From positions 1,178,001 through 1,242,000 of the forward strand of contig NC_043017.1 in assembly GCF_006345805.1 (NCBI RefSeq): a stretch of 64,000 nucleotides of DNA, read 5' to 3'. This stretch comes from Octopus sinensis (lineage: Eukaryota). Below the pieces are notes generated by a model. That model searched no databases, had not been told where the DNA came from, and saw nothing but the letters and a program-made list of their open reading frames with translations. Every line of letters begins with the position of its first letter. The first letter of the stretch is position 1. Positions 1 to 64,000 of the stretch are shown piece after piece. Position numbers and translations under genes: made by a program.

Positions 1-244
1 AACGACACGCACAGACATAGACGTCACAGCATACACCACAATTTATTAAACAGTGGATAAAACTCCATTGAGTCTCCCTGCTGTTGCTCTCTTCGCTTGT
101 TCGCACTTTAGTCTATCTCTAACTCCCCCACTCCCACATTGTACGTACATACATACATACATGTGGATAAATAAACGGATATATGTGTATATATGCAAGT
201 ATATACATATAGACATACATACGTATAAACATACATACATATAC

Positions 245-416
<172 letters not shown>

Positions 417-558
417 AAAGCAATTAAGATTCAAGTGAGTTCTAATGAATTCACATGAATGCGGTACTTAACTTAGATGCACCAGATATTTATATGGTAT
501 TAACCATAAAATAATGTGGGGTGATTATAAACAAGAAAAAAGCAACAAGAATGGATTA

Positions 559-653
559 GTTTTTCAGTTCAATTGTTTCATACGAAGAACAGCTTTATTA
601 AAAGCTGCAAATATTGCAGCAAATACAAGTGTCCCGTACTCATCAGCCAAAAC
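559..653 (-). ncRNA. Degenerate hammerhead-like motif
   Basis: CUGAUGA-GUACG...CGUAU-GAAA-CAAUUG-A-A-CUGAAAAAC; stem II pairs, stem III palindrome CAAUUG, but U16.1 is A. Confidence 0.4.
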
Positions 654-953
654 ACATATGAGTTCTCCAAACATCCTAGTGGGGTGAGGCTACACCCATG
701 AAGTATCGAAGAGAGTTCTATAAAAAGCAAATTTAGATTGTAAGCAGACTTCCAAAGTTCTCTAATGATGCACAGTTTTATAAAAGGTTTTAAAAAAGCT
801 TGTTAGCTTCACAGAAAAGGTAAATCCATCAATAATAATGTAGGTGTAATTTTCGGAGATATGAGGAGATATTTCATGCTCAGAGACGACGAATTTATCC
901 ATAATTTATCCATAATAAAGTGGGTATAATTTCCTGATATATGAGAAGATACT

Positions 954-1014
954 GATCACACTTCTGTTCATTTCATAAAACTAGTAGTTTTGTGAAATGA
1001 ACAGAAGTGTGATC
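954..1014. repeat. Palindrome, 30-bp arms
   Basis: GATCACACTTCTGTTCATTTCATAAAACTA-G-TAGTTTTGTGAAATGAACAGAAGTGTGATC; one T:G mismatch. Confidence 0.9.
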
Positions 1015-1067
1015 TTCTGGAACCATGTTGCTGGTAAGCAAGCTACTTAGAACATAGCCATCCTGAG

Positions 1068-1102
<35 letters not shown>

Positions 1103-1607
1103 TACTTATTTATCTCTTACTTGCTTCAGTCATCAGACTGCGGCCGTGATGGGGAACGCGTTGCTGAATTTTTATTCTAACAAGTTGATCGTAGTACGTT
1201 TTCAAGCCTGGTACCTGTTGTATTGGCCTTTTGGATCAACCGCTAAGTTACGGGAACATATCTATCTGTCTGTCTGTCCCTCTGTCTATATCTCTATCTC
1301 TACTTCTCTCTCTCTTTCTCTCTCTGTCTATCCATATATATATGTATGTATACACACACACACATATACATACTTCAAAATAAGCAAGAGGATATCCAGA
1401 GGTAATGCAGTACGATCGTTTCAAGCGACTCCATTTAATTGAACAATGCAATTTAAATCCAGAGCAATACTCAGCCGCATAAATACATAGAATTAAATTA
1501 AATTAAAATAGATAGACATATTAGAATAATCTTACATAATACCTCCATGAATGTAAGGAGCTAGACAAAGAACATGCTATATTCTCTTCAACCATACATA
1601 TGTATAC

Positions 1608-1757
<150 letters not shown>

Positions 1758-1919
1758 TCTCCCCACAGACTTACCATCTGAAAAATTCACTGAAGACTAT
1801 CGGTTGTCTCGTTGCTCCGGTGCTACAGTTACGCATTGGAACTCAACCCGAAACGGCGTGATTTTATAACGAGCTTTCTAAATACGCAGTCTCTGCCTGC
1901 ATCTGATGATATGCAATAC

Positions 1920-2210
1920 TGAAGCTATGATATATAGATGTCAAACTTTATTAGTTGTCTGGAAATTCTTATAATGTATTTGTTGATGATTTATTAATTT
2001 TTTTCTATAAATTACTAAAATCTTTCAGGTATTTCTTGAAAATAAATAAGAGGAAAGTTCTCAAGGATGATTACTTAAGCATAGCAATTACCCGCAAGCA
2101 ACAAATCTCGTTTTAAACTATTGAGAATAACAATATTCATCTCCTTGCTTTGTATCTCTAAATAACTGCTTAAGTTTAAATAGATTTACGTAATAATAAC
2201 TGACTAACGA
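1920..2210 (+). pseudogene. Possible decayed leucine-rich-repeat coding remnant
   Basis: LSGNS, TIENNNIHLL (2117-2146), IDLRNNN*LT (2180-2209) across broken frames. Confidence 0.35.
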
Positions 2211-3099
2211 AGCGAAAAGTGAAAAGTGTATTCTTGCTATATAGAATAATGGAACTGCTATATTTACCCATTTTTTTTCTTCAAGAACCAGCAAGATAAA
2301 TTAGAACCAGCAAGTATAAATCGATCCCGGGACTTATTTGTGTTTTAAATTGTGTTGTCTATTCTATCGGTGCTTTTTGCCGAACAGCTAGGATATAAAG
2401 GCGTAAGAAATCCAGCATTTACTCTCACGAACATACTGATCTGAAACGTAAATAATCCGTTCACCAAAAGACTCTTACGTAGCACCATCGTGATGCGCAA
2501 GATGGAAAGATTCACTTCGGGGAGACTTTTTGAACACACTGTGTGTGTGTGCATGTATATATATATATGTGTGTATGTATATATATGTTTATGTGTGTCT
2601 CAATGTGTGCATGTTTTTTGTTTGTGTTTCTGCCTTCTCGCCGCTAATCCTTTGTTTACGCTCCAGCGATTTAGCGGTTTCGCATTTCTTCACATCAGTT
2701 CGATAGTATTCGTACCAAACCCGAGATAAGTACTTGAGTCTATTCTCCTAACTAATAACCTTTATTGACCGTGCCCCAGCATGGTCTCAATCCAATGAAG
2801 GAAGCAAGTAAAATGTCGATAGATAAGCGATTCTCTTACATCCAGGAACAGCCTAGATTTATTCAGGAACCTATTTCATGGAACGAAGAGTAGTTAAATA
2901 TTTATTCGCTGATTGCCGTGACGTGAGGGGGCGAAGCAGGCATGCGACGGATTCTATAGGATGTTATTGTATTACGCTGTCAACATTACCTTAAATGGTG
3001 AAGAGGGAACAATCGATGCGGATGTTTGCGTTCTTGTTGTTGCTGATGTTGCTGACGTTTCACAATTTAAATATTATTCATCTTGTCAAGCGATGATCA

Positions 3100-5620
3100 C
3101 GTGACCTAGCTTATTGGACAACCTCGCGGGAAATTAGTTTCCGGTTCAAAAGCCGTGTTAGATTGCGAACATTATTAGAATGTCGTAAGGCGGTGAGTTG
3201 GCAGAAACGTTAGCACGCCAGGCGAAATGTTTGGCAACATTTCGTCTGCTGTTACGTTCTGAGTTCAAACTCCGCCGAGGTCGACTTTGCCTTTCATCCT
3301 TTCGGGGTCGAGTAAATAAGTATCAGTTACGCACTGGGGTCGATATAATCAATTTAATCCGTTTGTCTATCCTTGTTTGTCTTCTCTGTGTGTAGTCCCT
3401 TGTGGGTAGTAAAGAAATATATATTTCGTCTGTCTTCACATTCTGAGTTAACATTCCGCCGAGGTCGACTTTGCCTTCCATCCTTTCGGGCTGATAAATT
3501 AAGTAACAGAAAAACGCTGGGGTCGATGTAATCGACTGGTCCCCTCCCCACAAATGTCAAGCCTTTTACCTCCAGCAGAACGCATTATTAGAGTGCCGCA
3601 AGTCGGTGAGTTGGCAGAAAAGTTAGCACACGAGGCGAAATGTTTAGCAACATTTCGTCTGCTGTTACGTTTTGAGTTCAAACTCCACCGAGGTCGAGTT
3701 TGCCTTTCTTCCTTTCGGGGTCGATTAAATTAGTACCAGTTACGCACTGGGGTCGAATAATCGACTTAATCGGTTTGTCTGTCCTTGTTTGTCCTCTCTG
3801 TGTTAAGCCTCTTGTGGGTAGTAAAAAAAATAGGTATTTCGTCTGCTGCTACGTTCCGAGTTCAAATTCCGCCGAGGTCGACTTTGCCCTTCATCCTTTC
3901 TGGGTCGATAAATTAAGTACCAGTTACGTACTGACGTCGATCTTATTGACTGGCTCTCTCCTCCAAAATTGTGCCTAGGGTACAAAAGAATCGTTAGCAC
4001 GCTGAACGAAATGCTTAGCTGTGTTTCGCCCGTCGCTACGTTGAGTAGTAGTTCCGCCGAGGTAGACATTGCCTTCCATCCTTTCGGGGTTGATAAATTA
4101 AGTACTAGTGGCGTACTGGGGTCCATATAATCTACTTAGCCCGCTCTTTGTGCCTTCAGTTGAGCAGTTTGTTGTTACCGCACCGAATAATATGCTTAGC
4201 GCGATTACGTTCCTCTTTTCGTTCAGAGTTCAAATTCCGAGGTCAATTTTTACCATTCATCCTTTCGGAGTCAATAAAATAAGTACCAGTTGAGCACTGG
4301 GGTCGTTGTAATCAACTTAGCTCTTCCTCTGAATTTTCTGACCTAGCGTCAAATTTTGAAACCAATATTATTGATCTTGTCAAGGATGATCATATGAACT
4401 GGCTCATTAAAGAATCTAGCCGGAAATTAATTTCCGGTTCTACAACGGTGATAAATTGCTGGCATAATCAGAGCGTTTTAAGTCGGCGAAATGGCAGAAT
4501 GGTTACCAAGCAAAATGCTTAGCGTTTCAATCGTCTGTCTTTACGTTATCTGTGCAAATGTCGCCGATGTCGACTTTGCTTTTTATCATTTCGGAACTGA
4601 AGAAATAAATACCTATTTCTTTATTACCCACAAGGGGCTAAACATAGAGAGGACAAACAAGGATAGACGTAGGTATTAAGTCGATTACATCGACCCCAGT
4701 GCGTAACTGGTACTTAATTTATCGACCCAGAAAGGATGAAAGGCAAAGTAGACCACGGCGGAATTTGAACTCAGAACGTAACGGCAGACGAAATACCGCT
4801 AAGCATTTCGCCTGATGTGCTAACGATTCTTATTTCTTTATTGACCACAAGGGGCTAAACACAGAGGGGACAGACAAGGATAGACATAGGTATTAAGTCG
4901 ATTACATCGACCCCAGTGCGTAACTGGTACTTAATTTATCGACCCAGAAAGGATGAAAGGCAAAGTAGACCACGGCGGAATTTGAACTCAGAACGTAACG
5001 ACAGACGAAATACCGCTAGGCATTTCGCCCGGCGTGCTAACGTTTCCTCCAGCTCGCCGCCTGAAGAAATAAATACCAGTTGAGCACTGTTGTCAAGGTA
5101 ATCGATTTCCTTCCTCTCCCGAAATTGCTGGCCTTGCACAAAAAATTGAAAGCATTATTAGAATGTCGTGATGTAAGGAGCCAGCAGAATGTTACTGCGT
5201 CGCACAAAAGGCGTAGCAGCATTTCTTCCGATAATAAAGTTCTGAGTTCTAGGTCTGCCGACGTCGATTCTATCTTTCATCCTTTCGAGGCCAATGAAAT
5301 ATATACTGGTTGAGCACAGGGGTCGATGTGAACAATTATCGCCCACATTTTAAATTTCAGTCCTTGTGCCAATAACATAAATTATTAGAGTCATAGGTCG
5401 ACCAGCTGGCAGAACCGTTAGCACGCCGGGTAAAATGCGTTGTTATCATCTCTTCAAGCATTAGCTTCTGAGTTCAAAATCCTACTGCGGTCGGTTTTAA
5501 CGTTTATCAGTACAGAGTCGATTAATTAAGTACCAGAATAATTTTTTTTGAGTGATCTAATCCTGCCAAGTACAAATTAGCTTTTCGTTCTTCCGAAGTC
5601 AATGAAATAGATACTGAAAT
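3100..5620. repeat. Dense cluster of tRNA-derived SINEs (family A, Deu/Nin-domain-like), both orientations
   Basis: At least 10 copies with A box TGGCAGAA.CGTT, B box GAGTTCAAA and body GTCGACTTTGCCTTTCATCCTTTCGGGGTCGATAAATTAAGTACCAG. Confidence 0.85.
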
Positions 5621-6052
5621 ATTAAAGACAGCTTAAATGATTTGGTCTAAATGCCATACTGTAATTTCCTCACTGCTTCATACATTCTCAATACAAATTC
5701 TGCTAATTTAGTCTTCGCCTTTCACCCAGCATTTATCTTGTGGGGATTGATAAAATAAGCACTATTATAATACATAGGATAAGAATATACGTTACTACTA
5801 ATATACTAGCGACTAATTATATATAATAGTATTGTAATACTAGGAATAAATAATATGAATATTATTAAATTTCAAGGATTCAAAACGATATAATACTAAT
5901 GACATATTTGAGGTTAATCAATTAACTGGTAATCAAATACTAGTGATCAATAATATAAAGTATCATTACAATAATAGAGATCAATATACTATTAAAATAT
6001 TAGAAGCCGTGATTGAAAATACTATCAAATTAGAAAGGATAAAGAACATAGC

Positions 6053-6345
6053 TGCAGGCGTGGCTGAAGGGTAATAAATATGATTCTCAACCACAAGCTT
6101 GCGGGTTCAGTCCCCCTGCACAGCATCTTGGGGAAATATGCTCTACTTTAGTCTCGAGCTGCCCAAAGAGTTCTAAGTGCATCTGGTAGACGAAATACAT
6201 GCAGCGTGTGTGTGTGTGTGCCTGTGTTTGCGTGAATGTGCATGGGTTTGTCCTCCGCAGCCGCTTGACAACAATTGTTGGTGTGTCTATGTCCATGTAA
6301 ATTAGCGCTTCGGCATAAAGTATTGATAGAATAAGTGCCAGACAT
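6053..6345 (+). repeat. CORE-type tRNA-derived SINE (family B), diverged
   Basis: Head GCGGGTTCAGTCCCCCTGCACAGCATCTTGGG, central (GT)n, GCTTGACAAC...GGTGTG body. Confidence 0.7.
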
Positions 6346-6346
6346 G

Positions 6347-6915
6347 TATGGGTTTCTCCGGAAAGTTCGTGCCGATTTATAGTACCTTACCTTTCCACTT
6401 ATTTTAGAACATGGTTGAGTCCGTAAAATAGAATTTGACTACACCTCCATTTAGAGTAGGGTTTAAGCTATCTTTTCATGGAAGAAGATTTATGTTCCTA
6501 TAACCTATGTTAATTCTGTAACCCTTTAAAATGGAAGATAACAAAGATCATTTTCGGCACTTAAGGATTTGGGAACCAGACAAAAATTGCTGCAACTCGG
6601 CTGGGATGTGTTACCCCACGCTCCATATTCACTAGATATTGCTCCCTCGGATTTCCACTTATTCAGGTCTCTGCAGAATAGTCTTAATGGTAAAAATTTC
6701 AATTCTTTGGATGAAGTAAAAGATACCTTGATGAATTCTTTGCTATGAAACCACCTCAATTCTGGGAAGAGGGTATTTTCAAGTTAAATGAAAGATGGAG
6801 ACGCATTGTGCAACGAAATGGTTCATATTTGGTTGATTCAAAATGTAATGGCAAGTATTTATTGACCTTTTTCTTTTCTTTAAAAATCGGCACGAACTTT
6901 CCGGACAACCCAATA
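6347..6915 (+). mobile_element. Internally deleted mariner transposon with both terminal inverted repeats
   Basis: ~30-bp TIRs (TATGGGTTTCTCCGGAAAGTTCGTGCCGATTT and its near complement at 6884-6915), TA at both ends; residual transposase LGWDVLPHAPYSLDIAPSDFHLFRSLQN...ERWRRIV. Confidence 0.9.
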
Positions 6916-7675
6916 CATGAAAATTAGTTACTGGCGTCAGTTGGTTCGATTAACGTTCTTGAAAGTGTTGCTCCAGCATGACCGCAACCCAGTGATTGGA
7001 ACAAAAGATAAAGAAGAGATATAAAGGTGTCTATTCGAATACGACAGTAAAGTAGTATAGAGTAAAAAAATAAGCGACTTTGTTATTAAGAACTGTCAAA
7101 ACGTCTGGGTTAACAATGAATATTCAAAAACCAACGATGAAATAAAATATATCAATGTTTGAAGATTTCTTGATGTAAGGGTAAGCGTTTATTGAACGAA
7201 TCTTTTAGTGATTATTAGGTGGTACGTCGGTTGGGATTTAGAGCACCGGATTGATTTCATTGTTATGTTTATGGGCAAGTATCACATAAAGAATTTCTCA
7301 TTCAATGATAATCATACAAGTGACAGGGGAGATAAAGTTGTTTATAAGATGTGGTCTTGTGATATGAGGCATTGAAAGGTTTTACGTCAGCTCCTACAGC
7401 GCACGTAACTAAGTTGTGTATTCTTGTTCTTCATTGCCTAACCATACGTGACAAACGATGAAATCTATCTATATTTTACTTCTCCACTTCCGTCTCTCAC
7501 TCACTCTACAAACATACATACATACATAGCCTCCAATGTAACCGGCGCATACTGTAAGGATAATCTGGAAACTTGACCGAGGAAGGAAGGCCACGAATGA
7601 CCCGTCTTTGTATCGTCTATCTCTCCACATCTTTTATTGTCGTCTGTTGCATTCTGCTTCCACTCTTTGGACTCC

Positions 7676-7734
<59 letters not shown>

Positions 7735-7736
<2 letters not shown>

Positions 7737-7930
7737 TGTCTCATTATCTCTTTTACTTGTTTGAGTCATCTGAATGCGGCCATGCTGGAGCACCACCTTT
7801 AGTCGAGCAAATCGATCCCCGGATTTATTCTTTGGAAGCCTAGTACTTATTCTATCGGACTCTTATGCCGAAACGCTAAGTTACGGGAACGTAAACACAC
7901 CACCACCAGTTGTCAAGCGATGTTACACAT
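7735..7930 (-). repeat. SINE family B 3' half
   Basis: GCGGCCATGCTGGAGCACCACCTTTAGTCGAGCAAATCGA...CTAAGTTACGGG. Confidence 0.8.
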
Positions 7931-7934
7931 ACAC

Positions 7935-8760
7935 AGGGTGTAGGGAATATACTGTTGTCTAAATTACGCAAAAATTAAAATAACACTGATATCTCATCTA
8001 AAATATATATTTATCAAAGTTACATCATCAAAATAAATTGAAATACTAGAGAGTAAATCTATCCAATAAAATCGCAATTGGCTTCAACCACGGCCTCCAG
8101 ACAACTCCGGAATATCCTGCAACTCTTCTCGACGGTCTCCTTGTGCAGAGTGGTGAATGCTGCCATAATCCTTGCCTTCAGTTCAACTTTGGTGTTAGAA
8201 GGAGTTTTGTTGTTCTCTCGCTCAACTCCGCCCTACACATAATAATGAAGAGGGTTTGCAGTGACGGGAGTTAGGTGGCCAGATATTAGGGGACATGTTA
8301 TTGCAGAAATTCCATGACAACCGTGACTGGGTTCTCCTGCTTCTGTAGTATGGTACAGAACCCTGTTGCTAGACATAATGTTTTCCAGCAGCCACCCTCT
8401 CGATCCAGGGCAGCACTACCTTCTCCAGACACTTGGTGGAAGCCTCAGAATTGAGTCTGGGGCGGTGTGCGAAGATGAATGGCGGCATCACATCACTATC
8501 ACTAATGATCATTCCAAACTCAACGATGTTGACTGGGTGAATAATTTTTATCACTTTCGGTACATGCTTCTGGGACACAGCAAGCCAAAGGTCTTTCTGT
8601 GTTCACCATCTCTCCATACTTTCATGCTGGAGCTTCCGGCGCTTATGCCAAGTTGTACCGCATGTCGTTTCCAAATTTCTGGCACAGTGAATTGCGTCAT
8701 AATGCTATTTTTCTCACAGTGGGTGCTCAACTGACCCTACTATACTCTTTAGTCTACAAA
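7935..8760 (-). mobile_element. Decayed Tc1/mariner superfamily (maT/DD37D-like) transposase relic
   Basis: Minus-strand translation VMPPFIF...LEKVVLPWIERVAAG.HYV.QQ.S, IWPPNS, NTKVELKARIMAAF, EAVVEAN, broken by stops and frameshifts; TIRs not clearly matched. Confidence 0.75.
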
Positions 8761-8824
8761 ATAAAGAAAATGTGTCTTCGCAAAATTAAAAATATAAAAT
8801 GGTGACAATGTACCCATATATGTA

Positions 8825-8857
<33 letters not shown>

Positions 8858-8884
8858 ATACACTCACATACCTATTATACAAAC

Positions 8885-8946
<62 letters not shown>

Positions 8947-9563
8947 GCACACAATTGCACAGACATAAACAAACACATGCACACGCATATATATACTTAT
9001 ATTTTATATATATATATATATATATTTATATTTGTGCATATGTACATATATATATATATGTGTGTTTGTGTGTGTGTGTGTGTACGTGTGTGTGTGTGTA
9101 TCTATTATGTAGCGCCAACCAACACACACTTGCATACACCCGCACACAAATACCCTCATGCAGATTTATATAAGTGATTAAATCGGTTTCACCAACCTCT
9201 TACCATTGAAATAACCGAGACATTAAACTTCACCATTCCTCCAAACACCTCTTCATAACCCCCTCCCTAAAACATACATTTTAACACCATTAAGTGATTT
9301 CCTACAACATCAGTTTTAATGTATTTCCATTCATATCCATGTTTCGCTTAGAATTACGTCATATACTTTTGGTGTATATATCACAGAAAAAGAAAGTGTA
9401 TTGCTTAAGTACAAGAAAACACCCACATTGCTAAAGGAATTGAACAATAGATATGTTTTTCTTTGCGTGGGTGTGCTTGCAAGTGTATGTCTATTCCTCA
9501 GAAATTTAGATTTAGATAATTATATGTATTTATACTTGAATCTATAATTATATGTTTATATGT

Positions 9564-9564
<1 letters not shown>

Positions 9565-9653
<89 letters not shown>
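9565..9653 (+). repeat. (TATC)n microsatellite, 5' flank of Tx1 copy 1
   Basis: Perfect tetranucleotide run; other (TATC)n arrays at 13805-14020, 22146-22350 and 39596-39680. Confidence 0.95.
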
Positions 9654-9654
<1 letters not shown>

Positions 9655-12600
9655 GGGCGGTGCGTAAACTGATACGAGCCGAAAAGCGCACGGCAGCAAT
9701 GGGTGCGCTTTTCGGCTCGTATCAGTTTACGCACCGCCCTTAACAGGTCGGGCGGATTTCTTTCAACGTCTAGAAGTTTTCTTGGGAACGTCTCGTCCTT
9801 TACTCTTAGTGGGGGATTGGAATGCTACCTTGGACACGCATGTAGACTACGTGGGTAGAGATAGGAATAGACGGGGATGCAAATGCCTCAGAGACCTGCT
9901 CAGACGCTTTCAACTGTCTGACAGGTTTCGACTAGACCACCCGAATGCGCCAACGTGGACATGGAGCAACCGCATCGGGTCGTCGAGATCGTATCTAGAT
10001 AGGATACTGTGTAGGACAGTAGATAGAGATAGCATAGGATGTCCACAATTCCACATAGTCAGCTACACGGATCACAAACTTGTGACATGTACGCTAGACT
10101 TAGGTAAGACACTTAGGCAGGGTCCCGGATACTGGAAACTAAACGCGTCTTTCCCATCGAGACAAGTTTTCAGAGACCGGATTAGCACACTAGTAAAGAG
10201 GGCTTTGACGGGAGCCATCATCAACAACAAATGGTGGTTTGCCCTCAAGAGAGCAGTAAAAGCAGAAGCGATTAGGTACAGCAAAGCACTAGCCATAGAT
10301 AGAAATAGAGTAGAGGGTGAGCTAGTTAAGAAGCTAGAAGAGGCAATTAGAAGCGGCATCGCATCCGACGTTTTGGCGGCGAGGTTGGCCCTCGACCAAC
10401 ACTTCAACGCCAAACACGAAGGATGTGCTGTCAGAGCTAGGATGCGTGCTCTAAGGAACGAAGGTGTTGGAGCCGCGAGAGAGGCCCGGGTGGCAGAGGC
10501 GCAACAGGGCAACAAAGCCACCATTCGGTCACTGGTAGATGAACAGGGGCGCGAATTGCTCGAGCCAAGTAAAATGTGTGAGGCCTTTCAGCAGCATTTT
10601 GCCCGACTGTTCGGAACGAGTGGAGGGCAAGAACGTAGGGTGGACTTCAGTGCCTACCTACATAGCCTACCACGACTCTCGACAAGAAAGGCAGGGTGCT
10701 GCGAAGGTGCCATCACGGCGGCGGAAGTGCGGGAAGCGATGGCAGAATGCTCGAGGGACAAATCACCGGGTTTGGATGGTCTACCCTACGAGCTTTACAA
10801 TTGTATGCCAGACTTGTTTGGAGATCTCTTGGCGGCGGTGTACTGCAACTGGCAGCAAAACGGGAGCATTCCTGGTTTTGTGAGCCGAGGAGCCGTAACA
10901 CTGCTGAAGAAAGATCTAAACAAGGGAAATGTAATAGATAACTTTAGGCCCATCACTCTGCTTAATGCAGACTTGAAAATTTTGGCCAAGGTGCTAGCCA
11001 AGAGGTTGGCGCTTGTCATCGAGAAACTGGTCGACAAGGCGCAAACATGCGCCGTGCCAGGCCGGACCATCCATGACAACCTCCATCTGATGCGCTACAT
11101 CATAGACAGGGTAGTTAACGAACCTGGCATGGGTGGGGCCCTGATCAACTTGGATCAATCAAAAGCCTTTGATAGGGTAGACCATCGATACTTGGAGGCA
11201 GTCCTGAGAGCGGCTGGTTTCGGTCCCGTCTTCCGCGGCTGGATAGCTGCCTTGTACAGAGGCATCCGTTCGGTAATTCGCGTAAATGGACATCTATCGA
11301 GACCTTTCGACATTGCACGTTCGGTCCGTCAGGGATGCCCCCTCTCGGCGCTTCTATACGTATTGACTCTTGAGCCACTACTGCGAAAGCTGGCGACTCT
11401 AAGGGGCATCCCGCGAGAATTGGGATGCGGGACGAGCGTGTCTGCATACGCGGACGACGTCACCGTCATAGTGTCTAGCCACGAGCATATCGAGCTGGTC
11501 GGCGAGACACTGAAAAACTACGAAGCGGTGACAGGAGCGAAAATCAACCGGGAAAAGTCAGTGGGCTTGCGACTAGGCACCTGGAGAAGCAAGCCCATGC
11601 CGTCCACCAGCGCCTCCGTCGTGGGACGCTGGACCGACGGCCCGGTTGAGTTGCTCGGGGTCTGGTTTGGTCCGGACCTCCAAGTGGAGAAGAACTGGAA
11701 CGAGATAACGAGTAGGGTGGTCACTCTCGCCCGGCAATGGGCCGAGAGGAAACTGTCCCTAAAAGGTCGAGCGGAGGTGGCGAACACGTACATCGCGTCC
11801 GTCATCTACTACCGCCTGACCGTCGTACCTTGTCCCGACCCTACCATCACCAAACTACAACGCATCCTCTTTCGCTTCTTGTGGAAAGGATGCGTCCCGA
11901 TGGTCAGGCGATCCATTTGCTGTCAACACCCGTTAAAAGGAGGGCTGGGCATGCCGTGGTTGATGATGCGCAGACACGCGCTGAGACTGCGACATCTCTG
12001 GCTCTATGTAGACGACGGTGAACAGGTGTGGTCGCCGTTTGTGAGGCACGCTTTCCCGCAGCTCGTCTCCATGACCGAACTGCAGTCGTGGATCAAAAAG
12101 AGGCCGAGGAAGGGCGAATGGCACCGCGAGTGTCGCGTTGCTCTCAAGCAACTCTGCCGTCCTGGGTCGACCTTAAGTGACTTCAACACAACCAAAGCAT
12201 TCTATAGGGGTTTAGTGGAGGGGAGGTACGACGACGAGCTCGGGGCGAACCTGGACGTCGACGAGGAGTACCTGACCCGCCTGTTCGGGACGACTTTCGG
12301 GCCAGGGCCCATGGACAACTTCCAGAGATCCCTGGCCTGGCAGTGCTACCGAGAAGCGCTACCCGTTCGGGATAAGCTCTACAGACACGGCTCGAGAAAC
12401 ACGGGGCCGACCTGCCCGAGATGCGGTCAGAGCGACGAAACCGTTCTGCACGCACTCGTTCAGTGTCCAACAATTTCCGACCTGTGGGCTTATGTCGAAC
12501 AACTGCTGTCACATGTGGGACGAGTCGGTTTATCAGCTGAGTCTATCGTCAATATTGTCACGCCTCCTTCCTTCAAACGGGAAGGAAGAGCTATTTTCAT

Positions 12601-13236
12601 CATCCTTGTGGCTATGGCGAAAGAATGTATCTGGTGGACGCGTCTGAAAGGATTGGAGACAAACACTTTCCTCTCTGGTCAATCTCTCATCAACTTCTTC
12701 AAGTACCACTTGAAAAGGAAAGTGAGAGTAGAGAGGCAAGTTTTGTCTAGCGAATGTTTTAAAAAAGATGGGTGAATGTAGCAAGAATGGCACGTATGAA
12801 TGACGAAGCCACCTTGAGCATAGTCCTATGAACCCAGAAATCGAAAACAGAGAGTTGCTTATTTGCAAAAAAAAAAAAAAAAAAAAAGAAATATAAAATG
12901 TGACTTCATTGACCGAGGTTACCGTGGTCTTTTCCGCAGGCTTTTCTTTCCACGGGTAAACCTCACCTGTCCTCCCCTTTACACTTCATATTGACATTTC
13001 TGTGATAACGATCCCTATTGATCATTTTTTTTTCCTCTCCCCCCCCTTTTTTTTTTTTTTTTTTTTTAACCCCCCTTATTTTTGTCCTCTTTCTCTCCTT
13101 TTACGATCCCTTTTGATCGAACCTCCCCCTTCCCTTTTTTTTTTTTTTTTTTTTTTTTTTAATACCTTCAAAAGAAAAGCTCTACCTTGTAATTTGTTCT
13201 ATCTGTGTGCAGCCCTGTGTGGCTAATAAAGAAACA
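9654..13236 (+). mobile_element. Tx1/L1-clade non-LTR retrotransposon, copy 1 (5'-truncated inside the endonuclease, 3' end complete)
   Basis: Long APE-RT-Cys/His ORF, pyrimidine-rich 3' UTR ending AATAAAGAAACA (13225-13236), (TATC)n on both sides; near-identical second copy at 62230-63596. Confidence 0.95.
9692..12775 (+). CDS. Tx1-like ORF2, 5'-truncated: C-terminal half of APE endonuclease, reverse transcriptase, C-terminal Cys/His motif
   Basis: Frame is open from 9692 (GSNGCAFRLVSVYAP...) into the 997-aa track ORF. APE motifs YAP, GDWN, YLDR, TDH; RT motifs KSPGLDG, NFRPITLLN, LDQSKAFDRVDH, RQGCPLS, YADD (11447-11458); CPRC...HALVQC. One fewer A at 12761-12766 (A6 versus A7 in copy 2) shifts the last ~20 codons; the original stop is probably 12829-12831. 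Confidence 0.9.
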   Translation, partial: GSNGCAFRLVSVYAPPLTGRADFFQRLEVFLGTSRPLLLVGDWNATLDTHVDYVGRDRNRRGCKCLRDLLRRFQLSDRFRLDHPNAPTWTWSNRIGSSRSYLDRILCRTVDRDSIGCPQFHIVSYTDHKLVTCTLDLGKTLRQGPGYWKLNASFPSRQVFRDRISTLVKRALTGAIINNKWWFALKRAVKAEAIRYSKALAIDRNRVEGELVKKLEEAIRSGIASDVLAARLALDQHFNAKHEGCAVRARMRALRNEGVGAAREARVAEAQQGNKATIRSLVDEQGRELLEPSKMCEAFQQHFARLFGTSGGQERRVDFSAYLHSLPRLSTRKAGCCEGAITAAEVREAMAECSRDKSPGLDGLPYELYNCMPDLFGDLLAAVYCNWQQNGSIPGFVSRGAVTLLKKDLNKGNVIDNFRPITLLNADLKILAKVLAKRLALVIEKLVDKAQTCAVPGRTIHDNLHLMRYIIDRVVNEPGMGGALINLDQSKAFDRVDHRYLEAVLRAAGFGPVFRGWIAALYRGIRSVIRVNGHLSRPFDIARSVRQGCPLSALLYVLTLEPLLRKLATLRGIPRELGCGTSVSAYADDVTVIVSSHEHIELVGETLKNYEAVTGAKINREKSVGLRLGTWRSKPMPSTSASVVGRWTDGPVELLGVWFGPDLQVEKNWNEITSRVVTLARQWAERKLSLKGRAEVANTYIASVIYYRLTVVPCPDPTITKLQRILFRFLWKGCVPMVRRSICCQHPLKGGLGMPWLMMRRHALRLRHLWLYVDDGEQVWSPFVRHAFPQLVSMTELQSWIKKRPRKGEWHRECRVALKQLCRPGSTLSDFNTTKAFYRGLVEGRYDDELGANLDVDEEYLTRLFGTTFGPGPMDNFQRSLAWQCYREALPVRDKLYRHGSRNTGPTCPRCGQSDETVLHALVQCPTISDLWAYVEQLLSHVGRVGLSAESIVNIVTPPSFKREGRAIFIILVAMAKECIWWTRLKGLETNTFLSGQSLINFFKYHLKRKVRVERQVLSSECFKKDG

Positions 13237-13329
13237 TATCTAACTAACTATCTATCTATCTAAATAACTATCTATCTCTGTATCTCTCTCTCTCTCTATC
13301 TATCTATCTGTCTGTATGCCTGTCTGTAC

Positions 13330-13363
<34 letters not shown>

Positions 13364-13370
13364 TTGACTG

Positions 13371-13407
<37 letters not shown>

Positions 13408-13823
13408 ATATATGTATATTTAGCTTAGGGTTAACGATTGGTGTTAGAAGTCAATACGAATATTATTCAAAATGGAGCGCTATAAGATTACAGAGAAAAA
13501 CATGAAATTTAGAATTTGACAAAAGAACAGGAATTCTCTAATAACTGTTCTTAACTAACAGCTGTTTCTGCTACAAAATGCAGCGCTCTCATACCTGTGT
13601 AATTGTGCATCGCCTAAAAGACTCCTCAGAGCTCCTGAAACGAAATGCAATGTTATTTCGGAAAGCATTTACACACATTAAAGATATCATTGACCAAAAT
13701 ATAAAGCTAGATGAAAGAAAAGAATAAAAGATAATAGTATATGACGGATAAAAGCTAGTCCCTCAGAAATTTAGATTTAGACAAGTGTATGTATATATGT
13801 TTAAATCTATCTATCTATCTATA

Positions 13824-13868
<45 letters not shown>

Positions 13869-13900
13869 GTTTGTCTATCTATCAATCTATCTAACTATCA

Positions 13901-13964
<64 letters not shown>

Positions 13965-13965
13965 C

Positions 13966-13997
<32 letters not shown>

Positions 13998-14017
13998 CCT
14001 ACCTATCTATCTATCTA

Positions 14018-14048
<31 letters not shown>

Positions 14049-14399
14049 GTATGTCTGTCTGATTGTCTCTCTGTCTGACTGCCTGCCTGTTTGTCTGTCT
14101 GTCTGTTTATCTGCCTATTTGTCTATGTACTCATGTATGTATTTATGTCTCTCTCTGTATAATATATAACTCTATGTGTGTGTGTGTGCGTGCGTGCCTA
14201 TATTTGTACAAAGGTTCTTTATAATGAACTAATGAACCCCCATATACATATATGGCTATACGCATACATACACCAACGCCTACGCCAAATTTGTATTGTA
14301 ATCACTTAGGTAGACACTTTTTCATTGCACTTAGGCTTCGTAACCTTTTTCCATGAAGTGCTGCCATTAAGACATCGAATTTCCACTGAATACAAATTG

Positions 14400-15400
14400 A
14401 CTACAGGATAGTGTAAAGTCTTAACGAGGTATTTTGGATTCTTATACGTCATCAGAAGGTTAATGTAGGTATTGTAAATCTTCATTTATTCTTTGAAAGT
14501 ATTATACGAGCAGGATTTTAAATGTAAGGAACCTATACAAAATTGACGTTTTAATTTCAGTAAAAGTAAAGTCTAATATTTTTCTAAATCTATCAGCGTT
14601 CGTTAGGGGTTTTAAGGGGTTCGATTTTTTCTTTTTTTTTTTTGATAACGTCCAAGGTAATTTAGTGCGTGAAGTTAGTAACCTACAAAACCCAAATGTT
14701 TCACTAACTGTTGTGCTGCCCTCCCCCATGCCGATAAACATAATACAGTGCTGATGTGTTTATCGCAATGCATTAGGAGTTCTTATACAACACAGAGTAT
14801 TTCACAGTTCAAAGTACAATTTCAATATCTGACGATTTCGTAATAAAATAAACTACGCATATGTTGAGAGATATTTTACAGCAAACTCAAAGAAACGGAG
14901 GTAACTTTCTTTCTTTCAGGATGTTTTTAAACAGTCACATGACATTGTATGTGTTTACCCAGAGTGTACAACATTAGTTGCAACTATGATTGCATTATAA
15001 TATCGATTAGGATTATGCTAGAAGCATTTTTCACCGGGTTACATTTATGTATTTTGCATATAAAAAAGCATCAAATAACAATAAACGGAAAGGTTATAGG
15101 TAGGATGTTTAACAGTCGGAAAGCAATTAAATTTTTCTGCAGTTAAGTAGTTTATATATGTGACAGTGTTGACCTAAAGGAATCTTACTTAAATATAGAT
15201 TTTAAATCTCTTCAAATTAGAATATCTTATAGATGCAATTGAATATCTCCAAAAATTTATATTCACATGAAACGAGTTAAAATATGTGTGGAATTTTAAA
15301 TATAATTTTCTTTTTCTCACAGATAAAAACATCGCCATACAAAATCTATTAAATCGTTGTGTAACCTAAATCCTCAAGACATACAAATATATTTAAACTA
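14400..15400 (+). pseudogene. Decayed leucine-rich-repeat coding remnant
   Basis: RNLYKIDV...KSNIFLNLSAF (14521-14601) and EAFFTGLHLCILHIKKHQITI...MFNSRKAIKFF (15021-15137) follow the F..L..L..L.L..N.I pattern. Confidence 0.5.
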
Positions 15401-15510
15401 ACAAAATTAAACAAATCAAAGCATATAAATATACATTATAAACAGTCATAATAGTTTATACATACATGTCTATATATACATACATAAACACATATATATA
15501 CATACATAAT

Positions 15511-15588
<78 letters not shown>

Positions 15589-15853
15589 TGTATGTATGTA
15601 TGTATGTATGTATGTATGTATGTATATACATGTATAGATATGCATTGCATTAAAGAAATAAGTAGAATGAAACATTTTGCTTGGAAACAAATAGATTTGA
15701 ATTAAACTGGGTTACAAAACAGGGAAATATTCAAAGGAAGCATAGGGTAAAAAGTACCGGATCTTGAATATCTTCTGATCCGGTATGCAATATTAAGAAA
15801 AAATTGAATTTTTAAGAGCGAATTTAGTAGATGCTTCGAAGTGTATGTATATG

Positions 15854-15961
<108 letters not shown>

Positions 15962-15994
15962 TGTATGTATGTATGTATATATGTATGTGTATAC

Positions 15995-16060
<66 letters not shown>

Positions 16061-16728
16061 AGTTTGTGTTAATGTTGGTGCATATATTATCTCTGCGCAT
16101 GCATTTGAGTGTGTGTTTCTGCACGTGTATCAGCATGAGTATTACATATGTACGTACGCATGTATGTATAAATGAGTGTCAATGTACATGTCCGTATGTA
16201 TGTTCCTGTGCCGGTACGTATTAGCGTACATGTACTTGAATATTCACCAAAAAATCTTTCTCTTCTCCATTTTCACTCGCAATATAGACATTTATGTTCA
16301 CATTAAATATTCTTCATTTTATCATTCTAAAATCATTTACACATATAATTTTATTACCGAATATTTTGCTCTGCAGCTGTCGCTTATATTTTACAGATCT
16401 GTACCTGTTATACATTTTATACCGTTCAGCTTATGTATTTCTAAGCAACCAACAAAACGAACGTACGTTTAACATTATAAATGTCGCTTGCAGCATTTTA
16501 AATCTAGAAACACTACTAGAAAATCTCTAGACAAAGAGTAACTATAAGATGAATATTTCAGCACGCGGTGCGTTTGTGTCATCTGAAGACAATTTAGAAT
16601 TAATAATCTTCAAGTATGAAGTTACGATGTATTATCAATAAGAGACCATATCATACATGTATATAAAATATATTGGAAGCTTGTCAGTCCCCTGTTAATA
16701 GGGTTTCAGGTATATATATATATATATA

Positions 16729-16759
<31 letters not shown>

Positions 16760-16925
16760 GGTGTGTGGTGGTGTGAGTGCGTGCGTGTGTATGTGTATCT
16801 GTGCGCGCGCGTCTTTGTGCGTCTGTGTGATTGTGTGTGTAAATATATATATGTTAATAAAAAATATACATATATTTCAAAGTATACAACTATCTCCGTA
16901 TATATGTTAGCATTTAATATGTATG

Positions 16926-16957
<32 letters not shown>

Positions 16958-17166
16958 CGTATGTATGTATGTATATATACACACGCACATACGTATACAT
17001 ACATATGTATAATCAAAATTTACTTATAATATATATATAAATTTATATATATATATATACCCCGGAGTAAACACATAAGTGTGAAACAAGGTGGAAAAAA
17101 GAGTACTCAAATACCAGTGGTAGAGTAATACGCTTTATTTAAAGTATATATATATATATAATACTA

Positions 17167-17239
<73 letters not shown>

Positions 17240-17241
<2 letters not shown>

Positions 17242-17511
17242 CGTGGAAGGTGTTTATAAGCCTTTAAGAAACACACAAAAGCCGTTCGATTCACTTCAAC
17301 ATTTAAGTTTAATTTGTCAAATATTTTCGTCGCTAAAATCCGCGACCTGTTTCACTGACAAAAATCCGTGCTGGCATCTCCACGGATTTTTGTCAGTGAA
17401 CAGGTCGCGGATTTTAGCGACGAAAATATTTTGACAATTAAACTTAAATGTTGAAGTGAATCGAACGGCTTTTTGTGTGTTCTTAAATGGCTTATAAACA
17501 CCTTCCACGCT
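17240..17511. repeat. Inverted repeat, ~130-bp arms, 10-nt loop
   Basis: AGCGTGGAAGGTGTTTATAAG...AAAATCCGTG / CACGGATTTT...CCTTCCACGCT, with few mismatches. Confidence 0.9.
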
Positions 17512-17577
17512 GCAATTGTTTTCGTTTCAGCACACGATCTCACAGATCAAATTACTTGCTATGCGAATACATCTCCG

Positions 17578-17619
<42 letters not shown>

Positions 17620-17761
17620 TATATATATATAATAATATCTAATATAATATATATATATATATATGTATATATATATGTATATATATGTGTATATATATAT
17701 ATAATATATATATATATAATATATATATATATATATAATTATTATATTTATTATTTTAGAA

Positions 17762-17858
17762 GAGCTTCTACAGGACTAGAACTGTTTATTCAAATGAAAT
17801 CTTCAGGAAGCTCCTGAAGATTTCATTGAATGAAACAGTTCTAGTCCTGTAGAAGCTC
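17762..17858. repeat. Inverted repeat, ~47-bp arms, 3-nt loop
   Basis: GAGCTTCTACAGGACTAGAACTGTTT...TCTTCAGGA-AGC-TCCTGAAGA...CTGTAGAAGCTC; two 1-nt indels. Confidence 0.9.
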
Positions 17859-17974
17859 CTTCTATAAATAATTAATTTACTCTGCTATGTATTGAGTACC
17901 TATTTTTCTGTGGTTAACCCCCAGACTCACCCCGGGACCTACATATATATATATATAATATATGAACATCAGAC

Positions 17975-18300
17975 AGATATTACTTTCCTTAAGATGTGCG
18001 TTGTGCCCAATAAGGCTGCTTTTTGCAAGACATCAATCTTGCATCGGTCTCTTGTTGCCTTAAGAAGTTTTGAAGTTTCAATTGGATTGAGCCCAATGCT
18101 CCGATCACAATTGGTATCACTTTTACATTACCCTCTCGTATTCCATACAGTTTTGCCATTTCCACTTTCAGTTCAGAATACTTAGTGATTTTTTTCAACC
18201 TCTTTACTCACAACATTCATGTCATTTGGTATGGCTACACTAATGATCTGACAGTATTTTTCTCTCTTACTCAATATGATACTATCCGGCCGACTATGAT
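17975..18300 (-). mobile_element. R4/Dong-like LINE 3' fragment (restriction-like endonuclease domain)
   Basis: HSRPDSIIL...CQIISVAIPNDMNVV.KEVEKITKYSEL...VIPIVIGALG...LQKAALLGTTHILRK. Confidence 0.8.
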
Positions 18301-18322
18301 TTTTGTTGTTATTATTGCCAAA

Positions 18323-18510
18323 GTGGCAAGCTTGGAGAATAGTTCGCGCGCCGGGCAAAAGGCTTGGCGGCGTTTCGTTCGCCTGTACGTTCTGAGTTCA
18401 AATATCGCCGAGGTCGACTTCGCCTTTCATCCTTCAGGAGTGGATAAAGCAGGTACCAGTCAAGTACTGGGGTCGTTGTGATCGACTTACCTGCTCCCTA
18501 CAAATTTCAG
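18323..18510 (+). repeat. SINE family A copy
   Basis: CTGAGTTCAAATATCGCCGAGGTCGACTTCGCCTTTCATCC...TACCAG. Confidence 0.8.
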
Positions 18511-18894
18511 TGCCAGTGCCTATAGTAAAAAGGATTATTATTATTATTATTGTTGTTGTTGTTGTTGCTGTTACTGTTATCAATAAGGCTTCTACATGTC
18601 TTTCTTGCCTGATTACCGAAGTCTGTATTATTATAAAAAATAGCTCTAGACTTAGGTTGACGTTTTTATGTTTCGGTAAAACCATCGGGATTCCCCCCCT
18701 CTCACCCACATCTTCTTTCTCCTCATCTCATCCTCACTCCACTTCGTCGTCCCTATATTGATAATTCTTGTGGTTGATACGCCCACCCTCAACGACGATG
18801 GCTTTGTCGTTATTGTTATGAACGTTGCTATCGACATTATCATCTGGGGAAAAGAAGAAGAAGAAGAAGAAGAAGAAGAAGAAGAAGAAGACGT

Positions 18895-18927
<33 letters not shown>

Positions 18928-19492
18928 AGGAGAAGAAGACGTAGAACAAGAAGAAGAAGAAGAAGAAGAAGAGGAGGAAAGAAGAAAAGAAGAAAAGAAG
19001 AAGAAGAAGAAGATGAGAAAAAGAAGAGGGGAGGCGGTAGAGGAGATAAGAAGGAAGAAAATGAAACGATATTTCTAAATATTTTTTTCCGGTGGACAAT
19101 GGCAATATCTGAAATTAAGTAGAAATGAACATTTGTATATATACGTATATACACATACATATATTCGTTTAGAAATACACAAATACAGAGACATGCACAC
19201 ACACACACACATATTTAGGTGTCGTCTACTTGATCGTCTGTCTGTCTGTCCCAATAACAACATCCTAAAGGAAGAATAGAAGAATGGACAGCTACGGATC
19301 AAAGAAACTTAATCCAATAATCATTTCGATATAGAAGTAAACAATATTTCCCTCGTTGGTGTTATCCACACTTTATTCCCAATGTCTTCGTTTCATCCAC
19401 TCAAGCGAGCATGTGCTATTATTGTCTGATGTGAAACGCACACACAACATACATGTATGTATATCTATATATATATATATATAATATATATA

Positions 19493-19523
<31 letters not shown>

Positions 19524-19554
19524 ATATACATACATGTATGTATGTGTATATGTA

Positions 19555-19596
<42 letters not shown>

Positions 19597-20069
19597 ATAT
19601 ATTATATATATATATATATCATGTATATATATATATACATAAGTGTGTGTGATTGTGCATATCAGCGTATCTGCGTGTTTGTATGCATATACACACATGT
19701 ATATATGTATTTGAGCGCGCGTGTGTGTTTCAATTTCATAGCATCACACACACACACCTCACACAAACACAAACATGCACAAACAAACACGCATATACAA
19801 TCATATTCCCATTTATACAGGAATTCACAATTACATATAAAGCAATATTGAAACAGGCGGCTCTTATAAATTTAGAATTGTTACCTTCGTTGTCTTCACA
19901 TAAGTTTTCATCAAATTTTGGATTGAATTTGCGACGCTAAATACTTGAGTACGTTTTTATATATGTATGCCTCCTCACCTAACGTTATGTTTTAAATGCT
20001 TGGCGTTATGGACATACTTATACGCACATACTCATTCACATGTACGTTTATATATTCTTTGTTTGCATA

Positions 20070-20190
20070 GGCACAGGAGTGGCTGTGTGGTAAGTAGCTT
20101 GCTTACCAACCACATGGTTGCGGGTTCAGTCCCACTTCGTGGCACTTTGGGCGAGTTTCTTCTACTATAGCCTCGCGCCGACCAAAGCCC
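20070..20190 (+). repeat. SINE family B 5' head
   Basis: CAGGAGTGGCTGTGTGGTAAGTAGCTTGC...GGGTTCAGTCCCAC...TTGGGCGAG (A box, B box, CORE-like). Confidence 0.8.
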
Positions 20191-20285
20191 TTAGAATGAC
20201 CTCTAAATGACGGGAGTAAAGGTAAGGGAGTAAAAATGTTCATAGTATTCGCGTAAGCGCGCATGTCCATACCTAGAGAGACAGA

Positions 20286-20320
<35 letters not shown>

Positions 20321-21031
20321 GAGAGAGAGATATGTTATATATGTATGCGTGTGAGTGATTATATGCGTTTATGTATCGGGGTTGCAGACAGTGACGCTTG
20401 ACTAGACACGCAGTCGTTGAACCTGAAAATGATTGTCAATGAAATTAGAAATCTTAATCTCTGCCTCCGTATACTTCGTCCTAATCTCCTTCCATAGAAA
20501 TTCTGCTACTCATATTCCGTTTACTTATGTCTTCATTGGCATTTTTCCTCTGCCGCTCATCTGTTCTTATTTCTTCGATGCTAATCTTTAATGCTACATT
20601 TTCCGACTCTTAAAATTTCCATTCGCATTTCCCGACGCTAATCCTTAAGGTTGCAGTTTTCGATACAGAATAAAGTTTATTCCAGTTTCTTAGAAACCTA
20701 GTGATAAGAGAAATGTTGAAATATCTACACTTTACAAAATTATTTGGCGCAATTCTTGTTTAAGCACTTTCTTATTTTGTAATTTCCTTCACAAAAAAAG
20801 TACTTGAAACTTTTTCTTAAAGATCAAAACTTTATTTGCCAATACACAAAATTATATAACCCAAGCACAAAGACATTGACACATACATCCATATGAATGT
20901 CTATTGTATATATATACACACTCACATCTCTCTCTCTGGTTATAATATATATATATATATATATATAATATATATTATATTATATATATATATTACATAT
21001 ATATATATATGTATATATAATTAATGTATGT

Positions 21032-21062
<31 letters not shown>

Positions 21063-21237
21063 ATGTATATATATACATATATATATATGATATATATATG
21101 TATTATTCTATATAATATATATAATATATATATATATATATATTATATATACATGTATATATATACATATATATATATATGTTATATATATATATATATA
21201 TAAAAATAAAAAATCTTGCAACAACAAATATTTAAAC

Positions 21238-21297
<60 letters not shown>

Positions 21298-22145
21298 TAT
21301 ATGTATGTATTATGTATAAATAAATACGAGAGTATTTAACGCATAGAAATTCGCACAGAAGTGATTATTCTGCCCGCTCGGTGATTTAGTAGAAAGACAT
21401 TTCTGCCCAAATTACCCCGTAGTGGGACTGAACACGAAACCATGCGATTGAAAAAAGCAAGATTTATAACAACAACAACAACCATGCAAACAAATAAATA
21501 AATAACTGAATAGAAAAGCGGAAGCGTTTTAATACCAGTTCCGGTATCAATATTTTAGATATGGCGTGGCTCTCTCTGATTTTTCAGATTTTAAGCTGTG
21601 TCATTATAATGCAACAACATGCTGACTTCGTTTCTGATGCGATTTATGCATTCAAATCATCTCACATTGCAGCGTTTACACCTCGTTTCATTGCTGACAG
21701 CGAAAATAGATGAATGCATAAACAGCTGCATTATCCAAAATATTCCTGTACATGAATGTTGTATTGTTGTATATAGAAGTCCTTGTAGTTATGCATTAAG
21801 GATAAATGACAGAATTTATATATATAGAGAGAGAGACACGCACATACACATTGACAGTCAGTGTCGTAGGGAGGGAGAGAAACAGGCACAGCGGAAATGC
21901 ATACAATAGGAGAAAAATATACACACGTAGCTATTGTTAAGTGTGTATATAAATATATTTATTTTTTAAAATATTTCAACTTAACGTCAAATTTATGACA
22001 CGCACGCACAGACTTATACAATAGACACTATATATCAAATTACCTCTCACCATCTCTATCTCTACTTAGCTATTTCTACTTCCTTCTTTCAATCCATTCT
22101 CTTTTTCACTCTCTATATAATTCTATTCCTCTCTCTATCTCTCTG

Positions 22146-22234
<89 letters not shown>

Positions 22235-22242
22235 CTATCACC

Positions 22243-22319
<77 letters not shown>

Positions 22320-22330
22320 CTACCACCTCT

Positions 22331-22362
<32 letters not shown>

Positions 22363-22371
22363 ATATATGTA

Positions 22372-22482
<111 letters not shown>

Positions 22483-22659
22483 CTTAGTAATTTTAATATT
22501 TCTATTATATATACACATATATATATACATACATATTATATATATACATATATATATATACATATATATATACATATATATATACATATATACATATATA
22601 TATATATTTTATAAATATATACAAATACACGTATATATATATGTATATATATAATATAA

Positions 22660-22692
<33 letters not shown>

Positions 22693-22957
22693 TTGAGTAG
22701 TTGAATGGATTATCTTATTATGGAGAATTCGGTTAACCGATACCTGGGTAGCAAATTCACGTCAGAAAAACTGGTTGAAGCTACATGCATAGGGCAGAGA
22801 TCACGTGCTATCGTGTGGAAATTTGTGTGTTTTTTTTAAATACAAATAAATGAAAGAATGTAGTTGAACGACGAATTAAGAAAATTCCTTTATTTTATTT
22901 ATTTATTTATAAATAAAGGAATTTTGTTAATTCGTCATTTATTTATATATATATATA

Positions 22958-23015
<58 letters not shown>

Positions 23016-23104
23016 CATATTTGTGTGTGTACGTATCTATATAATACTTAACAGGAATTGAGTAAATTTGATATTAGGACGTAATAAAGGCCTTTGCCTG
23101 TGTA

Positions 23105-23500
23105 TTCTATTATACTCTTCACTTGTTACAGTCATCTGACTGCGGCCATGCTGGAGCAACATCTTAAAGTGTTTTAGTGGAGCAAATCAACCCGAGGCTT
23201 TATTTTTTAAGCCTGATAATTTTTCTCTCGGTCTTTGACTGAACTGCTAGGTTACGGAGGCGTAAACACATCATCACAAGTTGTCAAACGGTAATAGGTG
23301 GACTAACAAAATCACACACACACACACTCACTGACACATACATATTCCCCCAGCTTCTTTCAGTTTCCGTCTACACCAAATCCCTGCAAAGGCATTTCTT
23401 AGCTCGATGCCCCAACAGCAAGGTGCCACGAAATAGGACTTAACCTTTAGCCATATGTTTAGGAAGCAACGGTTTTACCACATAGCCACACCTGCGCCTT
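23105..23500 (-). repeat. Full-length SINE family B, diverged
   Basis: Tail GCGGCCATGCTGGAGCA through head ACCACATAGCCACACCTG. Confidence 0.75.
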
Positions 23501-23574
23501 CGCCTGCGTATGAATATTTTCGGTGTTCCATGCAACTGTATTTACAAACAGCCTTGCGATTTGGGGATAAGTTT

Positions 23575-23830
23575 CCTTACATCTCAAGAATATGACTCAG
23601 TAATAATGCTGAATTCAGAATGGAAACTTTCTGTAGAACGACAGTGCGTGTCTCATTTTCAACATCCTTCAACCTCTTACGTAGCCGTTTGGGTGATGTG
23701 CTAATTGCACCATTTAGCACCGGATGTAATTGTCGTCCTTCGTTTTCCACTAAGATCTTTATTTCTCCGGCTCGGTCCTCATATTGCTCAAGTTTCTCAG
23801 TTGCTTTGGTGTCCATTCCGGCATCAGAAA
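23575..23830 (-). mobile_element. R4/Dong-like LINE 3' fragment
   Basis: KATEKLEQYED...EIK...PVLNGAI...VLQKVSILNSALLLSHILE; degenerate RLE C-terminus. Confidence 0.6.
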
Positions 23831-23964
23831 TACCGTCGACGTCATCATCATCATCATCGACGTCGTCATCGTCATCGTCTACGCCACATCCGCCACTGCT
23901 GGAGCCACTGTTTTTGCCATCGTCGTCGACATCATCATCATCAATATTATTCAAAAGAAGATTT

Positions 23965-24480
23965 GTTTTTTCTAGCTCGGAGCTGAGAAAACTAATAAGG
24001 AGAGTACAGGAGGCGGTTGAAAATGCCAGCTTCTATATACGGCTGAAGCGAGAAGACCAAAAATGGCTTGAAAGTCATAACATACCGGCGGAAAATAACA
24101 TCACTAGGTCAGAAAAGCTGCACATTGAATCAGCTTCGCTGACTGACAGGTGACGGTCGTTTAGCGAATGGGTGGGCTAAGATTACGCACCTTCATTGGT
24201 CAGTTAAAATTGAGACAGTGTCACGTGACAACTTGCTGGTGCTGCCTGCTGGAGTCTGGGGCAGGGAAAATATTTGACAAGTCAGTCAGTTGCCCGCTGA
24301 CACTCGTTGACGCTACATCGAAGGGGCCAGGGAACAGAAGAAAGAAGACATGCACCCAACACCAAAGCTGAAGACACCTCCGAAAGTGGGGGAGGCGCCA
24401 CGTCAAAACGGTAGAGGAGTAGGGGGCGAAACAGGACATGGTTCCTCCTGATGATGTCTTGAGCTAACTGGATCCTATAA
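23965..24480 (+). mobile_element. HERO-like (RLE-clade) LINE 3' end and putative 3' UTR
   Basis: ELRKLIRRVQEAVENASFYIRLKREDQKW resembles the HERO C-terminal EAAERASFWLWLKR motif as I recall it; followed by a GC-richer non-coding stretch. Confidence 0.5.
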
Positions 24481-24739
24481 AGGAGCTGTTGTAGTAGCAG
24501 ACCACGAAACAAGGCTGAAGTTCCTCCAATATAATGTAATTTTAAATAACCTTCGTATTCCAATTTCTTTCACCTTTCAATGAGTAGCAGACGAGAGACT
24601 CTCTTTCCACACACACACAACACAGGCTACTCTTTTAAGCTTTTTGGATAAAGTTTTCAGAAATAACCCAATAGGATTACCATTAATTCCGTGAAATATT
24701 CATGAGTCCCGCTAAATAATATTAATAAAGGTTAAGGCC

Positions 24740-24950
24740 GTGAACTTGCAGAATCTTTTGACACACCGACGAAAATACTTAAAGGCATTCCGTCCGTGTT
24801 TACGTCCTGAATTTAAATTCCACTGAAGTCGACTTTGACTTTCACCCTCGGGGTCGATAAGATAAGTACCGCTTGAGTACTGTAATTGACTTAGCTGCTG
24901 GCCTGAACTTGGCTTTGTACCAGTATATGAAACCAATATTAGTAGAGGTT
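24740..24950 (+). repeat. SINE family A copy, diverged
   Basis: GTCGACTTTGACTTTCACCCTCGGGGTCGATAAGATAAGTACC. Confidence 0.65.
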
Positions 24951-26287
24951 GCAAACAATCTACATGCCAAGGCCTGTGGCTTAGTGGTTAAGATGTTACA
25001 CACATGTTTGCAAGAACTGAGTTTCTATTCCCGGAGTGTACTGAACATCGTGCTCTTGAGTAAAAGACTTTTCCGTTACTCCAATCTACATCTGTACATA
25101 AGCAGTCCATTGACGGACTAGTGTTCCGTTGTGGAACTCATCGGTCAATGTAGACCGTGATAGACTAAGTCCGAAGCCAAGATTGGACGTTACTGATGTT
25201 ACCCTCTTTATCATATGGTTAGGATGGATTCATGATAACGGTTTTCAGTGTTCTTGATTAAAGCACTTCATTTCACGTTTCTGAAGCAAACTCAGCTGAA
25301 ATGCGTCAACCAGCAACGGACTTACATCCACTTAAGCAGATATGTTATTATGTCGGTCACTTATACCCCATGAAATCAAGGTAACTTTCCATGTGAGTCC
25401 TTGCACTCAAGCCAGTAATATCCAGAGACTGACGATGATATGGATTTCTATGTAAGAAATAATCACTATTGGAAATGTTTTGAAGCAATAAACCTGGTAT
25501 TTCATTGTTAGAAAACAGCATTACTCTCGAACCAAAGCGGGAACCCCTAGGCTGTCATTGAACCTGTAAGAAATAGTCGCACCATATCTCTTTCAAATCA
25601 TATAATACTGATGTAAAAAGAGAAAAGAAAAACGAAAGCTACCTTGTATCAAATTATACTAGACACACTTTCTTAGAAAGAAAATAAGAAGGGAATGCCA
25701 TAGATAGAAAGCTTACGACTGCTGGCTTTCTCAAATACAACAGATGTGCTAACAAACGCCAACAAAAACGAGATATTAATTTTGTAGAAGTGGATGTATA
25801 GCTGTAACTTTGTGGGTTTCATCAAATAAAAGCAATGTATATAGAACGTAAACAAACACACACATATCCAGAATAATATACTGCTGACCTGAAGGGATAG
25901 GAAGTTTCTGCATATACTACGTTGCAGGGATACAGCTGTAGGGGGGATTATTGTAAGTATTTGTGCCTGTGTTTGTATATCGATTCGGTTATATTGTGCG
26001 TTAACATTATATAGGAAGAGATTAAAGTATCACGTTTAACTTGTATATGATGGTAAAATATACTGGAAGGATTACTTGTTGCAGTTCATATACATACATA
26101 CACATTAACATGCATAAACATGCATATAGATATACATACGTACACATTCACAAAGACGCACACATACATATATATACATGTATGAATCCACATACGCATA
26201 TATATATATGTGTGTGTGTGTGTGTCTGTGTTCATTTATGTACGTGTATATATATTCATATATGTATATATATATTTACATATTATA

Positions 26288-26348
<61 letters not shown>

Positions 26349-26357
26349 TCATATATA

Positions 26358-26398
<41 letters not shown>

Positions 26399-26495
26399 CG
26401 TACACACAGACACACACATGTATGTAAAGAAGAGAAAGATAGATTGTGAGTGTGTTTATGTGGAGCAATAGATAAGTGGTCGACACACATATAAG

Positions 26496-27362
26496 TTGAA
26501 GCAATCAAGCAAAAGAGAACTTTCCCGTAGTTTAAATATTTGCTATAACAGACTGTTTTATCTGCTCAGCTCTACACTATATTACTTAAAGTTTCCCGAA
26601 CAAAGCAGAACACACATTCCTCCAGACGCTCTTATTCTTAGAGGAAACGTTTCATTCATTCCTCAGAGAGGAAACTCTTTCTTTCATTCCTTGAATGTCA
26701 AAAAAATTAAATGCAGGTCTCTTAGAGATTTTGCTGCATTTGTCAATAAATTTCCTTTGAATTATGTACAGCATTTTGCATCTTCCTGAACACATGGTAC
26801 GCCTGCATTGGATCACTTTATCTCTTAGATATAGAAGGTAGGCGTGGAAATCTCTTACATTACTAACCACCGTCATAAAAACTAAAGGATACGCATTGAG
26901 CTAGGCAGTCTTATATCTCGGGTATAGAACGTGACAGCCATAGCTGGAGAGTCATTGATCATAGGTCTACTACACTATAACAGCTAAGCTGAGGCTAAGA
27001 TGTTACTACAACAAGATCAATATTATCATGATTATTTGCTTCACTGAACACCATGTATATGAATTCACTTCAATCATGGATCTTATCTAAAGAAGTGTTA
27101 ATTTCTGCTGCAGGCGTTCGTTATATCCATTAATGTTACGTCGCATTGTGTAAACGCATGGAATTAAGACATTCTAATTAAGTGTCGACGGTTTTCGCCG
27201 TCATCATCAATGCAACTGCGCTCACACACCTACATCGCAGTTGTACATTTATGCACACACACACACATATAGTTTTTATACATGCACGAATACACACACA
27301 CACACACACACCACCACACACACACACACACACACAACACAACACACACACACACACATTAT

Positions 27363-27416
<54 letters not shown>

Positions 27417-27966
27417 GAGAGAGAGAGAGGTTGTATATATGCCTATACATATATATGCAAACTTATATATGTATACACGCACATACACACACAAACACAC
27501 ACACTATGCATATATATATATATGTATATATACACATCGTGAAGTATATTTGCCACTTATTGTGAAGTATATTTGCCTCGCTCTGAGATTTATTATTGCT
27601 TATGTATACACATATATACATTTATTTATAAAGACATATAAATATAGGCATATAATTGCACGCACATACAAAAATGCTTGTTGACGCAACTGAATAAATC
27701 TCCGCAAGATTTGACAATGAGTAATCCGTCGTTCAATCAGATTGAATGCCTCGTCATTTCATTCGCACGTCCAGAAACCCTGCTGACTATGCTCAGCCGA
27801 TGAGCCATGCACCAGCCCGAGTCTACTGTAAATATTACTGGCTCATGTATATTCATAAGCTGGCTCAGTTTGTAACAAAAACTCTTCATTTCAACTCAGT
27901 TTTATACGTGCCATAGTCGAAGCTCTTGGCCTAGGGGTCACATTTGTGTCTTTCTGTCGATTATAA

Positions 27967-28041
<75 letters not shown>

Positions 28042-29200
28042 GCATTCACACATACAAGCACGCGCGTGCACACACACGCACACTCACACTCACACTATCT
28101 AGCAGAAAAATCAGCTATCAATCCCTCTTCTTAAATCTCTTGAAGATGTTGTTTTAGACTTGAAATATTGAAGTACCAAGAAATAGTACTAAGCACTGAC
28201 CTGTATGATTAATGTGTTTATAACAGGCATTGTTTTAGCATTAAAAGATGTTTAAATTGCACAAACTATCATACACGCATAACAATAATCAATTGTTGGC
28301 TAGTTTATTCCGTTTAACATCTATTGCTCTTGCGTTTTAGGAGGCCTAATGTTGAAGAATAATGGTGTGACAACTTCTACAAAATAATACAACTTCTACA
28401 AAAGACCTGCTGCATAATTTTTTATAGTATCTGATATCTCCACTTTACATTCGAGACTCACGGTATATTAGCGAACTTCCTCGGTTTTACTCTAACCCCG
28501 CACGATATTAATTATTTCCCATATTTCAAACCTAAAAAATCTATTAATTAGATCTGTAAAAAATTCAACCACGCCAGAAATATCTTTTGAAGCAGGTTCA
28601 GAAATCTGTCTAAGAATATCCCTTCGTTCAATCGAGAAATATATTTCCCTCGGTGCATCTCAATACTAATATGCCGTCTCGGTCGTATTACATTAACTCT
28701 CTTGCATGCAAAGAATTAATTTCGCCTGGCGACATTTCCTTATGCGTCTGTTTTATGTGTTGTCAGCTGCTGCTACCGACACTTCTCTCTTCTCTTTGTA
28801 TCGTGGATGGCATAACCGCTTGTAATTTGCAAAAAATATTCGGGGAAATTTCCCAGTAAAGGCTTCTATAAAATGCAAAAATTTACAGGCCTGAGATAAG
28901 AATCTTGAACAACTGAAAAGAACTAAGAGTACTTGAAATCAGTTGCATAACTGAGATCGACAGATCGTATTTGATGGTGTGGACGCTCCATGGCTTATCA
29001 AAGGCAGCACAATTTCAGCTGCGCTTATTCAGTAAAAGATTATTAGTATTTTTTAATCCTTATAATATGGCCCAAATATTCGTATCAGACATGAAGCATT
29101 TTGCAGACATTTTTTCTTTATTTTTTTGGCAAACTGTAAATCTTACATGTCATCAGATACGGTAACGTTAGATAAAAAGGAGAACATCGATGTGTAGCTA
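26496..29200 (+). pseudogene. Decayed LRR (Toll-like ectodomain type) coding remnant broken by microsatellites
   Basis: RSLNICYNRL, LILRGN, SFNQIECL, LHKLSYTHNN (28257), LGGLMLKNNGV (28337), KELRVLEISCITEIDR then VFDGV (28917-28981). Confidence 0.55.
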
Positions 29201-29269
29201 ATTACAAAGCTGCAGTTAATTCTAGGTCGATATTACTATCGATTTCTAGCAAAAGTGTTTGGTTTCAAG

Positions 29270-29470
29270 CTTTAGAACAAGGCCAACAATTTCGGGGTGG
29301 GGAAAAGGGGATTATATCTACTCTAGTACGCAACTGGTACTTATTTTATCGATCTCTAAAGGATGGAAGGCTAAGTCTATCTACCTCAGTGGTGTTTTAA
29401 CGCAGACTGACAAAATGCTGCTAAGCAATGTTTTCGGTCTGCCAAAGATTCTGTCATCCAGTTGGCTTAC
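29270..29470 (-). repeat. SINE family A copy, diverged
   Basis: Reverse-complement match to the TACCAG/GATAA/CCTTT body. Confidence 0.6.
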
Positions 29471-29479
29471 TTCTAGCAA

Positions 29480-30230
29480 TAGTTATTGGAACACTTGGTT
29501 ACGTGACTCAATGCCTCAATACCATGCTGGAATTCATAACAACACTTCTAATAAGAAGTTTATAGCTATTGGCAAAATATTAAAAAATATCCTTGAATTT
29601 CTGATTGTTTTAACATCCGTATGCACAATATATTGCTTGGCATCTTGGGCCAGTAACTTTTACCGTATCTGTCTGTATTGAAAAATCCCAGAATATGGCT
29701 GCTTTGTAATTTTCTGTAACCTTGTCCGGAACATGCTTAAACCACTTGTTCTTTACTTCTGTAGCCAGTCCATACTGCTGGCGCATGTCCCAGTGGATAT
29801 AGATCTCAACTCACTCATCTCGGAGCATATCCCTTCATAGCCAGGACCGAGCAGCCAGAGACAAAATCATTTACTGTTTCTTCCCCATCACCAAATGTTC
29901 GACAGCTACTCGCTTTGTGTTTTATGTGGTTTCTGGAGGGGCGGGTGACTTCTTTTGTCACTGAACAAAAACATTCAGTTTCTGCTTTGAGTTCCAAGCT
30001 TCTCAACCCATTTTTGGGATTCTACTTTGTGTAATTCATTTCCGTTTAGCTTATCCCAGTATATATGCTATGTGAAGGCTTTTCTTGCCATCCTTTTATC
30101 AGGGTATGTTATATTAATAGTCCCAGTTTTAGCTTAAATTGTTGTTGCTTCATAGCTTTTAACCATTTTTGTTTTCGTTCATTAGTTGTCAGGTATTATG
30201 GCCGCGTTTTCTGTTTTGTTTTGGCTACAT
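29480..30230 (-). mobile_element. R4/Dong-like LINE fragment
   Basis: LKAETE, CRTFGDGEETVNDFVSGCSVLA, WFKHVPDKVTENYKAAIFWDFSIQTD; many frameshifts; lies next to the (ATT)n array at 30293-30612. Confidence 0.75.
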
Positions 30231-30292
30231 TGAAAACTACTAACAGCGTTTTTTGTTCGAGGCGGGGGGGGGATCTGCTCGTACTTTACTAT

Positions 30293-30294
30293 TA

Positions 30295-30334
<40 letters not shown>

Positions 30335-30340
30335 TATTAC

Positions 30341-30412
<72 letters not shown>

Positions 30413-30427
30413 CATTATTATTATTAC

Positions 30428-30478
<51 letters not shown>

Positions 30479-30540
30479 GATTACTATTACTATTATTATT
30501 ATTATCATTATTATTATCATTATTATTATTATTATTATTA

Positions 30541-30593
<53 letters not shown>

Positions 30594-30612
30594 TATTATT
30601 ATTATTATTATT
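30293..30612. repeat. (ATT)n microsatellite, representative of trinucleotide arrays
   Basis: Others: (GAA)n 18850-19020, (AAT)n 40150-40330 and 45783-45880, (ATT)n 47447-47650, (GAT)n 48090-48330 and 53483-53575, (CTA)n 55475-55625. Confidence 0.95.
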
Positions 30613-31104
30613 ATCAATAGTAAATCTAGTGGGTATTATTACTGTTACAATAATTATTATGTATATATATAAATATATATGTGTTCTGTGCTTGAGTGTA
30701 ACTGTGATTCTGTTTGCGTGTATTAATGTATTTGTAAATTTGTGTGTATGTATATAAGAGATTATGCTTCCTGAATTCATTTTCTGTGATTTACTCCCCA
30801 ATTTCAGTAATACAAGCCAAAAAGGGGGAAAAAACTATTCCCTTTCATGCGAATTTAGACAACATCAAACGGGGCAGTGTTGCATGTCAATATCTACGCC
30901 TGCATATGTATGAGAACAGGAACACATTGAGTTTTTGAAGCCCCTAGATATGGCGTGGTCGTTGACTTCAACGTTATTGTGGTACATATATCTTATCGAA
31001 GGCAGGTGATGGGAATTTCAAACGCTCTTTTCGTTGATAATATACACATATATATTATATGTGTGACAATGTATGTATGCATGCATTCATGGATGTGTAT
31101 CTAC

Positions 31105-31504
31105 TCTATTCTTTACTCTTTTATTTGTTTCAGTCATTTGACTGCGGCCTTGCTGGACCACCGCCTCTAGTCGAGCAAATCGACCCCAGGACTTATTCTT
31201 TGTAAGCCTAGTACTTAATCTATCGGTCGCTTGTGTCGAACCGCTAAGTTACGGGGACGTAAACACACCAGCATCGTTTGTCAAGTGATGTTGGGGTTAC
31301 AAACACAGACACACAAACACACACATACACACATATATATATATATATACATATATACGATGGGCTTCTTTCAGTTTCCGTCTGCCAAATCCACTCACAA
31401 GGCTATAGTAGAAGACACTAGCCCAAGGTGCCACGCAGTGTGACTGAACACGGAACCAACGTGATTGTTAAGCAAGCTACTTACCACACGGCCACTCCTG
31501 CACC
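31105..31504 (-). repeat. Full-length SINE family B
   Basis: Tail TTTCAGTCATTTGACTGCGGCC, central (CA)/(TA), CORE-like CCCAAGGTGCCACGCAGTG, head TTACCACACGGCCACTCCTG. Confidence 0.85.
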
Positions 31505-31689
31505 TTTTATAAGCATTTATATGTATGAGACAATGTACATTTATGCGTATAGCTCTCCATGTATGCTTCTTCTATGTCTGTATGCGGTGTGTATATGCGC
31601 GCATGTTCATATATGAATCCTCGTCATTTTATATATTAATGTATGGCAGGAAGTCTACCAAGTGCTTGTGACTAAATCTCGATGCATGC

Positions 31690-31739
<50 letters not shown>

Positions 31740-31961
31740 TGTGTGTGTGTGTGTGTGTGCCTGTGAGTATGGATATGTTTGCGTATTCAAATGTGCATGG
31801 GCACGTCCGAATAAACGCCTAGAAACAGCTCTCGCCAACACGCTAATCAACTGTTAGCGTAGCGATTATTATAAATCTCAGAATTAATGCCTGCGGCAAA
31901 TACATGTTACTGGGCGGGGATCAGAAGGAATTTCCTAGAGCTGGTTTCTTGGTTTGTCATA

Positions 31962-32012
<51 letters not shown>

Positions 32013-32287
32013 CAACAATTGAGGAAAATTAATTAATTAATCAATTTCACCAAGTATTCAGTATGCAAAGGGACCATTTAAGGCGAATTCAAATTATTAC
32101 ATTATATAACAGGCTTAGTAAATAAATTACTTTGCCGCATACTGAACTCATTAGAAATAGCAGCCAAAAAAACTTTTTTAAAACTATTTCTAATACTTAA
32201 AGAAACCTCTCTCATATAGTGTTTGCTCAATTCAACTCACGCAAATATGGGGGTAGAGACATTAAAAAATCAAGTGCAAAGGTTATT

Positions 32288-32340
32288 TGAGAACGTACGT
32301 TTCAAGATTAGTCAAAGTCGATATTTCTATCATCAGCTCA
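32288..32340 (-). ncRNA. Type I hammerhead ribozyme motif in a (TA)n-flanked Penelope-like repeat (~32010-32545)
   Basis: UGAG-CUGAUGA-[U AGA...UCU U]-GAAA-CGUACGU-U-CUCA: intact core, stem I UGAG/CUCA, palindromic stem III ACGUACGU, cleavage site UU. Confidence 0.7.
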
Positions 32341-32548
32341 GAACTCCCTGGTTTGGATTTGAAAGCACTGAAAGTGGGAGCATACCCTTTCGGCTTACTC
32401 TCGCTTCTGAAGATCTGCTCGTAACTAACAGTGCCAACAAACTCAAAAATGCAAGCGAAGAATTTCTGCTCTCCCCTTTCCACAGCGTGGGTTAAAATCA
32501 GTAAACACTATGCTTTTTTCGGTAAAATCCGCGGCATTATATAGAGAG

Positions 32549-32930
<382 letters not shown>

Positions 32931-32932
32931 AT

Positions 32933-35900
32933 CTATAACTTAGAATAACTTAGAAAGGTTTTGGCCAGTATTGGCCCAGGCCATGTCTAACTTAATAGCA
33001 CCACCTGGCGAAGTCTTTCAGTTCAGGATTTGGCACCAAGGCCCATTCGAGCAGAGAGTTATTGTTTGCGGAGACATATCCGGGTGTGGGTGGTTTGTCC
33101 GGTACTGTTTGAAGGAATTTGTCCAAAGACTTCTTGAATTTTGTGTGGTCAGTTTCTTTTTTGACGTGTCCTGGTGTAATGTTGAAGAGAGCAGGTCCAA
33201 ATGAGGTGAAATAGTTGTGCCGTATTGTCGTTATGTGATGCGATTTAGATTTTTGTTGTGGACGGATGGCACGTGGTCCAAGCCTTGGATGCATTTTGAA
33301 GGTGATGCCAACATCATTCGGACAGTGCTGATGGATATTTTCCACATCATACAGATAATGTAGCGTTCACGGCGTCGTTGGAGTGAATACAATTTCAGCT
33401 TCTCTAGTCTACCCCAGTAGTCAAGGTCTGACATGCCATCTATCTTTTTTGTGATTGACCTTTGGGGAGCTTCAATTCTCATAATATTTTGTTTTGTGTA
33501 GGGAGACCACAGTGGACAGCAGTATTCAAGGTGGGGTCGGGCAAAAGTGGAGAAGAGAAGGATAATAGCGTGGGAATCTCTCGACTGGAAGGTTCTGAGA
33601 ATCCAGGAACACATTCTGCGGGCCATGTCAACTTTGCTGCTTATATGTGTAGCCCAGCTTATGTTGTTGTCCACTGTTACTCCCAGGTCTCTGATGTTGT
33701 TGGATGCCATGAGAATTTCTCCAGAAGGAAGAGAGTATGGGAGTTTCAGAGCGTCCTCCCTTCCAAAGTGGATCAGTTCGAATTTGTCTTCATTTAGCAA
33801 CATGTTATTCTTTTCCGCCCATTGGACAACAGCCAGTAGGTCTGACTGAAGGTTTATTCGGTCATCCACGCCATTGATGACCTTCTGGAGCTTGGAATCA
33901 TCAGCGAAGGTTCTGATGTTGCTGTGTTTGATGGTGTCAGTAATATCATTTATGTAGATGATGAAGAGAAGTGGGCCCAACAGAGTTCCTTGTGGGACAC
34001 CACTGCTGACTTTGGCTGGGCTGGATTTGACTCCTTCGACTACAACATGTTGGGTTCTGTTAGAGAGGAAGCACTTGATCCATTGCAGCAGCTTTCCAGT
34101 GACACCAATATTGGACAGCTTTCTCAGAAGGATCTTATGATCAACCCTGTCAAAGGCCTTGCTGAAATCAAGGTAGATGACATCAGTGTTGGAACCCTCT
34201 CCCAAGGCTCTCAAAATGTCATCAAAATGATGCAGTAGCTGCGTCAGGCAATCTCTCCCATTACGGAATCCATGCTGGTTGGGGTTCAGCATATTATGAC
34301 TCTCAAGGAAGTGAGTCATACGCGATCTCAGCACCCTCTCAAATACCTTGATGATATGAGAGGTGAGTGAGATTGGACGGTAATTCACGGCAAGCGATTT
34401 GTTTCCTTTTTTGAAAACTGGGACAACAGTCTTCTGGTATATATCCAGCATCCAGTGAGTTCCGCCACAGATTGGCTAGAGGGGGTGCAAGTTGGTTTTG
34501 ACACATCTTCAAGACACAAGCAGGGAACCTATCGGGACCTACTGCTGAATTATGCTTCATTTCCTTTATTGCTGCTAAGACATCAGGAGCGCCAAATGTT
34601 ATGTCCGATAAAGTGTATTGGGGAGTAACATCACTGATACAGCCCAGATCAGTCATATCAGGATTGCTGAAAACAGAGCAATATTGTTTCTGCAATATTT
34701 CTCCCATGGTTTTGGCATTGTCTTGAAGAGTACCATTTTCATCAATCAGAGGGCCAACAGTAGAACCAGTGACTCTGTGTTTTTTTGCAAATGAAAAGAA
34801 CACTTTGGGATTGAGTTTGATCTTCTCAATGGCCCAGGCCTCTTCAGCTCTTCGCTGACTATTGATGATAGACATCATGTTGTTTTGGAGTTTATGTTTT
34901 TTAATCTCTAGCGACGAGATGGCAGTCAGGTTGGTGTGTTGCTGTTGACAGTATTTCAGCATGTTGATCTTTTTGTTGATTCTTTTAATTTTCCTTATGA
35001 GAGATTTTCTATTTCTAGGGATTCGACACTTAGATTTGTTTGCAGATCTTAATGGGGTGTGTCTTGCACATATGTTCGTGATGGTGTCTACAAGTGACTG
35101 CCAGGACTTTTTGATGTTAGTGGGGTGTGTATGTGTGCGTGAAGGACCAATCGACTTGTGCAAGATCATTATTGATCGCTTCCCAGTTTGCATTGTGGAA
35201 ATCCATAGTGTCAAATGGATGAACAGGAGGAATGACATTTGTTTTGCATTTTGGCCAGTGAAATCTCAGATCACAGAGAACCATGTCATGGTCGGAGAGT
35301 AGGGTTTTCTCCACTGCAATATTGTGGATAGTATCAGTGTGATTGCTGAAAATTAAGTCTAAGACGTTTTTGTGACATCTCGTTGGTTCGAGTACCAGTT
35401 GGGACAAGAAGAAGTCATCCATGAAGTCAAGAAGCGATTCCACTGCCTCCCTGTCAGGGGTTGAGAGAGAAGAACCTGGCGGCAGACTGTTTGTAGACCA
35501 GTCAACCCCGGGAAGGTTGAAATCTCCCATCATTAAAATGTTGTCAGGTTGACACTGCTGAATGAAACACTTTATGCTGTTGAGGCATTCCTTGAAGCAT
35601 GGTAGTGGCGTTTGGGATGGTCTGTAGAGCCCAACTACTGTTAAGTTGTTGGTTTGACTGAATACAGCGACTGCTTCGCAGTATCCATTCGAAAATATGT
35701 TCATGGCTTCTGTTGAGAATGAATCATGGACATAAATGGCAGTCCCACCCTTTCTTCTGCCAACACGATCAGCACGAATGGTTTTGAAATTTTTAACTTT
35801 CACCTCGGCTTCCAAGTGGAGGTCACTAAGATGGGTTTCAGTGAGGACGAAGAAAGGGATGTGGTTTGGATGGGCCTCGACCCAGTCCTCCAGGAATCTT

Positions 35901-37640
35901 ATCTTCCATTTTTGTGTATTGGTGGAAGGGCTGATGCCTTGGGCATTAAGCAGAAATGTTGAGGCGAGAGTGGATGGTTTTAATTGTTTTGGTGATTTGT
36001 TTATTTGATTGCTTTTTAATGGCATGTGTAGTGGGGTAATAGTGGTGGATGGCGGTGGGTGATAGCTCGGATGTTTTTTTCCAGTTCTTTTGCTAGATTC
36101 ATTATAGCTAAAAAGAGGAAGAAGAGGTGGTTTCCTGTCTAGGGAACCGCAGGTGACTGTGGCCGCGGCTATTTTTATGTGAGTGGTTATCTTTAAATGT
36201 CCGACGAGTCCCGGGAGATGGGTAAAGGGGCAATCCCTGTGCAAACACAATCTGTCTCGCTGGGAATAGCGGCAGATTTGGGGATTCCTTGTTTGAGATA
36301 TTGGTGGTTGTGGTGATGTTGTATTATGGTGGTTGCTGTTGTAGTTTGTGGGGATAGAGCGTTTTGTTCCAGGTAAATGGGTGAATTTGCAGTCTCTATC
36401 AGTGCACAGTCTATGGCGAAGAGAATATCGGCAAATGATGGGGTTTCGAGTGGGTGTGTATGTGCGTGTGTGTGTGTGAGCTGTGAAAGGTGTAGATGAT
36501 AGTTTGTTGAAGTTTTGGCGACCTTTGTGACCTGTAGGAGGTAAATTCCTTGAGATAGCATTAGTAGTAGTAGCTGTAGTAGTAGTAGTAGGTAGAAGAG
36601 ATGTTGACAGTGGTAATGATTGAGGAGGTCGATTCCAAGACAAAGATGTTTGTCGATATATAGTGGGAGTAGTACTAGTAGTAGTAAGCAGAGGAGATGG
36701 TGTTGACAATGATGATGATTGAGCTGCTGGGGCAGTGAAAGGAAGGGGTGGTGCTTCCTGCTGTGTGACCCTGATGACTGGGGGGTCAATCGTTTCATTT
36801 AGCAAATCGGCCATTGTAGATGAATCAAGGAGTGGTTCATCCTGTTGTTGTTGTTGAGGTTGTTGTTGTTGCCTCTGAGGTTGTTGCTGCTGAAGTTGTT
36901 GTTGTTGCTGTAGCTGTTGTTGTTGTTGTTGTTGAGGTTGTTGTTGTTGTTGTTGCGCCGGTGATGCGTTCGAAGAGAAAACACATCTCAGTTTATCGAA
37001 GTGTTTATTTATTAATTTAAAAGCAACTTCGATTTGTTTTAATTTATTTTGTATCTGCTGTTCAGATCGAGTTTGCAAATGGTGAACTGTTCGTTTAGCA
37101 ATTTCGTTCAGACACGAAGCACCTATGCTCTCTGTTTCGGTAAGGCCATGCTATGTGTTGATAAGAACGTCCACTTCATTATCAGACCAGTTTTTGTTGG
37201 ATTTTTGGTGACTAGCCATTCTGGTTGATATGTTTTATTAAATTTTATTTTGTTCGTTCGTTTTGTTGATTACTTTTAATTATTATTATTATTTTTTTTT
37301 TTAAGGAGAAGTATGTAGAATTGATTGTACAGAATGTTTGTTGTAATACTGAGAAGTTTGTATTTGAATTATGAGCTTGTAGTTATTTTATCTTTCTTTT
37401 CTTTTCTTTTTTTTCCCCTCTTTTTCTAATTTTTAATGTGTGGGTGATCCTTTAGTTATCAGAAGGTGTTTGAAAATATTTGGTCGTTTGAAAATTATGA
37501 AAATAGTTTGTGGTTAAGGAAAAGTCTACTCACGAGTTGGGAAAAAGCGTGGTTTCAAATATACAGGAATATATGTGATGGTCAATTACGACGAATGTAG
37601 CTGTGAAGCTTGCTGCTGACCGGCGCAGAGAGGAGTAAAG
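32933..37640 (-). mobile_element. Near full-length CR1-type (Jockey group) LINE inserted in (TA)n
   Basis: ~420-nt putative 5' UTR, ATG at 37219, APE and RT domains, short 3' UTR ending in a 10-nt tandem repeat (TCTAAGTTAT)x2 at 32935-32954; (TA)n arrays on both flanks. The 5' boundary is approximate. Confidence 0.9.
32992..37219 (-). pseudogene. Disrupted LINE polyprotein: Myb/SANT-like, polyQ, 2x CCCH zinc finger, APE endonuclease, reverse transcriptase
   Basis: Track ORFs 35117-37078, 34339-35238, 33231-34451 and 32992-33345 join through three frameshifts; one in-frame TAG at 37151-37153. APE: LNAQG, LTETHL, RADR..RKGGTAIYV, YRP, GDFN, LDLIF, SDH. RT: YRPISLTS, QHGFR, YLDFSKAFD, GVPQG, FADD (33897-33908). 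Confidence 0.9.
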
Positions 37641-37675
37641 TATATATATAAAGTATATATATATATGTATATATA

Positions 37676-38453
37676 TTAAGGTATGTAGAAAAATACAACA
37701 TGGACAAGAACGTATAACTCTTAGAAGACGATACAATAAACATGGACAGGACATTCGAACCCCTCAGTCTTCAGTCAAGAACCGGATCATCGTAGTAATT
37801 TCGGCTGATTAATCTTGAGATTACTAGATCACGGCCAGCCCTCCAAGAAAAACTAAGCAACGAGCATTAGAAAACTAAGCTGGAAGCGTAGATTTCCTGG
37901 AAGAAGGATCGAATGCATACGAACACCAGGACAGCAAAAGGGACAGATATAAAAAAAACAAAAAACAATAATGGAATACAGAAACATGAAATACAGAAGC
38001 ATTAACGGTGAAAACAACAAGTGTCTTACGACTGATAACAAGCAAACAAATTTTTTCTCTGGCGCATTGGAAAAAGCCTTTATAGCGGCGGACGAGTCGT
38101 AAGACACTTGTTGTTTTCACCGTTAATGCTTCTGTATTTCATGTTTCTGTATTCCATTATTGTTTTTTGTTTTTTTTATATCTGTCCCTTTTGCTGTCCC
38201 GGTGTTCGTATGCATTCGATCCTTCTTCCAGGAAATCTACGCTTCCAGCTTAGTTTTTCTAATGCTCGTTGCTTAGTTTTTCTTGGAGGGCTGGCCGTGA
38301 TCTAGTAATCTCAAGATTAATCAGCCGAAATTACTACGATGATCCGGTTCTTGACTGAAGACTGAGGGGTTCGAATGTCCTGTCCATGTTTATTGTATCG
38401 TCTTCTAAGAGTTATACGTTCTTGTCCATGTTGTATTTTTCTACATACCTTAA
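37676..38453. repeat. Long inverted repeat, ~358-bp arms, 61-nt spacer
   Basis: 37676-38033 versus 38095-38453: one mismatch and one 1-nt indel; (TA)n on both sides. Confidence 0.95.
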
Positions 38454-38562
38454 CATATATTCCAGGCGCCCCGTACCCCCCCTTATCTTTAATGTATATA
38501 TATATATATATACATTTATATATATATATATATATATACGTAATATATTATATATACATATA

Positions 38563-38633
<71 letters not shown>

Positions 38634-39114
38634 TCATATATGTATATATTATATCTATATATCTGATACATATATAATATGCATAATATATATATGTATA
38701 TATATGTGTGTGTGTATATTATTCTAATACATGCACGCATTTACAGATGAATGCACAAACACACACATACACTCATATATATATAAGTGCAGTGGTATTT
38801 AAAATATGTACACAGGTATGGTAACATAATACAAGTAAACTTGCACAGAGAAGTTTAAATCAATGTTTATACCTAGAAATACGTTTCAACTTTTTATAAG
38901 ATAAATGATGAATCTCCCTATATATTACGGTATGTGTATATTATTCTCTCTCTCTCTCTCTTTCTGTATATATGCATATATATATGTGTGTATGTGTGCT
39001 TGTGTGTGTAGCGTGTATGTGTATTTGAATGTATATATATATATATATATACATGTATACATATATACACAGACATTCTTATCCCACAGATATGTATGTA
39101 TGTGTGTGTGGCGT

Positions 39115-39166
<52 letters not shown>

Positions 39167-39591
39167 TATTATATATATATATACCTACATATACATATAT
39201 GTATACTATATATATGTATATACGTATGTATGTATGTATGTATGTATGTATGTATGTATATATACATACATGTGAACACATCAGAGAAATTGCATTAGTA
39301 TCGGGAATACTTAAAGGCCGTAATGTAATAATGTGAAAGGTATCATCTCCGAAAGTGAAATAGTCACGCTTCACAGATTTTTCATCTAAAAACTGATTAG
39401 TTAATGAGTCTATGAATGAACGACAGTGCAGAACATATTAGCTACAAGTATCTGGAAGCAATCGGTTTAGACTTTCTCTGTCGCATTCTTTACTAATAGG
39501 CAATTATCGTAAACATTACCACTATATATTTAGATCTAGTGCATATTCCCTTGAATAACTATCACCACCCGCGCCATCATTGCTGTTATTA

Positions 39592-39675
<84 letters not shown>

Positions 39676-39719
39676 ATATCTACCTAGGTAAGTAGTTATC
39701 TTTCTATCTGTAATTATTA

Positions 39720-40145
39720 CAATAATGGCTTCAAATTTTGGCTCAATGCGAGCAAATTTCTGTGAAGTCGACTTCATCGACCTCACTTCTTAACTGGTAT
39801 GAATTTTGTCAACTCCGAAACGATAAAAGGTAAAGTCGACCTCGGAGGAATTTGAACGCAGAACGGATAAAAAATGTAACTCAGTATTTAGCACGACGTG
39901 CGAAAGTTTCTGCCAGCACGCCACTTTGATATTAATAATAATAATCCCTTCCATTAAAGGCCCAAAGCCCGGAATGTTTGGAGAGAAGAACAGTCGATTA
40001 CATCGACCACAGTGCATCACTGGTAATTAATTTATTGATGCCGAAGGGGTGAAATGCAAAATCGACCTTGGAGCAATTCGAACACAGAAGATAATGACGG
40101 ACGAAATGGCGATAAGCATTTTGCTTTGTATGTTTTCGCCGCCAT
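39720..40145 (-). repeat. Two SINE family A copies
   Basis: AAAGTCGACCTCGGAGGAATTTGAAC motif twice. Confidence 0.75.
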
Positions 40146-40152
40146 GATAATA

Positions 40153-40215
<63 letters not shown>

Positions 40216-40419
40216 AATAATAATAATAATAATATAATAATAATGATGATGATGATGATAATAATAATATATAATAATAATAATAATAATATAATAATAA
40301 TATAATAATATAATAATATAATGATAACAATAATTCTTTCTTTATTGCCACTAGGGCCGAACACAAAATATAGACGACAATACACAGACGTGTATATATA
40401 TAATATATATATATATATA

Positions 40420-40451
<32 letters not shown>

Positions 40452-41289
40452 CTCAGCTTGGTCTGATGGTATTTTTCTAGTCTTCTTTTCATAGACAGAC
40501 ATCAGTACATGATTGGTATTTTTTCGGTTGTCTCTAGCTGGTTTTGAGGCCTTTTAGTGTGGCCTTTCTTTCTTCATGTCTTGTAGTCCTCTCAGCTTCA
40601 TTTAAACGTTCTCTCTTATCCTTTAACGACATAATTTCAAACTTATTTGTAACTTTTGTGAAATAGACGTTATTTCTATTTGAACCTTTTCTTTCTTTGT
40701 TCAAAATTTTATTGATTTGTGAGGTGGTCGAAGTGGTAGTGGTACTGATATTTTCCTTGAACAATTGGCTGCTGCTAGTTATATTTCGTGATTCCTTGAT
40801 CGAATTCTCATTACACCTGACACTTCCACTCTGTTTGTTGCTGTTGCTGTTGTTGTCATTGCTGTTGCTACTCCCACTGCTACTCCCACTATCATTTATA
40901 TCTAAAGTGAGTGGGGTGACTGAAGTCGAAAGACAGTTTCGCGTTCCACATCTCCTCCCAATTCTTCCCTCCTGTTGACTTGCTGACAAAGACGACGCCA
41001 TATTAAATTCTGCGAATTTTGAAAGGAAAATTAATTTTCTTTTCGATTGATGTTTGGCCCACAGGGCAGAAAAAGATGCAATCCTGTTAATCAAGCCAGT
41101 ATAGTCTAGATTAACTTAGTCAGAAGTAATAAGAATAAAATGTCTTTAGAGGTAAACAAGGCACACATTTACGGAGCTCCGAAATACACGTCCACCTCTG
41201 GCGAAAATAATAATAATAATAATTATAATAATAATAATAATAATAATAATAAGAAGAAGAAGAAGAATAAATAATGATAATTTTTACTA

Positions 41290-41490
41290 TAGGCACAAGA
41301 CCTGCAATTTTGTGGGTGGGGACTAGTCGATTACATCGACCCCAGCGGTTCACTAGTACTTCATTCATTGACACCGAAAAGATGAAAGGCAAAGTCGACC
41401 CCGGCGGAATTTGTATGCAGAAGTGAAGACCAGCAAAATACCGCAAAGCCTTTCGCCCGGCGTCCTAACGAACCTGTCAGATCGCCGAAT
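41290..41490 (-). repeat. SINE family A copy
   Basis: GATGAAAGGCAAAGTCGACCCCGGCGGAATTTG...TTTCGCCCGGCG. Confidence 0.8.
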
Positions 41491-41519
41491 AATGATGATG
41501 ATGATGATAATGATGACTA

Positions 41520-42262
41520 TAGACGAGTTAGATCAATGCTAAAAACAAGATAATAGGTATCAACACACTAGCCGTCCAAATTGTATGTTACAGCTACAAT
41601 ATCCTTAACTGGACCCTAAATGAACTAACCAGAATAGACAGGTCAACAAGAAAAATGATGACAGGAGCTAGGATGCAGCACCCAAAATCTGACATAGAAA
41701 GGCTATATATACAACGTATAGAAGGTGGTAGAGGCCTTATAGAGCTGGAAAACTATTATAAAATAACCACCATAGGACTGCGAAAATACCTACTTCAGAA
41801 GCAAGAAAAACTAATACAAATAGCCACAAAACACGAGCAAAACAAAAAAAAAAAAAACAACACAAAAAATACAAACATGAAGCCATACTACCTAGCAAAT
41901 ATGAAGAAGAAGAGGAAACAATAACAGCTATAAAACAAATCAAATCCAAACTAAAACTAGAACAGAAACGGATCATAATAAAACGATGGCAAGAAAAACC
42001 CCTTCATGGCAAATACTGGACTAAACTAAATACGAAAGAAATAGACAAAAAAATATCCCAGCAATAGTTGAGAAACTCAGGACTCAAAGCAGAGGCTGAA
42101 GGATTTTTAATTGCAGCACAAGACCAAAGCCTCCCCACCAGAAATTACCAAAAACATGTAATGAAAAGAAACATAACAAGTAACTGCAGAATATGTGGAG
42201 ATGGGCAAGAAACAATAAATCATATTACCTCTGGCTGCCCAGTCCTGGCTAAAATGATATTC
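41520..42262 (+). mobile_element. R4/Dong-like LINE fragment (end of RT through CCHC)
   Basis: HPKSDIERLYIQRIEGGRGLIELE, KPLHGKYW, GLKAEAEGFLIAAQDQSLPTRNY, CRICGDGQETINHITSGCPVLAK. Confidence 0.85.
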
Positions 42263-42289
42263 CCCACTTTTCTCCTACACGTGTAGGGT

Positions 42290-42690
42290 TATACTAATTT
42301 ATGGACAGACATGTCTCTTATCGTCTGTGCTTTGGCGTGTGCTCCAGCCTTATGTTTTTAATATGATGCATATTGTGCCAGATCTCTGACCTCTCTCAAT
42401 GAAATCAATTCCTTTCACTGTATTGATGATGCCGATATTGAATTTCTCCTTGTGGTGTACACAGAAAGACACCATGATTTGGACAACACATTTCTTTGTT
42501 TTCCTTTTCAGGTTCGTGTGTAATCGTGTGTGGCAGGAGATTGCCCAGTTTATCGACATTGTAATTCTATGCTCTAGATTCTTCTTCAAATAGTTACACG
42601 TTAATTGATTTTTTAATGCTGGAGAAAATATTTGCTAAAGGCTGCAATCTGACTTGGATTCTGAAGAATTTTAAGGTCTGATGTGGGGTG
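42290..42690 (+). pseudogene. Decayed TIR-domain-like remnant
   Basis: In the expected order: GYTNL, F*YDAY (42362, box 1-like), NFSLWCTQKDTM (42441, box 2-like), IVILCSRFF (42558), LIDFLMLEKI (42601). Confidence 0.45.
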
Positions 42691-43449
42691 TGTGCGCGTC
42701 AAATTTATTGTCGGCGTTGCTCCAGTTGTTATTCACCGAGTCATTGATATCGCTTTGTTTTAAGAGACAAACGCCAGAATTTTTATTATTATTTCAAAGA
42801 ATGATTAATTTCTTTAATTTCGTTAGCTCGGTATTTCTATTTCTGTGAACTTCATAGGGGAAATATCCCAGTGTTTTATCACACCTGGAACCACGAGTGT
42901 GTTGAAAGTTATGAGCTACCAGAGAAGTTGTGTTTAGAAACACATTTGTTTTCGTGAATGTGTTACACCAAATAAATAAATGAATGAATCAAGAAAGAAA
43001 AAAGATGATTACAAGAAAGAAGAAAGAAAAAAACATGATTGCAAACACCTCGTTCTGTACCGATTCTGTGCAATATGATAAAAATACTAATACGATTTTT
43101 GAAAATTAAGAAAAAAAAATGCAAATCTTAAATAAATGCACAGATCAAAGTCTCTATGCCTAAGCAAGAAATACGCGCAACGATACGGCAACATCACCAA
43201 CAACAACAACATCAACAATTGTAATAGTTTCTTGCATAGGCATAATGCTGACATATGTGTGAAATCCCGATATGTTATGCATTTCGAGATGCATTCTTTC
43301 ATGAGTAAGAATGACAGCCAAAGAGAAATGCGATTGTACCTCATCAGTCTTCACACCCTCGGCAGTTTGCTGTGTTTTGGTTTCTCTAAAAACACAAGGT
43401 AGCTCCGGTTTTGTGTGTGCTGTGTAGCAATAATCTTGCCCTTTCTCCT

Positions 43450-44760
43450 CGCAAGGCGAGCTGGCACAAACGTTAGCACGTCGGGCGAAAAACTCAGTGG
43501 TATTTCGTTTGTCTTTGCGTCCTGAGTTCCAATTACGCACGGGGTCGACTTTGTTTTTTCATCCTTTTGCGGGCGATAAATTAAGTACCAGTTGCATACT
43601 GAGGTCGATCTAATCGACTGGCCTCCTCCCTCCAAAATTTCGGTCCTTGTGCCAAGAGTAGAAAAGACTATTATTCGCAAGGTATTTTGTTACTTCTTCA
43701 GCAAATAGATTACAATGGCACCTACCACCAATTAACACGAAGCGTAGCCTAGTGTGGTGAACGTGTTTGGCTCCAGGTCATAGGTTCGTCGTTTCAGTCC
43801 CCGGATAAGTTGGAAAATTTTGTACATACTCCATGCTCATCAACTCATGTTGTCCCAGTTTTTTCCACAGTGGTAAACAGTACTAGCTATGTATTAGCTT
43901 ATCTGTCAATCATTCCAGCTTTCGGAGAATGGTTTTTCCAGTGTGTCAATACTGAGGTAGGTGGCGAGAAGATTATTGTAGTCACTCGAGACTGGAGCGG
44001 CACTTAAAACAAATGTTTAAAGTATGATATATGATTCCCAATCATGATCGTCTCAAAAGTGCAAATTGCTGACACTCTGTTAAATAGAAACCAGCAAATA
44101 AAAGCAATGAAGAACGCATATCGAAGACAAATAAATCGGTGTTCGATAATTTTGGGAAGACACGCAATAAAAATAAAACTGAATAATAACAAGATCTACA
44201 ACAATAACAGCAACACCATCAACAACAACAAAACAAGAAAAATAATAACAACAATATTGATATTAATAACAACAATAACAACAACAGCAATAATAATGAT
44301 TTCAAATGTTTGCCACAAGGGCAGCATGGGGGAGGGGATTAAGTCGATTACACCGACTGTAGTGCGTAATTGGTACTTGATTAATCGACCCCGAAAGAGA
44401 GAAAGTCGACATCGGCGGAATTTGAACTCAGAACGTAGCGGCAGACGAAATACCACTAAGCATTTCGCCCGACGCGCTAACGTTTCTACCAGCTCGCAGC
44501 CTTAAGAACAGCAATAATCACAACAACAACAATAATGACAATAATAATGCTTTCTACTAAAGACACAAGGCCTGAAATTTGAGGTGAGGAGACTAGCCAA
44601 AGACATCGACCCCAGTGTTCCACTGGTATTTAATTTGCCGTCACCAAAAAGATGAATGGAAAAGATGACCTCGGAGGAATTTGAACTTAACGTAAACACG
44701 GAGGAAATGACGCTAAGCATTTCGCCCGGTGTGCTACCAATTCTGCCAGCTCGTCACTTT
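43450..44760. repeat. SINE cluster: three family A copies (43450-43670 +, 44300-44500 -, 44560-44760 -) and one other tRNA-like SINE (43740-43890)
   Basis: Family A body motifs; 43740-43890 has TAGCCTAGTGTGG and GTTTCAGTCC box-like motifs and is repeated at 44780-44940. Confidence 0.7.
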
Positions 44761-45267
44761 GATTAAAATAGCATATACCAAATACCATGGAGCGTAGCTT
44801 GGTGTGGAGAGTGTGTTTGTCTCACGGTCATACGTTCCCCGTTTCAATTCCTGGATAACGTAGAAACTATTGTACTTTCTTCATGTTCATCGTTTCATGT
44901 TGTTCCAGTTTTCCATCAGTGGTAAAATATACCAGCAATGATCCTTTCTAATATAGACACAAGGTCTGAAATTATAGTGGGGCTTTATTCGATTACATCG
45001 ACCATAGTGTTTCACGTGTACTTAATCGAATTCGAAAGAATGAAGGGCAATGTCGGTATTTGAAGTCGGAAGGTAGCGACAGTCGAAATAACAATAACAA
45101 TAATAGTAGTAAAAAGAACAACAACATCAACAATAATTATAATAATAATAATAGTCATAGTAATAATAATGATGATGATGGTGATGGTGATGGTGATGAT
45201 ATCTTTATTTGCCACCAGGGCGAATATTAGGGGGGTACAAATCAAAGGTAGTCAGTGTGGAGGTTTA

Positions 45268-45660
45268 CACATGTGGGTGTGTGGTGAGTTGCTTGCTTCC
45301 CACCCACATGATTCTGGGTTCAGTCACACTGCACGGCACCTTCTACTATAGCCTCGGACCGCACAATGCCTTGTGTGTGGACTTGATATGTATAAATGTG
45401 TGTGTGTGTGTGTGTGTTTGTGTGCTTGTCTGTGTGTCTGTGTGTGTGTGTGTGTGTGTGTGTTTTTCCCCACAAAATCGCTTCACAATCGATGCTGGTG
45501 TATTTACGTGCTTGTAACTTAGCGGTTCGGCAAAATTGACCGATAGCATAAGTACTAGGCTAACAAATATTAAGTCCTGGGGTCGATTTGTTCGACTAAA
45601 TGCGGTGCTCCAGCATGGCCTCAGTCAAATCACTGAAACAAATAACAGAATAAAGGAATA
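45268..45660 (+). repeat. Full-length SINE family B
   Basis: GGGTTCAGTCAC...TTCTACTATAGCCTCGG...(GT)n...GCGGTGCTCCAGCATGGCC. Confidence 0.8.
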
Positions 45661-45779
45661 TAATGAAATGCTACAATAAATAAATGAATAACAAAAAATA
45701 ACGTTGATGACGATAACGACGACGATGCTGGTGATGTCCGACGCTTGTAGTAGTTTATTAGGTTTAAGAAATAAAGAAG

Positions 45780-45871
<92 letters not shown>

Positions 45872-46162
45872 TAATAATAATTGGAAGAATAAGAGTATAA
45901 GAATAATGTAATGAAAGCAAATACGTGTCAATGTTGTTTAGAAAAAACAACAACAAATTGATGAGAAACAATAAAACGGAATGATAAAACTCTACATCTT
46001 GCTGTATTTTATATAAATCGAAATGTCACGGGAATACGGCAATTATCCGTTGTTATTGTTGCACGCTTCGCTTTAAATTTGCCAACATAATAACGTATCG
46101 AATAAACTTTAATTCCAAACCTATTTTACGTTGATAGATTTTTTGCACGCAGATACACATAC

Positions 46163-46239
<77 letters not shown>

Positions 46240-46523
46240 AACATATATATGTATGTGTGTGTTGATGTTGCTTTGTGTGTGTCTTTCTGTGTACGTATAT
46301 GGATTTGCACACACCCACAAAAAACACACCACAAACACACACGCACATAAAAACACACATATATATGTATGTTTTTCGTATATACATTCAAACAGGTATA
46401 TATATGCTTATATATGTATGTATCTGTGTGTATATGTTTGCATATATGTATATACTTGCATCTATGAGCAAAAGCTACATTTACATACATACAAGTACAC
46501 ATTCACACGTTCATACATACGTA

Positions 46524-46591
<68 letters not shown>

Positions 46592-46664
46592 TATATATAA
46601 ATATGTATGTATGTATGTATGTATATATATATATATGTATGTATGTATGTATATATATATATAT

Positions 46665-46733
<69 letters not shown>

Positions 46734-47447
46734 CATATATACGTACGTGTGCACATATCTACATGCACAGGTGAATATATTCTTCTTTTCATATATGCAC
46801 GCATATAAATATACACACATGCATGACACAAAAACAATGAAAGAAAACATTTTCCTAAAAAGTATATCAAAGATGTCGATGTTGAAAAATTAAACAAATG
46901 TTAACATTTCTCGCTCTCCTCTATTGGTATTTGTAACTCTTTCCGATGCTCTTTATAAGTTTATTGAAAACATTGCTATTCTCGATTATCGGTTTTGTTT
47001 ATATTTGAACTCCATTTTTTTTTCACGTGGTTCATGATGTTGTTTTTCCATTTGCTACGGTAGTTTATTTATTGTTTTCTGTTTTTGTCTTATCGTCGGT
47101 TCATTTATAAACGAGGTGATACATTACACTTAACTTTTCATTTAAGTGAGTATTTGTCGCTGTTGACTCGTTGCCAAATCAATGATAACATAACACAACA
47201 TACGGGCATCTAATCATGTGTTTTCTATCATCTTCTCTTTTTTTTTTTCGTAAGCGTTTTTGCAATATCTGCTTCTGTTGTCTAAAATAAATCGTATCGC
47301 AATTTCAAATGACTATTATTTTTAATGCTTTTGATATTATAAAAGAAGTATCTATCATCATCACCATCATCATCATCATCATCATCATCACCAACCTCCT
47401 CCTCATTTTCCTCCTCCTCCTCCTTTTCCTCCTCCTCCTCCTCGTTA

Positions 47448-47507
<60 letters not shown>

Positions 47508-47558
47508 TTACTATTATTATTATTTTTAATATTATTATTATTGCTGTTGTTGTTGCTA

Positions 47559-47635
<77 letters not shown>

Positions 47636-48087
47636 GTTATTGTTATTATGATTAAATTTAACCTCAAATAGAATAAACTGCTGATGCTCAAATTATATTA
47701 CACGGTAAAAAAAAATTGTTTTCGTTTTCCATACTTTTATTTACACGTTTTTCTGGTTTCTTATCTTCAGTGTATATTCACTGATACCTCCTCTATCACT
47801 CTATGTGTGTGTGTGTCTGTGTGTGTCTGTGTGCGTGTATGTATTGCTTAGTTGATATATGTGTCCATCCTTTGTTATAACTGTTGACAGCGTATCCGGA
47901 TTTCTTTGTCAGCTGCAATAAGTTCAGGGAATTTAGAAGGAAAATTAAAGATAATAACACAGCGTGGCATCTTTATTGCCTACCGTTTTGTAGCTTGTTG
48001 GCAGGATTCATGCAGCGACGACGATGGGGACGTCGATGACGACAACAACGACGATGATGACGGTGCTGCTGCTGCTGCTGAGGATGT

Positions 48088-48123
<36 letters not shown>

Positions 48124-48127
48124 CGAC

Positions 48128-48188
<61 letters not shown>

Positions 48189-48592
48189 GTGATGTCGATG
48201 GTGATTGTGGTGATGATTACGATGATGATTGTGGTGATGATGATGATGATGATGTTGATGATGACGGTTCTGGTGATGGTAGTGCTGATGCTGGTGGTGG
48301 TGATGATAACAATGATTATGATGATGATGTTAAATTATTTTATCGACCGAAAGGTCCTAAGTCATGGAGTACAATAACTGTCCGTGTGTACGATGTACAT
48401 CACGCAAACCAGTGAATGTAGGAGACCCTATAACAATTAGTATACAACAAAAGCATATAAGAACAGAAGTTAGAAAAATGAATAATTATTAAATAGAATA
48501 CGCAACAGCGGGGTATACCATTTAGAGTAATTCCATGTAAACTCCCCACAAAAATCTCCGAGCCCATTTCCAAGGCATGGGATGCGTTATCT

Positions 48593-48625
<33 letters not shown>

Positions 48626-48627
48626 TG

Positions 48628-48667
<40 letters not shown>

Positions 48668-48668
48668 C

Positions 48669-48719
<51 letters not shown>

Positions 48720-48722
<3 letters not shown>

Positions 48723-48845
48723 GACGGGCTTCTTCCAGTTTTCGTCTACCAAATCCACTCACATGGCTTTGGTCGGCCCGAGACCATAACAAAAGACTCT
48801 CACCCAAGGTGGGACGGAACTCGGAACCACATGGTTGCAACAACG
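48720..48845 (-). repeat. SINE family B 5' part
   Basis: ACGACGGGCTTCTTCCAGTTTTCGTCTACCAAATCCACTCAC...GGAACCACATGGTT. Confidence 0.7.
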
Positions 48846-49535
48846 TATAAAAGAGAAACGAAACATCGCACCGATCCATCGATCCATTCACTTTTATTTC
48901 TAAACTTTGAAAAAGAGACGAATAAATATAAATCGCAGTATTGTATATTATATATAGACTGAGGAACCTAGCATTGAGACTAATTCGGCGACCTTCAAAA
49001 ATATCAATACTGAAATATCGACATATTCTTTTCGTCCAGATTTGAAAGTAATCGATATATTATATGGAACGGTATAACATTTTCTTTCCTTTTTTATTTC
49101 CAATAATTCCTGACTGTTATACAATATGCCACAGAAATGTCACTGAAAGGTGTAACAATTCTTTGTTTTGACTACGACGAAATCGTATGCGAGAAGTAAT
49201 GGTTTATTTCGCTGTTTCCTAGTGGAACCTGTTATTTGCATTCGACATCCAGAAATCAATAATTTTTCCTGTATAAATACATGCGCATAATTGATAAAAT
49301 GGTGTCTGACGGGCTCTGCTTCCAGAAACGCCCTCAGAACCATAATATTATTTATTCTGGTATAATGCACAACAGGCACATCTGTATAGTTATGGTAATG
49401 CTCGTCTTCTGAGCGGGTGATTTCGAGGTTAGTACCACTAAGCGATAATTTGGGCAGGTGGTTTCTACAGCAGGCTCGGGTCAACCAATGACACTTTCGA
49501 GAGAATTCGGCAGACGGAAACTGTCGACGCCCTGA

Positions 49536-49764
<229 letters not shown>

Positions 49765-49876
49765 TAATCCAAACAAGAAAACACAGAAAAAAAGAATAAA
49801 AAGAGAAAAAAACACAGCAACGCAGGACGTGGAGCAATTAAAGTATTATTGACGCTCAGGAAAGAAGGGAAGGAGG

Positions 49877-49911
49877 GTTTAACGTTTCGAGCGGAGCTCT
49901 TCGTCGGAAAC
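49877..49911 (-). ncRNA. Minimal type I hammerhead-like motif with a U4C core variant
   Basis: GUUU-CCGACGA-A-GAGC-UCC-GCUC-GAAA-CGU-U-AAAC: stems I and II pair, palindromic ACGU stem III; core reads CCGACGA instead of CUGANGA. Confidence 0.55.
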
Positions 49912-50869
49912 AAGGAGAAGGAAAGATCCCAAGGAGGGAAGACAAAGGAGAAAATATTTGAGCTGGTGTTGCTCAAGAGATCACATGTTGATCACATGTT
50001 ATATATATATAAGTAATGAGAATATGAGCGGCTTATGAGCAATTTAACAACCTAAGGGCAGATTTGTAGACGTCACTAAAGTCACAGAGAGTAAAAGGTG
50101 GTACCAGCATAGCGTGGCATGAGTCAAAACGACTTATTAGCCACAAAAGCACTACAAAAAAAGCTGACCTTTAGGAAGCTTTGTCTTCTTTCTCCACCCC
50201 TCCCTTTAGGAAGCTTTGTCTTCTTTCTCCACCCCTCTCTCTCCATATATATATATATATGGGACATTTATATGTAGTGAGAGGGTAGATAAGTAGATAA
50301 CTGCCCCATGAACGAAGCGAAGTTAATGATACTGAACAGCAGAATTTCATTTTAACAGGAAACGACATCTTTGTGCCTCCGTCGCTTCCAGAGAACAGTT
50401 AGTTCCTTCTGTCAGTATATATATTCGTTATGTGTATTTATGACTGATTTGGAGAAATGCCAAATCGTAGAGTATAAAATTAATTTGAGTTGCTTGGCAC
50501 AATAGAAACTGTACAAGGAAAAATTTAATAGACACTAATTGAGACTGTATGTACAAGAAGCTCGTATATTGCTAGAGACAGCAGTCAAACCACTTATAGC
50601 TTCATAGAAGAAAAAAAACAGTTATTACCTTTTTTAGAGCCGAGTGATCTGGAGCAAAGGGAAATAAAATCTCTCGTTTAAGGACACAAGACGCCGCCAA
50701 GAACCGAACTCATGAACTTACGTCCATTAACCGAATACCTGAACCACTAAACCACGCGCATTCACAGTTAATAAACACTAAAGTAGTGATGCGCAATAGG
50801 GACACCACTCTCTCCATTTCTATCTCTCTTCATGTATTGCGAAGGTGTAATCATGGCCATCCGTGCCAA

Positions 50870-51120
50870 GTTTGAAGATCATGATTTTACATGAATTAAG
50901 ATGCAGCAGCATTTTCTTTCTGATTTTAGCGGTATATTTACCATTAACGCAGGTAGCCTTCTGGCAACCCCATATTTTTCTTCAGGTACAATACCCTCGT
51001 CACACTTACGTAGGGGCACAGATTCAAATGGTACATCTGTAAAACGCAGTTCTCCTGCAAGTGCTGTTTGCTCAGCCACAATTCTCTCATTTGACAGATA
51101 GTACTGTATGTCACCCTGGA
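50870..51120 (-). mobile_element. Possible very old RTE-like endonuclease fragment
   Basis: ERIVAEQTALAGELRFTDV...EEKYGVA...PLKSERKC loosely follows the RTE APE pattern IAALSETRF...GVG...RLPL. Confidence 0.3.
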
Positions 51121-52530
51121 GCCAGAGCTGATATAGAATGAGTGTTGACTAAGGTGTAACGCTACACTAGCCAAATCTTCTGAACACTCCAGCCGGAGCT
51201 TAGTCACTAGATGGCCGCTAGATGTCTTGACCAATATCTCAAATTATAGCACAACTCTTGTCCTCAACTGTACACTGGAGTTCATCCTTTAAGCACTTAC
51301 CCGTTTTCACGTTATCTCAGCCAATGTCTACACACCGGTGAGTCTGTACGATGTATGTCTAGTGACCGCCACTAGCCCATATTTAGCCACAGGGACATTT
51401 TTGTTACTTTGCCACTGAGTGAGGCTTATAATAGTTACTCGCACACCACAGAGGAAATGGAGTGGAGCAGGGAGTTTTTCTAACTAAGGAGTAACTCTAT
51501 ACTGTCCAAACCTCGTGAACTCCTTAACTGAAACTTGCTTACCTAAGGTCCCCAAACAGATCCCTAAATTCCATAATTCAGGTCGCCAGCAGCTCTCCCA
51601 ACCTTTTCCTATTCCACATTTTGGCAGGAGTATTTCATGTTACATAAGGAAATGCCAATACATCAGTGGGACTGCTTCAGTGCCGTATGCTTCAGCTACA
51701 GAAAACGGTTTAATGATATTTTACCATTAACTTATGTCCATAGAAAGTAATCCACGCTGGGAGACAGTAAACCTGGAACATCACGTAACTAAGAAATAAC
51801 TCCATGTTCTGCAGAACCGTTAAATGCCTGGTTCTCACACTCAGAGGCGTTTAATGGCTTGCTCAAGATAACGAAAGTAACACAACCTTACCAAATATAA
51901 TATTGATTATTATCCCAAATAGAAACCAATGTTATAATTCTAGAGAGAGAATTGGGTGAATCGTAGAACCGGTTGAGCTACCGGGTCAATATTTCATTTT
52001 CATTCTTTTCCAGAGTCGATAAAGTTAAATCCACTCCAAGTTTTGGCATCGGTTTAATCGACTGTTATGTCACTGAAAATTTATAGCCCTACGTCTGTGT
52101 TAGAAATTATTATTTAATATATTAATTACAATTTTGAAACGGACCAGAAAACATTATCGATATTTTATTTCGGAGTAAAAACATAAAACCAAAGAAATGA
52201 AAATACAAATTGACTTTTTATTTAGACAAGTTTACTGCTGAGACCTATGACATTTCGCAGCGTTCCTCTATCGTGAAAGGTTATTCGTGTTTCGTCACAT
52301 AGGCTGGTTTTCTCTTTCCAATGCAGACGGTCCAGCATTGATTTTCGACTTTGGGACAAGGTTACCAAATATGTGACAGATTCGGGTTTGCTATTTGATT
52401 GGTATTTTGAACTTATGTGGTAAAGTAACATAATAAAATATCAGATATGATTTAGCCAGCCATAATGTGACTTCACATGCAAGAGAATGTATGGTGTTAA
52501 TAATAATAATCATAATAATCACAATAATAA

Positions 52531-53088
52531 TAATGCCCTGATGCAGTACCAGGCAGCTGCTCTCATGGCTTCTGATCTTAACTGATTGGAAGTGTTATCA
52601 TGTACATTGTTTTGTCTTGGTATAAAAGATGGGCTACAGCAAATATTCTGCTCAATACCACAGATTTGCTTGTCAGTTGTTTGACCTTAACCAGTTGAGC
52701 ATGTCCCTTAGTGGCTGACGATATGTGCATCTCTGATCACGAGCAGAAGTAGTGGGGGAGCATCATAGCCATGTGTTGAGAGGGATTCTTTGGGGTTTGA
52801 ATAATTCACCTCTGGAAACATGGGTGGTTCTTTCAACATCCTTTAACAACCCTTATTCAGGGACCTTTTGAGCGGGATGGGCTACTCAACCTGAAGAAAA
52901 TTCTAACTGGGCCCCATCTGCAAAGTCATATGCTGTTTATCTTGATATGAGATCACCATGTCGCGCACATATGGTTGTGATGCATGTGCCTGGTGTACCC
53001 TTATCAGACGGGAAGTCATGGTGGGTATATTGGGCTTCGTATATTTTACCCCAGTGTCACTTTGATGGCATGCACTGCTCTCTCACTC

Positions 53089-53090
<2 letters not shown>
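52531..53090. repeat. ~560-bp non-coding dispersed repeat embedded in (AAT)n
   Basis: Complex, GC-richer block with (AAT)n at both ends and no ORF, next to an R4/Dong-like fragment; possibly a UTR or non-autonomous derivative. Confidence 0.45.
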
Positions 53091-53149
<59 letters not shown>

Positions 53150-53150
<1 letters not shown>

Positions 53151-53400
53151 TAATAGTAATAGAAAGAGAAAAGAGTGGGAAATACCAGCCACAGTGGGAC
53201 GAGATAGGAACGTTATGGGGCATGAGGAAAGTAATGGTGATACTGGTGGAAACTGGAGCATTAGAAGCAGTTTCCAAGAGCTTTGAAAATCATACTAAGA
53301 ATATTGGAGCAGCAGTCAGGCTCGAAGTGATCTAGAAGACAGCACTGTCGGGAACAGCTCGCATTCTAAGGAGAGTAATGTCGCTTTGAGTCACAGGAGA
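53150..53400 (+). mobile_element. R4/Dong-like LINE 3' fragment
   Basis: EKSGKYQPQWDEIGTLWGMRKVMVILVETGALEAV...KTALSGTARILRRV, starting directly after (AAT)n. Confidence 0.75.
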
Positions 53401-53485
53401 AGGCCCCTAATGAAACCTTTGGTTTGTCTGCTTTTCAGTAAAGAACAACCGGTAGTTAAGAACTATCCGAGAGTCTTTCATAATA

Positions 53486-53537
<52 letters not shown>

Positions 53538-53589
53538 CGACGACGACGACGACGATGATGATGATAATATTAATAATAATGGGACGTTT

Positions 53590-53830
53590 CACATGTGAGT
53601 GCGATGAAACACTGCTCCGAAATCTATGCAAAACCATCGGGAATAAAGACATCGCATGAATCCAAAAATAACTGACAAAGAAATGGAGAAAAGTTCAAAA
53701 TACAAAGATCTTGAAATAGAGGTAAGTCGAATGTGGAGTCTAAAAACAGAAACAATTTTTATCAAACTGGGCGCATTAGGTATGATAAAAAATATTCAAA
53801 TACATAACAAAATCACCAGGACTAACATGT
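53590..53830 (+). mobile_element. R4/Dong-like LINE 3' fragment
   Basis: EMEKSSKYKDLEIEVSRMWSLKTETIFIKLGALGMIK, starting after (GAT)n/AAT repeats. Confidence 0.7.
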
Positions 53831-54998
53831 AGTGTTTTGATCAAGAACTCAACGCGCCACCTGGTGCTGGAATCGAAAGCATGACCTTAAGTACATCACC
53901 TTAAACAAAATATCTCAACGCCCTCCCCCGCCACACATAAAACTGTTCGGGTAATTAAAAGAGAAAGATGTCATACACCCGTCGTATAACGAGTAGCAAC
54001 ATTTTGGACAATGGTGTCTCAGAAAAAAAGTACAGCTCAGCAAATGATATAAAATAGTGTGATGCTTAACAACTAAACACCTTTAATCACTTCACCAGTC
54101 CATAAACACTGACTTCAAATTAAGCAAAATCCCCAACAACAGCAACTACAAAAACAACACGAATCACGACGACGGTGATGAAAAAGCGTTATATAATCAC
54201 AGCTTTCGAACAGAAAACCATGCTTCATTTACAGACCGCGAGAATTTTCCATTACATCACACCCTGCTGGCGCTCAAGTCGTTTCTGCGTAACTCCAACA
54301 CGTTCGCATCGTTTGGATATTTCATCTTGGGTAATATAATTATTATTTCTCAATCGAAATCACTATAATTCTGAAAATTCTGACAGCGAAATTAATTATT
54401 TTCATTAAATTTTATTGTTGCTCCCTGTCTTAAGCACGTCCACCAATCATTGTGTTATTTGTGACTGTGATATCGAAACAAAGTTTGTTTACGGATTTCA
54501 TTGTCTGAATGGTGCGATTTCTGAATATGACATGAATGTGTCTCTTACTTGGTGACGAAAGGAAATTGGTTTTAATTGGACGCTTATGAAAGGCGGAAGG
54601 GATCTGTGAAATATCTGTCGAAAGGTTATCTTGGGTATAATCCATGGATTATGTAGCTTTAATCTGCAGGATTTATCCTTACCAGTTAATTAAGGATGAC
54701 TGGCATGTATGAGACTATTGCGAAAAAAAAATCTGCATTTTTCTAGCGACTGTACGTTTGAACACTTTCTGCAGATAAGAGAATAAAATACAAAGGAATA
54801 AATAAATAATTAAAAAAAGACCGAAATTATGTAATAACTAACGAAATGTTTTGCTTGTTTGGTGCTGAGCTGAAGTTAATTCAGAAATGTCAGAGAAATA
54901 CAATAGATTTTATGTAGGTATCAAGTTTGCTAGAAATGGCAGCAACATTAGCATTAGAAGAAGAAAAAATATATTTCATAATGCGGTACTACGAGGAT

Positions 54999-55292
54999 AC
55001 ATCAAATGCCGGCTTCTGGCTCATAGGGCCGGTTTCCCGATTTCCTTGGCGTATAGGTTCCCCACCTGGACGGGGCGCCGGTCCGTCGCAGGTGAGCTGC
55101 AAGATGCAGGAGGAAAGTGTGAGAGAACGTTGTGGTAAAAGAGTCAGCAAAAGTTCGCCATAACCATCTGCCGGAGCCGCGTGGAGCTTAGGTGTTTCGC
55201 TCATAAACACACACATCGCCCGGTCTGAAATTCGAACCAGCGATCCCTCGACCGCGAGTCCGCTGCTCTAACCACTAGGCCATGTGCCTCCA
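54999..55292 (-). repeat. tRNA-derived SINE family C (V-domain-like body)
   Basis: Minus strand: A box TGGCCTAGTGG, B box GGTTCGAATTT, body GCGACGGACCGGCGCCCCGTCCAGGTGGGG resembling V-SINE sequence as I recall it. Confidence 0.7.
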
Positions 55293-55319
55293 AATCTAGA
55301 GTAGATAAGGTGCCGGATC

Positions 55320-55930
<611 letters not shown>

Positions 55931-56061
55931 GTAACCATTAACAAATGAGTTTCTAGATGACCATACTCGGACAGTGATAGTAATACTAGAGTATTGTAGT
56001 TCGCTTGAAGCATTGTGTATTGTTTGTAAAGAATAAAAAGTTTTGAATGGTAGAACAAAGG

Positions 56062-56193
56062 ACTATAATAGAGGCAATGGACTATATACCTGTTGTAATT
56101 TATTCGTCCATAGTCTGTTATAATATTTCGATCATATCAGTCTATGGTTGACTAAATTACAACAGGTATATTGCCCATTGTCTGTATTATAGT
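56062..56193. repeat. MITE-like imperfect inverted repeat, 56-bp arms
   Basis: ACTATAATA...CCATAGTCTG versus CAGTCTATGG...TATTATAGT; 8 mismatches, ~20-nt spacer. Confidence 0.75.
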
Positions 56194-57399
56194 GCATTGT
56201 TATACCATTCAAAGATCTTTATTCTTTAATAGTAAAAATATTCAGTTACACCCCAAAACTCATAAAATTGGGTCATATTTTTATGGGGTTCCGGATTTAT
56301 TATTTTTTCACAACCTGGACGTTTCTTAATTCAACAGCTGGTGTTAGGTTGCAGTTATTCATTATATTTTTCTGTTCCCTTCAGCAGGAGTTACTCGTTT
56401 GGATTAGCGGCTTCTGTGCTTTGCAATGTCTGTTTGCAACCCGGAAACAGCAGTCAAATTTCTCACAAATCGCATCTCCGATCGTATAAGTGAAGTGACA
56501 TTTTGAAAAATGTTGTTTCGGATAACGCTGCTAGGAAAGTAAAAAAAAAAAAAGGAACAGCATAGACTTTCTTTAAACATATTCTATCATATCCCTATTC
56601 ATTAAACACTGATTTCTGCTAAACAAAAACGGAACATCAGCAGCAACAATTAAAACAACAAGAACGAAGACGGTGACAACAAACCATTGTATAATAACAT
56701 TTTCAAACACGAAACTAGGATTTGCTTATAGATGGCAAGAATTCCTCAACACTTCACGCCCTGTTGGCAATCACTTATGTCTCTTCTCTGTAGCTCAGGC
56801 AGACCCACATCGTTGGGATATTTCATCTCGAGTAACATAATCCTTATTTCTCAATTGTCATCATTACAGTACAGAAAATCCTGATATAAAGAAATTAATT
56901 ATTTTAATTTACTTTGACTCGTACTTTGCTGTTGTAAACACGTCCGACAATGAATGTATTATTTGTGAGTGTGATATTGAAACAAAGCTCGTTTACCGAT
57001 TTTATATTTTAAATGTGATTTACGTGCAGGATACGAATGGATCGCCCACGTTGTGCCCAAATGAAATTAGTTTTAATGGGAGGTTTACGAGACGTGGAAG
57101 GGATCTGTGAAATATCTATGAAGAATAGCTTTGTGTGTAATCCATGGATTTTATAGTTGTAATCTGCAGAATTTAAAGCTGACAGTTAATTTAGGAAGAC
57201 CAATAAGGCAGATATTGTCAAGAAATTTTAGATCTTCTAGCTGTTGAGGTTGACATCCACTGATATATTTAACACAAAAATTATTAAATAATATTATGTC
57301 CGAAGTTAAGCTTTGACTTTCAGATGTTAAATACAATTCAATACAGAGAAGGAAACAATGTAATGGTATGTAATAGATCTGCTAAAATAATTGCTGGTG

Positions 57400-58241
57400 G
57401 ACGATATCCATATGTATCTGATGCGAGGTAGCAGAAGACGTTAATTCATCAACTGTGCATTGCCATTTGCAAGAACTAAGAATCGTTTCTAAGCTTGGCA
57501 AGTGGATTTCTCATGAACTGAGTGATAGCGAGTGAAAAGAACGTGTCAATAACTGCATTGCTCTTTTTCACGTGAGAAGAAAATCTCCTTATTTGAACTG
57601 CCTCGTGACCGTTGATGAAAAGCATATAATCTATAAGAATGTTAAATGCCGACGCCAATGGTTGCGACTGGAAGAACAAGTAAAACCCACCAAAAACAAG
57701 ATATTTATCCCCAGAAGTATTTGTTAAGCACTTGGTGGGACAAATTTGGTATAATACACTTTGAACGCTGAAGTTTACAGCTGAAGTTACTTACTATGAA
57801 AAAATAGAAAGAAAAACTTACAGAAGAACAGTGATTTCTAGTCAATCGAAAGGCTATCGTTTTATTTCGTAACCTCATTGTGCAAGTATCATATGTGTCA
57901 AGATTGAGGATCTAGATTGGGAAAGGCTTCTACATACCCTGTAATTTCCTGACCTTGGTCCTCCGGATTATCACTTCTTCCAAAGCTTGCAGGATTTTAT
58001 TTATGCGAAAGAAAAACAATTCCTTAAAAGAGCTTGCAACGCACTTTCAAGAGCTTTTCTCTTCTAAGCTAGCAAATTTCTATAGGAGTAGCATAAAAAA
58101 TATCTTTTAGAACGTTGGAAAAATGTTATTGATTCCGATGGGGAATACGTAACTGATGACATTGGAATGTTATTTGCATTTTTTTTATTTCTTGAAAGCC
58201 TATCACAACAGAAACAACATTACTTATGTGAAGACCTGATA
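57400..58241 (+). mobile_element. Decayed mariner transposon
   Basis: Fragments KLGKWISHEL, LVTVDEK.IIYKN, LSTWWD.FGIIHFE, DWE.L.H...PDLGPPDYHFFQSLQ, ERWKNVIDSDGEY; right TIR-like end near 58220-58241. Confidence 0.8.
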
Positions 58242-58394
58242 CAGTGGCTAAGTGGATAACATGATACTACGTAAGTCATATGTTTTTTTTTTTTCTGAAC
58301 AAATTTGAAGTAATTATAGAAGCTGCAACACCCTTCATCAGAAAACTACATATCGACAGTAGTTCGGGTGTTAAGAAACAATAGCAACAGGAAG

Positions 58395-58615
58395 GCGGCG
58401 AGCTGGAGGACACGTTAGTACGCCGGGCGAAATGCTTAGTGGTATTTCCACCGAGGTCTACTTCGCCTTTCATCCTTTCGGAGTCGATAAATTAAGTACC
58501 AATTACTCACGGGGCGGGGGGGGAGGCGTAGTAATCGACTTAATCCGTTTTGTCTGTCCTTGTTTGTCCCCTCTATGTTTAGCCTCTTGTGGGTCAATAA
58601 AGAAATAAGAAACAA
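58395..58615 (+). repeat. SINE family A copy with internal deletion
   Basis: Head GGCGAGCTGG...GAAATGCTTAGTGGTATTT joined directly to CCACCGAGGTC; full tail GTGGGTCAATAAAGAAATA. Confidence 0.8.
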
Positions 58616-58630
58616 TAGCAACAGCAATCT

Positions 58631-58685
<55 letters not shown>

Positions 58686-59387
58686 AGCTACTGCTGCTGC
58701 TACTACTACTGCTACTACTCAGTGGAATCGTTGAGGCGTAATCTTCATTGGAGCGGCTAGTAATATTTAAAAATCACCAGTCTCTAATCACACACTCCTT
58801 TGCTAAAAATAGAAGTAGTTTTTGCGATCCTAAAAGCACTGTCTGAAATTTTCTTTTCGCTTTTTTCTTATTATTGATAGCTACGATTTTCATTGTAGTT
58901 TTTCAACTTCCTTCTGCACATGTGCTGTTAATGTCAATCATTTGGTATTGCTGTTTCTTTCGTTACTAAGAACCAGTTTTAACTGGCGTGATAGCAGCCA
59001 GCCAAAATATCTCACAAATCTCAGCTCACGTCGTATAATAGCTAGTGACGTAGCGGACAAGAATTTCTTAGAAACTACAGCCCGGGAAAGAAAGTAAAAG
59101 AAGAAAAAAAAATGTTACACAGATGATTTAAACTCCGATTGTATGCCTATTCAATAAACACTGATTTTACAATAAAAAAACTCAACAAAAGCAATAACCG
59201 AAGAAACGATGACGACGACGATAAACCATTATATAACCACAGTTTTCAAACAAGGTAAACAAGGAATTGTCTATAAATTGCGAGCGAGAATTCTCCATCA
59301 CATCGCAGCCTCTTTGCTATCACTCACGTCATTTCTGTGTATTTCCAACATGTCCACATGGTTCGGATATATAATATATATTATATT

Positions 59388-59431
<44 letters not shown>

Positions 59432-60239
59432 TTCGGATATATAATCATAGTTTTCAAACAGGGTATACTATGATTTGCCTATAGATCGCGAGAATTCTCC
59501 ATCACATCACAGCCTATTTGCAATCTCTCACGTCATTTCTGTGTATCTCCAACACGTCCAATTCGTTCGGATATTTCATCTAGAGTAATATAATTCTTCT
59601 CAATTGTCATCAGAAGAATTGTGACGTTCCCGATATAATGAAATTAATTATTTTAATTAAATTTGATTGGTGCTCTCCCGTGTGAAGCACGTCCACCAAT
59701 CATTGTATTATTTGCGGTTCTGTTATTGAAACAAAGTTTGCTGATTTTATTGTGTGAATGTTAAGATTTCTATGAAATGAAGGAGTCGCTTACGTTGCGG
59801 CGAGGGAAAATTGATTTTAATTGGACGTTTATGAGACATGGAAGCGATCTGTGAAATATCTGCCCGAAGCGTATATTGGACATAATCCATGGCGTGTTTA
59901 GCTCTAATCTGCAGAATTTATGCTTGCCAGTTAAATTAGGATCACTGGCAAGGCATATATTGTGAAGTAACTCCGATCCTGTGACGATTGTGGGTGGGAG
60001 TCACTGAAATAAAACAAAACAAAAAACAAGACGAAATGATGTTCATCCAAATATGAGATTTGCCAGTCAGGCGCTGAACCCTACGCTCATTCGAAGAGAC
60101 CGAAAGATGGAAGAGAATTTACTTACATAGAAAGCCTACTGGAAATAGTAGTGAAATTACTGAAATAAACGAAGGAAGGCTTCGTTACATAATTACTAAG
60201 CGTAATCATCCACGTTGAGTAAGATATACAGAATGCTAT

Positions 60240-61370
60240 TCTAAAACATTAATGTTCAAATTCTGCCGAGGTCGACTTTGCCGTTCATCCTTTCGGGGTC
60301 GATAAATTAAGTACCAGTTACGCACTGGGGTCGGTGTAATCTACTTAATCCATTTGTCTGTCCTTGTTTGTCCCCTCTTTGTTTACTACCCTTGTGGGTA
60401 GTAAAGAAATAGATATTTTGTCTACAGCTACGTTCTGAGTTCAAATACCGTTGAGGTCGACTTTTCATTTCATACTTCGGAGTCGATTATTTAAGTAGCA
60501 GTTACGCAATGGTTCGACAGGTCTCCTCCCCCAAAGTGTCAGGCCCTCTGCCTATAGTAAAAAGCATTGTTATTTTCATCGTCAATAAAGCGGTGAGCTG
60601 GCAGAATCGTTAGCGCGCTGGACGAAATGTTTAGTGGTATTTCGCCTGCCCTCCGAAGTGTTTCCAAATGCAGCCGAGTTCCACTTTGCCTTTCATTCTT
60701 TCGTGGTTGACAAGTTAAGTAAAAGTTGAGCACTTGGTTCGATGTAATCGACACATCCCCCACAAAAGGGCTTCCCTTGTGGCAAAATTTGAAGCCATTA
60801 TTATCATCGTCATTAATATTAGCATATGTACTAAGACGGTGAGCTGGCAGAATCGTTAGCACGCCGGGTGAAATGCTTAGTGGTATTTCGTCTGCCGCTA
60901 CGTTCTGAGTTCAACTTCCGCCGAGGTCGACTTTGCTTTTCATCCTTTCGGGGTCGATTAAATAAATACCAGTTATGCACTGGGGGTCTACATATTCAAC
61001 TTAAAACGTTTGTCTGTTCTTGTTTGTCCTCTCTGTGTTTAACCCCTTGTGGGTAGTAAAGAAATAGGTATTTTGTTCATCGTACGTTCTGAGTTCAAAT
61101 TCCGCCGAGATCGACTTTGCTTTTTCTCCTTTGGGGATTTATGAATTAGATATCATTTGCGTACTAGGGTCGATCTAATCGACTGGCCCCCTCCCGAAAC
61201 ATTTTGTGCCTTGTTAATATAACTAGTATTATGAAGGTTGGAAGCTAGCAGAATCGTTACCGCGCGCAGCAAAATTCCTTACCGACATTTTGGTGGTCAT
61301 TACTATCTCAGTTCAAATTACGCATAGGTCGATTTTCCTTTTCATCTTTTAGATGTCGATAAAAGATGTA
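60240..61370 (+). repeat. Cluster of SINE family A copies, head-to-tail
   Basis: About six repeats of the B box plus body; well-preserved copy at 60835-61210. Confidence 0.85.
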
Positions 61371-61399
61371 CCTGTTCTGTACCAGAGCCCATGCGATCG

Positions 61400-61700
61400 T
61401 CTTCCCCTGGCCACCGAAGTTGCAAGCCATGAGCCAAAATTTCAAGCCATCTTAATCATCTGTAGCAGTAGCAGCATTAGATGTTCCAATTCTTCTTCAA
61501 AATTCCAAGGGAACGGTGGTCGGAAAAATACTTCGATTTTTCACAGCGAAGCAGCACGTATTAATAATTCAAGAGAACGAAATCCATTGATAGAACGGAT
61601 ATATATTAATGTAAACATCCTGGTGCTATCAGTCTCTATGATTTATTCAAACATTCAGTAATGCGGTTCTACTGATTTAGTTTCCCAAGACAAACTGGAA
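61400..61700 (+). pseudogene. Possible LRR remnant
   Basis: QHVLIIQENEIH (61552-61587) is one substitution (CAG versus CTG) from LxxLxIxxNxI. Confidence 0.3.
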
Positions 61701-61989
61701 TACAAATAGACATCCCTCGATGATCAAGGTTGTGATTAAAAATGTAAGACACTTCCCCTCAGGTGGTTTTAGTCGAAGATAAATAGCAAAATGAATATCT
61801 CTCAACATAAATCTAGATTCCAAGTTAAATTTAGTATTCGATGATACTCAGACATCTGTAGATCTCTCTCTCTCTCTCTTTCTCTCGCTCTCTCTCTCTC
61901 TGTCACACACACATACTATTACTATCTCCCTATGCCACACTATATATCTCACCCTCTATGTATTTATTAACTATCTATCGATCTGTAAG

Positions 61990-61993
61990 CCTG

Positions 61994-62056
<63 letters not shown>

Positions 62057-62058
62057 AC

Positions 62059-62134
<76 letters not shown>

Positions 62135-62159
62135 ATATATATATATCTATCTATCTATA

Positions 62160-62198
<39 letters not shown>

Positions 62199-62226
62199 AT
62201 ATCTATCTATCTATCTATCTATCTAT
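61990..62226 (+). repeat. (TATC)n microsatellite, 5' flank of Tx1 copy 2
   Basis: Tetranucleotide run with a few TA variants. Confidence 0.95.
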
Positions 62227-62229
62227 TTG

Positions 62230-63596
62230 TCTTGTGGAAAGGATGCGGCCCGATGGTCAGGCGATCCATTTGCTGTCAACACCCGTTAAAAGGAGGGCTG
62301 GGCATGCCGTGGTTGATGATGCGCAGACACGCGCTGAGACTGCGACATCTCCGGCTCTATGTAGACGACGGTGAACAGGTGTGGTCGCCGTTTGTGAGGC
62401 ACGCATTCCCGCAACTCGTCTCCATGACCGAACTACAGTCGTGGATCAAAAAGAGGCCGAAGAAGGGCGAATGGCACCGCGAGTGTCGCGTTGCTCTCAA
62501 GCAACTCTGCCGTCCCGGGTCGACCTTGAGTGACTTCAACACAACCAAAGCATTCTATAGGGGATTAGTGGAGGGGAGGTACGACGACGAGCTCGGGGCA
62601 AACCTGGGCGTCGACGAGGAATACCTGACCCGCCTGTTTCAAACGACTTTCGGCCCGGGACCTATGGACAACTTCCAGAGATCCCTGGCCTGGCGGTGCT
62701 ACCGAGAAGCGCTACCCGTTCGGGATAAGCTCTATAGGCATGGCTCGAGAAACACGGGGCCGACCTGCCCGAGATGCGGGCAGAGCGACGAAACCGCTCT
62801 GCACGCAATCGTGCAGTGTCCAGCAATTTCCGACCTGTGGGCTTATGTCGAACGACTGCTGTCACGTGTGGGACGTGTCGGTTTATCAGCCGAGTCTATC
62901 GTTAATATCGTCACGCCTCCTTCCGTCAAACGGGAAGGAAGAGCTATTTTTATCATACTTGTGGCTATGGCGAAAGAATGTATCTGGTGGACGCGTCTGA
63001 AAGGATTAGAGACAAACTTTCCTCTCTGGTCAATCTCTCATCAACTTCTTCAAGTATCACTTGAAGAAAAAAGTGAGAGTAGAGAGGCAAGTTTGTCTAG
63101 TGAATGTTTTAAAAAAAGATGGGTGAATGTAGCAAGGATGGCACGTATGAATGACGAAGCCACCTTGACTATGATTCTATGAACCGTAAAAATTAATACA
63201 GAGAGTTGCTTATTTGCAAAAAAAAAAAAAAAAGAAATATAACATGTGACTTCATTGACCGAGGTTACCGTGGTCTTTTCCGTAGGCTTTTCTTTCAACG
63301 GGTAAACCTCACCTGTCCTCCCCTTTACACTTCATATTGACATTTCTGTGATAACGATCCCTATTGATCAATTTTTTCCTCTCCCCCTTTTTTTTTAACC
63401 CCCCCCCCTTTTTGTCCTCTTTCTCTCCTTTTACGATCCCTTTTGATCGACCCCCCCTTTTTATTTTATTTTTATTTTATTTTTTTATTTTTTTAAATTT
63501 TTATTTATTTTTTTATTTTTTAAACCTTCAAAAGAAAAGCTCTACCTTGTAATTTGTTCTATCTGTGTGCAGCCCTGTGTGGCTAATAAAGAAACA
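62230..63596 (+). mobile_element. Tx1/L1-clade retrotransposon, copy 2 (heavily 5'-truncated, C-terminal ORF2 plus 3' UTR)
   Basis: Matches copy 1 from 11877 onward (about 8 substitutions in the first ~310 nt); same 3' end AATAAAGAAACA then TATCTA; a 2-bp and a 1-bp deletion compensate so the frame is restored before the native stop. Confidence 0.95.
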
Positions 63597-64000
63597 TATC
63601 TATCTATTTGTCTGTCTGTCAGTCTGTCTGCCTGTCAGTCTGTTTGTCTGTCTGTCTATGAATCTATCATCACTCTTCTGCGTGTGTCTTTCTCTTCTCC
63701 CTCAGATGCGTACGCTGACTCCCACTACCACTATATGCCTGGGTATGAATTAATCAATTTCACCTGTATCCCCGTTGATCTACATATTTACATATCCATC
63801 TGGTTTAAAAGCATATTCAAATTTTCTGGCACTGTGCAATCTCTATCTGTGCTTACTTTCTCACGTCTTACACATACACACACCGGTGTGCAGGTATATA
63901 TACATACCTACATACATGCATACATGTATACGTATAAACGCACACACACACATATATATATATGTATATATATATATATGTATGTATATGAATAAGTGAG

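What the first reader, a model, noticed from the sequence alone, without database searches (positions are those of the whole stretch)
37000..37219. Hidden Myb/SANT-like (trihelix) domain at the N-terminus of a CR1-type LINE
Seen: extending the track ORF upstream through one TAG (probably TGG, Trp) reaches an ATG at 37219 and gives MASHQKSNKNWSDNEVDVLINT(W)HG...CLNEIAKR...RSEQQIQNKLKQIEVAF. Known: this fits the Myb/SANT-like pattern W(S/T)xxExxxLIxxW...EIA...R(S/T)xxQxxxKxxxL; Myb domains are known in R2 and TRAS, whereas CR1 N-terminal regions are usually PHD, esterase or RRM type. Inference: a LINE with its own DNA-binding module, possibly for target choice. The ORF track misses it.
Basis: partly seen in the sequence, partly recalled or inferred. 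Interest (0 to 1): 0.8.

Follow-up and report, generated by a model that had tools for sequence, protein, structure and literature searches.

The report
Myb-like head on a CR1-like LINE
A decayed jumping gene (a CR1-like LINE) in an invertebrate genome starts with a short stretch that resembles a Myb/SANT DNA-binding domain, where its relatives carry a PHD finger. This is a modest new domain combination, seen so far in one broken copy only.

Summary
On the minus strand an ATG at 37219 opens the same frame as the LINE's endonuclease. That frame is interrupted only by a TAG at 37153-37151.

With Trp at the stop, residues 9-73 match Pfam Myb_DNA-bind_4 (27.7 bits, E 3.7e-6, curated cut-off 27). 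With X the score is 18.7 bits. Trp scores best of the seven residues one base away. The post-stop half alone, the reversed sequence and 10 shuffles all give no Myb match.

Downstream come a poly-Gln tract, a Ser/Thr/Pro linker, two CCCH fingers, an APE endonuclease and a reverse transcriptase with three frameshifts. The element ends in a 10-bp tandem repeat and no poly(A).

The CCCH fingers are homologous to those in ORF1 of three related LINE families from marine metagenomes. Those families carry PHD-like fingers upstream of the CCCH fingers and no Myb. The best reading is therefore an N-terminal module swap from PHD to Myb/SANT-like.

Main limits:
- No second copy of this family could be found, so neither the TGG codon nor family-wide presence of the domain is verified.
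- The three-helix fold could not be tested.
- The (TA)n targeting idea is unsupported.

The parts
37220..37638 (-). Putative 5' UTR of the LINE. The 5' boundary is not determined.
   Evidence: A-rich and G-poor on the sense strand, like the rest of the element. All three frames are closed. It is bounded upstream by a TA-rich tract at about 37639-37677.
37217..37219 (-). Start codon of the long ORF (accagaATGG)
   Evidence: It is the first ATG after in-frame stops.
37001..37195 (-). Myb/SANT-like (Pfam Myb_DNA-bind_4) match, residues 9-73
   Evidence: It scores 27.7 bits (E 3.7e-6) with W at codon 23 and 18.7 bits with X. Controls are negative.
37151..37153 (-). In-frame TAG (codon 23) at the end of predicted helix 1
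   Evidence: Scores for the single-base repairs are W 27.7, Y 25.0, L 23.8, Q and K 22.9, S 22.6, E 21.7 bits.
36842..36955 (-). Imperfect poly-Gln tract (38 residues, interrupted by P, L and R)
36434..36841 (-). Ser/Thr/Pro-rich low-complexity linker
   Evidence: There are no stops in the ORF frame.
36377..36433 (-). CCCH finger 1 (C-x8-C-x4-C-x3-H)
   Evidence: It aligns to the third CCCH finger of ORF1 in L004 (BLASTP E 7e-8). The same motif is seen in L008, L009 and P0104.
36218..36274 (-). CCCH finger 2 (same spacing)
   Evidence: Pfam gives a weak Nab2-like zf-CCCH match (E 0.0058).
35126..35935 (-). APE-type endonuclease domain
   Evidence: Pfam Exo_endo_phos_2 at 2e-12. tblastn with P0011, P0007 and P0077. 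5454 homologues in the representative library.
35117..35126 (-). Frameshift 1 and the stop it produces
   Evidence: The tblastn frame changes from -1 to -2.
34372..34442 (-). Frameshift 2 (interval)
   Evidence: The tblastn frame changes from -2 to -3.
33672..34406 (-). Reverse transcriptase core (RVT_1)
   Evidence: Pfam RVT_1 at 6.3e-31.
33319..33323 (-). Frameshift 3 (approximate position)
   Evidence: The tblastn frame changes from -3 to -2 at 33321.
32992..33321 (-). C-terminal region of the ORF2-equivalent, and its stop
32935..32955 (-). 3' end: 10-bp unit (TTCTAAGTTA) x 2.1, no poly(A)
   Evidence: and the sequence.
32555..32937 (.). (TA)n microsatellite abutting the 3' end. It may be target or tail; this is undecided.

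Best explanation
The window holds one nearly full-length but dead copy of a CR1-like LINE (Jockey superfamily, APE type), about 4.7 kb long on the minus strand (about 32935-37638). Its single long reading frame is built as: Myb/SANT-like domain, poly-Gln, Ser/Thr/Pro linker, two CCCH fingers, APE endonuclease, reverse transcriptase, C-terminal domain.

The Myb/SANT-like domain (Pfam Myb_DNA-bind_4 type, residues 9-73) is the true N-terminus of this frame. It sits where related LINE families carry PHD-like fingers in a separate ORF1. The family has therefore most likely exchanged its N-terminal chromatin or DNA tethering module and fused ORF1 to ORF2.

Inferred mechanism: the domain binds DNA or chromatin and holds the LINE ribonucleoprotein at the integration site. 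The CCCH fingers bind the RNA. The endonuclease and reverse transcriptase then carry out target-primed reverse transcription. This is functionally analogous to the zinc-finger plus Myb head of R2.

The TAG at codon 23 is most likely a decayed TGG. It belongs to the same neutral decay that produced three frameshifts further down.

Shown: the sequence, the open frame, the Pfam match, homology of the CCCH, EN and RT parts, and PHD in relatives.
Inferred: that the domain is a family-wide feature, its fold, its binding activity and any target preference.
For: 1. One frame runs from ATG 37219 to 35117 with a single stop. The coding-frame signal starts exactly at that ATG.
2. Myb_DNA-bind_4 matches at E 3.7e-6 and 27.7 bits against a cut-off of 27 with W. 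It still matches at E 0.0023 with X. The match needs both sides of the stop. W is the best of the seven single-base repairs. The reversed sequence and 10 shuffles give nothing.
3. The region upstream of EN is anchored as LINE sequence by the CCCH motif P-x-h-C-x8-C-x4-C-x3-H-L-x-G-T-x-R. This motif is shared with ORF1 of L004/L007, L008 and L009-L012, and with the N-terminus of P0104.
4. Those relatives have PHD-like fingers upstream of the CCCH fingers. Pfam PHD gives E 4.6e-4 with two stretches in L008 and E 0.053 in L004. None shows similarity to the Myb stretch.
5. The A-rich, G-poor sense-strand composition is continuous from about 37640 through the whole element.
6. The premature stop fits a dead element. 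ORF2 has three frameshifts.
7. The closest relatives (P0004 at 69% identity, P0055 at 51%) also have an open frame without Met for 60-95 codons upstream of EN. This fits a fused single ORF in this subfamily.
Against: - Only one copy exists in the data. No second copy of the N-terminal region was found in the window, in 5.8 billion proteins, or in the metagenome, viral or prokaryote contig collections. A one-off chimera is therefore not excluded.
- The 263 codons upstream of the first CCCH finger have no homologue in any relative.
- A DNA-binding domain followed by poly-Gln and an S/T/P-rich region is also the typical layout of a host transcription factor.
- The Pfam score passes the curated cut-off only after the repair, and only by 0.7 bits.
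- By eye, two of the three canonical Trp positions appear to be Leu.
- AlphaFold2 on the 64-residue post-stop fragment gave one continuous helix and no helix-turn-helix.
- phmmer against PDB sequences found no Myb protein.
Confidence: 0.58

Rival explanations
1. One-off chimera. The Myb/SANT-like exon, with its poly-Gln and S/T/P-rich tail, comes from a host transcription-factor gene or pseudogene, or from the Myb-like gene of a PIF/Harbinger transposon. It became joined in frame to a 5'-truncated LINE copy by insertion, 5' transduction or template switching. It would then not be a feature of the LINE family.
For: No relative carries the domain. The segment 36434-37219 has no homologue in related ORF1s (one search aligns only from the CCCH finger onwards). 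A DNA-binding domain plus poly-Gln is a classic transcription-factor layout; this point and the next rest on general knowledge. Myb_DNA-bind_4-type domains are typical of Harbinger-derived genes. The low-complexity linker could hide a junction.
Against: - It needs the same orientation and the same frame, with no stop over 263 codons.
- Composition is continuous with the LINE.
- The stretch carries a premature stop, as expected for a dead transposon and not for a live host gene.
- Q-rich and P-rich low-complexity regions are also present in relatives' ORF1.
- In relatives an N-terminal domain is expected upstream of the CCCH fingers, so a 5'-truncated LINE would need to have lost exactly that part.
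Confidence: 0.22
2. It is not a Myb/SANT domain. The N-terminal 80 residues are a helical or coiled-coil oligomerisation region of a LINE ORF1-type protein, and the Pfam match is a borderline similarity between helical sequences.
For: AlphaFold2 models residues 28-84 as one long helix with pLDDT 92.7. Read by eye, the third-helix region has 3-4-3-4 hydrophobic spacing (I, L, I, F, I, F, L, F). Variants give weak V-SNARE_C hits (E 0.03-0.06). The Pfam score is only 0.7 bits above the cut-off, and only after repair. Coiled coils are common in LINE ORF1 proteins (PMC4120745).
Against: E 3.7e-6 against the whole Pfam library is significant. The match spans profile positions 2-72 and needs the W-S-x-x-E helix-1 part before the stop (protein 7 gives no match). 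The position of the stop prefers an aromatic residue, as the family does (W > Y > L). Ten shuffles and the reversed sequence give nothing. Single-sequence AlphaFold2 of a fragment without helix 1 is a weak test. A long third helix that continues into an amphipathic helix is also a trait of trihelix proteins (general knowledge).
Confidence: 0.15
3. Sequencing or assembly error. The TAG is not real and the copy has an intact TGG.
For: A 100% perfect 365-nt palindrome lies directly upstream. This suggests the local assembly may contain artefacts.
Against: The same copy has three frameshifts in ORF2, so it is decayed in any case. Nothing in the window can test single-base accuracy.
Confidence: 0.05

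Closest known systems
CR1/L2-group LINEs with a PHD-type ORF1 (Type III ORF1 of Khazina and Weichenrieder; CR1 subgroups 4 and 6 and L2 subgroup 4 of Metcalfe and Casane 2014, PMC4120745)
   Same: Both have an APE endonuclease plus RT with Exo_endo_phos_2 and RVT_1 signatures. The C-terminal LEYC..W.P ... Y..RL..L.L.SL..RR.R motif is present (motif recalled from memory). The 3' end is a short tandem repeat and not poly(A). Relatives of the window element have PHD-like fingers upstream of EN. Some published subgroups also have a single ORF with the extra domain at its N-terminus.
   Different: The window element has a Myb/SANT-like match at the N-terminus in place of PHD, and CCCH fingers. Neither domain is in the 2014 catalogue: that paper contains no occurrence of 'SANT', 'CCCH' or 'DNA-binding' and none of 'Myb'.
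R2 elements (N-terminal zinc fingers plus Myb, restriction-like endonuclease)
   Same: Both have an N-terminal head that combines a Myb-type helix bundle with zinc fingers on a single-ORF non-LTR retrotransposon. In R2 this head recognises the target DNA (PMC12503042).
   Different: R2 has a C-terminal restriction-like endonuclease, CCHH fingers and a classical Myb (PF00249-like), and is rDNA-specific. Here the endonuclease is APE-type, the fingers are CCCH (usually RNA-binding), the domain is Myb_DNA-bind_4 type, and no target specificity has been shown.
R4/Dong elements with a divergent N-terminal Myb/SANT-like domain (Schön, Arkhipova and co-workers 2021, PMC7998251)
   Same: Both have a highly diverged Myb/SANT-like domain at the very N-terminus of a non-LTR retrotransposon ORF. 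Dong inserts into (TAA)n microsatellites, and here the copy lies between TA tracts.
   Different: R4/Dong belong to a different clade with a restriction-like endonuclease and no zinc fingers at the N-terminus. Their domain was found in many species by profile comparison. Here there is a single copy.
TRAS/SART telomere-specific R1-clade LINEs (Myb-like domain inside ORF2)
   Same: An APE-type LINE with a Myb-like domain thought to help target recognition (PMC2868851 was listed; the details are from general knowledge).
   Different: In TRAS the Myb-like region lies between EN and RT, not at the N-terminus. The clade is different and ORF1 is gag-like.
Myb/SANT-like (trihelix) proteins of PIF/Harbinger transposons and their domesticated derivatives (general knowledge)
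   Same: The same Pfam-level domain type, in an N-terminal position, on a transposon-encoded DNA-binding protein.
   Different: Those are DNA-transposon accessory proteins that recruit a transposase. Here the domain is fused to a retrotransposon replicase.

Membership tests
[quoted passage not shown] | Profile HMM score at or above the curated gathering cut-off (27 bits) | tested here: inconclusive
   27.7 bits (E 3.7e-6) with Trp put at the stop. 18.7 bits (E 0.0023) with X. 21.7-25.0 bits with the other single-base repairs.
[quoted passage not shown] | Three-helix bundle (helix-turn-helix) fold | tested here: inconclusive
The 64-residue post-stop fragment, which lacks helix 1, was modelled as one long helix at pLDDT 92.7.
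[quoted passage not shown] | Regularly spaced aromatic or hydrophobic core residues (W-[ST]-x-x-E ... L-I-x-x-W ... W/L-x-E-I-A ... R-[ST]-x-x-Q-x-x-x-K-W/L-x-x-L) | tested here: met
   Read from the sequence: NWSDNE, VLINT(*), CLNEIA, RSEQQIQNKLKQI. The first Trp is present. The helix-1 aromatic is the TAG codon. The second and third Trp positions appear to be Leu (alignment by eye).
[quoted passage not shown] | DNA (or histone-tail) binding | not testable with these tools
   This needs EMSA, SELEX or a protein-binding microarray.
CR1 clade / CR1-group LINE (Jockey superfamily) | APE-type endonuclease N-terminal to an RT in one ORF | tested here: met
   Exo_endo_phos_2 at 2e-12 and RVT_1 at 6.3e-31. 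Colinear with 1000-aa relatives.
CR1 clade / CR1-group LINE (Jockey superfamily) | RT phylogeny places the element inside the CR1 clade | not testable with these tools
   No named reference RT set was available, and the hits carry no clade names. The C-terminal LEYC..W.P / Y..RL..L.L.SL..RR motif resembles CR1, but only from memory.
CR1 clade / CR1-group LINE (Jockey superfamily) | 3' end without poly(A), ending in short direct repeats | tested here: met
   TTCTAAGTTA x 2.1 at 32935-32955 and no A-tail. A (TA)n tract follows.
CR1 clade / CR1-group LINE (Jockey superfamily) | ORF1 or N-terminal module of a catalogued type (PHD, RRM, CCHC, esterase) | tested here: not met
   Relatives have PHD-like plus CCCH. 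The window copy has no PHD, RRM, CCHC or esterase hit and shows Myb_DNA-bind_4 instead. This is the point of difference. It is not a reason to exclude the element from the clade.
Site-specific (microsatellite-targeting) LINE | Many copies inserted at the same sequence motif with defined junctions | not testable with these tools
   There is a single copy. TA tracts lie on both sides (about 37639-37677 and 32555-32937), but such tracts make up 6.6% of the window. No unique target-site duplication was found.

The most novel reading that the evidence does not exclude
A family of APE-type, CR1-group LINEs in a crustacean-like, microsatellite-rich genome has replaced the usual PHD finger with a Myb/SANT-like trihelix domain next to zinc fingers. 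This would rebuild, by convergence, the R2/R4-style N-terminal DNA-recognition head. The family would use it to aim integration at a simple-sequence target such as (TA)n.
Probability: 0.1. Interest if true: 0.65.

Novelty: new variant of a known kind. Interest (0 to 1): 0.4.

Why it matters
LINE proteins are modular, and the N-terminal module is thought to decide where and how the particle meets chromatin. Myb-type heads are known in the restriction-like-endonuclease clades (R2, R4/Dong), where they read the target. Inside ORF2 they are known in telomeric TRAS.

A CR1-group, APE-type LINE with a Myb/SANT-like head would be a further, independent acquisition. The CR1/L2/Jockey ORF1 catalogue read here (PMC4120745) lists no such domain. 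It would also be a natural PHD-to-Myb swap on an otherwise conserved CCCH-EN-RT chassis.

That would give a comparative handle on how APE-type LINEs gain target preference. Programmable or site-specific retrotransposon insertion is also of current interest for genome engineering.

As it stands the case rests on one dead copy, so the value is that of a lead.

Tried and rejected
**Searches for other copies (all negative)**
- blastn of the element against the window found nothing.
- The word-indexed protein search with the 88-residue N-terminus returned 1 candidate and no hit.
- The same search with the whole ORF returned nothing; it collected 8000 candidates, probably dominated by the poly-Gln tract.
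- With CCCH+EN it gave only three hits at about 30% identity.
- The search for related loci with the N-terminus found nothing in metagenome, viral or prokaryote contigs. With CCCH+EN in metagenome contigs it also found nothing.
- Exact look-ups of the window ORFs were not on record.

**Representative library and relatives**
- Its 150 best hits all match through EN. None has a Myb-like N-terminus (local phmmer).
- The closest relatives (P0004 at 69%, P0055 at 51%) sit on contigs under 1 kb that are 5'-truncated.

**Other tests**
- phmmer against PDB sequences gave no Myb hit. The best hit was TnsA at E 0.09, judged spurious.
- AlphaFold2 on the post-stop fragment gave a single helix and was not informative. 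I did not run fold search on it.
- The search for a target-site duplication found only TA repeats.
- Cluster names gave no clade assignment.

**Rejected idea**
The Myb stretch is not homologous to the helical region that precedes the PHD finger in relatives. BLASTP E-values were 0.4 or worse.

Full report
**1. The observation**

Read on the minus strand, the window has an ATG at 37219-37217 (accagaATGG). Its frame reads MASHQKSNKNWSDNEVDVLINT, then TAG (37153-37151), then HGLTETESIGASCLNEIAKRTVHHLQTRSEQQIQNKLKQIEVAFKLINKHFDKLRCVF... It stays open down to 35117. The mechanical ORF list begins only at a TTG at 37078.

The frame is more than chance:
- The 80 codons of the N-terminal segment hold 1 stop in this frame, against 6 and 10 in the other two frames. 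Composition predicts 5.7.
- For the 263 codons between the ATG and the first recognisable LINE motif, the probability of at most one stop is 3.6e-5.
- Upstream of the ATG all three frames are closed.

Coding sequence therefore starts at this ATG.

**2. Is it Myb/SANT-like?**

With Trp at the stop, Pfam gives Myb_DNA-bind_4 (PF13837) over residues 9-73 and profile positions 2-72 of 89. The score is 27.7 bits, E 3.7e-6, against a curated cut-off of 27. With X it is 18.7 bits, E 0.0023.

Scores for the seven residues reachable from TAG by one base change:

| Residue at codon 23 | Bits |
|---|---|
| W | 27.7 |
| Y | 25.0 |
| L | 23.8 |
| Q, K | 22.9 |
| S | 22.6 |
| E | 21.7 |

The post-stop half alone, the reversed sequence and ten shuffles give no Myb match. 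The similarity therefore needs both sides of the stop and prefers an aromatic residue there, as the family does.

Points against:
- The cut-off is passed only after repair, and only by 0.7 bits.
- No other Myb family is hit.
- phmmer against PDB sequences finds no Myb protein.
- The 64-residue post-stop fragment, which lacks helix 1, was modelled as one long helix at pLDDT 92.7. That is not a helix-turn-helix, but it is a weak test.
- The third-helix region shows 3-4-3-4 hydrophobic spacing, so a coiled-coil component is possible.

I rate "Myb/SANT-like" as likely but not proven.

**3. What it is attached to**

The same frame continues through these parts:
- an imperfect poly-Gln tract (36842-36955);
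- a Ser/Thr/Pro-rich linker;
- two C-x8-C-x4-C-x3-H fingers (36377-36433 and 36218-36274);
- an APE-type endonuclease (Pfam Exo_endo_phos_2, 2e-12; about 35126-35935).

An RT follows (RVT_1, 6.3e-31). tblastn with intact 800-1085-residue relatives shows the copy is colinear with a full ORF2. It has three frameshifts, near 35121-35126, between 34372 and 34442, and near 33321.

The ORF ends at 32992. A short 3' UTR ends in TTCTAAGTTA x 2.1 (32935-32955) with no poly(A). A 380-bp (TA)n tract follows. Sense-strand composition is A-rich and G-poor from about 37640 to the 3' end.

The element is therefore a nearly full-length, dead, CR1-like LINE of about 4.7 kb.

**4. Relatives**

The exhaustive search with the post-stop ORF found 5454 homologues. 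All of the best 150 matched through the endonuclease.

The closest relatives are P0004 (69% identity) and P0055 (51%). They lie on metagenome contigs under 1 kb that are 5'-truncated, but their frame is open without Met for 60-95 codons upstream of EN.

More distant families at 31-46% EN identity come from Tara Oceans and other marine metagenome assemblies; another hit of the search is from a ctenophore. The contigs read from these families (L003-L012) have a separate ORF1:
- L004/L007: a PHD-like finger, three CCCH fingers, a Q/N-rich region and a conserved C-terminal helix.
- L008: two PHD-like fingers (Pfam PHD, 4.6e-4) and three CCCH fingers.
- L009-L012: a 2A-like peptide, a helical region, a Cys-rich PHD-like region and three CCCH fingers.

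The window's two fingers align to the third CCCH finger of these ORF1s (BLASTP 7e-8 to L004). They also align to the N-terminus of P0104 (E 0.008). The shared motif is P-x-h-C-x8-C-x4-C-x3-H-L-x-G-T-x-R.

This anchors the window sequence as LINE up to about 36433. It also shows that the normal module upstream of the CCCH fingers in this group is PHD-like. None of the relatives shows similarity to the Myb stretch.

**5. Best explanation**

The Myb/SANT-like domain is the N-terminus of this LINE's single fused ORF, and it replaces the PHD-type module of relatives. By analogy with PHD (chromatin reader), with R2's zinc-finger plus Myb head and with R4/Dong's Myb-like head, it most likely tethers the particle to DNA or chromatin at integration. 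This step is inferred. The TAG is most likely a decayed TGG. Confidence is about 0.58.

**6. Rivals**

- **(a) One-off chimera** with a host or Harbinger-type Myb gene, confidence about 0.22. In favour: the 263 unanchored codons, the transcription-factor-like layout (DNA-binding domain plus poly-Gln) and the absence of the domain in relatives. Against: frame and orientation continuity, continuous composition, and the decay state.
- **(b) A helical or coiled-coil N-terminus with a borderline Pfam hit**, confidence about 0.15.
- **(c) The TAG is an assembly error**, confidence about 0.05.

**7. The (TA)n idea**

The copy lies between a short TA-rich tract (about 37639-37677) and a long one (32555-32937). 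No unique target-site duplication was found. TA tracts cover 6.6% of this window, and AT-rich targets are common for APE endonucleases. One copy cannot show specificity.

**8. Comparison with what is known**

- The catalogue of CR1/L2/Jockey ORF1 domains lists PHD, RRM, CCHC, coiled coil, esterase and zinc finger/leucine zipper. The paper has no occurrence of SANT or CCCH (PMC4120745) and none of Myb.
- Myb heads are established in R2 (PMC12503042).
- A diverged N-terminal Myb/SANT-like domain was reported for R4/Dong, which targets (TAA)n (PMC7998251).
- TRAS has a Myb-like region inside ORF2 (general knowledge; PMC2868851 was listed).

If the domain is a family feature, this is a new variant of a known kind: a known chassis, a known type of accessory domain, and a new combination. 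Strict CR1-clade membership was not testable because no named RT reference set was available. I file the element as CR1-like.

**9. Verdict**

Interest is moderate (0.4). It is a plausible new domain architecture for an APE-type LINE. It rests on a single decayed copy, a borderline profile match and no structural or family-level confirmation.

Noticed in passing
window 37669-38460: A near-perfect palindrome lies directly upstream of the LINE, between TA tracts. The arms are 37669-38033 and 38095-38460 (about 365 nt, 99-100% complementary) with a 61-nt centre. It is either a very young foldback element or an inverted-duplication artefact of long-read assembly.
   Followed up: partly
L009:349-1797 (also L010, L011, L012): ORF1 of a related marine-metagenome LINE family opens with a 2A-like ribosome-skipping peptide (LLLIGNVESNPGP). 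A helical region, a Cys-rich PHD-like region and three CCCH fingers follow. This fits the published 2A sequences in APE-type non-LTR elements (PMC3708506, listed).
   Followed up: no
L008:117-3080: A 987-residue ORF1 with a long acidic N-terminal region, two repeats of a helical segment plus PHD-like finger, and three CCCH fingers. PHD plus triple-CCCH ORF1s appear to be a recurrent LINE ORF1 type. The term CCCH does not occur in the 2014 ORF1 catalogue (PMC4120745).
   Followed up: partly
window 9782-12775 (+) and 62232-63182 (+): A second, unrelated LINE family. One copy is a 997-residue ORF with a partial endonuclease, RVT_1 and zf-RVT. A second, partial copy holds the C-terminal zf-RVT part. 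G+C is higher than in the surroundings.
   Followed up: partly
window, whole: Simple-repeat content is extreme. (TA)n-like tracts make up 6.6% of the window in 46 tracts. There is a (TAT/TAC)n run at 30065-30757 and a poly-Asp-coding GAT/GAC run at 47906-48415. I suspect a decapod-crustacean-type genome, but the source organism was not identified.
   Followed up: no
window 35935-36217 compared with L001 and L002: In this subfamily the frame upstream of the endonuclease is open and has no Met. More distant relatives start ORF2 with a Met directly at the endonuclease, after a separate ORF1. This points to an ORF1-ORF2 fusion in the window's lineage.
   Followed up: partly
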